DNA of 62,986 bases, the filler included, from Reticulomyxa filosa (taxonomy: Eukaryota > Protista > Foraminifera), in the NCBI GenBank assembly GCA_000512085.1. It is 17 parts of 17 records of this genome, joined end to end, with 100 filler letters (N's around TTAATTAATTAA, not from the genome) between each part and the next. Parts side by side here need not be neighbours in the genome. Positions count along the whole stretch, not along the records: positions 50,079 to 56,369 come from ASPP01005152.1; 16 more parts are not named here. The stretch is one strand, 5' to 3'. A model generated the notes under the pieces. It had not been told where the DNA came from. It saw only the letters and a program-made list of their open reading frames with translations, and made no database searches. Below are positions 1-62,986 of this stretch, one piece after another (within the stretch, counting starts at the first letter, position 1; each line of letters starts with the position of its first letter). The position numbers and the translations under genes were made by a program.

Positions 1-40
1 TATGTTATAACATACAATCATAAGTAAACGTATTTTGTAG

Positions 41-1101
41 GAGATACGTCATTTTATATTCACTCCACTTTATATTGGGAGATTGACGCGTTAAATGTGA
101 CTTACGCCAGGTGTGTGTGTGTGTGTGTGTGTATGTGTTTGTTTTTTGTTTTTTTGTTAAACCCTAAAAAAAAAAATCCGAAAGTTGTTTGATGTTGCGA
201 AATTAGACTGCCCTTGGGACTGACATTAATATTGACTGTTGTGTTTTTGATCATCGGGATCTCTTTTCGCGGCGTGTTTTTGCCAATTCGACTGTTCTTG
301 GCAGTAGTTGTTCCCGTACTGTTTGTGTACGGCACTTGCGTATGTGTATTTCAATACGGGTGGTTTGACTTCTTACATTGGAGTTCATTGGGTAAGTCCG
401 CCGATGGAATTTATTGGATGCTCCCGGTTATGACTGTTACCATTGTGACAGGTTTGCTTGTTGTTTGTATCCTAATTGGCCCGTTGAAAAAAAATAAATT
501 AGTTTTCTATCAATCATATAAAATCGATACAACTTAGAAAAAAAAAAAAAAAAGGCCTTGCATTGGATTATGAAATATTTTTATATTCGCGCGTGTTTGA
601 ATACCGTAGCAAGAAATTCGATGGAAGAAGTTCTATATTATTAGCCGTCAGTAGTACTGGTCCTATCATTTCTGCTGCAGGAACCGTTATGGCAATGGCT
701 TTCTTTGGATTATTACTCGAAGTTAAAGAGCATGCTTTTTTTTTTTTTTATAAAAAAAAAAAAAAATACAATTTTGCTTCTGTCTTGTGATGAGCTTTTT
801 TTGTTTGTGGATTACATAGACCATTCCTGCTGTCAGTCAAATGGGGTATGTTTTTGTATTTGGGGTATTAGTTGATACATTTGTTATTCGTCCGTTGCTT
901 ACTCCTTCCATTCTCTCCTTAGTCGATTGGCTGAATTGGTGGCCGACTAAAATGCCAACTGAAAATTTAAGAAAAATTCCGCTTCACACGAATATGAATA
1001 ATGATGATTCCAGCGTTTGGATTTCTGGTGATGATGCAACTGAAGAGCAAAAGGGAAATGCTTCCTTTACTTTTCGTGGAGCTGCTGCTGCATCTGGGTA
1101 A
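41..1101 (+). CDS. MMPL-family (RND superfamily) membrane transporter, 3' part; exons about 41-110, 207-451, 555-721, 820-1101
   Basis: Spliced product reads ...GIYWMLPVMTVTIVTG|LALDYEIFLYSRVFE...AVSSTGPIISAAGTVMAMAF...|...GVLVDTFVIRPLLTPSILSLVDWLNWWP, matching the MMPL C-terminal motifs GLxxDYxIFLxSR, TGxxIxxAG, GVLxDxFxIR and NWWP. GT-AG introns keep the frame. Confidence 0.85.
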
Positions 1102-1650
1102 AAAGTTTCAAAACATTATTGCCTATCTATAATCTTGGTGCACAATTTTTTTATTTTGTTTTGTTTTTTTCTTTTTTTTGGTCGCTGCGTGGAACGTTTG
1201 TTGTGTTGTTTAGCCACTATTTTTTTGTGTTTTGCTTGCCATTAAAAGGACTCACAGTCTTTCACAATTAAATTCTTTATTCACAATGTTTTTAATCTTC
1301 CCCTTGTCTCAAAACTCAAGTCACATGTTGGTTGACTCGATAACGTTGTTGAAGAGCAAATTACTCACATATTCCCTAAAAATAGTTTATCAAACCGTTT
1401 GAACAAAATTAAAAAATTGTTATCTATTCAAAAAAATGTAGATAACAAATTTTCAGAAAAGAAAAATTTGAAATAAAAAAACACAAGTCTCCAAATTGTT
1501 TTTAAAAAGCGCATACTCAAGACAAAGACACGACAGAAATGGACATGGATNNNNNNNNNNNNNNNNNNNNNNNNNNNNNNNNNNNNNNNNNNNNTTAATT
1601 AATTAANNNNNNNNNNNNNNNNNNNNNNNNNNNNNNNNNNNNNNNNNNNN

Positions 1651-4208
1651 ACGACGACGACGACGACGACGAGCGAGGTAACGGTGTTCAATCAAGATCC
1701 AAAGCGCTATTACGATGCCATTCGCTTCGTCCGAGACACGAGCTTAGAGCAGTTTCGTTGGATGATCGAAAGCAATCCCACCAAAATATCCGCCAAGTTG
1801 CTTCAAAAGTTTGATCAGCTGCTTGCTAATGTCAACGAAACCGATCCCTTCCCTCACAAGCATAGGACAAGTGTTCACTCCACTCCAAATCCCGTGCCTC
1901 CGTTTTCCGATGATCAAGTCCATGAAAGTGCAGACGATCTCGACGATTCAGTTTTTTTTTTTATCCTCTGCATTTATACGTATATATATATATATATATA
2001 AATATATATGTACATGTACATATATACGCATATGTATATTAGTACGTTGGTTAATGTATGTATATGTATATATGTATATATGTATATATTGCATATGTGC
2101 ATATTGTGCAGTCGGCAAGTGACGTTGCGGACAATATCCAAAGACTGACCCGTCGACAACGACACAAGCGTAGACAAGTAAAACAAAGATTGACACCAAG
2201 ATCGAGATCGCTTAGCAATTGTCCGGTGAGGTGGAAACGTGGCAGAGTGTTTGTCCGGTTGGAAAGCGGCGCGGAGAGGATTGCCATTCCCAATTTATGT
2301 GACAATGACGACTTTGACAACAGCAAAAAAATAGTAACCGACGCAAGTACAAATACGAATAACATTGTCAGTACAAATGGCAAAGCACGAGTGGTATCCT
2401 ATCCGCGAATGATTCGGACGATTGGCGAATTAACACAGATAATATACGAAGAGACCAAGAAAGCCAATGCAACGCACCATCAGACAGAGACATCGAGCAC
2501 AGCCGCGGCGGCCGCATATTGTCGACAGGCCAAAGAGCGGCTCATTTCGCTATACGAGTTCTGCTTGGTCACTCACAGCAAACACGATCGGGCCAACTTC
2601 ACCGCCGAATATAAACAGTACGAAGACGCTTTGGACATTATCGAATCCACCAAACTCTTTGTTAAAATTAACAAAAGACGATTTTACGAATTTTTAAAAT
2701 TTTAGGTTTTTGTTTTTTTTTTTTTTGTATTGTGTGTTCGAACAAGCAAACAAAATTCATCAAATTATTTCATCCGTATACGTATCAAATACCCTTTTGA
2801 AGAAAGGAAAAGGCAGCACAACAGCGACAACAGAATATAGCAAGCACACCAAAGAGAACGAGCCTTACTTGGAGTAACGAGCCAATAAAGAAAAGAGCCA
2901 CTCTCAAAAATGGACACGAAGTCCAGTGGCCTACTGCAAGCACGCCGCATTCGAGTGCAAGTGACTCGCACATGCCCGGCACGCACGCTGTGATGCCTCC
3001 TACTTACGTTGGGAAGAAGCCTGTGAGCAACGCTAACCTTTCGCGCATGTTTGTTCCCCCCTTGCCCATGGGACTCAATATGTTCCGCGGCCAACAGCAA
3101 TTGGTAACTGCCGAACAAACGTATCATCAACAATTGCAAAATATGTGCTGGCAAAATGTCATTCATAACCGATCGCGATTGAAAGCTCCTTACTCTGGCC
3201 TTGCGTCGCAACAGCCGGCCTTAGGCCACTGTCTTGACATGCCTGCCTCCATCTTGGACCAGACCGGATCACTCTATCCTACACAACTGGCTCCAAACTC
3301 GAGTTTCCTGCCACCACCACCACCACCGCTTCCGTTGGATAATACCACGCTACCCAACTTGGTGTCGGATCCATCGCAATCCCTCCATCATGATCGGCAA
3401 AAACGTTTTGACATGCAAATGAATGGCTTGCTCCCACCAAAATGTACAGTATCTGCTGTAAATGCAAATGTATGCGCAAATGCATGCGCAAATGCCAACA
3501 CAGAGGCTATTCAAAAATTGATAGCACAAACGCAAGACAAAAATAAGAGGTACTCTATTCCACAGATTAACACCGTGCATTTCAATGAAATCCATGATTT
3601 CCAAAAGTTATGCAATGTACTTATGTTGGCATGCATTTCGCTCATATTGCATTGCATTTTTTTTTTTTTTTTTTTTTGAATGTGTTCAATGATAGGATGC
3701 GAATACAAAACCCAATTTTAACTCCAAACAATCACTTGGCCCCATCGAACCACTATCGCAAACAGGATACATGCAATAACCTTTATCTTCACGCGGCCAA
3801 TGCAGGTCAGTAAAGTATTGTCTGTTTTTTTTTATTTATTGCATTAACACTCTCCGCTTTTTCGCGACAGCAAAAAATACAGATGCATTCGGCACTTTTT
3901 TCATCGATAAAGGAGAAGCTGGTAAAAAACGCAATTATAATCACCTTCTCTCTGAAGAAATTAACACAATGGGGCTCAATACTGTTGCCACTGCCGTTCA
4001 TGGAACCGTCTCAAATGTGAGAGTTGACAATGCTTATACATGGCATTCAGAGAATGGTATTCTTTGTGCATTTTCTTTTTTTTGCAATAAGTTTGGAGTG
4101 AGTTTGTTTATATAAAAAAAAAACACAGAATTTTCTATGGATTTAATGCGGAAGAAGAGACGGATGATGAATTCCATCAATGCCATTACTGAAAAAGTAC
4201 ATTATTAA
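1651..4208 (+). CDS. Hypothetical multi-exon protein (5' truncated) with Q/P-rich disordered C-terminal half; exons about 1651-1950, 2112-2660, 2803-3607, 3695-3805, 3871-4056, 4129-4208
   Basis: ORFs 1684-2001, 2058-2705 and 2972-3679 can be joined through plausible GT-AG introns, one of them a (TA)n-rich intron at about 1951-2111. No family recognised. Confidence 0.5.
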
Positions 4209-4982
4209 CAATCTACAATGTATACAAGAAATCAACAAGATTAACTGAGCTTGTCTTTTTTTTCCCCCGTCGCGCTCCAAAAATAAAACAAAAAATAACA
4301 AATAGTCAAGTGATAGTCAAGGTAGCTCCCTACCTTTCCCTTTGTCAATCTATGAGTTCGTATGTGAATTGAAAAAACCCTTTTGAATTTATTGCCAAAA
4401 GGAAATCCTTTTCTTGGCAAACTAAATTGGAACAATGCAATATCCATAAGTCTTTAGCTTCCTTCATTTTGTGAAAAAAAGTACTTCTCCAATTCAAATT
4501 CACCCAGCACTTTTTGTTTTATCTGTTTGCGGTCTGGAGCAAAACTCTTCATCAATTACTTTAAGTCGCATGTTCTTTTATTTTTTTAAGAAAACAATAT
4601 TCAGACTTATTAGCAATTATGGACAATGATTTGTTCATTATAGTTGGTGACAACGCTTTAGACAAATTAGCTTTGAACTTTGGGACTATCTGATTTTTCT
4701 TGCATATTTTATTTGATCTATTTATGTATTTTTCAATTTTTCTGAGAGTGAAAGGGAGGAAAAAATGTCTTGACGAATATATAAAAACACTAGTGATATG
4801 TCTCTTCCTCAACGCGGAATAGAAAAAAAAATAACTTCTTACAATATAACAATTATCAAAAAATAGTGTAACAAAAAACGGGTTTATATTTGCAAACTCC
4901 ACGAACCTATTAAAGACGTCGGAAAAAAAGAGAGTGCTTATAGCATTATTATCAAAATTGTCGAACATAGTTTTTCCAACGG

Positions 4983-5810
4983 TCACACGATATCCACAAC
5001 ATCATTTGGATACTGTGGCATTGAAATATGTCCAAATAGTAACCCAATGTAACATTTGACAATCCAGTGACATGACTTGAATATCCCAAATTGCTGGAAT
5101 CTCCTTGTTGCAGCCACAGATGGTCGATATTTGTTGACATATTCAATTTTGCTGAGATTTATCATTTTTTTGTGCAGCAAATCATTCCAAACAATTGCTA
5201 CATGCCATAAACACAACAGCAAACTGACCATCAGCCCAATCCATATATAGCTGCAAAAAAATACCAATACCAGCAAAAAACAAATGCATAATTGCACATT
5301 GAAAAAATAATAGCGAATGTTAATGCTATTGCTTCGATATTTTTTGATGACAAAACATTCAATACACATTAACATTACACCAAAAAATACACTCAATACA
5401 ATATTGTAAATCGAGTATTTTATCTCCTTGCCATATTTTTCATTGTTGTTACCATTGCCATTATTGCCATTGTTGCCGTGAATATCAAGTATAAAAATTT
5501 TGTTGAAAAATTGAGTGGAGTTATTTTGAAATCCTAAACCATAACCGATAGCAGCAATCAAACCAAACAAAAAAATCACCATCAATGACAACCGAACAAA
5601 TTCTACACAACATTTCTTACATTGCTGACATTTGGTGACAGTATTATGTGCATCATTCTCGTTAAATGCTAGCGATGCTATCCACGCCCCTAGCCAACAC
5701 ACTAACCCAGTTGGGAGAATATAGATTTCCCAACCATGATCTCGTGTCAATTCCTCTGGTAGAATGAGGAATACAAAAAACGTTAGCATTACGATATACC
5801 TTTGTTTCAA
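4983..5810 (-). CDS. Hypothetical multi-pass membrane protein (may continue into 4561-4986 and join 5920-6970)
   Basis: 275-aa ORF with about 6 hydrophobic segments and an Asn/Gly-rich loop; no family recognised. Confidence 0.45.
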   Translation of the reverse strand: MKQRYIVMLTFFVFLILPEELTRDHGWEIYILPTGLVCWLGAWIASLAFNENDAHNTVTKCQQCKKCCVEFVRLSLMVIFLFGLIAAIGYGLGFQNNSTQFFNKIFILDIHGNNGNNGNGNNNEKYGKEIKYSIYNIVLSVFFGVMLMCIECFVIKKYRSNSINIRYYFFNVQLCICFLLVLVFFCSYIWIGLMVSLLLCLWHVAIVWNDLLHKKMINLSKIEYVNKYRPSVAATRRFQQFGIFKSCHWIVKCYIGLLFGHISMPQYPNDVVDIV

Positions 5811-5919
5811 TTTTTTGGTACATCATTTCCCACAAATATTCATTTTTTTTTTACTGCCCCTTTTTTCCTTGTACAACACTTATTTTAAAAATCAGTGGGA
5901 TGTACAAGGATGATCTTAT

Positions 5920-6970
5920 CTAAAAATTTGCATTGAATTCATTTGATCTAAAGACAATATTGTTTTCGTTCGTTAACTTAAATCCTAGCAAAAAAAACCA
6001 TCGCCACGAAATTTCAACACACTCTTTAAAAGGGAATTGCAGGCATGTTAGTACAGGTACAAATAGTTCACCGCAATTATCTTCACGAAAACATAAAGCA
6101 TGTTTTAATTTTGACAGCGGGAGGCATTTTGTTAAGGCAAGTCGATATTGATAGACACAATAGCTCATGTGCAAAAATGACAACATAACAGCAAGTAGTA
6201 GAAGATAATACCAATATATCTTATTTTGATACAAATACTGCTTAGAAAAGTAATAAAGTAAGTGATTTGTCGAAGGAATAAAATTGATAATCAACAAAAA
6301 ATCCTGCCAGAAACGTAAGTGCCCATGGTAACAAGTGTGGATAAAGAGTGAACTGACTGTATACGTAATTCTTCAACTCGGTGCGAACGCAAAATTCGGC
6401 CATGTCAGTATCCAGTTCAAAAGACGTGATTAAACGATACAGATCATTTGGTAAAAAGGAGTCACTTGTATCGATGGGAGGTTGGCATATATGCGCTTGT
6501 ATAACTTTCTCATTTCCAAGAAGTGAAGTTTGAATAGTATCTGTATTTATGAAGGAACATTTTGAAGCTAGGGGCATAATACAACAACCACAACTTGTGT
6601 TATGTGGAGTATGATTTGATCCCTCTTTCAATATTGCAAAAGGGGTATATTGCCGTTCGAATAAAAACGATTCAAAAACGCTTTCGATTTGGGATACACG
6701 ATGTTTTTGTACGTAATGGAGTAACATATCCAAACATTGCTTATCCGTGCTCCAATTCGTTATTCGTGATAGTACATTGTCTAACATGAATGTCTCAACA
6801 CAAGGATTGATATTGCTGCTGTTGGTTCTCTTTGCACACAACCAGCTGTCTCTCTGTTTAAAATTAGCAAAATTGTGTAATGACAAATAAATATGAACAT
6901 CAAGGAAATAATTTGCTTTAGAGCTGAAATACTCTTTTAATTGAAAATAAATGTATCCGTGTTGATTCAA
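5920..6970 (-). CDS. Hypothetical protein in two overlapping frames (6242-6970 and 5920-6297) with a hydrophobic C-terminal part
   Basis: A 242-aa ORF is long for AT-rich DNA. The overlapping downstream frame suggests an intron or frameshift. Confidence 0.35.
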
Positions 6971-7682
6971 GTCTCAAAAAAATAAAATGAAGAAAAAACC
7001 TTTGCCTGCTCTTCGTGTCTGTACAACGAAAGGTTTGGCGTGGCTCTTATCTTTTGTTGGCACTCTGATGATCGCATCATACTACGCGAATGTCAATCAA
7101 AAGGCTTGTATCTATGTGTGGATACCGGCCGCTGTTGTTGCAGCACTCAAAAAAAAAAGGATGACCAAAGTCTTTTCATTCAAGAAAAATTAAGCAGTAA
7201 AAACATGAACAATCTATTTTCCTTTAAATTAACACTGTTGTGTTATTTTTTAATCATTTGTTGCAAGTATAATGTAATCCGGTTTGACACTAAGTAATAA
7301 ATTATTACATAATTAAAGTTACAATTGTTTTTTTAGTATAACCTTTTTTTTATTGTTAAGCAAAATCCAGATAATATAATTACATAAGTATTACCAAGTC
7401 AGATTATAGAAGTTAATTCACGATCTATATGCGTCTTGACATTTTATATCACATAGAGTCAAACTGCAATAACTGAAAATATTTTAATTTAGCACAGTGA
7501 TTGTCATGATATCTTAAAATTGTTGAAATGAGGCAATAGACTCGCCTTTAATAAAGTTTTAATCTAGTAAAGAGACGAAAGTAACTTACTTTAATTAATT
7601 TTTTTATTTACAACATTAAATTCGTTTACTCTGCCGGTCAAGTGTTCGAACAAAATTTTTGACCTTTGTGTGACTAACAAGA

Positions 7683-8733
7683 ATGGGTAACATCGTCAAT
7701 CAGTTAGCATTTTTACCTCCGACTAATAATGAATGGAGAGCAGAATTGAAAGAAGATGAAAAGCTGAGACAAATAGTGACAAGCTCTGGTAAAAAAATAG
7801 CAGCCCTGTGGTTTGAAGAGAGTGGCAATGATTACACAATACTTTACAGTCATGGTAACGCAGAGGACTTGACCACTTCAAAGCAGTGCTTTGAGCAATT
7901 GGCATTTACGTTATGTGTAAATGTGTTAGCTTATGACTACGAGGGGTACGGATTGTCTGAAGGCGAGCCATCCGAAAAAGGTAACGTGGAGATGTTTGTA
8001 TAAATGTGTATGCGTAAATATTTTTGACATTAAAAAAAAATGGCAGCGACATACGAGGATATTGAAGCGGCATATTGCTGGCTTACAAAAGATAAAGACG
8101 GACCAAAAATATCTCCCTCTAAAATCATACTATTTGGTCGATCACTGGGTTCTGGTCCGACGATTCATTTGGCAGCAAAGGAACAAGAACTCGCAGGTCT
8201 TACAAAAATGCATACGGCCCCTTTTTCTTTTTAAAACAAATTGTACACTTTTTTGATATCAAATATGTATAGGCTTGATTTTACAAAGCCCATTGCGCAC
8301 AGCAATCAAAACTCAAGTGTATCATTGGGTTGCAGGCAGCGTGTTACGTCCAGCAGACATTTTCCACAATGAAAAAAAAATTGTGAATGTGACCCAATGT
8401 CCTGTATTTATCATTCACGGAAAAGCTGATCGTGTGGTACCATTTTCTCATGGAGAATATCTGTACGATCAAATTAAAAAAAATACCAAACACGAAGTAC
8501 GTAGTTACTGGGTGGATGACTGTGGACACAATGATATTGAACTGAACAAAGGAGAAGAGTATGACGCGCAACTGTTGAAATTTGTTGACGAGTGTATTCG
8601 AAATAAATATAAAAAGAATAAAAATCAAAATGATACCGAACTCGAAACTGAAACAATGGCTTATTTTGATGTCAATGACAAAATTGAGGAAAAGATCGAC
8701 AATGAACAACTGACCAATCTTGACGAGGACTAA
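7683..8733 (+). CDS. ABHD17: ABHD17-like alpha/beta hydrolase (protein depalmitoylase family); exons 7683-7980, 8047-8196, 8273-8733
   Basis: MGN...LAFLPP N-terminus, ILYSHGNAEDL, YDYEGYGLSEGEPSE, nucleophile GRSLGSG, IIHGKAD and GHND (Ser-Asp-His triad). Splice junctions restore the frame. Confidence 0.9.
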
Positions 8734-9441
8734 TTGAGTTATGCGATCGGATAACCATAGTGCTTCTTTTTTTTTGCAATATGGCTTTGAGAAAAAAATT
8801 GTTAAATGTTCATACAAGGGGGAAACTTACTCGATTGTTTCAATATGCTAATGCTTGTGGTATTGCATTTGAACAAAAATGAAAATCGGAGTTGAAAAGT
8901 ACAATTTGTCTTCGATCCTAAATCTGAAAGACTCCAAAAAATGTCCAGTTTTTCATTGTGCGTTTATTTACTATTTTTTTCTCCATTTTGTTTTTTTTAT
9001 CAAAATGTACTGCCGTTGTGCAACGATTACTCCTTAAAGGAGAAATAATCAAAATTTGAAGCAAGAAATTTTTAGTACAAAAAATGATTAATGACATTTT
9101 TGTGATAACATCGAGATAACCTAAAAATGAGAAAACGGGAATTTTTTTTATTTGCTTATTTCACCTTGTTTACGTGTAATATTTATACCAAAAAGAAAAC
9201 ACCACACAAGACCCTCTTTCACCAGACTTTTATGTGTTAATGAATGTTAAATCTACCAAGTTGGTTGCTGAAGAAAACGGTGATCCACACAAAAAACACA
9301 AAATTCGGAACGCAACTATTGCATTCCAATGCTTGATACAGCATCCAGTGGAAAGAGGGGGAAAAAAAGAGAATTACTTTATAAATCATGAAAGGTTTTT
9401 TATTCTCTAATTAAATTTTTACACCCGTTAATAAGTTAGTT

Positions 9442-12217
9442 TCACAACTGTGATACGCTGTAGTCGTTTCTCAAAATTCGTCTCATGATTTTGCCAGAAG
9501 CGGTCCTAGGCAACTCTTGCACAACGAACAAATCGTGCACATGGAACAAAGGATTAAGACCTTGAGTGACAAGGACTTGCAATTCTTTTTTAATTTTGTC
9601 CACATCAAATTGATTAGCAACAAATTGAATACGTATTGGAAGACTTGCAGAAGCAAGTACGTCGACAACAGCTTTAAATGGTTTGTTCCAAACAATTTTT
9701 CCATTGATAGCATAAAGCACAGACAACCGCAATTTTTGTTCATTGGCAATATTTGGATCTTCAACTTTGCTAACGATAACTCGACTAACTCCAACATTTT
9801 TGGCTGGCGCAATTTGCAATCCCAAAGGCCTCTTTTCAAAAATCCGACTGAATGTGGCCTCTGTATCTTTTGGAACAGCACAAATGACCAATTTTTCAGC
9901 ATCCACATCTTGTTGTCGATAGGCAACTGCAGCAATCTCTTTACTAAGCAGAGGATGTCTCATGACGACATTTTCGAGTCCAACGCTGCTGACTTTGATA
10001 CCACCCAAATTCATCGTGTCATCTACTCTGCCCAAATGTTGATAGTATCCATTGGGCAACACACGTAACTGGTCTCCATGTCGTCGCAATGTAATCTTCC
10101 CAGCGCCGGTTTGGATCTGATCCATACCAGTGTAGTACACATCCGTATGATTGCGATTCAAAAGCTCCACACTCAATCCGATGGATGGGCCAATGACCAC
10201 ACATTCTCCCTCAACTATGCTTCTGTCTTGCACATTGAAATAATCCCCACTTTTTTCATTGCCAATGCCAATGCCTTGTATGGGTTGGCAATCTTCCATA
10301 TCCAAAAGGATCACATTCAATCCAAAGCATGGACAGCTGAAGCTACTGAGCAATTGTGGTTGCAACATGGTTCCAGACAAGTAACCTCCGGCAATTTCTG
10401 TCCCACCGACGTATTCCATGACGGGGGAATAATGTGCTTGCGACATGACCCAGTGATATAACGTAGGATTGGAAGCTTCCCCAGTGCTGCTGAAGCGGCG
10501 AATGCAGCTCCAATCGCAATGCGAAGTGGCATTGGTGTGCATCCACGATTTGACCATGGAGGGAATGATTCCCAAATGATCAACTTTGCACAGTTCCACA
10601 AATCTGCAAAAGTCAATTGACACAGGCGACCCCACAAACAGAGCAATAGTGGCACCCAATCCCAATTGCGAGATCAGCCAAGGGCCCATCATCCATCCCA
10701 CATTGGTGGGCCATGCCACAGTGTCTCCTTGGCGTATATCTTGATGCAAATACCCATCGCTCAAGCATTTCACAAATGTCGAGTGATGCCATGGGATGCC
10801 CTTGGGTTCTCCTGTCGTTCCCGACGAGTACAGCAGATTGGCACGAGACATGGAAGATACATACACCGCCTCGGCCTTTGTTTCATCCGTATCGCGCAAA
10901 AATTCGCTCCAGCTCATGTCTCCGTCGCGCAATTTCACACACAATGCCGGCTCCTTTTGGTGTTCGCCACTGGCACTTTTGCCAGGCAACACTACACATA
11001 ACGGAGGGTTTGCACGCAACACACGTGTGTACAGTGGGATATCTTTGGCAGTGTGCACAATCACGTCTTGCGTAAAGATCAGTTTGGTATCAGCCATTCG
11101 CAAACGCACTTCAATTGCTTCTGACGCAAAGCTGTCTGCAATACTGACCACCATCATACCAGCCTTGATAATCCCTAAATAAATCGCCACTGATTCCCAC
11201 GTCATTGGCATATCAATTGCAACGGCACTGCCAACTTGCACAACTGATTTCAGTTTATGCGTCAATGCGTACGCAATTCGATTTACTGTCGCTCGCAACT
11301 CTCTCATTGATATTCTATGAATCGGTGGCTGCTTTTCGTTCGCTCGCATCTCGCTTTCGCGCATATACACGATTGCACATCGATCATCACTTCCTTGCAA
11401 TAACGTGTCGCAAATGTTCATCTTCGCTTTCGGGTAATAAATGCTTGATTCCATACCTTTGCTTATGTCTATCACGTTGTCATTCTCATTTCTTTCTTTA
11501 AATTGTATCTTCAACACTTTCGTTATTAACCTCCAAAATTCCTCGCGGTTTTCGTTCGCCCACGAAAATGTGTCCATCACATCTCTATTCATGTCCCAAT
11601 TTTTTTTTCCCCTGTTTATTCTTATTCTTTCTCTCTCTCCCCCCTCCTCTCTCCTTTCTCCTGTTCTTCATATGCAACAAACATTTTTTAAAAAAGTAGT
11701 TGTTTTTTTTTTATGTCACAATTTGCCTTTTTTTCGCGTTCCCTTGCTCCTTTAATCTCCTCTTTCTTACTTATATATTAAGTATTAGCCCTTGTTTTTT
11801 TTTTTTTTTGGTTCTAACTTTTTGTGAGTTTGTTGCATCAATCGATGCAGGTTGGTTTGTTCCTTTTCGCTTTCTGTTGGGGTCCATATATATTTGGGAC
11901 ATTTCGATTTTTGATACGTCTTGTCAAATAAATACTGATGCACTGCAAAAGGAGTTTTTGGTGACAACAACTACAAGTGCAATACACAACACCGTTTTGG
12001 AAGTTTTTTCCTTCTCGTTCTTTGCTGCCACTTCTCTCTTAGAACTGCTTTTAAAAAGGTTCTCAACTGTTTTTGAAATCGTTCGCCATTTAAGAGGAAC
12101 TGCCACTTCCGACTCAAGAACTTTTGACACCTTTGCTGCAAGATCTACTGCTGCTGACTCGTCCAGTCCACATTTTTGCAAATCAGGCACCAAGTCATGT
12201 GATTGAGTCATGATCAC
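9442..12217 (-). CDS. Acyl-activating enzyme / acyl-CoA ligase, plant AAE17/18-like; exons about 12217-12060, 11970-11830, 11611-9442
   Basis: AMP-binding motif LLYSSGTTGEPKGIPW, PTNVGWMMGPW, FSSTGEAS, EYVGGTEIAG, RRHGD, GRVDDTMNLGGIKVSS, and C-terminal LNPLFHV...LPRTASGKIMRRILR. The upstream exon PFAVHQYLF...WTP...TN fits the AAE17/18 N-terminus. Confidence 0.9.
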
Positions 12218-12775
12218 CTATCTAAGTTTTTTCTGATGTTTCGCAAATCCCCTTCTCGCTTGTGTAAAAGGTACACACTGAACTCCAAAGTTGTTTTGTA
12301 CTAGGATAACTTAACACTGTTTTATATTTAAGCATGTGTAGTTTTCAAATTAAAATTGATCAACATTTTTATTGACAAGAAGAAATTAAACCTTATTTTA
12401 ATTTTTATTGAAACAAACCCAAGTAAATTTCAACAAAGCAAATTGTCATAGTCAAGTAACTAAATAAAACAATAAATGTGAAACTAAGAAATTTGAAATA
12501 AATGCACAATATCATATCTTTCTCTGCTATTAATTTTTTATGATATTTTTGAAAATTTGTTAGCCGTTTAAAAGTCCTTTAAAACAAGTTAATCATGCAC
12601 TAAAAGTTTATTTATTGCGCTACTATGATGAAATACAATGTTTTAAATACTTTTGCAAGCCATTTCGTGTGGCTTTACTGATTTGATGTCAGACTGAATT
12701 CGGTTGTCCCTAGTTTGTGAGTTTAGTTGCTTTTATTACAATCCATTTTTATTTGCTTCCAAGTCTATTGCAGTC

Positions 12776-13860
12776 ATGGACTTAAATGCTGATTACACGA
12801 AACGCACAACGTATGAATTAAAGTCGTCTATAAAGAATAAATGATTATTAACGCCTTGTTCGTGTGTTTTTTTTTTAACTAGTTCACCAATCGTCACTGG
12901 GACAAGTGTTTGTGCTATCCGAACGCGAAATTTTGTTGTTATGGCAGCAGATACCTTAGGTAACAAATAATTTTTGTAATAAAATGACTTAAAAAAAAAA
13001 AAAATAAGAACTTTATTGGTTTGGGGGTTGTAAATAAAAAAAGGCTCTTATGGTTCTCTTGCTCGATTCCATAATATACATCGTATCAAACAAGTTGGTG
13101 ACTACACTATAATCGGTGCAGGTGGAGAGATGTCAGATTTTCAAACAGTGATAGAGACCCTGACCGATTTAGAGTTAAAACTAGTTGTATTTTACGAAAA
13201 AAATCGTGCGTGGGAGGAAAAAGAGAAAAAAATAAAACGATTCGACATTAAAATAGAACTGAAAATTTTTGTGAAAATGATGGAATCGCCTTGCGTGCGC
13301 CAGACATTCACAGCTACTTGACTCGTATTTGTTACAATCGCCGCAGTCGAATGGACCCACTTTATAATCAATTTGTGATTGCTGGTGTTGTTCAATCGAA
13401 AGAAGAAGAAGAAAAAAAAGTGGAACAGGATTTTTATTTGGGATACACGGACTTGTATGGCACAACGTTTGTTGATAATTATGTCGCCACTGGAATTGGT
13501 GGACATATTGCCTTGCCATTGTTGAGAAAGTACTATGACGAAAATATGACTATTCAACAAGCCAAAAAGGTTTTAGAGGACGCCATGAGAGTGTTGTATT
13601 ACAGAGACTGCAGGAGTATCAACAAAGTTTAACATCAATTATCTTTTTTCCCCCCAAATACAACGTCATGTTTGATATTTTCCTTTGCCATCCCTTTTTT
13701 TGTATTTTTTTGTGACTAGATAATCTTTGCTAAAGTGACAAGAGAAGGAGGAGTAGAAATCGAAGCACCTGTTTCGCTCGAAACTAATTGGGATATGAGA
13801 GAAATTAATCCAGTGCCTGCTCATTTGAAAGTTGAAAAAGACGAAGAAAAAACAGAATAA
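12776..13860 (+). CDS. PSMB4: 20S proteasome subunit beta type-4 (beta7/PRE4), about 5 exons
   Basis: RTT|SPIVTGTSV...VMAADTLG|SYGSLARF...IIGAGGEMSDFQ, YLTRICYNRRSRMDPLYNQFVIAG, LGYTDLYGT, ATGIGGHIALPLLR, MRVLYYRDCRSINK, ETNWD. Confidence 0.95.
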
Positions 13861-14187
13861 ATCGACCAATTTCTTATAGAAATTGCATTTTACAAGTGAA
13901 ATAGGGGAGGGTTCTTGCATTTGTGAGAAAAATCTTTTGAACCTTCAAATTTCTATTACAAAAAATTCTTTACAAAGTTTCAAGCCAACATTTTCTTTTA
14001 CTTCACATCAAAAAATTAGGCTTGTACACATCAACAATAAATTTCCGAGCAGAAAATGGATGCTTTTAAGAGTTGATATACAATTGTCAAACAAAGAAAT
14101 TAAAAAATGTTATGATTTAAAATGCATTTCGCACAAGTGGATAAAAAAACTACGAAGAAAAGAACTCAAAAAAAACTGAAAAATATA

Positions 14188-16875
14188 TTACCACCATTCC
14201 CACCAATGTTGTGGTGTTCTAACACCACTTGTTGTTACATTTCCACTGTCGCCAGAAAGTTTATTTTGCTGAACAATTGCATTGAGATCGCTCGAAATAT
14301 TAGTTCTCAAAATTCCAAAGCGTTGTTCCAAGCTCTTCCACAAATCCTCGCTAGTCATGATTTGGATACCACTGCCTACATTCTCATTGCTCCTGTTCTG
14401 AGTCTGTGATCGGGAATTTTGAGGCGTATTTTCGTCACTTGATGGCACATCATTCAAGTGTTGCTGCAATTGTCTTAATTGATTGGAATTAGTTTGAGTT
14501 AATTCCTTTATACTCATGACTTCACGAAGAATTTGTGATGACAACGTAAGTACATCACCTTGAGTGATCGTTCCCGCTTTGTCTTCGTCACGAGTTTTCT
14601 CTTCTTGGTTTTGTGTCTCTTCGTCCGACGTATCAAAATCAGTGTCTTCGTCATCTTTCGCATTGTTTTTTTCCTTTGTGTTATGATGCGCTTTCTTCTT
14701 TTTATTGGTTTCATTTTTCCATATCTGTATTTTGTCTTGTATTTTTAGAACTACTGACTCAGATACTTTTTCTACCATTGAAGTAACATTTTCTTCGGTC
14801 CAGTTTCCCCATTGAGGCAAACCATGCGTTTCTGTAACGAATCAAAACAAAGTAACATCTATCAAATGGAGTATTTTATTTCATTCTCCTGGTGAAACTC
14901 TTGTTCTTTTAAATTAACCTTTGAGTCCAAATTTTGCCCCTTTCCTTTGTAATGCTAGCTTATTTTTTCCGTCAATATTAATTCCGCCAATTTGTCTATC
15001 TATTATTTGCGAACGGTTCATGCCGTGAAGGTCCAGCATTAGATTGGTTGTCTTTTGCTTTTGCAATTGGTTGTAGACGTGGTTGAGTCTTTCTCGATTG
15101 GACGTGCCCGAAGTGTTGCAAGGCTTGGCCAAGGCCGACAATTTCGGCAGGGGTCGTGCTGTGCCACCACTGTGCACTGATACATTGTCATCGTGCAGTT
15201 CCAAATCGCTTGTATTGCCCTCTGAAATGCTGGTCGCTTGTTGGCGTGTTGGAATGTCATCCAGATTTGGGTCGTTCTCGGAGCTGCCCTTGTCCAACGT
15301 ATGTTTGTTTGTCGCCGATCGAACAGCTGTTTTTTGGCGATGATAGCCATTGCCAAATGCCGATGCCCGTTTGTCGAATGTATACGTGGTATCACTCTGA
15401 ACACGGGCAGGTGGTGTAGATGGGATGTTTATCTCTGTGGTATTGTAGTGTGCCATTAAGTAATGTGTATTCATGTGAGCAACGTGAACATCTGTTGGCC
15501 CTTCCAAAGACATGTAAACACAGACAAAAGAATACCGCTTAAATCCGTAATGGACGAATGAGCCAGTTGCATATTCAATTCGTCAATCTGATTTCGCAGA
15601 GTCATCATATCATTCATATAAACATGATTTAAGCTCTGCAAGGAAGAGAGTTCGTCTTCGAGCTTTTTCGTGTTGTCACGCAATGCTTCGATGGTCTGCA
15701 CATGCGTTTGGTTTTCGATTGAAAATTTCGTGTTTTCGCGACTTAATTTGGTAATGGTAGCACTCTGACTGCGACTTGTTTCCATCAAATTGGCTATCAT
15801 TGCCTTTGCTTCTTGCAATTCTTGCTCGGTTTGCGCCAGTTGATTTTCCATTTCATTTCGCATTTGCTGCAATGTTTTTGTATGAAACGTACAATCTTAT
15901 GTCCGAAACACAAAGACACAGACGTCAAGCGCATACCACGTCGGAGGCCATTCTATCCAGACTGTCACTTCGCTCTTTATCCAAACGATTCAATTTGTCG
16001 ATGCATTTGGTCAACTCTTCGTTATCAAATTGCAATGACTGAATTTCTTGTGTCAGTTGCTCCACTTGCATTTCTATTCGTCTCTTTTCGTCCAATAGCT
16101 TCTCATTTTCCTTGCGATACTCTTCACACTGTTTTTGGGCCGGCTTTCCAAACTCGTTAATCCATTGCGTCAATTGCTGGATTTCTTGGTTCTACAGTCA
16201 CACAACGCTCAATTCTCTCTTCTTTTCCCACTTGCCAATGCACAACATATTATATTTTTCAAGGTGAAAGAAGATTTCGGAACAATAATTTACAAAAAAA
16301 AAAAGGCCCAATTGTCTTTACTTCCACCAATATCTTTTTTTTGTTGTTGCTGAGACTAAGAAATTTCCCGAAAATTCAAAGGACGGCAATGTAGACACAT
16401 AGTAATGAGTCTCAACTTTTCGATGAACAGTGTCATGAGATCTCAAATTAGTATATTCCGGGTCCAAGGATGGCTGCATATTTCCATTGATAATTTGATC
16501 TTGACCATTAATGTGCTCAGTCGTATTTAGATTGGGTTGTGGATTTCCTGCTCCGTTGTTATTGGTGTTGACGTTAGTTTGAAGTAAAAATTGTGTGAAA
16601 AAATTGGATTCCAACAACTCTGTATACTTGATTGCTCCTGACTTGTCTACGTCAAATGCATCAAATAAAGTTCGTAACTGTTGTCCGTTAGATTCGGGCA
16701 TCCATTCATTCATTAGATTGCGAAACTCTTCAAAGTCCAACACCTTATCATTGTTGGCGTCCGCTTCTTCAAACATTATTCGCAGCTTGTCTAGTAAATG
16801 TTCTGTTTCTGTTGCATTTGTAGTACTTGCCAGAGGTTGTGTAGTTTCATCTACAGCTGGACTTTGCTCGGTCAT
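14188..16875 (-). CDS. EF-hand plus long coiled-coil protein, multi-exon
   Basis: Two EF-hand loops (DANNDKVLDFEEF, DVDKSGAIKYTEL), followed by heptad-rich exons (15925-16173, 15536-15872) and disordered exons ending in PQHWWEWW. Confidence 0.7.
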
Positions 16876-17142
16876 TTTATATTCGATGAAGAATATTTTC
16901 TTCAAAAGCTAGGTTTAACGCTTGCCAAAAAACATCTTCGAGCACTCTTTAGAGCACACATTTCAGTAAAGATTTACTTTGTTTCTTTTGCTCAGTTTTC
17001 CAATATATAAGCGTTTTTTTAGCTCTTGAGCCCTCAAAACATCGTTGATATACACTATAATGCTTTTTCTTGCCCACAGTCTACCTTAACTATCAATGAG
17101 AGCGACGCCCCCTCATTCTAGAAAAGCATTGTCGATGATAAT

Positions 17143-18068
17143 ATGGCATCAAATGGCTCTGCGAAAAAAAAGGTAGGCCTTAAAGGACAAGATAATGAAA
17201 AGGCGAAAAAATTGATGCAAGAGAAAGAAAGACCAAAGTCAGTGAGACTTATTCGTTCCAACTCAAAAAAGCAAGACGACAAAACCCCATTGGGAGATGA
17301 TCAAGAAAAAAAAACACAAGAAGGAGGGAAGAAAAATCTTCCGGCTCTAAAAAAATCGAAAACTCTAAATCCGCCTTCAAAGAAAGACAAAGCGGTAAAT
17401 AAAGACAAAGCGGTAAACAAAGGCAAAACGGCCTTTGATGGCCTTCAATCCGGTGCAAACAAAGGCCGAGGCAAAAGAAGTGACGCAAAGACCACAGGCA
17501 AAGGCGCGATGGACACAGTCGCGGCAAAGAATAAAGAAAGCAAAGAGTTCAGCAATCGATGTTAAAACTATATCAATCCAAAGACCGGCACTTGTTGCGT
17601 TTGTTTGTTAAAAAAATGTCACGAAACGACGCTTATTTGAAGCTCTTTGGCAAGCTAGGCTATGCAGTGTGGAAAACAAAAGGCATTGTGACATTGAGAG
17701 ACATTATGTATGCGAAAATGTTAAATGAAGAGCAAGTCACAGCATTGGCAATGCGCGGATTCCCTGACCCAAAGGTTGGATATGACAACATATTTTTAAT
17801 TCATATGTTTATAATGTTATATTTGTTAGTACAAATTAAAAAAAGGACCACATTTGGTATTGTCTATATATATTATATGTGTATGTATGTAGTTAGTGAT
17901 AATATTGCGTTCAATGATATTGCGATGGCTGATCCGTAACATGAACTATATTCGTCATCACGCATTTGTGCCACGGAAGCAGGCACGCGAATTTAAGCCG
18001 ACGTTGGATGTGAGTTTGGAGGATTGCGTGCGAGTGTTAAGCAAAACATCGACGCCCAGTTTCGAATA

Positions 18069-18116
<48 letters not shown>

Positions 18117-18118
18117 TT
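17143..18118 (+). CDS. Hypothetical protein with Lys-rich N-terminus, 3' truncated by the contig end
   Basis: Consecutive ORFs 17143-17565, 17559-17939 and 17896-18174 with coding-like composition; divergent from the EF-hand gene. Confidence 0.45.
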
Positions 18119-18816
18119 NNNNNNNNNNNNNNNNNNNNNNNNNNNNNNNNNNNNNNNNNNNNTTAATTAATTAANNNNNNNNNNNNNNNNNNNNNNNNNN
18201 NNNNNNNNNNNNNNNNNNGAAAAAAATAAATAAATAGCCAAAGGAGTGCATAAATCGTATCTATTTTCCAGCACGAAATTGTTACTGACATGGACAGAAT
18301 AAAGTGCAAATATGATGCTCAAAAAGAGAATCAGATGCGAAGATTATACAAACATGTACATTGTGTCGTTTCATTTTAATTTTTTGTTGATGATACACCT
18401 ATTGATAAGAACAAAAAAAGATTTATGTGGTATGTGCAAAAGCGTTGCCAAAAAATTAGACGTCTTAAGGATTGGAAGATGAGTTGTTTTCTTATTTGTA
18501 TTGTTTAACTATTTTTCTAGGTAGTTTATCCTTTCTAAAATCGAGCAAATGTTGCTTCGGGTTTCTCTTGGCCATTCTTAAACCCTTAAATCAAATTATT
18601 TACTTTTATTTCAAATTTCTTTTATTTCTAACCAATTACGTAGGTATCTATCTACTTTATGATAACATGAGTCCAAAGCACGCATTTTGTAAGACGATTA
18701 ATCACCATTAAAAAAAAGAAAAAAGTCAAAATTTTGTAAAAAAAGATTATAACCTTGTTCACTGAGATTATATAGATTATTTTATTGTGGTTTTCATTCT
18801 TCATTTTAAATTGATA

Positions 18817-18914
18817 TGTTACAATTGACGCTGAAAAGATTTCCCTAAAATGAACCCCCTATGAACATTTATGTGTTTATTTTAGGGAGATCTTTTTAGC
18901 TGTCAATTGTAACA
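18817..18914 (+). repeat. Inverted repeat / long hairpin (39-bp stem, 19-nt loop)
   Basis: TGTTACAATTGAC-GCTGAAAAGATTTCCCTAAAATGAAC (18817-18855) pairs with GTTTATTTTAGGGAGATCTTTTTAGC-T-GTCAATTGTAACA (18875-18914), with one bulge and three G-U pairs. Confidence 0.85.
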
Positions 18915-19193
18915 ATTTAACTTTTCACATGTGTTTGAGGTATGTTAAAAAAATTAAGAATTGGCCCTAATTTCTTCTACTGTCAAATATGAATTTTTTG
19001 ACACTTTTTAGATTTGTAACATAAATGAAATGCTTTTTATTAATAGTCTAACTTTCCAATTTTTATTTCCAAAATTACCGGACTTTTTATTTACTTTTAG
19101 AAATTATTTTAACTTCGAACTACAATTTAGGTTTCCGCATATCTACACTTTTGTTGCTTTGACAAACTTTTTTCTTCCCCTCATGTTTGTTGC

Positions 19194-19750
19194 ATGATAA
19201 GCTTTCTTTTCTCTTATTCAATGAAGAAGCTGAGAGATTTGCATAACGTACTAACGTTGCTTAATTGTATGCTTACTCTGCTGCTTATCTCGCTGACGTG
19301 GCCTGTCAGCATCAGTGCTCTATCTCGCGTATGGTACGCTCTTGACGAGATATTCAATGAAGACACTCATTCTAACAACATGCTCGATTGACGTCTTTCG
19401 TCTATTGACTACGGCCAGTTGGACCATCTTTCCAAGGAAGAGCTCGCTCACTTGGCTGAAGTGATCATTGCAATGATCGATCGCAAATTTGGAATGTATT
19501 GTCGAATCGAAGAGGTCAGTGAGAAATGGGGATTTCGATCCCCAAGCATATCACGAGCATGCCAAAGAATATTCTTTCTCTTATCTCTGCCCGATTAGGT
19601 CTATGTGTGTTCTCACAAAGAACAACATTAAATGACAGTTGTGCTGGAACGCGTGGGACGACACAAGCGTATTTGGAGTTGTACAGGTATCTTTTTTTGG
19701 AGAGGTTTCTCATCGTGTTCACTAGTCTACAAGTCAAAGTGTAATCAATC
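19194..19750 (+). pseudogene. Stop-interrupted coding-like frame, unassigned
   Basis: One frame stays coding-like through in-frame stops at 19389 (TGA), 19596 (TAG) and 19629 (TAA); more GC-rich than its flanks. Confidence 0.35.
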
Positions 19751-20302
19751 AATTTTTTTCAGATGATCTACTTTTTCATCCAATCAAAAAAAAAAATGTA
19801 AAACGATTGCAATATACACAATACACAAACGCATACACAGATATAAATTTGATGATATGAAAGATGGTGGAATAGTTAGTGGGCATTTTTGCAGGCCTGG
19901 TTGCTTCAAACATTTTGTTCTTGTTTTTTTTTTTTTGGAAATCGTTGAATATTTATTATCGCCACTTTTTCCATTTAGATTTTTTTTTCTTTGATTGGAG
20001 GTCGTGCTTTTTTTAATCAAAGTATATTTATCTTCTTAAGTGAAAAGAATTCTTAAATTAGAAAAGAACCAACTGTTTTCGTCTTGGGCCGTAGTGAATG
20101 TACACAAAACAAATTCATTTTCCAATCAACTTGATATTTCAATAAATCGTTTGCGATCCATTTAAAATTTCGCAATTATATTCTTTTACCACAAAATCTT
20201 TCTTATTTTCATCTTAAAATGACTTTGTTGCTCATTGAATGTTCTTCAGTAGAAGTGGAGGGGACAAACGGAGAGAAAATCTTGAGTAAGCCCTTCAGTT
20301 AT

Positions 20303-21199
20303 TTAAGCGGCAGTATGAAAGCGTTGCTGGTGTTGGTAGTGCTGCATGTATTGAATGTATTCCTCTCGCTTGCGTTTAACGTCACAGCGAATACAAGTGG
20401 GACAAACAAACAAAAACGTTTCAGCCAACATATCGATATGAGCAATGCATACAATTATGTAACAGCAAGGCAAGCGCATCATCATTGCAAATTTCCAACA
20501 ATGTGTCGATACGATCAACCAACGATATTATACGTATTTTCCAAAGCACTCTGAGTGCCAATACAAAGCAATCCAAAAAGAGATTACAATCCAAAACGCT
20601 GACAATGAGTGTACTTACATTCCATTCGACTATACAGTTGACAGCGTACAAATGGATATCAACAGCGGCGACATTCAGGTATAACAGAAAAACAAATGAA
20701 AAAAAAAATAGTCATGAAAAAAAAAATGGAATGTATACGTATATAAGAGATATTAAGGGTAGAAGATAGATTGTATATGTTATTGATTTTATTTAGAAAT
20801 GACATTTAAAAAAAGAAAACAAAACTAACAGTATATCGAAGAATGGCAAAATGGATGTAATCATAAGCACGCTGCAATGAAATAGATTGTACAACAGCCT
20901 GTGTCAGCAACAGACACCAACACTAACTGCAGCCGCTGCAAATCTTATTTTCACAGTATTGCCTCATCATCCAGGCAAGCATCAATCAAATATTTGCGCT
21001 TTGCACAAATTGTCCATAATTTCGCCGCACAGTCTTCTGTCGAGCAGTTTTGCACTTGATTGCACTCAATACAAGGATCGTCTGATGGACATATGCCCAT
21101 GTCGCCAGTCGTTAACAATATCGCCCACACAACCAAAGTGCTACACCACCACAATGACACGATCTTTTTCGTCATTTTTTTTTTTTGTTTGTTCTTCAA
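20303..21199 (-). pseudogene. Degenerate or multi-exon Cys-rich membrane protein fragments
   Basis: Short ORFs 20951-21199, 20421-20651 and 20303-20518 with TM-like and Cys-rich segments in shifting frames. Confidence 0.3.
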
Positions 21200-22713
21200 T
21201 ACTATCTTTGCTTCAAAAGATCATCGAAATCATCAAGTCCAAAAAAATTCCTTACAATTTTTGTTTCAAAATTACTAAACTATTTATTTNNNNNNNNNNN
21301 NNNNNNNNNNNNNNNNNNNNNNNNNNNNNNNNNTTAATTAATTAANNNNNNNNNNNNNNNNNNNNNNNNNNNNNNNNNNNNNNNNNNNNTTTTTTTTTCC
21401 AAAATAAAAAAACAAAAAAGAACGACCAGCATAGTACAATGGAAAGTCGCAGCAACCCTAACAACACTAACACTAACAATCGCGATAACACTAACAATAA
21501 CAATAACTCGAGCAACGACATAAATATCAGTGTCTATAGCTTCGTTGTCATCGCCATCGTCATTGTCGTCTATTCACAATTCGCTAGTATTCATTGACAC
21601 GTGTTTCTTCAATTCGTCCATTCTGCACGCCTTGTCGTCATTTCGTCACAGCAATCGGGTGGAAGTATACAGCTTGATTGAGACAATCCTTTTATTGCCT
21701 GTGCTTACGTCTTACTCTCTATCCACTTTAATTTTGGTTTTGTTTGTTGTTTTTTCATGTGTGTCAGTTTTTGTTTTTGCTTTAATTGGTTATATCTGAG
21801 TTAGAGAGCAATCTTTTTGAATTGTTGTTGTTTGTTGTGCTTTATTTACTTTTTTTTTATTTATCCCACTTTAAAAGTGTGCAACTTTTTATAAAAATAT
21901 TTAACTTGTCACAACAAAAACGTCCGTATACAACTCTTTGTATTCATACCATAGATGCACAATCTCGAATAACACACCCTCAAAGATTTCTTAACCCACA
22001 TTATGATCATTCAAATTTTTTGATTTTGGAATCTGTTGTAAGAATTTGGATATTCTATTCGCTTTTCAAACCGTAAATTGGACAATTTTTCTCATAACAA
22101 AAGCTATTCTTTTGGTTTATTGTTTTTTAATATTATTTTTCATTCATTTTATCGTCTCTCATCGTAATGAATTTTCATCATAAAATACTTTTGTCTTGAT
22201 CTAACGTGTGAAATCCTTGAAAAACTCATCACATTCATTTTTATCAGTGTTGCAACTGTTCCTTTTCCAAATTTTTTTTGGATTGATAAAACAAGAAGTC
22301 GATTTGGACTAAAAAATTCACCCGCATCTTTTTATTTGCTTTTATTACTGTTATTTTGTATTTTGTGTGTAACGGGAAAAAAAAATTTAACATCAATACA
22401 TCATTTCTTTTTAAAAGAAATTATTTGAGACAAACGTCATTTCCAAAACATTGTAGGGCAATTCCCTAATATATTACTGAACTCTGAAAGAGTTGATGAG
22501 CCCCCAGTGGGTTAAACTTCTCCACCAACTTTTCTTCAATCTTTGTTTGTTTTTCTTATCTTTTTTGAGATATTTGCGTTTCTTGTTGATATTGTCTTGG
22601 ACATTTTACAATTNNNNNNNNNNNNNNNNNNNNNNNNNNNNNNNNNNNNNNNNNNNNTTAATTAATTAANNNNNNNNNNNNNNNNNNNNNNNNNNNNNNN
22701 NNNNNNNNNNNNN

Positions 22714-23085
22714 GAATACGATGAAGCCAATCCAATTGAATATTGTAAAAAAATTTGCGACTTGGACGAAGTTGTATTGGAAAGAAGACTTTGCCAATGA
22801 TGAAAACGTTGCTCAAGTGTTGCAAGAATGGATCAAGCAAATGCAAATTGACTTGAAGCAATATTCTTGGAATGGATTGCTTGATACCTTGCAAAACAAA
22901 TACAACAGTTACAAAAAAACACGGAAGCAAACCGCATGTTCAAGAGAAGGATTATTGAGCTGTGGAAATCTCAAAGAAATTCAACCTTCATAGCTTGTTG
23001 CTTGATGAATTAGCCGATCAAATCACCTTAATGGATTTCCGCATTTTCAGTCGTATCAAGCATACACAATGTTTTCAGTGCTTTG
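22714..23085 (+). pseudogene. RasGEF (REM plus start of CDC25 domain) fragment, frameshifted and truncated
   Basis: IQLNIVKKFATWTKLYWKEDFAND resembles the REM helix. After a frame change, DELADQITLMDFRIFSRIKHTQC matches the CDC25 N-terminal ELAxQxTLMDxxxF motif, then the similarity decays. Confidence 0.7.
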
Positions 23086-23328
23086 AATTCTGCTGCTATT
23101 CATAGATTAAAATTGTCTTGGGAAGTTAATTCTAAATATTTCTTTTTTATTATTTATTATTATTGCTATTGTTGATTGTGTTGCTTTATTAAACAAGAAT
23201 ATTCCTTATCATAAGTTTAGAAAAGTTTTTTGAAAGGTTAATCAAGTAAATAAAAATGTGAATTCCAGAGACAATAAATTTGACAATTTTTACACAGAAT
23301 GAATTTTTACTATTTCTTTTTAAAAACT

Positions 23329-23955
23329 TTAAAGACGTGAATAAATCGACGGAACAATTAGTGTATTTTCCAAAGAAAAAAAATGAACACAAGTAAAATA
23401 TACAACAACTACAAAATCTTCATTGGTGATATCTGGATAAATTTGTTTTAGTATTGTTTTTAGTTCTTGTTTATTTTTCATGTTTTCAATCTTTGCTAGC
23501 TCATCGGTAATATCATCAAATTTATGCAAACGGACAGAATGTATATAAAGAATGCCAAATAGTTTAGAATAGTCGCTACAAGTGGCCAATACCCATTGAT
23601 TGGGCGAAATAGTCCCATTGTCACTAAAAGGCTCATATTTCATCCAACGTGTTGTTGCACACTTTTGACGCGACCAAATTATTGAAACAAATCTATCTAA
23701 AAAATCTAAAGGCTTTAAATAATTAAGACGAGATTTAAAGTCAAATTCAATCGATATTGCTGCATCCGAAATCAATTTATTCCATTGTTTGTATAAATAA
23801 GGCCACAATTCTCTTTGTTTTTCTAAATTATAAACTTGTTCAAAAATACATTTTGAAACATCTTCATTTTTTACTTTTATATACTGTCCCAAACTATGAG
23901 GGTATTCTTGATGTTGTTTTATAAATTCTTTGTATTCTGTTTTTCTATCTCTTCT
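23329..23955 (-). CDS. ASCH-domain protein, YqfB (N4-acetylcytidine amidohydrolase)-like, with N-terminal extension; 5' exon(s) possibly at 24104-24395
   Basis: LDFLDRFVSIIWSRQKCATTR...FGILYIHSV...FDDITDELAKIENMKNKQELKTILKQIYPD...FVVVVYFTCV follows the ASCH GxKxxTxR pattern and the YqfB ExM...ELK..I..IYP...FYVIEF pattern. Confidence 0.75.
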   Translation of the reverse strand, partial: RRDRKTEYKEFIKQHQEYPHSLGQYIKVKNEDVSKCIFEQVYNLEKQRELWPYLYKQWNKLISDAAISIEFDFKSRLNYLKPLDFLDRFVSIIWSRQKCATTRWMKYEPFSDNGTISPNQWVLATCSDYSKLFGILYIHSVRLHKFDDITDELAKIENMKNKQELKTILKQIYPDITNEDFVVVVYFTCVHFFSLENTLIVPSIYSRL

Positions 23956-24934
23956 TCAATTTGTACGAAAAATATGTAAACAGGTTGATAATAACGATTC
24001 TTTTTTTGTTCATATTTTTTCATTAACAAATTCACATTATTAATTTTCAAAATAAAATAAAGAAAATTGAAAAAAGGCTTCATTATTTATGTGTTTTGTT
24101 CATTCATACCGAACGCATATCTTCAACCAATGATAATATTTTTTGTTGATTTGTCGAAACAATTGATGTCAAATAATTTTTATCTTTTGAAAGTAACGAG
24201 GGTTCACCCAAAACAGTCGCGTTGAGCAAGGTTTGAAGTCTTTTTAGTTCTGGATGTTTTGAAAGATGAGCAGGACCATTTAACACGACTAACATCTTTC
24301 TTAGAGCAAGAGAAGAGCAGGAAATAAGAGATTTTCAACTTTAAAAAAGTCCTTTTTTTCATGACATTATTCCACTTGATGCCACAATAATCCAATCGTT
24401 TTTAATTTCTATTCTTTAATTGGTTTTAATGAAATGAATATAAAAGTTATAATGATAGTTTGCATTTTCAGAAGATATTAGTATTTAAAAGTCTTTGTTT
24501 GCCGAAATAATGATATTGCTTTTTTTAATTTAAAAAGTCTCTTCAAATTATTTCAATATTTTGAATTGTTATTTCTTGTTTGTGGCTCCAGAACTGCAAT
24601 TTTTGACGTATACTAACGTTAAATATTCACTTTCATTGGTTTATTTCTCATTTCTATTGGATATTTTGCCACTTGAACCTTGTTCTTTATTTCTTTTGCT
24701 TGAGTGAAATTTGACGATCCAAAAGGTAGAGTCTTGCACCACAAAATGAGGAAATTTTTTTAATTGATAAAGATCAATGCAAAAATACAGTTAAGAACGT
24801 TCACCAAAAGACAAATGGTTGCTAGTATTTCAGGTTTTTGAGAATATTGAGAAAGGATAAGGAAAGGAACAGCATCTCCCAATCCCCACTCCCTTCACGG
24901 GAATGAAAAGCCTCTTTTTTTTTTTTTTGTAATC

Positions 24935-25633
24935 TCAATCATCAGTAATATCTCCTAAGTGTTCCGCAAGAAAAGTGATAGGCTTAAATCTGTCAAAAAT
25001 GTCAGTCCAATGACATTCATCCGCTGTCGAAGGCGGTACACGAAGAGCCGCATGTCCAAGACAAACTTTTCGAAAATGTGCAAACAAAAGAATTTTTTTT
25101 GTGTTTGATATTGTAACAAGGTGCATATAAATGGTAAACTCCAAAGAGCAAAGACAACAGTAATAAGCAAAGTTTGACCACCAGCAAAAGCGCATATTAT
25201 GATAACAAAATAAATGTACAATTTGGCAATGAATTTATTTTCCTTGCGTATTTGTTGATAATTCGACAACAAGCTGGCCTGAAAGCTTTTTTCCAATTTC
25301 TTTATTGTTTCTTTGCTCACTTGGACCCTCCTCACACGATTTGACAACACATTGTGTATCATTATCACACCTCCAAAGCACATTATTGATGGTGCCAGTA
25401 ACATTGGATTTGTTAAACTATTTGTTTATTATTATCTTTTTTAACATTGTTTTTTCGTTTACCACGTCATCATACCAAGCAACGAGAAGCAGGGCCAAAC
25501 AAATGACGCAATAGTTTCCAGCAAAAAAAGAAAGATTTGTAGCTATACGATCATTCCACTTCGAAGGAAAACCAAAACATTCCAAAAATACACTCCATGG
25601 GCGGATTATTGGAAATTGTGAAAAAAGATCCAT
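24935..25633 (-). CDS. PRA1 (prenylated Rab acceptor) family protein, about 3 exons
   Basis: IRPWSVF...P...RIATNLSFFAGNY, hydrophobic hairpins, and HAALRVP near the C-terminus. Confidence 0.85.
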
Positions 25634-25880
25634 CCTGTCTAACGAGAAAATTTGAAAAGGGGGGAGGCGAGCAAAACCAAAAAAAAATGACGTGCTCTTG
25701 CCCGATTGAAAGATATTACGAGCGTATTACAAAAGAGTAAAAAGTTTATTAATTAAGACGCTAGTTTTGAGAAAGCATCGGACAACAAAAGGCAAAATAG
25801 AAAGGAAAGGGGTGTTGTTCAATTTCAAACTTTTATAATCTGAATTTTGGCATTGTTCCCAAAATCTTCCTGAAAAGGAA

Positions 25881-27635
25881 ATGCAATCCTCCAAAGGCAG
25901 GATCGAAGGCACCCCGATTTCGGTAGATAATTTTGCGCCTTCCATCAATGTAACTCATTACTTCCTGACACATGGCCATACGGACCACACATCAAGCCTG
26001 ACGCCGACATGGAATTACAGTGTGATCTATACTTCAGCGATAACGAAGCGGTTTATCTGTCATAAGTTTAAGATATCGCCACAGTTGTTCATCGAGTTGG
26101 AGATAGGAACAAGATACGTATTTCCGTTTGTATCGAAGGACAAGAAGAAGAAAAAGATGATGATAAAGAAGAAGAAGATGAAGATGAAGAAGAAAGAGCA
26201 TTCAGAAAGCGAGGACGACGATAACGAAGAAGAAGAAAGAGAAGACGATGATGATGATGATGAAGAAGAAGAAGAAGAAGGAGAAGACTTATCAATGTTA
26301 TCATTTGCAGTGACAGCAATCGACGCAAATCATTGCCTGGGCGCAGTGATGTATTTATTCGAAGGATATTTCGGACGAGTGCTTTGCACAGGAGACTGTC
26401 GATATCAAAGAGGAATGTTTGACGGATATAACGTCGTGGACGTGGATAGGCTGTATTTGGACGACACGTACGCGAACACGGCATATTACGACTTTTTGAC
26501 TAGCGACGAGTGCGTGGACGTGATCATGTCGATTTTGCGCAAGCCCGAGAACCGAGACAAGCGCGTGATGATGGCGTTGGACACATTGGGAAAAGAAGAG
26601 CTGTTGATAAGCATGAGCGAGAAATTGAAGACATTGATTGTGGTAACGAAAGAGCGGTTCGAGCAATTGAAAGTGTTGTTTTCCACGCAAGACATTAACA
26701 TGTGTAAGTATTTCACGTGCGACGAGAGACAAGGTTATATCCACGTTGGCACCAAGCGTGACGTGTCGTTGTCTAATTTGGATCGCGTCAATCTCGAATG
26801 TCAACAGAATGCAATACGTTATAATCTCAAGTCACCAATGCATATGCATATGCATATGGATATGGATATGCATATGCATATGCATATGAATACGAATATA
26901 AATACAAATATGGATATGGATATGGATATGATGTATAGTAATGATCACGCTGGATTCATTGGAATCATTTGCACAGGATGGGCTGCCGGACAAAAGATGA
27001 AAAAAGAAGAACCCATTTGCAGTCGCACTGATCATTCGCGCATTTACAAAGTATGCTATTCATTACATTCAAGCTTCAGCGAACTCTGCCAACTTGTCGA
27101 ATTTGTCAAGCCGCGACAGATCATACCCATCACCAATGGACATTTCACGTCTCGTGTTTTTACTCATTTCAAACAGTATATGTCCGCACACAAACCAACG
27201 TCGTACACTGTCCCTCCTCCCATTCAAGACATCCTCTTAGGCAAACGTCCCAAACCTACCATCACTTTACACTATCTTTATCGACCTCTTTGCTCCGACA
27301 CTGCTTCTGCATGTGCGAGTGCATGCTCCAAACCCCTTTCGCTTCTGCGCAGGAAACGCAAGCTCCATCAAATGAACGAGGAGTCGCGCTGCATTCGCTT
27401 TGCGACCGCGCCCAAACTCAAAACACATACTTACGCGTCCTCTTCCTCGCTCTCCTGCCATCCACAAAAAGAGGTCATCGAACTGCTTCATAGCGAAAGT
27501 GAAGACGATCAGGCCTTCAAAACTGAACACAAAAAAAAAAAACGAAAAATTGTTGATGTTTCCGATACTTCCTTCTCTGCCTTGTCTTCTGATGAAGAGT
27601 CCTTCATTGACTCGCTTTTAAATCAAATTGCTTGA
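25881..27635 (+). CDS. DCLRE1B: DNA cross-link repair 1 family metallo-beta-lactamase/beta-CASP nuclease, SNM1B/Apollo-like
   Basis: YFLTHGHTDH (HxHxDH), IDANHCLGAVMYLFEGYFGRVLCTGDCRY, LYLDDTY, LGKEELL, TGWA, YSLHSSFSEL. FEGYFG is Apollo-like. Confidence 0.88.
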   Translation: MQSSKGRIEGTPISVDNFAPSINVTHYFLTHGHTDHTSSLTPTWNYSVIYTSAITKRFICHKFKISPQLFIELEIGTRYVFPFVSKDKKKKKMMIKKKKMKMKKKEHSESEDDDNEEEEREDDDDDDEEEEEEGEDLSMLSFAVTAIDANHCLGAVMYLFEGYFGRVLCTGDCRYQRGMFDGYNVVDVDRLYLDDTYANTAYYDFLTSDECVDVIMSILRKPENRDKRVMMALDTLGKEELLISMSEKLKTLIVVTKERFEQLKVLFSTQDINMCKYFTCDERQGYIHVGTKRDVSLSNLDRVNLECQQNAIRYNLKSPMHMHMHMDMDMHMHMHMNTNINTNMDMDMDMMYSNDHAGFIGIICTGWAAGQKMKKEEPICSRTDHSRIYKVCYSLHSSFSELCQLVEFVKPRQIIPITNGHFTSRVFTHFKQYMSAHKPTSYTVPPPIQDILLGKRPKPTITLHYLYRPLCSDTASACASACSKPLSLLRRKRKLHQMNEESRCIRFATAPKLKTHTYASSSSLSCHPQKEVIELLHSESEDDQAFKTEHKKKKRKIVDVSDTSFSALSSDEESFIDSLLNQIA

Positions 27636-28174
27636 TAGCTTTCGATAAGAGAAAAAGAGAGAGAGAGCGAGAGAAGAGAAAAAAAAAAAAAAAAAAAAAG
27701 AGTTGTTTGCAAGTTCTTTGATTTGTATGTCTTTTACTCAAAACTGCAAACGAATAATTAAAAACAAAACAAAAAAAAAAACAACTATGCTCTCCTCTCT
27801 CTCTCATCATCTTAATATTAATACAAAAAATTCTTTCATTTTCCTTTTTTTTGCATTGTCTTGTTTTTGTTTCAATTTTAATGTTACGAGATGTCATCGC
27901 TGGATATAGTCCAATCGGCCATTAGTCGCACAGTGATGGCGAGCGATATGTTGCTTTATAATTAATATTGTATATAACACAGCCTGGGCATGTCACGTCA
28001 CATCCCAAAGCTGCTCAAAAATTTGTATTCTCATTTTTGAGAAAATAATGCGCGATAAAGCGAAAATACGATTTATCATGGCTTTGGTGCGGATCAATAG
28101 TTATTGGGCCTTAAGGGATTTTCAAAAGTAGAAAATTTTTATGGTTTATTGAACCAAAAAAGTATCCCCTCATA

Positions 28175-28322
28175 ATGTCCCAGGCACCATCAACGTCTGC
28201 AAATAAAAAAGGATATCCAGTAACCTTGTTTGTATATGATTTAAGTGGAGGTTTGGCGAAGGTCTATTCTCAAGCCTTTGCTCAGTCGCTTGGCAAAACA
28301 ATTGACGGAGTATGGCACACAT
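28175..28322 (+). CDS. DESI1: Exon 1 of a PPPDE/DeSI desumoylating isopeptidase (rest beyond the contig end; not in the ORF track)
   Basis: MSQ...YPVTLFVYDLSGGLAKVYSQAFAQSLGKTIDGVWHT followed by a GT donor. VxLxVYDLS..G.A and IDGxWHT are DeSI1 signatures. Confidence 0.85.
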
Positions 28323-28659
28323 GTTGAGTCTATCAATTTATAATCCAATGTTTATTTTGCGCCCTTGCCTCCTTCAATCCCCTGCTGGAAATGAGGAGAG
28401 GAGGTCTTATCATTGGAATTTTTTTTTTNNNNNNNNNNNNNNNNNNNNNNNNNNNNNNNNNNNNNNNNNNNNTTAATTAATTAANNNNNNNNNNNNNNNN
28501 NNNNNNNNNNNNNNNNNNNNNNNNNNNNAAAAAAAAAAAAATTGGAGAGGGTACAAAAAATTATCATCTTACTTTCTCAAATAAAAAAGAACCAATGAAG
28601 TGAAGGATCAATTAACAAAAAAAAAAAAAAAAAAAAAGTGTTTGTTCCATTTTGTCGTT

Positions 28660-29610
28660 TCGAAATAATGTTCGACAACAACCCGGTAAACCGAGAGGCG
28701 TACGATTGGCTGGCATTGTCGGTGTTGGTCCACGAGACGTTGTTGATCCCACGTTTTTGGTTTTTGTATTATGATTGGCAGTTGGGAAAGGATTTGAACA
28801 AACTGGCGTGGAAGCAGCAGCTGTATTTGGGCCGATTACGAGTACGCGAAATGGGTAAAGACGACGTAGCACAAAACAGGCAGCCATTGTTTATACCTAG
28901 TCACAACAGTACTAGCCTTGGTCTCAATCCTACACGTAGTAACACAAATACAACAGCAATAGCAATAGCAACAGCAAATACAAGCAAAAATTTTGAGATT
29001 GCAACGAGCATTGAACTTGAGCCCAAATCTGAGATCGAGCCTGAGCCTGAGCCTGAGCCTGAGCCCAAGACCGAGGTCGAAATTAATGTCGATGTTGATG
29101 TTGTTGAAGTTGAAGTTGAAGCTGGACTAAATGCGTTGGAAAAAGAAAATGTGATCGCCATCTCCGAAATACCGTCCCCATCAGAACTGCCACCCCTTTC
29201 CCTCTTAGTAGCAACGACGATGACGATGACACTAGAGACAGCAACCGCGGATACGTATCACAGTGCGAGACACGGGAAGGTTCTTGCGAGACCTGATGCA
29301 AGCAGCATACGCTGCAGCAGTAGCGGTAGTGGAAGTAGTGGTGTTGGCGAAAGTGAAAATGGGAGTGACACCACGCGGTGGACATTGCGCTATCGCAAAT
29401 ACTTGGGAAACACACGTTTCATGCTTTTCGTGCTTGCACTGTACTTTATCACTTTTTTAGGCGTTGCTGCGATCTTGCAGTTTTTCGTAGACTACCACGA
29501 CACGAGCGTGCTCGCCAGTTTGTATGCAAGTTTCACCAGCATAGTCATTTTGGTATGTGGGTCCAAGATCACGAGATGCCATGACCTGTTTGAAATTCAA
29601 AGTTATTATT
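28660..29610 (+). CDS. Internal exon of a multi-pass membrane protein with a large disordered loop (possibly 7TM-RGS-like)
   Basis: TM segments flank a PE-repeat, acidic, Ser-rich loop: RFWFLYYD...W...RWTLRYRKYLGN...HDLFEI. Family assignment is tentative. Confidence 0.45.
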
Positions 29611-29804
29611 ATTATTTATACATACAAAAATAAAATACAATGATTTGACTTTTTTTTTTTTTTTTACAAAAAAAAAAAAAAAAAAAAAAAAANNNNNNNN
29701 NNNNNNNNNNNNNNNNNNNNNNNNNNNNNNNNNNNNTTAATTAATTAANNNNNNNNNNNNNNNNNNNNNNNNNNNNNNNNNNNNNNNNNNNNTTTTTTTA
29801 AAAA

Positions 29805-29835
<31 letters not shown>

Positions 29836-29836
29836 A

Positions 29837-30794
29837 GTGCAAACATTCACTTTTACGTTATGCGCGTTTTTTGAATTACTGCTGAGTGGAGAAGCGGGCG
29901 GAGTGTTATCACCTCGCGCTCCATTTCGCAACTATCTGACGCTGTCAGTATTAACGGTTGGTGGGATGTATACAACAAATTGGGGATTGCAATACTTGTC
30001 ATACACAACTCGGATAATATTCAAAGCAGCCAAGCCAGTGCCTACAATGTTGCTTGAATGGCTGTATGTCGGCAAACGATTTTCGCGAGTGGAAGTGTTC
30101 AATGTTGCAATTTTGACATTTGGCATTACAATGTTTAGCTGTGGCGAAGCCAGAGATGCACCCACGTTCCATTTCTATGGAGTTGTATTGATGGTTTTGG
30201 GGATATTTTTCGATTCCTGGACGTCCAATTACGAAAAGAAAGATGTCTTCAGTTATAACGCTTCCCATTGCGAGGCCATGTTCTTTGCCTCTTTGCTGGG
30301 CACACTTTGGACCGTTGGCACTTTGGTTTTGACTGATTTCAACATGTTGTTTGATGCCATATATTTTTGTACCCAGCAACCATTGGTAATGTGCAATGTT
30401 TTTTTTTTAATCAACATAACAAATAAATAAATATATAAATGTATATATGTATATATATATATATACATATATTGTGTAGGTGTTGTTTTGGTTGGCTGTG
30501 TCGTCCATTGGCGGTTATTTGTCGGTTACCTTTGCTTTGCTCTTAATTAAACTGTTCTCAGCCACTTACGCGGAATGCGTTAAAGGCTTACGTAAAGTCA
30601 TTTCAGTTATCGTTTCTTATGTACTGTTTGGTGCTAACAAACCTTTTGGAGATTTGCATTGGTATGGCATGTTTTGCTTCGTCTTCTCCTGTGTCTTGTC
30701 CATTTATGAATCCTATCATATGGACAAAATCAGACAGCAATTGAAGTCTCATTCTAATACCAAACACATTGATAACAAAGGTAAAGCGAAGTGA
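29837..30794 (+). CDS. UAA-family nucleotide-sugar/PAPS transporter (SLC35B3-like), 5' truncated; intron 30386-30479
   Basis: APFRNYLTLSVLTVGGMYTTNWGLQYLSYTTRIIFKAAKPVPTM, GVVLMVLGIFFDSWTSNYEK, GYLSVTFALLLIKLFSA...LRKVISVIVSYVLF..KP. Confidence 0.85.
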
Positions 30795-32289
30795 GATGTT
30801 CTCTGACCATTTTGTCAGTCCGTTTTCAACCTCTTGTCTCCCTTCCTTTTTTTTGGTACTTTCTTTTGAAAAATTAAAAACTAAAATCCTTTTATAACAC
30901 ATCTTTCTGCGGCAAATTTTTTCTTTGTCTTGAAGCGTTTTCCCTTGCTGCTTAATGTAATTTGAACACACAAATTTTCACAATTTTGCTGATCTTCAAG
31001 TCCTATACTTGTTCTTTTGAAAAACTGGAAATTGATGGGTGACCACGCTTTAACACTGCAAAAACACGCTAAAACTATCACAAGACTAACATTTCTTAAA
31101 ATTTATAAAATACAAATGTTAATGAACAAATAATAATAAAATCAATGCCATATTCCAAAAACTTTTCCAAAGTTACAACAAACAAAACTTAATTTTTCCT
31201 CAAAACCAAAAAACTAGGGTCGCAAACCAAAAATTCAAACTTTATAATATTGATGAATAAAAAAAATACCAGCACGTAAAAATGTATAAGTGTGAGTGCA
31301 AGTGCGTGAGTGTAGTGTATTGTGCACTTGTATCTCTATGTGCGAAAAAAACAAAATGTGTAAAAAAAAATTTACCACTTTATAATTATGATAATTGACG
31401 AATTCAACAATATTTTTATAATTTAATGTGCGATTTTAAAAAAAATTTAATTCAAAAATTTAACTTAGTTGCACATTTGTGCTGCCAAAATAAATTTTTG
31501 AATTCTATTTTTTTGTTTTTTAATTTTTTTTTATACAATTGTTTGTAATATTATGTTTTTTAGTAAATTTAGGTTATATATTTTGTGAATATTGAAATTT
31601 TTTGGTTTTTTTTAAATGTAAACATTATGGGGTGTCTACTGTAGATAGCTACACTAAATGTAATACGAAAAGGTTTTACTCGAATTGATATTGATTTTCA
31701 GTAAAATAAGGTAAAGTAAATAACAAAAATGAATAACTCAATAAGTAAAGAAAGAAAGACTAAAACAAGAAGTGAAGAAAGTTTGTGGAGAAGTTTAACA
31801 AAAAGGAAGCTCTTTAGTTCCATAATAGTTCAGCCATGTGTAATAGGGGCTTGCCATACAACATTTATAATTTGATTGTGTCATTATATAGCTTTATTTA
31901 ATGATTATTAATTTGTTTGCTACTATTTATGATAAGTTTTTTGAAATAGTTTTTAAGAAATATTGTTTAAAGTTTGTAAAATAGCATAAATTATTATCAC
32001 AAATATTATTATTTTCAGTATTATTTTGTTATAAATGAAAAAATTTATTTGAAATAAAATAATTTTTCATTTACAGTAGAATTCAAAAAAAGTGTTGGAA
32101 CCGAAAGGGTTTGAATTCCGGGTNNNNNNNNNNNNNNNNNNNNNNNNNNNNNNNNNNNNNNNNNNNNTTAATTAATTAANNNNNNNNNNNNNNNNNNNNN
32201 NNNNNNNNNNNNNNNNNNNNNNNCACATATCCAATCGTATTACACTTATGATATCACAACTCTTCAATTCTTTTTTTATTTTTTTAAAA

Positions 32290-33400
32290 AAAATACCTAA
32301 AGTGTAATGGATGGATTGTTGATTGACATAAGTTCGAATTAAAGTATTCTGCGAATGAGCAAGTGTTGAGAGATTGGAGTGAGGAGAAAGAGCATGATGA
32401 TGGGACATGGTATTTGCAAGTGCGTCCTCCTCAGTGACGATAGAGACTTGGTGCGGCCATCCTCGAGGAACATACAAGATGTCTCCAGGATACAGAAGCA
32501 CATCCATGTAAGGGACCTTGCTGGGCAGATGTTCTTCGGGGTTGAAATTGCGGTCCTCGTTCTTGCCACGAATCTGGCGGAACCCTGGCAATTTCACTTT
32601 CGGCTTCCACAGCGTCCAGCGTTTTACGCCATGAGCTTGGAATACAAACACATCTTGCCGATCTGTGTGGATACGTGTTGACAACAACTTGTCTTCTTTA
32701 CTGAGCTCACCTTCTTCTTCTTCTTCTGGCATCACTATTCTTTCATCCTCCTCTTCTTCTTCATTTCTTTTCTTATTCTTATTCTTTTTGTCCTTTGGTG
32801 CTAATTGTCTTTCTTTTCGTTCTTTGGCACTCCCTGACACGTACACATTTGTGTTTACCGGATATCCAAATGTGTTCATTAGCGCACTTTCGATTTCATG
32901 CACCTGATCAAACAGTACCCCTTTTTTTTTTTTTTTTTATCATCGTCAGCAAAAGTGCATTTTTTCCAATCATTTGTTGATTAAGCACAAAAAAAAACCT
33001 GCTTGATTGAAAACCAATGTAAAGTTTTGGTGTAGCCCCCGCAATAAAAACTCGGGATGTATGCGCGGAGTAGAACCTTTGTCGGCGTAGACGTGGGGGT
33101 TGAAGGTTTGAATAATCTTGTTGGCAAAGAAGTTACTTCGAGATAGATACACATCATTTGTGGCAAGGAATTGCAGCAGCTGGTCAAAAGTTAATGCCGT
33201 GCGATTGAACAATCGCTCCTGAGTGTCGATTCACAACATATTCCATACCATAATTGGTACCACAATTCATCATTCTCATTGCTTGCATTTCCTTCTTCTA
33301 CTTCTTTTTTGTATCCATGCTTTGATTGCTGTTCCCAAGATTCGGTTATATACGCTTGCAATGACTCATTCACTTGCTGATGCATTATGTCTGTATATTT
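32290..33400 (-). CDS. JmjC/cupin_4 (RIOX/NO66-like) 2-oxoglutarate oxygenase, partial, multi-exon
   Basis: FGYPVNTNVYVS, HTDRQDVFVFQAHGVKRWTLW (HxD iron ligands plus Lys), LLYPGDILYVPRGWPHQV (distal His), SIHYTLG. Confidence 0.85.
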
Positions 33401-33500
33401 NNNNNNNNNNNNNNNNNNNNNNNNNNNNNNNNNNNNNNNNNNNNTTAATTAATTAANNNNNNNNNNNNNNNNNNNNNNNNNNNNNNNNNNNNNNNNNNNN

Positions 33501-34405
33501 GAGGAGGAGGAGGAGGAGGAGGAGGAGGAAGACGAAGAAAAAGGGTTGTCGTTGTTCTTCGTGTCTCCCCAACCACTTCCCCAAATGTTGCCATTCGAAC
33601 TGTCACTCTTATTGGAATCATTTTTGCCTTTGTTTCCCCATCCCCAATCTGCTGTTTGTCGCAATACATTTCGTTTTTGACAAAACATAGATTCATTTCA
33701 CACGAGAAAACGGATCACACATACACACACACACACCGGCGGTGGTTCCCCATCCATTATTGCTGCTACCACTACTGCTATCCGTGCCACTCCATGAACT
33801 GCTATTCCCCCATCCGTCATTCGACGGATTAGAACTGCCACTACTGCTGCTCCATGTGCCATTGCCGCTGCCATTGCCGTCGCTGGCATTCGGATTGATG
33901 GGCGACACTCCAAACATGTCTTCAAATCGCAACTGTTCTGGTGATTTGCTCGCAAATTGTTTCTGCGCACAAATGTTTTGGTAGTAATAACGCACTTTGT
34001 CCTGCGTCGTGCACTCGGCCTTAAATGTTATATGTTTTGTACCCAATTTACCTTTCGCTGAAGATGAGTTCCAAGCGTCATTTGGATTATTGCTGCTAGT
34101 CTTGTTACTGTCATTGCTGCCGTTGCCACTCCCCCAATTGCTTCCACCTTTTCACCGTCATCAAATACACACTACTCTTTATATCCCTTTTCTACAAATG
34201 TGCACCATTTTTTTTGGCTCATGCTTTACCATTGTTCCCCCAACTATTCCCATTGCTTGAACTCCAATCATTACCGCTGCTCGAGCCCCAACCTTTTTTG
34301 TTAAAATGCAAGTCACAAACATCGAGCACTTTCAACTTCAAAACAAACCATACCTGAAGTATTGCTACCTGAAGTATTGCTACCCCAATTATTGCTCCAC
34401 GACAT
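33501..34405 (-). CDS. WG/GW-repeat protein with a Nup98-type GLEBS motif, 5' part; exons 34405-34354, 34292-34230, 34147-33737, about 33648-33501
   Basis: Three phase-1 GT-AG introns give one frame: MSWSNNWGSNTSGSNTSGWGSSSGNDWSSSNGNSWGNNGGSNWGSG...GTKHITFKAECTTQDKVRYYYQNICAQKQFASKSPEQLRFEDM...DGWGN...NGWGTTADWGWG...IWGSGWG. Confidence 0.75.
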
Positions 34406-35247
34406 TATTATTAATTCACAACTAAAAAAAAAGCTTGAGGCACTTCAAAAAACTAACAACAAAATAGTCACAATTTATTTCATTGGCAACAAAATCAGAA
34501 ACAAAATGGATCATATTAAATTATGCTTTTATTGCGTTGAAAAAGAAATAATAGAATGTAAAAAAAAAATATTAACACCTCGATCAAAAAAGATTACATC
34601 TGATAATCAGCTGTTGCGAATGGTCGTCGTTTTCATGAAATTAAAGGATTAACTATCAATTAAATGTTTAAGAAGATTTTGAATATGTTGTATTTTCTAA
34701 AAATCATTTAAAAAACCACTAAAAGTATAAAATTTTGAAAAAAAAGTAGTTTACGTTCATAGAGTTTTACCTCGGCATGCAGCTTGCTCGACAGTGTCTA
34801 TAGCAAAGTAAATTACAAAAATTTTTTTTGGTGGTGTTCTTCTTTTGTTTTAGGTCATGTTATGTTATTTTAAAAAATTAAGACAAATGTCAAAATTGTC
34901 AACGGCGCAAAACTTAAGCACATGATCAGCAAAGCACTTCCAACACTTTGAAAACGTACTAATTTTTTTTGGGCGTAAGAAATAACAAACTACTTCCAAA
35001 AAAATGTTTTGATGTCTTTTTCGTTTATTTTTATTTTGCTTCGATATAAGATAATTGCCTTTTTACTCAAGAAACAAGCAACTTTGTTCTATACAATTCA
35101 GAATTACTGACTACAAAAGTCAAATAGTGCAAACGTCAATGATACTTGAAAAAAGATTTTCATGATTTTGCGCTCTTCTTTCATTCTTTTTTTGTTATTC
35201 GTGTTGCACTTTGATACTTTAAACATTATCAATGACTATATTAAAAC

Positions 35248-37725
35248 ATGAAATGTTGTATTCGCTTTTTCATAAATAGTTTGATTTTATTTTCGTTTCA
35301 TGCAAATATACTTGGCTTCACTTGTACTAAAAAAACAAATTTTCCACTTTCCTTCGATCATGTCTGTATATTCTTTCCCTTTGCCGGAACAGATACATGT
35401 TACATTTGGTTCTCAGCCTCATTCTTTAGTGATTTCTTGGATAACAGTCTTCCAAGACCATAGTGAAATGATGCTTCACGAACTGAACGTGATATCAATT
35501 GTTCGATACGGATATTCTTCAACACATTTGCCATATATAATATCAAGTACAGATCCACCAAAACTCTTTGACGAACTAGTTTCAATTTCAAGACTTTCGC
35601 ATAGTGTGGAAATTCGTCATCTCAGGCCAAGTAGGCATCAATATTAGTTACAGGGGAAAAATTGCGACAACTTATAGTTTGAAAGAGTTTCAAACAAAAG
35701 TTGAAAAGACAGGAGATTTTTTGATCCTCATTAATGACGCTTTTTTTTTTTTTTGTCAATGTGTGATAGAAAAATAGAAAATGACATATATGTATGTATA
35801 ACAAAAACAAAGACACACAACTGTATTATCAATGTGGCCATGCAATTAGCAGTGGAGAGAGTGACACCCCAGTGGAAATCTTCCATCCAGCTGTGTACGT
35901 GGCCAACATCCCACGCCTTTCGCATTTCTTTGCAAATGCATCGCCGAGACAAACGGGAGAGAGAACGAAGCAGCCTCCCTATGCCCAAGGCAGAGTGTCT
36001 CCGACATCGCAACCAGCCCCGATTGAATGGGTGCACTTTGGAGACTTTTCGACGAATACAACAAATGCTAAAGTGTACGCTGGGGATTGCCTGCAGGCAC
36101 TGAAGAACATAGTATTAAAGCACTCTCGTCATCAACGTCCGATTAATTTTGTCATCCACAATGGAGACATTGCATACAATTTGAACTGGGAAAATGGATG
36201 CGTGGGAGATCGCTTTCTACGCGATATTGAGCCGATTGCTTCGTACGTACCTTATCTGACGATTCCTGGGGATCATGAGATCGTCAACAAAAGGATGTAT
36301 CACCAACGTGCCAGCTACTCGCATTACCTGCATCGCTTCAATGGAGTATCGTATTTAAGTCGAGCCAGTTCGTCTACTAACCCGTTGTGGTACAGGTTCA
36401 TTTTTTTTTTTAAATAGACCGGTCTCCTTTTTTTTTTTTTTGCGCAACGTTTTCTCTAATGAATGTTTGCATCTGTGATTTTTGCGATACCGGGCATGGA
36501 GTGGGGGCAATTTATGTTGTTTTGAATAGCTTTAATTATGGAAATATCCACTTTATTATGTTGCATTCGGATCCATTTTTATTTGCCATGGTTGGGAGCT
36601 ATCAAATGGAAAGCGACTTGACGGAGGAATGGGATTGGCTGATTCGAGACCTGCGTGATGTCGATCGAAGTATCACTCCCTGGGTTATTGTCTATGGACA
36701 TCGGCCATTCTATTGTAGCTCCAATCCGATGAAGCCGTCTATTTTGGGTCAGTTTTAACAGAGATGTTTTTTTTTAAAAACAAATTTTTTTTTGGTTGAT
36801 ATTTTTTGGTTGATATTTTTTGGAATCAGGGGGCATTATTTACGATTGGGGTTGCATTGTCGAGGTAGAAGGACTTCGTGGACTGCGACATGGACGCAAT
36901 CTAGAACAGCTGTTGCACGATTTTGGTGTTGGTGGGTTAAGACATGCAACCAATCTGTCACTTATACTCACTCATGTCTCATTGTATGCATGTACGTGTG
37001 TGTGCAGACTTGTACATTGCTGGGCATGTCCATGCGTATGAACGCACCTGGCCAGTATATCGGAACACAGTGACACAGCGCAATTACGACAATCCACTTT
37101 CCACAGTCCATGTGACCAATGGTAACGCCGGAACAATGAACAACGCCGATACATTGTCATGGTTGAAACCACACTTCACGGCACACAGAATTGACGGATC
37201 CGATCAAACCTCAGTCCATTTTGCACATTTAATTGTTCACAATGATACAAGGCTAACATACAATGTTTGGGACAAACATAACCGACTACTAGATACATTT
37301 GATATTTACCAAAGTGCTCATGGACCATTCACCAATCATCCACTTTATGTGGAACAACGTCTGTGGATCCCTTTTTGGATGAGGTCCAATTTAGCTATTT
37401 TGGTGGCCTCGTTTTTATCATTGCTTGCATTATTTTGCTTTTATTCTATGCTTTGTGTCGAATTAAATTTTGTAAATTGCGCCTCAGAAAATGGATCAAA
37501 AAATATAGATATCATTACATACATCCGGACATTCTATCAGTTCACAATTGTCACGATCAATATCGATCTTTCCCATCTACATGGAATAAATTGCAAATCG
37601 AATGGTCATTATCTTTTTTGAAGTCCTATCGAAAAAGACAGTATCATAATTACGATATGAACTTGCGACTGGTAAAGAAAATTCCCATCGAAAAACAGTT
37701 CAAGGAAAATATCGACTTAGTTTGA
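35248..37725 (+). CDS. Purple acid phosphatase (ACP7-like) with FN3 N-terminal domain and C-terminal TM anchor, multi-exon
   Basis: PEQIHVTFG...VISWIT...VRYG (PAP N-domain), HFGDFS, IHNGDIAY, IPGDHE, WY|SFNYGNIHFIML, TPWVIVYGHRPFYCS, AGHVHAYERTWPVY, VHVTNGNAG. Confidence 0.88.
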
Positions 37726-38167
37726 GTTTTTGTATTTTTGAATTTTTTTCTTGATTCCAAAGGAAGAGCTTTCTTGTTTTTACACTTGTCCTTTCTAATT
37801 TTTTCGTTGTCTTCAATAAAATGCATCTCAAATAAAAAAATTCAAATAAAAACAGATCTTTTATTTCTCTTTAAGGAATGAAATTACTGTTGCACAATTT
37901 GCATTTTAGTTAAAGTATTGCGTTTTGATGTTATGGTTTCTAACTTCAAATTGCAAGTAGCAAAAAAAAAGGTAACATCTGAGTTTTTGTATAGACATGA
38001 TGTTTTAGTACACATGACAAATCTTCATTTTCACGACTATTTTATACTTATATATTCTGCGCTTTAAATTCGTTTTGGTGCAAACGTTACAATGTCTCGT
38101 CGTCGATTCCTTTTTTGTCAGTCAACGCTTCATCTACAGAATACTTCAAAAATGACAAAAAGTATAT

Positions 38168-38435
38168 GAAATAAGAGATCTGAAAGACAACATTGTAGAA
38201 AACTGTACTGCTGGCCCTGTACGGGAGGATTTGTTTGTATGGCAGGCTCTCATGTGTGGACCAGTTGAAAAATGTTTTCAAAAACAACTTTTTAAACAAT
38301 TTACTTGTTTTAATTTTTTGTTTATCAGCACGGAACACAATATGAAGGTGGAGTGTTTATCTTGGACATAATATTTCCGGCTGACTATAATTTCAAATCA
38401 TTTTGTATAAATTTTCGAACAAAGATTTACCAGCA
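38168..38435 (+). pseudogene. Ubiquitin-conjugating enzyme E2 (UBE2D/E-like) remnant with one intron; HPN motif and catalytic Cys absent
   Basis: EIRDLKDNIVENCTAGPVREDLFVWQALMCGP|HGTQYEGGVFILDIIFPADYNFKSFCINFRTKIYQ, then the similarity ends. Confidence 0.75.
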
Positions 38436-38839
38436 TAAATGTTTTTCATTACGTTCATCACGAACTCTTTTGAAAAGACTCGTTTACTACAACTGTTTCA
38501 TTGGAACAATTATTTGGAAAAGATCAATTAAAACAATATTGACTAATAACTTTTCTATGCTGGCTAAAAACATTGTTTTTCAAAGTTTCGCAGGCATGCA
38601 TATTAACTATATATTACCAAGATGAAATTTCTAAATCTTTCTTTTAGAAGAAAATTTTGAAATTCAAGTAAAGTATTACAAACGTTTTTTCGTCCAGAAA
38701 TCGATGCTAAGGAAGAAAGTTTTTATAGGGGCTGAATTTTGATATAACAAGTTTGGTCCAAGATTCAACTGCTATATCCAGAGAATATGTGCCTTTAAAT
38801 TAATATGATTAATAGATTAAACCAAATTATCAATATTTA

Positions 38840-39340
38840 TTTTTAACTTCAATCTAAATTGTTACCATTTGCTACTTATCAGATTACAAGTCTAAATCTT
38901 TTGTCGTTCAATTCGTGGTAAGACCACGTTGTTTTGATATTAAACGTGATTGGGAGATGATCTGAGTGCAAATCCAATTCAACGTCATCTGTTCTACAAT
39001 TACTAACTAATGGAGGAGTAGACGACGAACATAATATGATATCAACGCTTGATGTCGCATTGTCATTATAAATGTATTTACAAATGTAATCCATTGGATA
39101 AAATGAAATCGAGAATACAATCTCTTACATAGTCAGTATTTTGATCCAAATATGCAGGATGATGTGAATTCCAATATACTAAAATTATTATGTGTTAAAT
39201 TATTTTCCGGTCATATTGCAATTCTTGCTCGAATGCTTGGATGTTAAAATGATCACAATGCAACATTCGATAGAAACTGCAAAATAATAGTTTCTTTTGA
39301 TCGGAACATGAGATTTTCACTCAACAAGATTCATAACTAA
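38840..39340 (-). mobile_element. Degenerate non-LTR retrotransposon (LINE-type) APE endonuclease fragment
   Basis: Frameshifted pieces LFCSFYR..., WNSHHPAYLDQNTD...ILDFILSNGLHL (the GDFNAHHPxW...LLN region) and SSVDIILCS...LHSDHLPITFNI (the IDL...SDHxPI motif). Confidence 0.75.
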
Positions 39341-39837
39341 ATACATTGAACGTATCATGCATATTATTGAATGAACGGAATGTCAATGTAAATATATTCG
39401 ACATAAAACTTCAGATCTTACTGTTTCAATCAACCTTGTTGCACACAATGACTTACCAACAGTCAGAGGGCAAAAATCAGTGCAAATCGAGGATGAAGCA
39501 ATAGAGTAGTCCAAACAATCAACAACAAGTGAAAAAAAAAATTTTAAGTTTTAATTTATCTTTAAAATATCAAAAAAAAAACAAATAAAATCTCAAAGGT
39601 TGTACGGCGAGATCAATCAACAGTTGCGAAAACAGATTTGGCTCCCTGTGGAATGGTCAGGGGGGAATTACAGGAGCAATGCCAATGCTCAACCGAATCC
39701 TCTGAGCATTGTTTTCGAAGTGTTGAAGTCTCAGTGANNNNNNNNNNNNNNNNNNNNNNNNNNNNNNNNNNNNNNNNNNNNTTAATTAATTAANNNNNNN
39801 NNNNNNNNNNNNNNNNNNNNNNNNNNNNNNNNNNNNN

Positions 39838-39974
39838 TTGTCTTTATCTCTGTCTTTGTCTTTATCTCTGTCTTTGTCTTTGTCTTTGTCTTTATCTCTG
39901 TCTCTTTCTCTGTCTCTGTCTCTTTCTCTGTCTCTATCTTTATCTTTGTCTTTATCTTTATCCTTGTCTCTGTT

Positions 39975-40005
<31 letters not shown>

Positions 40006-41100
40006 CTATCCTTTTCTCTATCTTTGTCCCTGTCTCTGTCTCTGTCTCTATCTTTGTCTTTGTCTTTGTCTTTGTCTTTTTCTTTTTCTTTCTCTTTTTC
40101 TTTTTCTCTCTCTCTTTGTTTTTCTCTCTCTCTGTCTTTTTCTTTTTCCTTTTCTTTGTCCCTTTCTCTCTCCTTTTCTTTCTCTCTTTCTCTATCTCTG
40201 TCTCTATCTTTGTCTTTGTCTTTGTCTTTCTCTTTATCTCTGTCTTTCTCTTTGTCTCTGTCTTTCTCTTTATCTCTATCTTTCTCTTTTTCCTTGTCCT
40301 TATCTTTATCCCTATCTCTATCTTTGTCTCTTTCTCTCTCTTTCTCTCTTTCTCTTTCCTTTTCCCTTTCTCTTTCTCTGTCTCTATCTCTGTCTCTGTC
40401 TTTGTCTTTATCTTTGTCTTTGTCTTTGTCTTTGTCTTTGTTTTTATCTTTGTCATCATTTTTGGGAATGGTTTGAGTTTTGCTCAAATCTCGTTGAGTA
40501 CCGGGACTTGTTTCTCTTTGCCTTGAAGAATATTTACCATGATTTCTATCTGTGATCAATGAATTGTGGACAGTGGTGTCATTGGTTTTGGTGTCTCCAT
40601 GTTTTTCAGTGTTGTGCGATTTGCTGCGACGTACAGTTGTGTTGTTGTCATTAGCACTGTTTTTTTTGGGATAATCGTTGTTGTTTTTACTATAGCGACT
40701 TTTGCTTCGACTTCGACTTCGAATCCGACTTCGACTTCGCGTTCGACTTTGGCCTCGTTTGACAGTGTCCCCTTTGGTTCCCTCATTTTTGTTCGGACTT
40801 TGATTTCGCCCACGTACACCACGTCCCACACTTCGACTTCGATTGCGATTTCTGCTGCGACTCCGACTTCTGCTTTTGGTTTTGCTTCTGCTTCGGCCAT
40901 GGCCTGTGTAGGTGCGATTACGAATGCGATCGCGATCGCGATCACGATCACGATCACGGTCATGACTGCGATTGCGATTGCGACTACGACTGCGACTGGA
41001 CTGATTCGAGGAGAGGATGAGAGGACGATGACGGCGGAGGAGGAGGAGGAAGAAGAGAGGGATGACGAGGAGAGTCAGGAGAGAGAGGAGGAGGAGGAGG
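39838..41100 (-). CDS. Internal fragment of an RS/RD/KD/KE mixed-charge low-complexity protein (SR-related), truncated at both ends
   Basis: RSRSRS tracts followed by about 200 aa of alternating D/E-K/R dipeptides encoded by hexamer repeats. Confidence 0.65.
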
Positions 41101-41244
41101 NNNNNNNNNNNNNNNNNNNNNNNNNNNNNNNNNNNNNNNNNNNNTTAATTAATTAANNNNNNNNNNNNNNNNNNNNNNNNNNNNNNNNNNNNNNNNNNNN
41201 AAATAATAAAAATAATAAATAAATAATAATAATAAAAGATTAAT

Positions 41245-43559
41245 TTAATACGTTGATTGTGTATCGGACTTAATCATTTCAATAACTTGTTTAATTTTGT
41301 CAGGAAAATATTTCATTTGTTTGGTCCTGACATTTTCAACAAAGGCTAACAAATCATCTTTCATGACATTATCATTTTTTATGGCATTCATTGAGTTTTC
41401 ATGTTTGAAAATGTCAAATAAGCGATTAATGAAATCAGATGGAACATGAGGAGATATAGTGGAAATAATGCACTGAATAAAATGGCGTAAAAGAGTGCGA
41501 TCTAATTTCGCGAAATGTTTGGATAACATGATATCCAAAACAATTTTATATTCTCCATGTTGTAGCATAAAAATTAGCATATCTAATAACTTTTGTAATA
41601 TTTCCATTTCTTTCAAAGCTTTTAATCCTTTGGGAATTGAGATCATTTCGTCCATAAGTTCTGCGACATTACATCTCTTGTGAATCAAATCATACATATA
41701 TACATATATGTTAAAATAAATCCATACCAAAAAAGAATATTTTTGAATAATAGTTGTTAATAAACTCAAAAACAAAGGTGCGAAATAGCTTTCATAAGTA
41801 CTATTGAAATATCCCTTTTTTCAATAACACAATATCGAATCCAAATGATAATGCCTTTGCTAATCAAAGGCGATTTTTGGACACTTTCAAAGAGTAAGTT
41901 TTGTTTGTGAACGTGGCTAGACAAGGATACATCATAGTTTTTATCGTGACATATTTGCGTGCTAATATTAGTCAAATCATTGATCAATTCGTTTCTTTGT
42001 TCTTTGATTATCACATTGTCATGGCCGTTGTTGACATTGATCTTGAATTGACACAGGGCATAGTCCAATAAGTAGACATATTTGTGAAGAATCTGTTTGG
42101 AAAGTGTTCTGACAGGGGGTTTGAAAATACCGTATATAAATACTCAATCATTAATGGTTGTTGCAAGAAGTCGATATTAATTTGAGTTTGCTTGACATCA
42201 GCTGGCTTTTCTTTCTCCTCCTCCTCCTCTCTATATTTATCTTTATCTCCATTTCCATGCTTATCTTCTCCATTCTCCCTCATTTCATTCTCTTGACACA
42301 AATAATAGATTCTGGACAAGTCCGCAGCTGTGATGGAACAATTGCGATGCAATTGAATCGACGCGGTGCGAATTAGCAACGACAGCGATATTCCAACTGC
42401 CCAAGTCGACAGATCGGAATTCGTGTCGAGTTATGCTTTACATAATTGTCCAATTGGAACTCTAACTGTGATAATGCAAATCCAAATGCATTTTGAGAAT
42501 GATTCCTGCGCCAATCACATAACAGCCATCTATTCGCATTTACATTGCACATTTTCGATTTATTATTTATGCAACTTTTGCAAACATAAATAAGCACCTG
42601 GTCCGCAAATAGTGCAATTCATTTTTGCAGCAAAATTCGCAAAAGCGATTGACATGATCACGATAATCTTTTTCGTTATCACTGACATGTTTTTGCAGCC
42701 GTTCTTTTGTGTGATGTATGTAGTATACATATGTATGATGGCATGTGATATCTTGAAATAGTGAACAAAGTACTTGTATATCTCTTCTTCTTCTTACATA
42801 ACTGTCAAATTTGCTCACATTTAATAATTTTTGACTCGAGGCAGTCATTGGCAAATCTCCACAACTTGACATCTGTCTCCTCCCCCCCCCCCCATACACA
42901 GGCAAAATTATGGGGTCTTGTTTTTTAAATGCACACAAACACATTTTTAATACTAAACCACTTCTCGGATTGCATTGTCAACTATCGTGGGGTCTTCATG
43001 TGGCTTCAGTTGGATTAATGCTTTTTTCACTTCCTCCATAAATATGCTCTGATTTTTGTTTTTTGTTTATCTATTTACATCTAACAACAACAACAAACAT
43101 GAAAGTACGTGAACGGTTTTGGGGTGGTGAAATTCTTTCATCCAATCCACTAACAAATTGCACATTTTTGTATATCCCTTGTAATTTGAATCTGCCAATA
43201 AAATACCTTCTTTTACGTAATTTATAAATTCGTCCTTGTTTCCCTAATCATTTCCAAAGTTGTATTATTTTTTTCAACAAACCCGAAAGAGTTTTTGTTA
43301 AGTATAAAACGAAAAAAAAAACAACTCCTCTTGTCATTATGCAACAAACCTCACATTTTAAAGTTGTGTATTCCTTCGCCATGATAATGAAACTTTCGTT
43401 AATACACTGTCTGGTCTTGAAAGGCGGATCTCGAAACCTTCGTTGGTTAACAACGCTTGACTCTTGCAGTTCATCACTCAGTTCAACATCAGAAGCATCA
43501 TCCACTGCCAGTCTCTCTAATTGATCTGAATCAATCACTTCATCATTTTCAATATCCAT
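41245..43559 (-). CDS. NELFCD: Negative elongation factor C/D (TH1-like), multi-exon
   Basis: DSNYKGYTKMCNLLVDWM, FCCKNELHYL, ITAADLSRIY, FLQQPLMIEYL..VFSNP, PLISKGIIIWI, and C-terminal LLDMLIFMLQHG...VL...LDRTLLRHFIQCIISTISPHVPSDFINRL...DDLLAFV follow the order of TH1/NELF-D motifs as recalled. Confidence 0.75.
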
Positions 43560-46419
43560 GTCAGTGTTTTGATTGGGATTTATATTATGCTTTTTGTTTT
43601 AGGGACTTTTACACAAAAAAAAAAACAGTGCTTTCTTCTACACTTCAGCTACTCAACGAGGTACTACTTTCCATTGGAGTATGGTATTTCAAATTGTTTT
43701 CTTTCTTTTATTTGCGTAAAGTAGTATTTTAAACAAGGAACGACCGAACAAAACTTTTGGATCAGTAGAAGATTCTGTGGAGATAGTGAAAAAATAGAAA
43801 GCAAGTGTTAGTAAGAATGGCAGAATCAGGAACACCGTCAGAAATAAAAGAGGATTCCTTGCCACCCTCTTCCTCAAGATCAAAGCATTTGACGACAGAC
43901 TCACTGAGCATCCCTTTGCAAAAAAGACAAAAATTATATTAAGTTAAAATCTTTGTGATGTTGATGAGATGATGCGATGATTGGACCTTTTTTTTTCAAA
44001 TAAAATAAATCAAAAAATAAAACAGTGTGATTGCACATTAAACTTCATTATTCAACTAAACTAAAAAAACAAAACAATTTGAAACAATAACAACTATTTT
44101 GAACACGACAATCTTTGACCTTCAGCCATCTAACTACATTCTTCAATTTTACATTTGTTCGATGCGATTTTTGAAGATCTATATCATCAAACATATTAAA
44201 AAAATATCAACTTGTTCACAATTTTATAAAATGTCATACAAATGGAAACAATTATAAAAAAACATTACCTAGTTTGTCTTCGATTTTCCAATTCGTTTTG
44301 GATACTTATACTTTTTTGAAAAAGTATTCGCACCCAAAGAAAAAAACAGCAATACAATTTTCTACTTGATACGCACGATTCACAACCACAAATACATGCA
44401 TCCATCATTTTCTCCATAGATATGTGCTATTTGTCCAATAATCAAATTAATGCTATTGATTTCATAGAATTTAATTTTATTGATCATTGAGTTGAGAATT
44501 GCCACATCTTCCACGTTCTTGCACCATTATTGATGTTACTATTGCTGCTGCTGTTGCTATTATCGCTGGGAATTCACTGCAGCATTAATAACAACAGAAA
44601 TAACAATATTATGTCCATCTGCTTCCAAGTGCATCACAGACCAGAGAAATAACAAATTGTGCACTTCAACAAAGAATCGCTTTCCATTCTAGTATGTACG
44701 CACTTTGAAGTATCTATTAAAATATTTAAGCAACACATATATGCACAATATATGTATAAATACTTATATTGATATTAGTATTATTGATTATATAAATAAA
44801 CTTTTTCAAGCGATGGACCCAACATGATTTTGCATAATTCTGGAACAGGAAAGTGGAGAACCAAGCTACGCTGTCGAGGATTTTAGTTGATTAATTTTAT
44901 ACCTCGACTCTGGTATCTTCTTTGATTATTGTGATGACATCGATGTTGGTTCTTTTTGTCTTGTGGTAACGAAGTCGTTGTTTCTATTTCCTTTTGCCCA
45001 AATTCTTGAATGGGTCTTCCACTTCGAAATAGTTGTTGGTGCTATGCTGTTAATGTATTTGAGAAAAGATAGATTAGATAAATTTTTCTTACCGTCAAGG
45101 CAAGTAAATCCATAGTTTTTTTTGACTATATTATGATATATATCTCAATAAACTTTTCGTTGATTTTTTTTTTNNNNNNNNNNNNNNNNNNNNNNNNNNN
45201 NNNNNNNNNNNNNNNNNTTAATTAATTAANNNNNNNNNNNNNNNNNNNNNNNNNNNNNNNNNNNNNNNNNNNNAGGAAGGAAGATGCATTCATGAAGAAG
45301 AAGGCATATCAACACATTACAATTAAAGTAAATGCACAGCGGCAAGCAAAGAATTATTCTTATACTGACAAAGACAATGATTAAATTAAATGAAAGCAAG
45401 AACGGACCCAATATAAATAACAATGATCAAAGGCTGCAGTTTTTATCTTTTTTTTTAGAGAGAATGTTATAAGTTGAATTTACAGAAAGAAAATATTGCA
45501 AAACAAGCACATCACTCACAATTGAATACAGTACTAAGTATTACAGTATTACAAAAGTAAAAAACAAACATTACAGCCTCAATTTTGCAGATATAGTTTT
45601 AATTTAAAATTGTTTGAATAAGATCAAAATCGTGTAATCTATCTCATTGTAAAAAGATTTCAATTTATTCTTCAAGATTTGGTGATCATCACTCGGTTGG
45701 TGGCCTTTATTTTACCTCTGTGGAGTTCAGAGGGAATCCAAGGATCCCTTTGGGACCTCGCTCAGACTCTTCGAGACAGCGACAGATGGTGACGTCATAT
45801 GCAAGAAGAGTAAATATTATTCAACTTACAAGAGACAAAATCCAAAATTCTAATTATCACCACAAACAACCTTAAACAAAACTGCTACAACTTAAAACAA
45901 AACAAAAGTCAATAAAAGGTTGAAGCATTTTTTCTTTGACCATTTCTTCGATCGTTGCTTGTATCGGATCTTTCCAGTTGTCTCTCGGCCTCGGGGGCAT
46001 TTTGTTTGGTTTTTGGGCCTTCAGTGGCCTTTTCTTGCTCGAAGCCCTCCAAAAGATGTTGATGAAAAACATTATGACATGGTTGAAGATGACATTAGAT
46101 TTAAACAATATCAAAACCATTGATAATAATTTCACGGGTCTATGTGATATTCATCAAAGCGTACAAAGCTCAAGGTCCTGATAACATTCATGAAAAATAA
46201 ATTTAAATTAGATGGAAGATTATTGGTGGATCTTGTCAGATCGACTTGGAAAAGTTGTATTAAATGAAAAATTCAAATTGGATGGAATTTAATACTNNNN
46301 NNNNNNNNNNNNNNNNNNNNNNNNNNNNNNNNNNNNNNNNTTAATTAATTAANNNNNNNNNNNNNNNNNNNNNNNNNNNNNNNNNNNNNNNNNNNNAAAA
46401 AAAAAAAAAAAAATTTTGT

Positions 46420-46834
46420 TTTTAAGGCATGCTTACTGGCGATAGATGAACACTGAATTGTTGTATTGACGTATGCAGGAACTTTATTGGATCCACATCC
46501 TCCTATCGCAACTGCCCATGACGCCGAGTTTCCGATACCCCACCATTGCGTACACTGCACTACTAGTGTGGGTCTGATTTTCACACATACACACATACGT
46601 TATTTTCACTTATACACAATTTTTTCCATCTTTGTACCTCCCACTTTCACAATCCTCTTCTCCACCTTTTTTTTCTTTTGTCACAAATAAAAACACACGT
46701 TTGACGTACAGGGCGTCCTCGCACACTTGAAACTGAAGCGACGCTGCATTTGTTGATTCTAATCTGAAGAACAGCAGAATCCAGAAAAAAAGATTACACG
46801 TCAAAGGAAATGGTCGCATTATTTGCAACATCAC
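46420..46834 (-). CDS. 5' exons of a hypothetical secreted protein
   Basis: Signal-peptide-like LFFWILLFFRLESTNA, then a Cys-containing exon (46345-46596 frame) running to the contig end. Confidence 0.35.
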
Positions 46835-47250
46835 CCTTTTTTAGGGATCCTTAGTTTCTTTTCTTGATGTTAGCTGCACAAAAAAAAAGGTCAGTTTAGT
46901 TACAACTGTTTTAATTACCTCATTTTTTTGTTGGTGCAATGAAGTTGCAAAGTTAATGTTTCTTTTTCTGTAAGGAGCAGCACACGACTCATTCAAGTGT
47001 AATACAAAATAATGTCTTCTGTGTTAAATCTATGAAAAGATAGTTAATAAAAAAGTTCAAGCATCAAAGAGTCTCTTATGCAAAGAAAGAATTAAAAAGT
47101 GAAGTAAAAAAATCCAGCTCACAAATAAAAAAAAGAGAAGACTAAGAAAATTTTGCTCAAGAAAGGGATTTTTTCACTAAAAAAAAAAGGATAGTTAATC
47201 ATTTTCTCCTAACTTAAGCAAACATTCTCAAATAAACTCAAGATTCGAAA

Positions 47251-49740
47251 ATGTCATCGTTGGAGATTTTCGTAACGCTTAATTCAAAGAAGTATCGACT
47301 TGATTTAGATTCTTTAGCAATTGAAGGTCTAAAGCGACAAATCATTGAGGTGAGTGAAGATGATATGAAAGAAAGCGGATGGATTAAAATAACCAGTAGT
47401 GATGGTCACAGCATTGAAACTGATCAACAACTTCAAAAAGCTGTTGAAAATGGCCAACTTGATTTTAATGCTTATTTCCAACCAAGTTTATTTTTATGTT
47501 TCATTTAAACTGATTCAAAATATTATAAACAATAACAACAATAAATAGAAGAATTATCAATACAAAAAGAAATAATGGAAAAAAAAGAACAAGTATCATC
47601 GTTATCATGTACAATAAAACATCCATTGATATTGTTGACAGGAGCAATAAAATATGAACAACAACCATATTTGAAAAATGCAAAACAAGATCTTTATTTA
47701 TTGCAAACATTATTTCAAAATAAATTTGGCTATCAAATATTTAATACTTATGATTTGCAAAATCCAGTTACTGAATCACTTAATTTTAATGGATTGAATG
47801 AATTTATTTTGAAGCATTGCTTAAATAAAGATAATAATATTTCTTATGATGGATTGATATTTGTATGGTATGGTTATGGTAATTTTGATATTAATGAAGG
47901 AGATACAATGATCACAAGTGATAATAAGATTAAACATATTAAAGATATTCAAAATATGTTTGTAAAACAAATTGAACACTTTGTGGGAAAACCAAAGATA
48001 TTTATAAATATTGTAACCAAAAGACAAGAAGATCAAAATAAAAAAATATCAAACAAAGTGTGGTATAGTCAAGATACAGATATATTTAATATATCTATAG
48101 TTCTTAGCAATACAGAAAGTATTGATGAACATTCTTTCATTAAAACATTTTGTCAAGTTATTGAAAATAATATTGACAAAAGTTTAGATTTAATAATTAA
48201 ACAAGTAATTAAAAATGCCTGTGATCAGTCTTTAGAAGCAGACGTAGAACAAACTATTCATATTACTCATTTTACCAATATTTATTTATCTCCATCCATA
48301 TTAATGAATGACAATGATGATACAAAAAATGCAACAGAATCAATGGGAAACAATACATTAGATATTTTAAGTCTTAAAAGACACTGGGGAAGTCAATGGA
48401 GAAAAGTAAGTGCAGAGGCAACAAAAAGGGTTGAACAAATGAGAAATAAAAATGAAATTGGATTAGTTATTGTTGCAAAAAATACATATGAATGGAAAAC
48501 TATGATAAATATTAATTCAAATAAAATAAATGATAATTCTCTTCCATTATTTAGTATGTTAATTAATGATAATACTATTGAAAAAAAATTATTTGGAGAA
48601 TATTGGTTATATGTAATAAAAAGAAAATTAATAATATTTGATGAAATAAATATTGATGGAAATATATATGTAATTGATTGTGAATTTCAATATAAAAGTA
48701 ATTTTAAAAATTTACAACAAATATTTGTTACAAAAAATGCTATTATTGATCAGCAATTAAAAAAATCTATCAAAATTATTCAATGGGATGTTAAATTACA
48801 TCATGATATTCCAATACAACTTCAAGATTTTGAAGATAAAGAAAAAATATGTACTACAGAAAAAAATTTTAATGATAGTCTCATTTATTTACAAAAATAT
48901 TTACAACTTGCTATTAATACATTTGGATTAAAACATCCTTATGTTGCAATTGCATATAATATGATTGGAATTGTTCATTATTATAAAAAGGATTTTATTA
49001 ATGCAATGGAATTTTATGAGAAATCATTAAAAATTATAATAGATAATTTTGGAGAAAATTATGCTTTTGTTTCACAATTGTATCATAATATAGCTATTGT
49101 TTATGAAGATAAAAATGATTTTAATAAAGCATTTGAATATCATGAAAATGCATTAAATATTAGATCAAAACTTTTTGGGGACAATCATAATGGTGTTGCT
49201 GATTCTTGTGATTATTATGGAAATGCTTTATGTGATAATGGAAATTATAGTAAAGCCATAGAATTTTATCAAAAGGCATTAAAAATCAAATTAGATATTT
49301 TTGGAATTAATGACGAAAATGTTGGTAATTTGTACAATAATTTAGGATTTGCACATGAAAAATTAACAAAGAATGAAAAAGCAATTGAATGTTATGAAAC
49401 TGCATTAAAAATAAGATTAGCCATTTTTGGAACTAATCATATTGAAGTTGCAAAGGTATACAGCAATTTGGGAAATATATATGATGAAGAAGAGAAATAT
49501 GAACAATCCATTCGATGCTATGAACAATCATTAAATATAAGAAAATTTTTATTCGGAAATATTAACAGATCAGTTGGAGTTGCATATTGGAATTTGGGAT
49601 ACGCTTTTAAACGGAAAGGTGAAAAGAAAACTGCATGCAAATACTATGAAAATGCATGGAAAGTATACACTTTATTACAAGGCGAATGGAATAGCGAAAC
49701 AATAAGTGCAAAAGAAAATGTGAAGCAATTGCAAGAATGA
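47251..49740 (+). CDS. PB1-like + catalytically degenerate caspase-like domain + about 7 TPR repeats; exons 47251-47485, 47549-49740
   Basis: Exon 1 has the PB1-like ITSSDGHSIETDQQLQKA. Caspase-fold blocks PLILLTGAIKY...QDLYLLQTLF.NKFGY, DGLIFVWYGYG and GKPKIFINIV follow. C-terminal 42-aa TPRs (AYNMIGIVHY...A.EFYEKSLKI, FGDNHNGVA). The intron is in frame. Confidence 0.8.
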
Positions 49741-50527
49741 TCATAATTTTAAAATTTTTGCTTGTACAGTCAAATATATGATGCCCGAAAAAGCTTCAGC
49801 TGATCTTTTATTTAGTGATTGATAAATTTTCTTGTTCCTTTTTCCAAACATTTTTGTGGAGACTAAAATAATGATTGCAGTAAAATTAAAGCTTAAACTG
49901 CTTCTTGTACATTCGATAAACCAGCAAATCGAAAAAATCTTCGACAAAATATAAATGCAACAAGTTTCAAAATAGACANNNNNNNNNNNNNNNNNNNNNN
50001 NNNNNNNNNNNNNNNNNNNNNNTTAATTAATTAANNNNNNNNNNNNNNNNNNNNNNNNNNNNNNNNNNNNNNNNNNNNGTAAAGTTACAAATTATAGGGC
50101 AACACATTACCTTTTCAAATGGAGCATCCATAGTGGAAAAAAAGCCCGTGAGAAATAATATTGCACGAATAACCAATACAAAAATATTTAAAGTGGCACC
50201 AATTTTTTGGTATCTTAGTGCCTTCTTTCAAAGAGATCTATGGAAAACATTAAACTAAATTTGGGTTCGTATAAATTCCTAAAGATGCAAAAGTATCGAT
50301 AGTTTGAAGATGGCAGGGCTTTTGAAAAGCAACTTTAATTTTTCAAAATTTGTCAACAAACTCATTCTTTTAAAATTGAGTGAAATCAACTTCTTTTGAC
50401 ATGTCAAAAATGGAATCTCTACGTATTCCATACAAGATTTTGCCCAAATAAAACTTCCTTTGCTGCCAATTTTGCAATGCTAAGAAAACTTTCAAAAAAA
50501 TCAACTTTATCAACAAATTTTTTTTCT

Positions 50528-52910
50528 TTAGTAAACTGGCATCAGCTCAGAAGCACCAGGCTGCTTCGGATCCAATTTTGCAAACCATGGAACATTTTCG
50601 GTGAGATATCGATGCAATTTAGTTGCATCATTTGAATGCAAATAGAACCACGTGGAGCCAAAAAAGTCACCTCCAAGAATTCGTCCAAGCCACGAGATTT
50701 GCGATCGAACTCCACGAAGATAAAAGCAAGTGAAGTCACGCCAAACTCGACCACTTTGTTCATATTTCATTTTTGTTTGATATTTGTCATTGGTATGCCA
50801 GTAAACGGCCAAAACAAGCAATAAGAACCAGTCCATGGTCGCAAAGGCAACAGCAACGCCTGTTGAATAGAACGTTTGGTTACGGCACAAGGCATCATAC
50901 TCATCTGAATATTTCGTCTTCAGTTCGCTGGACTTTTCTTCTCCATTGGCAAGATCTCCCAGCCTTCGTCCGTCCTGCTTCTTGTTGCACAAAATATATT
51001 CTATAAATGCACGTTTTATTTTTTTTACCAAGGGGACAAAAGTTATGTTCCTGTCAGTTTTTTTTTTTAAAAAAAAAAAGAACTTGAGTGGTCATTATAA
51101 TTATTCTCCCATGTCTTATCAAAATTAAAAAACTCGACGTTTTGGAAGACTTCATGAGTGACTGAAGTCATAGCAACTGCGCTAATGAACAAAAATACCA
51201 ATGATACCGCAAAGCCAATCGTGAGCTTTCGCACGTTTTCTCGAGGCAAGCGGGTGTCACTGTCTAACTGCAATTTGTTGATTTTGTTGTCACCGCTCAA
51301 GCAACTATCACAACGTCCGTTTGGTGTAGAGCAATACCAAAGCTCAAACACATTCACCACAAATGCAATCCATAACAATGTCATTGACGGCTCTACGCAT
51401 TGCACATCCTATTCCATTTTTCAACCATTCAAAAACCCAATACACATCCCCCCCCTCCTTGTTTACTAGTGACATTTTTTACTGTACGTTTGTAGCAAAC
51501 GGTCTTTTCAAATTTGCAAAATTTGCAATACCACCACTCCTCCCCCCCTTTTTTTTTTTATGTTTAAAAACAGGCATGATCCAAAAAATTTAACTTTCTT
51601 CATATGTGCTTGATACAGCACAATGGTGGCAATACACACCCAAAACCAGATGGCAAAGGCACCATTGTAAATTGTCAAGTAAGCCACGCCAAACGCAAGT
51701 TTAAAAAGTAACATAAAAGGCAGCATTAACAACTCAAATATCCGCTTCGCTCTTCTCCAAGCGCTGTACAAAAAAAAAAAAAAAAAGTTTTCAAATTTTT
51801 TTTACAAGGACAACAAAAAAAAAATTATCAATAACAAAACCTGTTTGCCTCGGGAGGTATATATATAGCTTCCAGTGATTAGACCCAAAGGTTTCTTTTT
51901 CAGCGTTACCAATAGTGTGCAATGGAATATACGTAACATAGTCATCCGCTTTTGCGAAATCAAAAAAACGCTATTTTTATTAACAATAATAATAACAAAA
52001 AAAATTATCGCCCCCCTTTTTTTTAAAAAAAAAAAAAAAAAAATTTTGTAACTCTTTTTCGTAATTCAATTTCAATTATACAACCAACAAGCAGCAATGC
52101 AGGTACTAACACCAACACACACATCAAGAACACGGATATGTTCGGACCAGCATTAGACGTAAACAAATACTTGGCCACGGCAAAAATCAAGGAAATCAAC
52201 AAGATAAATGCGGCAGCGTACGGTGAGGTCATGGTCAATTTTGACAAACCTCTGGCTCTGCTCACAAACCGCTCTCTCACAGTCAACGCACATGTTTTCC
52301 GGTCATGATACACCGCTGTTGTCCTTACATAATTTTTATCCATATCATACATGTCACTCTGAATGTAAAAGTCACCATCTCCAACTGCTTCCTTCCAATT
52401 CACTGGAGGATGAAGCATCTCTTCCACATTTTTTGACGACCAAATCCGAACAACACTAAAGCATACGTATTTTTTTTTAAGTTCATTGAAAGCATGTCCA
52501 AAAAAAAAATATAAACATTTATAATTGTGTTGCACGTAGCTCAGTTCCGTACAAAACTTTTGCGGAAATTTTTTGACTTCGAGAATTCTTGCACACCCAA
52601 TCCGACCGCTGCACACATCCAAAACACCAAATCTTTTCTCACAAAAACCCAAATCATGTAACCCAGGCCCATTCCAAACAACAATCCGACTAACAGCAGT
52701 GTGAAGTTGTAGGTTTTTATCTATTTGTCCATTATGTATACTTTTTTTTATCCAGCAGGCAGAAAAAAAAAAAAGGGTATTTGCACGTACCTCCAACAGT
52801 ACTTCTTTTTGCGTTTCAGCTCGACCTTCTTCACCAGTCACCAATTCTGTTGTTTTAGTTTCGCCAGCTTGATTTGTCTGGACTGGTGGCTCATATTGAG
52901 GACGAGACAT
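50528..52910 (-). CDS. Hypothetical multi-pass membrane protein, about 7 exons
   Basis: ORFs 52023-52910, 51508-51771, 51067-51405 and 50528-51031 are separated by poly-A/T introns and carry about 7 hydrophobic segments. No family recognised. Confidence 0.6.
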
Positions 52911-54679
52911 TTTATATTTGAGAAAAATACTGTCAAAACAACAACTGCATAAAAAAAAATTCTTTTAACCCTTCAAAAAAACCTGTTTTTACAACAAAAA
53001 CGCTACAGTTAGTTACGTGAAAATGCAAACAGAAGAAAAATTATGTATAGTTCTAAATAAATCGGTAGAATTCCAGCTATGTAGTATAACCTTCAGACAA
53101 CAATATAAATACCGAGATATTTGAAAGGGATAGTATTAAATCACTATCATTTTCCACATCACCGCAATAAATTTTTTGTTATGATTGAAACAAAAAATTG
53201 TAAATAACTTGTTAAAATTTTTGAATAGCATTTCATTTGTGCTTGTACAATTGTGATTTCAAAAACAGCTAGCCACAGATAATTTTTTTCCTGTAAAAGT
53301 GAAAAAGTTTTCCCTTTTTAGAAAAAAGTTCTCTTGGCCTGCAAATGTGATTTGGCTCTTCTCTCTTTAAAACAGCATCCACTCAAGCTTGCACAACATG
53401 CGACTCACTTTCGAGCGTTCTTGCCAATGTGTCCCTCAGTAAAAGTGCAGCAGCTGCTGGAAAAGAAAGAGGAGAGTTAGTATAAATCCAAGACATCTGA
53501 AACAACAACATCCGAAAAGAGGTGCTATTATTGTAGTTCAAACAAATACACTTGTCGACTGTGGTCCATTTAACATTGGCAACATTCAGATTAATGTTAC
53601 ATCTCTATCTTCACAGTCGAAGCGAGGGCACCAACTCCATAGTACGTTTCACTTTCAAAATAAAAACAAACTGAATAATCAAAGTGACAAAACAGTTTAA
53701 TTTAAATTGTTTAGCCGATGAACTTAAAATATCTTTATCTATTGGGAGTAACAAATGGAAAGTGTTATGATTCGCAGAGAGAAGTTGTTTTTTTAATTTG
53801 TGAAAAAAAAAAGAAAAGATTAATCTTGGGTGTTTCGTTTGATTACAATTGACTTTCACACATACTATTTCTCATATTTATCAATTAGTCAAGAATTATA
53901 ATGTTATTTAGTTGCATAGTAGGAATTGTGGAGAAATTTAATAACAAATGACAGTTATGGTTGCCCCTTTTGTCGAAATTGTTTGATCTCTTATTTGAAT
54001 TGGAAGAAATGTCATCACAAAACTAGGCTCTTGTCTATACATAATATGACGTTCTGTAAATGTAAGAAGTTGATGCATTTAGTAATCAAGTGACAAAGGC
54101 TTTGTTGATAGAGTCAGGACGCATTGTATCAAGAAGTTTTCTAAAATATTGTTGAAATTCCTTAAACTATCCATTTAAAGCTGCGAGTAAAAGCTCTAAA
54201 ATCTTTTAACTGTGCTGTTGTTTGGACAAAGAAAAACAGTGCTTCACTTGTTTTTTCAGAACAGTGCTTGTGGTTTGTTGTTTTTTAAATTTCTGTATCA
54301 TTGCTTGTAAAAGTAGCCTGATATGACACAGTTGCAGCCATGTTTGTTTTGTTTTTTTTTTGTTTTGCTTCCTTTGACCTGAAGGAAGTTCGAAACAGTA
54401 GCTAGACAGATGTTTTCTGATAAAAAATTAGGCCTCCACTTGTGATATAGCTGATTCAAAGCGTTCGACACGATGTTAATCCATTCTCAAAAAAATATTT
54501 GATAACAACAAAATCTTTAACATCGTATGCATTGACGTGTAAAAACGGAGTGAGTTTTGGAAAATTTGGAATATCCAAAATATTAAAAATTAAAATGTAA
54601 TAAGAAAAAAAAATCATAACATTAATACTCTGCCAGAATAGTATCCTTGGAAAAATACTTAAAAATAACAGCCGACACT

Positions 54680-55101
54680 CTACCTCAACTGTCTTTTATT
54701 GTTATCCCTTGTAACGGTACAATCCATGTTTTTGTGCTTTCTGTCCGTCCACGGCACACAGTTATTTTGTTTGAAGTCGGACGAGTGTCTACCTTTCCCG
54801 TTGACTCCGGTATACACCTCAATGTGACCGTGGGTATGGGTACCTACATGCTGAAAAATCAAAATATCAACGAGGATCAAATCCGTTTCTGAAACATTTC
54901 CCGTTTCACTCCACTTTTTTTTCCATACAAATCCAACCGCTTCATAAGAGGCCCATATTGATACGCAGATCCCTTTCTACTGGTTTCGACTTTCAAAGCA
55001 GCTTCAACTGCTTCACGAACGTACTTACCACTCGTCTTGGGAGCTCTCTTTGGCACGGTTACATGTTTATTGAGCGATTTTTTTTTGCTTACCTTCACCA
55101 T
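54680..55101 (-). pseudogene. Tae3/Dae3-like (NlpC/P60-CHAP) peptidoglycan amidase, disrupted
   Basis: SGKYVREAVEAA...SAYQYGPLMKRL, a frameshift near 54933, then GF...VDILIFQHVGTHTHGHIEVYTG...SSDFKQ. Matches the bacterial pattern CAxYVRxAxEAGG...SAxDYGPxL...GF...GDxxVxQ...HPxGHxxxYxG...WxSDFxQ. Confidence 0.7.
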
Positions 55102-55485
55102 TATCAGCCGCCATCGTGGTTGACAAAGTACCAAAAAAAGCTTACAGAACACAGGACTTTTTTGCAACAGTTCTATTTGTTAAGCACTTTTTGTTTTATT
55201 TGTTGATTTTGGGTTTATTCTTCCTTATCAAATTTATTCATTTTTGTTGAAAACTAACCCTAAAAATAAACAAGAATAATTTTTTAAGTTTTTAATTTAT
55301 GTTTAAAATTACATGATCTATAATGCATAGTATGATATAAGTCTCATATTCTCTTCAGTATGATAAAACCAAGTTTGTTCCTGCGAAAGAAAAGAGTTTT
55401 TCTTTAAAAAGCAAACCTCTTTTTAGTTAGCATTCTTGTGGTAATTTTTTGACTTTCCGTAAATTGTGAAAAAGAAAAGTGGAAC

Positions 55486-56305
55486 ATGGCACAAGCTCCA
55501 ACGACCACTGAAAATAATGCGACCACTCGTTTTGACGAGATCAAGAAAATGGGCTTTGTTTCTCAAACGAACTTTTTCGTAAATGTTTGGTGGTCGAACC
55601 TTGTAAAGAATGACGAGCACAAAAACGCTATCGTATTGGTATTGGGCAAATTTCACGAGCAGAACATCAAATTTGGAGCACCGCCAAATTGTATTTCTTC
55701 TGTTCAGGTGTGTTGGCTTTGGAATACCTTAAAGAAGGAAAAGAAATTTTGTTTTTATTGAAAGTTTATAATTTACATTGGATATCTAGTGCCTGCCAAT
55801 GTGCGAACACAATACAGTTTTGCCACATATTGCAACAATTGGAAAAGAACAATGAATTAATTGGCATTGCATTCCAAAATGGTGACAGAACAAAAATAGG
55901 AAAAAGATTTGTCAGTTGCGGCATAGCAAAATTGTACGGTTTTCTTTTTTTTAGAAAAGGGCAAATCTAGGTTCGATTTTGTGGGACGGGACGTACACAA
56001 AAAAAAAAATTTTCAAAACGCGGAATTAAAAATGTTTTGAACTTTGGAATGTGAATGTTTGGACAGTTCAGAGGTTACTTTGCTGGAAGCATACATATTT
56101 TTGTTCACTCTAAACGTCAACGAGCTCATGACAAAACCTTCCACTCCTTGTGAAGAAGCCGTTCGCAAAGCGAAAACTGACCTGGCAGCTCTTGAAGCAC
56201 GTCAAAAAGAGATCTTAGGTAAAAAGGAAGCTCTGGAAGCGAAAATAGAAAAAAACAAATCCGAACACAATTTGTCACCAATTCAAGTAGCGCAAACGCA
56301 ACAGG
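55486..56305 (+). CDS. 34-kDa calcium-regulated actin-bundling protein (ABP34/abpB)-like, multi-exon, 3' truncated, possibly disrupted
   Basis: RFDEIKKMGFVSQTNFFVNVWW resembles ABP34 FxxVAKLPFSQQAVHFLNAYW; EVTLLEAYIFLF...EEAVRKAKTDLAALEARQKEI resembles RVSFLEYLL...PEIKKARLALEEV. In-frame TGA near 56038. Confidence 0.55.
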
Positions 56306-56469
56306 TACGTTACTCCCCTCTTTCTCTTTTGTTTAAATGTAAGGTTGAATAAATTTTGGCAACACTCAANNNNNNNNNNNNNNNNNNNNNNNNNNNNNNN
56401 NNNNNNNNNNNNNTTAATTAATTAANNNNNNNNNNNNNNNNNNNNNNNNNNNNNNNNNNNNNNNNNNNN

Positions 56470-57603
56470 AAAAAAAAAAAAAAGCACCTTCATTTTATTT
56501 AAATCAATGTCATTACCCATTTCTTGTAGATCTTTATAAATATTTTCGGCTTGTCTTTTTTCTGCTTCTTCTTCCATCCATTTTCTCTCCTTTTCAGTTT
56601 CTTTTCTCATCCACTCTTTCACTCTTGTTTTTAAATGTATTGTTTCGTTACTCGTGATATAATGTGATCCAATAATATGCACAAATACAGCATCTGTACT
56701 CAATATTCCAATACAACCAGTCAATGCGATATGTAAATTTTGTTCAAACTTCATCCATGTATTATCCTTTATTGAGTATCTATGCACCAATTTCGAATCA
56801 GTCACAGTACTAATTCCACCAAAAAATAAGATAACGTCATTGATTTGAACATAGAAATAATCAGTCACTTTTCTCATTGTTGTACAAATTGGCACTTTGA
56901 AGAATTGAAATGTATTATTTTGTTCATCATATTCAATTGACAATCCCATATTACCACAAAATAAAAGCATTTCAGTTTTGTTTTTGTTTGATGATTCATT
57001 TTTCGTTTTTTTCACAAAACAATGATGCCATGATAATATGTTAAACGATAAAGCCTGCTGCTTAACAATTTGATATTTATTCAAATCATAAACAGAAATA
57101 TTCTTTGGACGATGAGCGATGAATAATAAGTGATTGTTGCTTCCACCAATCACCGCACGTGCTCCTTCATAATCATCTTTTTTTCTTCCAATTTCAATAG
57201 AAACATGGAAGTTGTCAGTCCAAGGAATCCATTTATTGTATTGGATTATGTTTTCTTTTTTATTTTGTTCTGTGTTGTCCCAAACACTTTTATATTTCAT
57301 TACCAATACATGTTTATTTTCTCCACCAAAAGATAATAAAGTAATTATATTCGAATTGTTGTTATTTATGCGCTTCACTACACAATGTCTGACTAATTCG
57401 ATTGAATCTGGGTAAGAACAAATCAACTTGTATTGATTTTTAAGTGTATGGTACGAATAGCAATCGCGATTATTATAACCTCCACAAATAAGAATTTCGT
57501 TTTTGTGACTCACACATTGAAATCTCTCAAAATGAGAAGGCAAAGAAGGCAAGGTTTGGAAAAGGGTTTCAGATTCTTCTAATTTGGTATCATTTAGAGT
57601 CAT
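56470..57603 (-). CDS. Kelch-repeat beta-propeller protein (lineage-expanded type), 3' truncated
   Basis: FQTLPSLP...QCVSHKNEILICGG...CYSYHTLKNQYKLICSYP, LLSFGG, RAVIGGSNNHLLFI, VILFFGG...VHRYSIKDNTWMKF, then a coiled coil. Confidence 0.85.
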
Positions 57604-57883
57604 TCTAAATAAAAAGCCAAAGGTGATTGAGTATGATTTTATTCTTTGAGTTTTTTTTTTTGTATTTATAAAAATCCTTTTAAAAAAAAATTGTTGAATT
57701 GAATGCAATTTATTTACTAAGAATCAAATTTTGCAAACTGATTTCTTTCAATGCATTGGATGAATCTTTATGATTATCATCACAAATTTCTATTATACAA
57801 TGAAATAGCAGTGAAACAAGCTCTTACAAAAACAAATCACAAATGAGCAATTTATAAGGACATTTATTTGAGTATTGACTTCA

Positions 57884-58878
57884 CTATCCCCAAATACGAA
57901 TAAAATCATTACATGAGTAACACAAATCAATATTACAATCAATATCATTGCTTTTTTTTTTCTTTTTATTCAAAAATTTAAAACATGTTATTACAACATC
58001 TTTTACACTTTCTTTTCCATCTTCTTCTTCTTCTTCTTTGATCAAATATAATTCCTTCTTATTTGATCGAATATCCCAAAATCGAATTGTATTATCCCAT
58101 GATCCAGAACATATCACATTTGAATTACCATCAATCTCGATATTATTTACTATAAATGGTGCATATCCAACATAAGCTATATCTCTTAAATGTCCATTAA
58201 ACACTTGAATTTGATCATTTGATCGAATATCCCACAAACGAATACTTTTATCATTTGATCCAGATAATATTGTATTTATTAATTCATTTGATCCATATTT
58301 TACACTATTTACACAATCTGTATGTCCTTTGTATACATTGAATTGTTTGGTTGTTTCAATATCCCATATTCGAATGGTTTTATCAAATGATCCAGAACAA
58401 ATAGTATATCCATTACCACCAATCACACCAATTTTATTAGTTTTATTATCATTATTGCCTTGCAATGGTGAAATATCAACACACCGAACAGTATCTTCAT
58501 GTCCATTGAAAATATGTAATGATTTTGATGTTTCAACATCCCATAAACGAATTTTTTTGTCATATGATCCAGAACACAAATACCTACCATTATTAAATGA
58601 CGAAAATTCAATGCAACAAACGCCATTACTATGTCCCTTAAATATTTTCAATTGTTGATTATTATTGAAATCCCAAAAACGAATAGTACCGTCCGATGAT
58701 GAAGAACAAATGACATGACAACAATTATTATAATAATGATATTGTGAAAATTTCACACAATTAACATCACTTGAATGTCCATTAAATGATTGAATTTGTT
58801 TATTGTTGTCAATATCCCATAAACAAACTGTATCATCATCTGATCCAGAACAAATGAATTGATTATCATCAAATGTGA
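57884..58878 (-). CDS. WD40-repeat protein, 5' truncated
   Basis: Repeated GH...V..V.FS...ICSGSxDKTIRxWD units (about 6 visible). Confidence 0.95.
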
Positions 58879-60648
58879 NNNNNNNNNNNNNNNNNNNNNN
58901 NNNNNNNNNNNNNNNNNNNNNNTTAATTAATTAANNNNNNNNNNNNNNNNNNNNNNNNNNNNNNNNNNNNNNNNNNNNTCAATTTTTAAAATTATTTATT
59001 TTAAAATTTAGAGTTGTTTGATTTATGAATTGATTGATAACAAGTTTTAAATTTTGATGAATTGAAAGTTATGATTCTGGAAATAAAAATATTTACTTCA
59101 ATTTTGCATAATTTTTTTAAAAAAAGACAAATTTTTAATAAATTAAATACACTCAATGTTTCAAAAGATTACAATTCAATTGTTTCTTAATACTAAATGA
59201 ACATCAATTGTCATTTTACTTTAAAATTTATCAAACTATGCATTATCTAAGCAAACATGATTTTTTTGGATATTATCTTTATGCGTAACAAAATTGATAA
59301 TCCATTGGCAATAGCATTGCATCATTTTGTTGTTTCTTTTGAAGAATGTAAAATTGATTTTTTCAAAGATGTCTTTAAATAATATTTTCATTCATTGTCA
59401 TATTTATCATCTACAAATAATCTATTATTCAACGATCCAAAATATATTACATCACTGAACTATCATTAACTTCAAATTAGTTACTATATCAATTAACGAA
59501 TGCTTTATTTGACTTTGATAGAAATGATTTGTTTGAATTTTAACATTTTTTTGCAAACAATGAAAAAATTCGGATTGATATTTGCATTAACTGTAAATAT
59601 CATTTTGTATTGTATCACAAACAAGACAAAGAAATACAATCAGCCGAATGAGACTAAATTAATGTTATGCGCGAATACTAGACCGAATTTTTGATAGAGA
59701 AAGAGTATATGCTCAAATAAATGTGGACGAATATTCTAAATCGATTGAAATGAATTTATACCACCAAATGATATACAACTTTTTAATTACACTTTCATAT
59801 GCATTTACAGATGCTTTTTTTAATACGTTTAGTTGCACATCAACCAAAAGATTATTATAAAATTTTTATTATTTATTTGATTTGAAATATATATGTTTCA
59901 TTACAATCAGAATATAACAGATACAATTTTCATCAAAAGTCCTAAAATTATCCATATTCAAGAAAAAACAGTATTAAAGGGATTTAATGCATTTATTGAA
60001 CAATTAGAATAAATGTATTTTAATATTGGACTTCAAAATGATTTATAATGAAAATAACATTTAGAAAAACAAAAAGAGTTTAATTGCTTACAATTATTTT
60101 CGTAGTTTCGAAGAATTCAGAATATTATTTAAAACTTGAAATATTTTATTGTCATTGAGTCTTTTCAAAGAACAATAATAGATAACATATTCAATGCTTT
60201 AATTTGATAATATTTCAAAGAGAAGAATTGAAAACAAAGTTCAAAAATGGTTCAATCAAAATAGTATATGTGAATTCTCAAAGAGGGAAAGACTTAGTAA
60301 ATTGAAAGAAGATAACAAATCCCAAAAAAAAAGAATATTAAAGAAGTAGAAGATCCAAATATCACTAAAGTAAATATTTTTGTTAACATGGCTCAAGTTA
60401 CGCTTCAATGAGTCTTTTTCTTCAATAAAGACTTAATAACAAATTTTAGATTGAATGAATTGAAATGAAAATTAAAACAAAATTTTGTCAATGTCTTTTT
60501 ACTAAAAAAAATTGATAAATCAAAAAATTTCATTCACATATGTTTATNNNNNNNNNNNNNNNNNNNNNNNNNNNNNNNNNNNNNNNNNNNNTTAATTAAT
60601 TAANNNNNNNNNNNNNNNNNNNNNNNNNNNNNNNNNNNNNNNNNNNNA

Positions 60649-61161
60649 CTTAATGAAACACAAGGGACATGCGATGCATATGAAACTTCTACTTGCAATT
60701 CCAATAATTCCTATCTCATTGTAAACAATTTATGTCTGAATCAACAAAAATGCCAAATCCCTGTCAGCAATACTGAATTTGACGGAGATCCATGTGTAAA
60801 TGTGCCAAAGCATTTGTATGTCCAAATACAATGCACTACCCAACTATCACAATTGGCACAACTTAATGCTACTATTCCAACAGGATCTTTTGCCAATGTA
60901 TTTATTCGAAGCCTTATGCCCAGGTATGGGGATAATCTCAACCCAGACAAAAGTATCTAGTTTGCAGACTGTGTTTTGAATGTAACAAACAGCATTTCGT
61001 CAGCATCAACATGGAAAATATATGAAAGCAAACAAATTGTATGGCAAACTGGACAATTTGTTAGCGGAGATGCCGGAGTTTTGACCGGAACGATGCCAGA
61101 TCAGTATACGGTGCAATTTTTGGTGGCTTCTGGCGAATATATTTTTGATTTGTTTGCTTAA
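60649..61161 (+). CDS. C-terminus of a GH78 alpha-L-rhamnosidase-like protein with an inserted SUEL/Gal_lectin domain; intron 60924-60992
   Basis: GTCDAYETSTCNSNNSYLIVNNLCLNQQKCQIPVSNTEFDGDPCVNVPKHLYVQIQC shows the SUEL Cys pattern with DPC...K.L. It is followed by LNATIPTGSFANVFI...IYESKQIVWQTGQFV...VQFLVASGEYIF (GH78 C-terminal pattern). Confidence 0.7.
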
Positions 61162-62986
61162 TGTCTTTTTTCTTATAGTTTTGTAAAAGATAAGTTTGTT
61201 CAACTAAACTTTTAGTTGTTTATCGACATACAATTACATTTGTGAATTCACCAAATATCATTGAATACAAAAAAGGAAAAAAAAACCAATCAGTTAATTT
61301 TCTACGACAAATTGATGATTTTTTTTTTTCATGTCGATACAAACCGAATTTCAAATTAGTTACTGATATGTGTCAATAAAGACTCTAACAATCAAACACT
61401 AGCAGAAATTGTTGAAAAGATAAATAAATCAACAGTTAATAAAGATATTAAATGTTATACTTTTGACAAAGAATACAAGTAGAAAGAGGTAGCCGTTAAT
61501 GGTATTGGACTAGAAGAAAACATCGACTACATTAATGCACAATTTATCGATCTTTGAAATCATAATATGTTATCTACATTTACTACAATTCGATCGAACA
61601 AGCTAGAAAGCAAAAAGAAAAAGAAAATTTACATATTAGTTTTGTGCAAGAAACAATAATCAGCAAAACAAAAATCAGATGTTAATGTTGTTAAATACGT
61701 GCTGATTTTACAATATGATAAATCGAAAGGAAAAAGCTTCGAAGAAAAGCAATCAACTGAAATATTGAAAAAACAAATGTGCTAAATCAAAAGGAAAGCA
61801 AAATGTACAAGTATAACAATCATTTGAATGAAAAATTTAGAAAAAAATTTCAACGATTAAAAGAAAATAAACGGAAAAAGAGATCGCTCTCTTTATTTGG
61901 TAAAAGAAGTTGAATAGCTTAATCTGGTGGTGCAGACAATTCAGATTGCAGTACATCAGATACAGAATTCTGTCAAAAGACAAAGTCAAAAAAAACAAAA
62001 CAATATAAAACAAACAAATATTACAACATGATAAATTTTTTTCTATTGTAAGTATTTATATGAAGTATTATATGTTTTGTTTTCTTTTTTTAATTTGCGC
62101 TATGTTCTTTTGAATAAGGCGCATTGACCAAGTTGTAAGTTTACTGATAGTTTGCGCATTGGATCTTTTAAAAAATTCATTTTAACATCGTTTATCATTA
62201 ATATCAACTTTGCAAAAAAAAATTAAAATAAAAAAAGATGAAAAGAAAGCACCCATTTTAGTTTTTGGGTCATGCTCCTAGAACTCTTAGAATTCAATTC
62301 TTCATTGTTGTCCTCATCAAAAATTTTAATGACCCATGAACTTGTTAATGAACGTAAAGATAAACGTAATAAAATACAAAAAATTTGTTTGTGACAATAT
62401 ATTCCCCAACTCTGTGGGAATCAAACACACGTCAAAGATATCGAGTTTGTTGTGCTTTCAATCTCTCTAAAGTCCAACCCACTGACATTCAAAGTTATGA
62501 TGCCCTAGAATAAAAAAAAAAGATCTACAAAGTTCAAAAACCAATAAGTGTTCATTCATTAGTTATAAATTAATTTTATGAGGAGTGTAAATTAAAACAT
62601 ACTCGCTGGGTGTAAAAATAAAACAGAATTTTTTGTTGATATTGTGATTTTAGTTAAGGGGTGCGACCTCTTTGATTGAAACCAAAATTCTTTTTTAAAT
62701 AGTTGTATTGAAATACATCATAATGCAATTATCTGGATATTTTACAGTAGCAATTCTTAAAGATATGTATTTGCGAAAAGATTGACGAAAATGTGTTGGC
62801 CTCGAGAAAGTTAAAAAGGATCACAAATGTTAGGAAAAAAAATAATATACTAAAGGCAAGTTATAAAAAAGAATGTCATTCAAAACAGAAAAAAACAAAA
62901 CGCTAAAATTGAGTCGTTGAAAGAGAACTTGCAATTGTGGTAATAAAACTGTCAATGTGAAATAAGTTGTGATCATACAAGCAATA

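Follow-up and report, generated by a model that had tools for sequence, protein, structure and literature searches.

The window analysed here is a stretch of 62,986 nucleotides joined from 17 parts of the genome of Reticulomyxa filosa (GCA_000512085.1), and all positions are counted along it. Positions 33501 to 39737 are the complete 6,237-nt contig ASPP01005554.1, at one end of which the minus strand carries the 5' part of the gene RFI_06809. The gene model was read by hand from the minus-strand DNA, and the searches were run exon by exon. Four exons and three introns yield a spliced product of which approximately 225 N-terminal residues (222 whole codons) are visible. The gene is composed as follows:

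34354-34405, minus strand: exon 1, with the ATG at 34405, 17 codons and one base, two Trp and a 15-nt unit occurring three times
34293-34353, minus strand: intron 1, 61 nt, GTATGG..AAAAAG, phase 1
34230-34292, minus strand: exon 2, 63 nt; its three Trp stand in S/N/G surroundings
34148-34229, minus strand: intron 2, 82 nt, GTAAAG..GAAAAG, phase 1
33737-34147, minus strand: exon 3, 411 nt, with the GLEBS between two Trp/S/N/G flanks
33909-34046, minus strand: Nup98-type GLEBS (LGTKH..YYYQNIC..KSPEQLRFEDMFG), by PF21240, profile and hhalign
33652-33736, minus strand: intron 3, 85 nt, phase 1, with the donor within a (GT)n run and the acceptor CAGCAG
33501-33651, minus strand: exon 4 (partial), with four Trp in WG/GWG and one NPF; the exon leaves the contig
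33501-33538, minus strand: 12 successive Ser codons, mostly TCC, in which the contig stops

As the contig ends inside the Ser run of exon 4, the C-terminus of RFI_06809 is missing. All three introns are of the GT..AG type and, as the earlier note on this DNA had it, in phase 1; none of their lengths is divisible by three, and reading through leads to a stop codon in each of them. The unusual composition of the product continues from exon to exon solely in the spliced frames. The further suggestion of that note, that the common phase would permit a shuffling of repeat exons, had to be abandoned because no DNA repeat of exon scale is present: the only tandem repeat is the 15-nt unit in exon 1, and between the exons there are only matches of 14 to 28 nt. 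Intron 3 has another in-frame acceptor (NAGNAG, 33649-33654), 3 nt further downstream than the first, and isoforms differing by one residue are possible. Independently of this, a second donor GT is present in the 15-nt repeat of exon 1 (34351-34395, minus strand), 15 nt on the 5' side of the used site; it would yield an in-frame isoform differing by five residues.

The GenBank model of RFI_06809 (ETO30310.1; 193 aa; 34322-33693, minus strand) is mis-spliced. It begins within intron 1, passes through exon 2 out of frame, enters exon 3 by a non-canonical junction and stops within intron 3, and in this way misses exons 1, 2 and 4. The hand-spliced product is therefore absent from the databases. 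A search for homologous proteins with the GenBank model (P0001) returned only this model itself, and a protein-atlas search with exon 3 gave no usable match.

Further features lie elsewhere on the contig. A divergently oriented neighbour (approximately 35360-37620, plus strand) is a multi-exon purple acid phosphatase with the domains Pur_ac_phosph_N, Metallophos and Metallophos_C and a hydrophobic C-terminal stretch, annotated with 512 aa. Two exon-like pieces at approximately 38229-38451 (plus strand), missing from the database gene list, belong to a ubiquitin-conjugating E2 (UQ_con, E 9e-6 for 38329-38451); after TKIY their sequence differs from the usual HPN motif, and they may therefore represent a degenerate or UEV-like copy. 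Finally, an open reading frame at 38879-39094 (minus strand) gave no Pfam match; its motif ..SDHLPI.. recalls the C-terminal endonuclease/exonuclease/phosphatase motif of non-LTR retroelements.

The 222 codons of the RFI_06809 product comprise 15 Trp, 60 Ser, 35 Asn and 31 Gly, with 10 WG and 4 GW pairs and a single FG right after the GLEBS, so that the earlier description of roughly 220 S/N/G-rich residues with about 15 Trp, ten of them in WG, and one FG holds. If the GLEBS is excluded from the calculation, the remaining 176 residues contain 15 Trp, 11 Asp, 7 Lys and one Phe, and no Leu, Tyr, Glu or Arg at all. Trp occurs once per 11.7 residues in these flanks (8.5%) and is their only frequent hydrophobic residue. 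The probability of at least 15 Trp at a background of 1.2% is 5e-9, and that of Gly following 10 of the 15 Trp is 2e-5. On both sides of the GLEBS the flanks are of S/N/G-rich low complexity, and the N-terminal part encoded by RFI_06809 is intrinsically disordered.

Compared to known repeat domains, the flanks do not show the FG/GLFG repeats of Nup98 and Nup116, as GLFG is absent, the one FG abuts the GLEBS, and Phe is found once among the 176 residues. Their content of Trp, Asp and Lys also departs from the charge-depleted spacers, in which Trp, Tyr and acidic residues are selected against, expected of Nup98 by the rule given in PMC9918544. What they do present is a series of WG and GW motifs in G/S/N/D-rich disorder, as in GW182-like proteins.

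The segment in the middle of exon 3 extends from LGTKH to FEDMFG (34046-33909), and the assignment of a GLEBS to 34043-33915, made previously by eye, is upheld by three lines of comparison. The sole Pfam match of exon 3 with E up to 10 is PF21240 (Nup98_GLEBS). This profile, the use of which had been proposed as a check, is matched with 16.3-18.4 bits (E 0.011-0.0023), below the Pfam cutoff of 27. Sequence matches of exon 3 to the PDB are four only (3mmy_B, 7byf_B, 4owr_B and 7vpg_B, E approximately 0.9), and all four are Nup98 GLEBS peptides crystallised with Rae1. A profile built from the first relatives (A1) matches Nup98 chains in the PDB at 7e-5 to 2e-4, while chains of Bub1, BubR1 or Mad3 are found at E up to 10 neither by the single sequence nor by the profile. 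In the first alignment PF21240 was matched by six of seven segments. The final alignment of 11 members (A3), compared by hhalign to ten GLEBS of canonical FG-Nup98 (A4), gives 98.65% and E 4.6e-16, with homology over approximately 50 residues. The sub-cutoff score of 16-18 bits is normal for real motifs, since the GLEBS of a bona fide Nup98, a metagenomic FG-Nup98 of 902 aa with PF04096 (L005), itself scores just 19.9 bits on PF21240. On these sequence comparisons we regard the R. filosa motif as a genuine Nup98-type GLEBS at the family level.

Within the motif the acidic core E-x-L-R-F-E-D is kept. In human Nup98 the tandem glutamates E201/E202 form salt bridges to Rae1 (PMC3783196). This pair reads E-Q in R. 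filosa (KSPEQLRFED), the second Glu being replaced by Gln. The second Glu is present in all ten other members of the clade described below (as E-E, and as D-E in P0005); in oomycete Nup98 fragments the second GLEBS likewise reads E-Q. The conserved Met and the two Tyr of the canonical motif (SI-x-AM..Y....EDY) correspond to Q, F and M in R. filosa.

Relatives were collected with phmmer, run exhaustively against 1.84 billion representatives and giving seven matches, and by a word-index search; together they led to the alignment A3, in which the motif is common to R. filosa and ten relatives over its entire length. No further GLEBS protein of R. filosa was found in the exhaustive search of the 1.84 billion representatives, and a scan of viral contigs with the motif profile detected no relative. 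One match (P0002) was set aside as a repetitive, artefact-like sequence.

The GLEBS sequences fall into two groups. The canonical group (P0003, P0008, P0010, P0015, P0016, P0018-P0022, P0024, L004 and L005) has FG repeats around the motif in most members, and its aligned subset A4 follows the pattern SI-x-AM..Y..KS-EELRFEDY; L004 and L005 are canonical Nup98 N-termini with Met, repeats, GLEBS and repeats. As an observation on this group, Globisporangium ultimum and G. splendens (P0003, P0008, P0010) have Nup98-like N-terminal fragments with two GLEBS copies approximately 120 residues apart. The non-canonical group, which includes R. filosa, follows (F/Y)Y-Q-(N/H)-IC..F..KS-E-LRFED-x-(F/Y)G and contains FG repeats in none of its members. 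Proteins of this kind, for which we use the designation non-FG 'YYQxIC' GLEBS-tagged proteins, represent a grouping made in this analysis; the R. filosa product belongs to it with the motif GTK..F..(F/Y)YxQ(N/H)IC..F..KS.E.LRFED.(F/Y)G and with flanks devoid of FG repeats. A maximum-likelihood tree, calculated from approximately 60 columns, unites the 11 GLEBS motifs of non-FG proteins in one clade, the support of which (92/87) is moderate. The sister of this clade is the true FG-Nup98 L005, to whose GLEBS that of R. filosa is 41% identical.

A close counterpart is P0009, an uncharacterised transcript of Bolivina argentea (EP01084_P004223 of EukProt, 328 aa) and the only foraminiferal homologue found. 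It is 38% identical to RFI_06809 over 68 residues, and orthology of the two is not proven. Like the R. filosa product it comes from a foraminifer, begins with MSW, has Trp in N/S-rich stretches on both sides of the GLEBS and shares the GLEBS subtype YxQxIC..KSPE-LRFED-F. It differs from the R. filosa product in possessing four Trp only, a far shorter linker and a visible C-terminal part, a beta-rich domain of approximately 190 aa. By ESM-Atlas features this domain is labelled MATH (0.93, 179 shared features, 24 of 30 matches). A Pfam search of P0009 left the C-terminal domain unrecognised and gave no match to PF04096. The AlphaFold model, made without an alignment, has a pLDDT of 42; Foldseek found no match to it, and VIA-align returned generic beta-sandwich matches with Z of 5-6, the MATH domains of TRAF6, SPOP, TRAF3 and USP7 being among them and not above noise. 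Because of the poor model, the lack of a Foldseek match and the VIA-align scores at noise level, the MATH label stays a lead from a language model, and the C-terminal domain of P0009 is possibly MATH-like.

Other carriers of the motif are built in different ways. P0006 is a Tara Oceans metatranscript fragment with WS/WG motifs in N-rich flanks. A contig from ENA (L006:284-1362, plus strand, sample chicken_3) encodes a beta-rich N-terminal part, a SAM domain and then a GLEBS of the same subtype as in R. filosa; a frameshift, or else a tiny intron, divides this GLEBS between two frames. No similarity was detected between this beta-rich part and the C-terminal domain of P0009. P0005, from a Tara Oceans metagenome scaffold (L001:1210-3663, plus strand), is 817 aa long and without Pfam domains, and the GLEBS constitutes its last 55 residues; its upstream neighbour is an open reading frame with a weak F-box match. 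When the GLEBS-bearing C-terminus of P0005 was used as a query for proteins of Nup98 length, a single candidate resulted. As its carriers differ in architecture, the GLEBS may act as a portable docking module in the non-FG clade.

A special case is P0004 (232 aa; L002:3870-4568, plus strand, Logan contig ERR12725707_29827), the GLEBS-like motif of which is 47% identical to that of R. filosa. Inspection of its sequence by eye shows a Sec-type signal peptide and, at the C-terminus, a membrane helix. The genes around it (NifS-like, HtrA-like, PheS and NDK; 37% GC) form a bacterial row, in which the PheS is of the bacterial type (304 bits, cutoff 237). With P0004 a bacterium, perhaps one living as a symbiont or parasite of protists, may mimic the motif that docks Rae1 in its host. 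A GLEBS mimic is not described in the literature we searched.

Taken at face value, the layout at the N-terminus is that of human Nup98 and yeast Nup116 (GLFG repeats with an embedded GLEBS; PF21240, PDB 3MMY), and the earlier description of repeats, GLEBS and repeats with Trp in place of Phe is accurate. This raises the question of whether RFI_06809 is the Nup98/Nup116 orthologue of R. filosa, or a lineage-specific paralogue, in which WG replaces FG/GLFG as the cohesive, receptor-binding unit and the autoproteolytic domain lies on another contig. The order of Met, repeats, GLEBS and repeats is as in L004 and L005, the GLEBS is homologous to that of Nup98, and the spacers are polar (S/N/G/T) with hardly any other hydrophobic residue. 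Aromatic motifs are about as dense, with Trp once in 11.7 residues, as in Nup98 FG domains, where one FG per 12 residues is conserved (PMC9918544), and the exhaustive search yielded no second GLEBS protein of R. filosa. Against this stands the strong selection on the FG domains of Nup98, in every eukaryotic clade, to avoid both Trp and negative charge; phase separation is lost when a moderate negative charge is present, and even repeats with Phe changed to Tyr exclude native transport receptors (PMC9918544). In the 176 flank residues of R. filosa, by comparison, Trp makes up 8.5% and Asp 6% (11 residues), besides 4% Lys. The flanks also differ from Nup98/Nup116 in having Trp for Phe, no Leu and no GLFG, and the GLEBS differs in the Gln at the second salt-bridge position. 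Moreover, the GLEBS clusters with non-FG proteins in the tree, and the foraminiferal homologue of 328 aa is without a match to PF04096. The autoproteolytic domain is not within the visible part of RFI_06809, which stops at the contig end before the C-terminus is reached. A precedent for a lineage-specific change of the repeat motif is given by the nucleus-specific Nup98 paralogues of ciliates, with GLFG versus NIFN repeats; those repeats, unlike the R. filosa flanks, retain Phe, and in those paralogues the Nup98 C-terminal domain is retained as well. The idea of a tryptophan-based nucleoporin put forward in the earlier note thus survives in part: the GLEBS, the layout and the motif density speak for it, the content of Trp and Asp and the grouping with non-FG proteins against it. 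We consider a Nup98 identity of RFI_06809 rather unlikely. Slightly less probable still is the broader proposition that WG repeats, instead of FG repeats, make up the cohesive Nup98 domain in Reticulomyxa and perhaps throughout the foraminifera. A natural permeability-barrier nucleoporin based on Trp, if true, would imply co-adapted transport receptors. A link between Reticulomyxa and Nup98 was not found in the literature searched.

WG and GW motifs in G/S/N/D-rich disorder are also the compositional signature of Argonaute hooks, as in GW182, NRPE1, Tas3 and Wag1. RFI_06809 could accordingly be a GW182-like scaffold in which the WG/GW motifs bind the Trp pockets of PIWI domains of Argonaute or Piwi proteins and the GLEBS couples the complex to Rae1 and mRNA export. 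The 10 WG and 4 GW lie in just such disorder (G/S/N/D/T-rich), similar to the hook regions of GW182/TNRC6, and Asp beside Trp is tolerated in hooks and not in FG domains. The signature is compositional only, however, and exons 3 and 4 gave no match to Ago_hook or any other GW182-family domain of Pfam at E up to 10; GW182 proteins for their part are without a GLEBS. The GLEBS literature we searched, which was not targeted at Argonaute, yields no GLEBS-Argonaute link, and we know of none. We consider the hook function improbable. Still lower is our estimate for a divergent kinetochore or checkpoint adaptor, the motif of which would dock the Rae1 paralogue Bub3 as in Bub1 and BubR1/Mad3. According to PMC2172680, Rae1 and Bub3 are homologous propellers that both bind GLEBS-type motifs, and the acidic core of the motif is retained in R. 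filosa; yet the specific PDB matches are all Nup98. The lowest credence we give to a non-functional low-complexity region or decaying gene fragment, the GLEBS-like part of which would serve no purpose today. In favour of it are the shortness of the contig, the cut-off gene, the lack of expression evidence and the change of a key Glu to Gln. On the other hand, one frame runs across four exons with three canonical introns and a uniform composition, the motif is conserved over its full length in the ten relatives, and one of the relatives with Trp-containing flanks (P0006) is derived from a transcript.

At about even chances we favour the reading that the disordered, Trp-rich product of RFI_06809 is the N-terminus of a GLEBS-tagged protein docking Rae1, the C-terminal effector part of which is possibly MATH-like as in Bolivina. 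Judged from the motif, docking of Rae1 by the product is probable. The GLEBS would lie as a hairpin, in the usual manner, on the WD40 propeller of Rae1/Gle2 at its top face, with the C-terminal arm KSPEQLRFED doing most of the binding work. The protein would belong to an undescribed set of protist proteins which are GLEBS-tagged and lack FG repeats; for these the motif would be a portable module for docking instead of a piece of a nucleoporin of the pore barrier. Points that weigh against this reading are the Gln in the salt-bridge pair, the moderate support of the non-FG clade with a true FG-Nup98 as its sister, the tentative nature of the MATH label, the unproven orthology with P0009, and the missing C-terminus, which may yet hold a Nup98 peptidase domain.

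A hint towards the role of the flanks arises from studies of FG phases. Trp ranks with the residues that FG phases attract most strongly, and extra Trp or Tyr on the surface of GFP greatly increase its partitioning into the FG phase and render the protein promiscuous (PMC12700808). By analogy, a disordered chain studded with Trp should be taken up by FG phases as one of their clients. Such behaviour fits a Rae1-docking adaptor equally well as a barrier-forming nucleoporin. In the adaptor, the exposed Trp residues could serve as multivalent aromatic 'stickers', and, as Trp is so strongly attracted by FG, the simplest mechanism would be that the flanks move into FG phases, or into other condensates rich in aromatic residues, and take Rae1 along, or that Rae1 takes them along. 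The effector function would reside in the C-terminal part beyond the contig, the Bolivina counterpart of which may be a MATH-like beta-sandwich; a GLEBS-MATH link is not reported in the literature searched.

From the literature searched and general knowledge, the GLEBS has been described in two settings only, namely Nup98/Nup116 with Rae1/Gle2 and Bub1/BubR1 with Bub3. The R. filosa locus and its relatives indicate a third setting, in which a Nup98-type GLEBS is located on non-FG protist proteins, among them Trp-rich disordered, possibly MATH-like and SAM-domain proteins and one encoded in a bacterial gene row. If a Trp-based Nup98 were true after all, it would contradict the universal selection against Trp reported for Nup98 FG domains. 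The locus provides a natural sequence for probing exposed Trp repeats against FG phases, and the set of candidate Rae1 clients is widened.

What the first reader, a model, noticed from the sequence alone, without database searches (positions are those of the whole stretch)
54680..55101. Candidate domesticated T6SS amidase effector (Tae3/Dae3-like) hidden across a frameshift
Adding one base at about 54933 (GG to GGG) fuses two ORFs into MVKVSKKKSLNKHV...TSGKYVREAVEAA...SAYQYGPLMKRLGFVWKKKW...VDILIFQHVGTHTHGHIEVYTGVNGKGRHSSDFKQNNCVPW, about 140 aa. The motif order matches bacterial Tae3-type cell-wall amidases: YVRxAxEA, SAxxYGPxL, GF, (G)DxxxxQ, HxHGHI (catalytic His), SDFxQ. The catalytic CA before YVR is missing (apparent short in-frame deletion) and GD reads VD, so this copy looks dead. 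It lies between intron-containing eukaryotic genes in one contig, so it is not simple contamination. Tae-derived dae genes are known in several eukaryotes as antibacterial factors, but I do not know of a report from Foraminifera. A pseudogene implies intact paralogs now or in the past, possibly used to lyse bacterial prey (inference).
Basis: partly seen in the sequence, partly recalled or inferred. Interest (0 to 1): 0.82.

Follow-up and report, generated by a model that had tools for sequence, protein, structure and literature searches.

The report
Dead bacterial wall-cutting gene in protist
This is a broken copy of a bacterial-type cell-wall-cutting enzyme gene (Tae3 family) lying between host genes of a single-celled eukaryote, likely a foraminiferan; its closest intact relatives include a ciliate protein, so it is likely a relic of an enzyme that protists took up and would use against the bacteria they eat.

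Summary
The homology is real. Intact relatives of the C-terminal piece match Tae3 of Ralstonia pickettii (4HZ9) by profile (E 2.4e-18) and by predicted fold (E 9e-9). The gene starts at ATG 55114 in another frame. It has at least three breaks: an in-frame TAA, a frameshift at the catalytic Cys codon (not an in-frame deletion), and the frameshift near 54933. Several near-invariant residues are also changed, so it is a pseudogene. It lies on a 6.3-kb contig between host-style genes; the window is 17 joined contigs. In trees it groups with unnamed short-contig proteins and a Halteria (ciliate) protein, apart from the bacterial rows (97/93 and 93/90; long branches). The window and four of those proteins share a 4-residue loop insert absent from the bacterial rows. 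No intact paralog could be sought in this genome, as no assembly or reads were held. A T6SS donor is not shown: the family also holds non-T6SS and phage-context members. New member of a known kind; modest interest.

The parts
54680..55114 (-). Whole Tae3-like amidase pseudogene, ATG 55114 to TAG 54682-54680, about 144 codons, no intron seen
   Evidence: read with X at the breaks it scores 121 bits on a profile of its near relatives and 58.5 bits on a profile of 40 bacterial genome rows
55031..55114 (-). N-terminal piece (first helix of the fold), with an in-frame TAA at 55069-55067; no hydrophobic signal peptide
   Evidence: 0, 2, 4 of 1000 shuffles reach its score; maximum 10-residue hydropathy -0.55; upstream frame closed
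55029..55030 (-). Break 1: frameshift at the codon of the catalytic Cys
   Evidence: column is Cys in 94 of 94 family rows with a residue there; context is not a homopolymer
54934..55029 (-). Middle piece in a second frame: YVREA helix and SAYQYGP motif
54915..54933 (-). Break 2: one-base frameshift, best placed at the GF motif, possibly in the A8 run
   Evidence: 115.3 versus 111.3 bits on the near profile
54683..54931 (-). C-terminal piece: GD motif changed to VD (54871), GH with the catalytic His (54826), 4-residue loop insert, SDFKQ (54781); tail departs from the family's YR end
50531..52910 (-). Downstream host gene or genes (membrane-protein-like ORFs; introns inferred from GT..AG and long A/T runs)
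   Evidence: no Pfam or NCBIfam name
55486..56369 (+). Divergent upstream host gene (introns inferred; coiled-coil exon near 56130-56306), cut by the contig end
   Evidence: (DUF7491 weak, E 5e-4, under cutoff)
50079..56369 (.). The contig that holds the locus (6291 bases, GC 0.353)
   Evidence: trinucleotide correlation with the rest of the window 0.964

Best explanation
This is a dead nuclear copy of a Tae3-type papain-fold amidase gene, likely descended from a lineage of such genes already carried by protists, whose intact product would have cut bacterial peptidoglycan. Shown: homology to Tae3, the three breaks, loss of the catalytic Cys, and the place between host-style genes. Inferred from the family: the intact enzyme used Cys and His (with Ser as third residue in Tae3) to cleave peptide cross-links of the cell wall. 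Inferred: with no signal peptide and no injection machine, it would act on engulfed, already permeabilised bacteria or on wall debris, as digestion or defence. Inferred from the tree: the gene reached eukaryotes once or a few times, from a bacterium or phage that need not have used it as a T6SS effector, and this copy then decayed. The present sequence cannot make an active enzyme.
For: Profile of six near relatives hits 4HZ9 at E 2.4e-18. The model of intact relative P0005 (pLDDT over 90 for 118 residues) has 4HZ9/4HZB as its only matches under E 0.001, next best 0.011. Stop and break 1 are not in homopolymers. Near-invariant columns are changed: G to V (94 of 95), G to D (72 of 94), Y to T (77 of 88). 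TAA is not read as Gln on this contig: 0 TAA/TAG against 20 CAA/CAG in three in-frame flanking ORFs. Tree: window + P0004/5/6/8/9 + Halteria 97/93 among 46 rows; window + P0005/6 + Halteria 93/90 among 30 rows. Loop of 14 residues between GH and SD in the window and 4 near relatives, against 10 in 82 of 93 measurable rows. GC 0.43 equals host exons at 0.41-0.43. Three proteins from another contig of the window are held by eukprot.
Against: Only one member of the group (Halteria) has a named organism; P0004-P0009 are unnamed singletons on contigs of 582-1592 bases, and their eukaryotic origin is a guess from sequence style. They were picked by likeness to the window. All are long branches on 137 columns. 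P0009 left the group in the 30-row tree, though holding it in is not rejected (p-AU 0.48). Halteria lacks the 4-residue insert (11 residues). No intron in the gene. The codon-usage test was inconclusive (8 of 40 bacterial homologues fit the host as well or better). No reads, no RNA and no whole genome were available.
Confidence: 0.7

Rival explanations
1. A piece of bacterial or phage DNA from an unsampled lineage was inserted on its own and decayed without ever working in the host.
For: No intron; no intact same-organism paralog among 1.84 billion representatives (best real hit 51% identical); the near relatives are unnamed; the group's weak sister is a set of phage-context proteins (61/85 and 60/89).
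Against: No other bacterial gene on the contig; the gene runs cleanly from ATG to stop between AT-rich host spacers (GC 0.27 and 0.31); it groups with a ciliate protein.
Confidence: 0.15
2. The gene is intact in the organism and the breaks are errors of a fragmented draft assembly.
For: Break 2 lies at or near short homopolymers; the window's contigs are short and often end at long A/T runs; His, SDF and most motifs are kept.
Against: It needs three separate errors in 150 bases, two outside homopolymers, one exactly at the Cys codon, plus substitutions at near-invariant columns; ORFs of 186-295 codons on the same contig are open.
Confidence: 0.1
3. The contig is a chimera or comes from a contaminant (bacterium or ciliate prey).
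For: Draft assembly of a bacterivore; no reads to check the joins (one search listed none).
Against: Composition matches the rest of the window (r 0.964); host-type A/T runs on both sides; the standard code is used, not the ciliate code; a decayed gene is unlikely in a chance contaminant join.
Confidence: 0.05

Closest known systems
Tae3 of Ralstonia pickettii (PDB 4HZ9/4HZB), T6SS amidase effector family 3
   Same: Same sequence family and predicted fold; same motif order; His and SDF kept. PMC10318531 (passages) names 4HZ9 as Tae3 with a Cys-His-Ser triad that cleaves peptidoglycan.
   Different: No Cys, three breaks, no immunity gene or T6SS gene on the contig, eukaryotic setting, 4-residue loop insert with Tyr/Phe/His in place of the family's Trp before SDF.
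Domesticated amidase effectors (dae genes): tick Dae2, Nematostella Dae4; dae3 of Chou et al. 2015 (recalled, paper not held)
   Same: A Tae-family gene in a eukaryotic genome without a secretion machine. One of two Nematostella tae4 homologues also lacks the catalytic Cys (10.1101/2021.05.13.443009, passages).
   Different: Tae3 rather than Tae2/Tae4 type; dead; no signal peptide; no activity or expression data. Whether it falls in a published dae3 clade could not be tested, as no named dae3 sequence was in hand.
Halteria grandinella FGO68_gene3957 (TNV75875.1, 'CHAP domain-containing protein')
   Same: Only named member of the window's group in the trees; 32% identical over 121 columns; single domain, no leader.
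   Different: Intact Cys; lacks the 4-residue insert; ciliate.
Laterally acquired NlpC/P60 hydrolases of Trichomonas vaginalis
   Same: Protist use of a bacterial papain-fold wall hydrolase against bacteria (10.1101/320382, passages).
   Different: Another branch of the superfamily (6BIQ matches the model only at E 0.065, 15% identity); shown to be active.

Membership tests
Tae3-like amidase sequence family | Sequence and fold closest to Tae3 among solved structures | tested here: met
   window piece alone: 4HZ9 top hit but E 1; via intact relatives
Tae3-like amidase sequence family | Catalytic Cys at the start of the first conserved helix | tested here: not met
   frameshift at that codon; Cys in 94 of 94 other rows with a residue in the column
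Tae3-like amidase sequence family | Catalytic His in GH and the SDF motif | tested here: met
   that the Ser of SDF is the triad Ser is my inference
T6SS effector Tae3 (functional sense) | Adjacent immunity gene and T6SS delivery context | tested here: not met
   flanking ORFs have no such Pfam or NCBIfam match; eukaryotic contig
T6SS effector Tae3 (functional sense) | Descent from a T6SS-linked donor | tested here: inconclusive
   donor unresolved; nesting with six bacterial rows chosen after seeing the tree is rejected (p-AU 0.01)
dae (domesticated amidase effector) | Resides in a eukaryotic genome among host genes | tested here: met
   joins not checked by reads
dae (domesticated amidase effector) | Intact, expressed gene under purifying selection | tested here: not met
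   stop and two frameshifts; expression not testable
dae (domesticated amidase effector) | Signal peptide or intron gained | tested here: not met
   (simple hydropathy scan only); alignment is colinear with intronless relatives
dae (domesticated amidase effector) | Peptidoglycan hydrolysis by the product | not testable with these tools
   needs a bench assay on an intact relative
dae3 clades of Chou et al. 2015 (recalled) | Groups with the published eukaryotic dae3 sequences | not testable with these tools
   paper not held; no named dae3 sequence returned by any search

The most novel reading that the evidence does not exclude
The window marks an old, undescribed protist clade of Tae3-like wall amidases, with its own loop insert and added leaders (signal peptide with Cys-rich region, Cys-pair N-terminus), shared by foraminifera and ciliates through one early transfer in the SAR lineage or a protist-to-protist transfer, possibly from a phage lysin rather than a T6SS effector, and still active in bacterivorous protists.
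Probability: 0.3. Interest if true: 0.6.

Novelty: new member of a known kind. Interest (0 to 1): 0.35.

Why it matters
The copy itself is dead and does nothing. Its value is as a pointer. It would extend Tae-derived genes to Rhizaria, and it leads to intact, unnamed relatives (P0004-P0009) that may be digestive or defensive enzymes of bacterivorous protists. If these and the ciliate gene are one clade, the number and age of tae3 transfers to eukaryotes would need recounting.

Tried and rejected
Whole-genome paralog search: no genome held. Sequencing runs: none was listed, no RNA holder listed; not evidence either way. Word-based homolog search with the C-terminal piece: no candidate; with alignment A1 it returned only 3 of its own 6 members. 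Pfam, NCBIfam and PHROGs do not name the window's pieces. Phage tblastn gave only weak hits (best E 0.05, a Campylobacter phage protein that does belong to the family) and none for P0006. P0003 and P0010 are repeat proteins and were dropped. Splicing as a rescue: rejected by inspection, since both breaks are losses against the family and GTAAG at 55093 and 55028 fall in aligned coding sequence. Ciliate code TAA=Gln: rejected. Second copy in the window: none. Pairwise BLASTP of the 28-residue N-terminal piece with the Halteria protein found no alignment; support for that piece rests on the profile test. Codon-usage test inconclusive; one flanking row (+55487) was out of frame and is ignored. 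One search used wrong frames and is superseded. The loop count was a faulty pattern and is superseded. The 93-row tree finished only in quick mode (group support SH-aLRT 92). Literature: nine searches listed no paper on a Tae3/dae gene in foraminifera; one search gave 0 papers with all four terms. Earlier scan notes: none on this family.

Full report
Setting. The window is not one piece of DNA. It is 17 contigs of 1.0-16.5 kb joined by 100-base N linkers that hold TTAATTAATTAA. The locus lies on the contig 50079-56369, between a minus-strand host gene starting at 52910 and a plus-strand gene starting at 55486. Their introns are inferred from sequence only. The contig's trinucleotide make-up matches the rest of the window (r 0.964). 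Three of ten window ORFs looked up exactly are in the collection, with eukprot among their sources; all three lie on another contig. The organism is likely the foraminiferan Reticulomyxa filosa. That rests on unchecked earlier scan notes and on the fit of contig sizes to a published table row (N50 3609; PMC13746701, passages). I did not test it directly. No whole genome and no sequencing run was available.

Is it Tae3-like? The C-terminal piece alone is weak: no Pfam match, 4HZ9 as top PDB hit at E 1. The atlas gave CHAP and NLPC_P60-bearing clusters at 0.92-0.95. A phmmer search of 1.84 billion representatives gave 8 hits: 2 repeat proteins, dropped, and 6 real relatives (P0004-P0009, 42-51% identical over the match). 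The four that cover the N-terminal half all have the catalytic Cys. A profile of these six hits 4HZ9 at E 2.4e-18, next hit 0.012. P0006 alone hits it at E 3e-9. A 58-sequence profile hits it at E 2e-43, then phage endolysin CHAP domains at 2.5e-5 to 0.01. The AlphaFold model of P0005 has the Tae3 entries as its only three matches under E 0.001. PMC10318531 (passages) and PMC6099711 (passages) identify this structure as the Tae3 amidase of R. pickettii, and the former gives a Cys-His-Ser triad. The family assignment is secure.

Anatomy. The relatives hit two frames of the window. A third stretch, from ATG 55114, matches their first helix. With profiles built without the window (97 unique rows; 40 bacterial genome rows; 7 near rows), this N-terminal piece is reached by 2, 4 and 0 of 1000 shuffles. 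The gene thus runs from 55114 to 54680 and has an in-frame TAA at 55069-55067, a frameshift at the catalytic Cys codon (55030-55029) and a frameshift near 54933. The stop and the first frameshift are not in homopolymers. Near-invariant columns are changed too: G to V (94 of 95 rows have G), G to D (72 of 94), and Y to T in the terminal YR (77 of 88). His and SDF are kept. TAA is not a Gln codon here. There is no signal peptide by a simple hydropathy scan and no second copy in the window. The sequence as assembled cannot give an active enzyme.

Kinship. P0006 retrieved a Halteria grandinella protein. Scans with a four-sequence alignment gave 40 loci from prokaryotic genomes and 52 from metagenomes; P0006 gave 2 viral loci and Psychrobacter plasmid genes. 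In a careful 46-row tree the window, P0004/5/6/8/9 and Halteria form one side of a 97/93 branch (46 of 98 rows chosen by me to span the quick tree, P0007 left out). In a 30-row tree without P0004 and P0008, the window, P0005, P0006 and Halteria stay together at 93/90 and P0009 moves away weakly. Holding P0009 in is not rejected (p-AU 0.48). Forcing the window among six bacterial rows is rejected (p-AU 0.01), but that set was named after seeing the tree. The stretch between GH and SD has 10 residues in 82 of 93 measurable rows, 14 in the window and P0004/5/6/9, 13 in P0007, 23 in P0008, 11 in Halteria and 20 in three phage-context rows; 5 of 98 rows could not be measured. Against over-reading: the branches are long, the alignment has 137-138 columns, the near rows were picked by likeness to the window, and only Halteria is named. 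That P0004-P0009 are eukaryotic is my guess from their leaders and short contigs.

Donor. I scanned 27 of the 40 domain-bearing ORFs from genomes and 48 of 76 flanking ORFs. Four are PAAR fusions (L007, L011, L016, L021). Three follow a VgrG gene (L037, L041, L044). One follows DUF2345 (L009), one has a PAAR neighbour (L042), and one carries RHS repeats (L033). Others carry SH3, PG-binding or phage lysozyme domains with no T6SS mark seen. The weak sister of the window's group (61/85, 60/89) is a set of low-GC metagenome rows; the two with longer contigs lie beside phage tail fibre, resolvase or SSB genes. 'T6SS effector' is thus one use of this family, and the donor is open.

How it would have worked. 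By the family's chemistry, the intact product would cleave peptide links of peptidoglycan through Cys and His (inference from Tae3). Eukaryotic Dae enzymes keep wall-degrading activity but cannot cross a Gram-negative outer membrane unaided (10.1101/2020.04.10.036376, passages). Nematostella Dae4 kills Gram-positive bacteria (10.1101/2021.05.13.443009, passages). In a bacterivore the likely use is on engulfed prey. This is untested, and the lack of a signal peptide leaves the route to the prey unexplained; Halteria's protein and P0006 lack one too, while P0005 has a hydrophobic leader.

Novelty. Tae genes are known to have moved to eukaryotes several times. I recall that the 2015 paper of Chou et al. 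lists dae3 genes in a ciliate and in marine invertebrates. It was not held, and its supplement, which I could not see, may list this organism. Nine searches (listings only, except the papers named above, 10.1101/320382 and PMC13071891, read as passages) showed no report from foraminifera. Verdict: a real, dead, Tae3-like gene in a protist; a new member of a known kind. Its main worth is as a lead to an intact protist clade. Interest 0.35.

Noticed in passing
window 1551-60647, 16 linkers: The window is a concatenation of 17 short contigs with 100-base N linkers containing TTAATTAATTAA; neighbourhood arguments hold only within a contig.
   Followed up: yes
L052:762-1151, L054, L060:3929-4321, L067:3422-3856, L068: A well-supported low-GC subgroup of Tae3-like proteins; L060 and L067 lie beside phage-type genes, so they are likely small phage lysins of this family.
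   Followed up: partly
L007, L011, L016, L021 (domain ORFs): PAAR-Tae3 fusions in Polyangiales and a delta-proteobacterial genome.
   Followed up: partly
L037:2986-5823, L041:2824-5553, L044:2929-5607: Tae3-like domain fused to a C-terminal muramidase or glucosaminidase behind VgrG in enterobacteria: likely two-enzyme wall effectors.
   Followed up: no
P0005 residues 1-80; P0008 residues 1-130: Intact near relatives with added N-terminal parts: a hydrophobic leader, Cys-rich region and Pro-rich linker (P0005); two CxxC pairs and a low-complexity linker (P0008).
   Followed up: partly
window 9445-11592 (-): Single-exon 716-residue ORF that looks like an acyl-CoA synthetase (by eye, not scanned), with an apparent insert near its C-terminus.
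   Followed up: no
window 47575-49737 (+), 56470-58878: TPR-like, Kelch and WD40 repeat genes of the kind I recall as expanded in this host; Kelch and WD40 confirmed by Pfam.
   Followed up: partly
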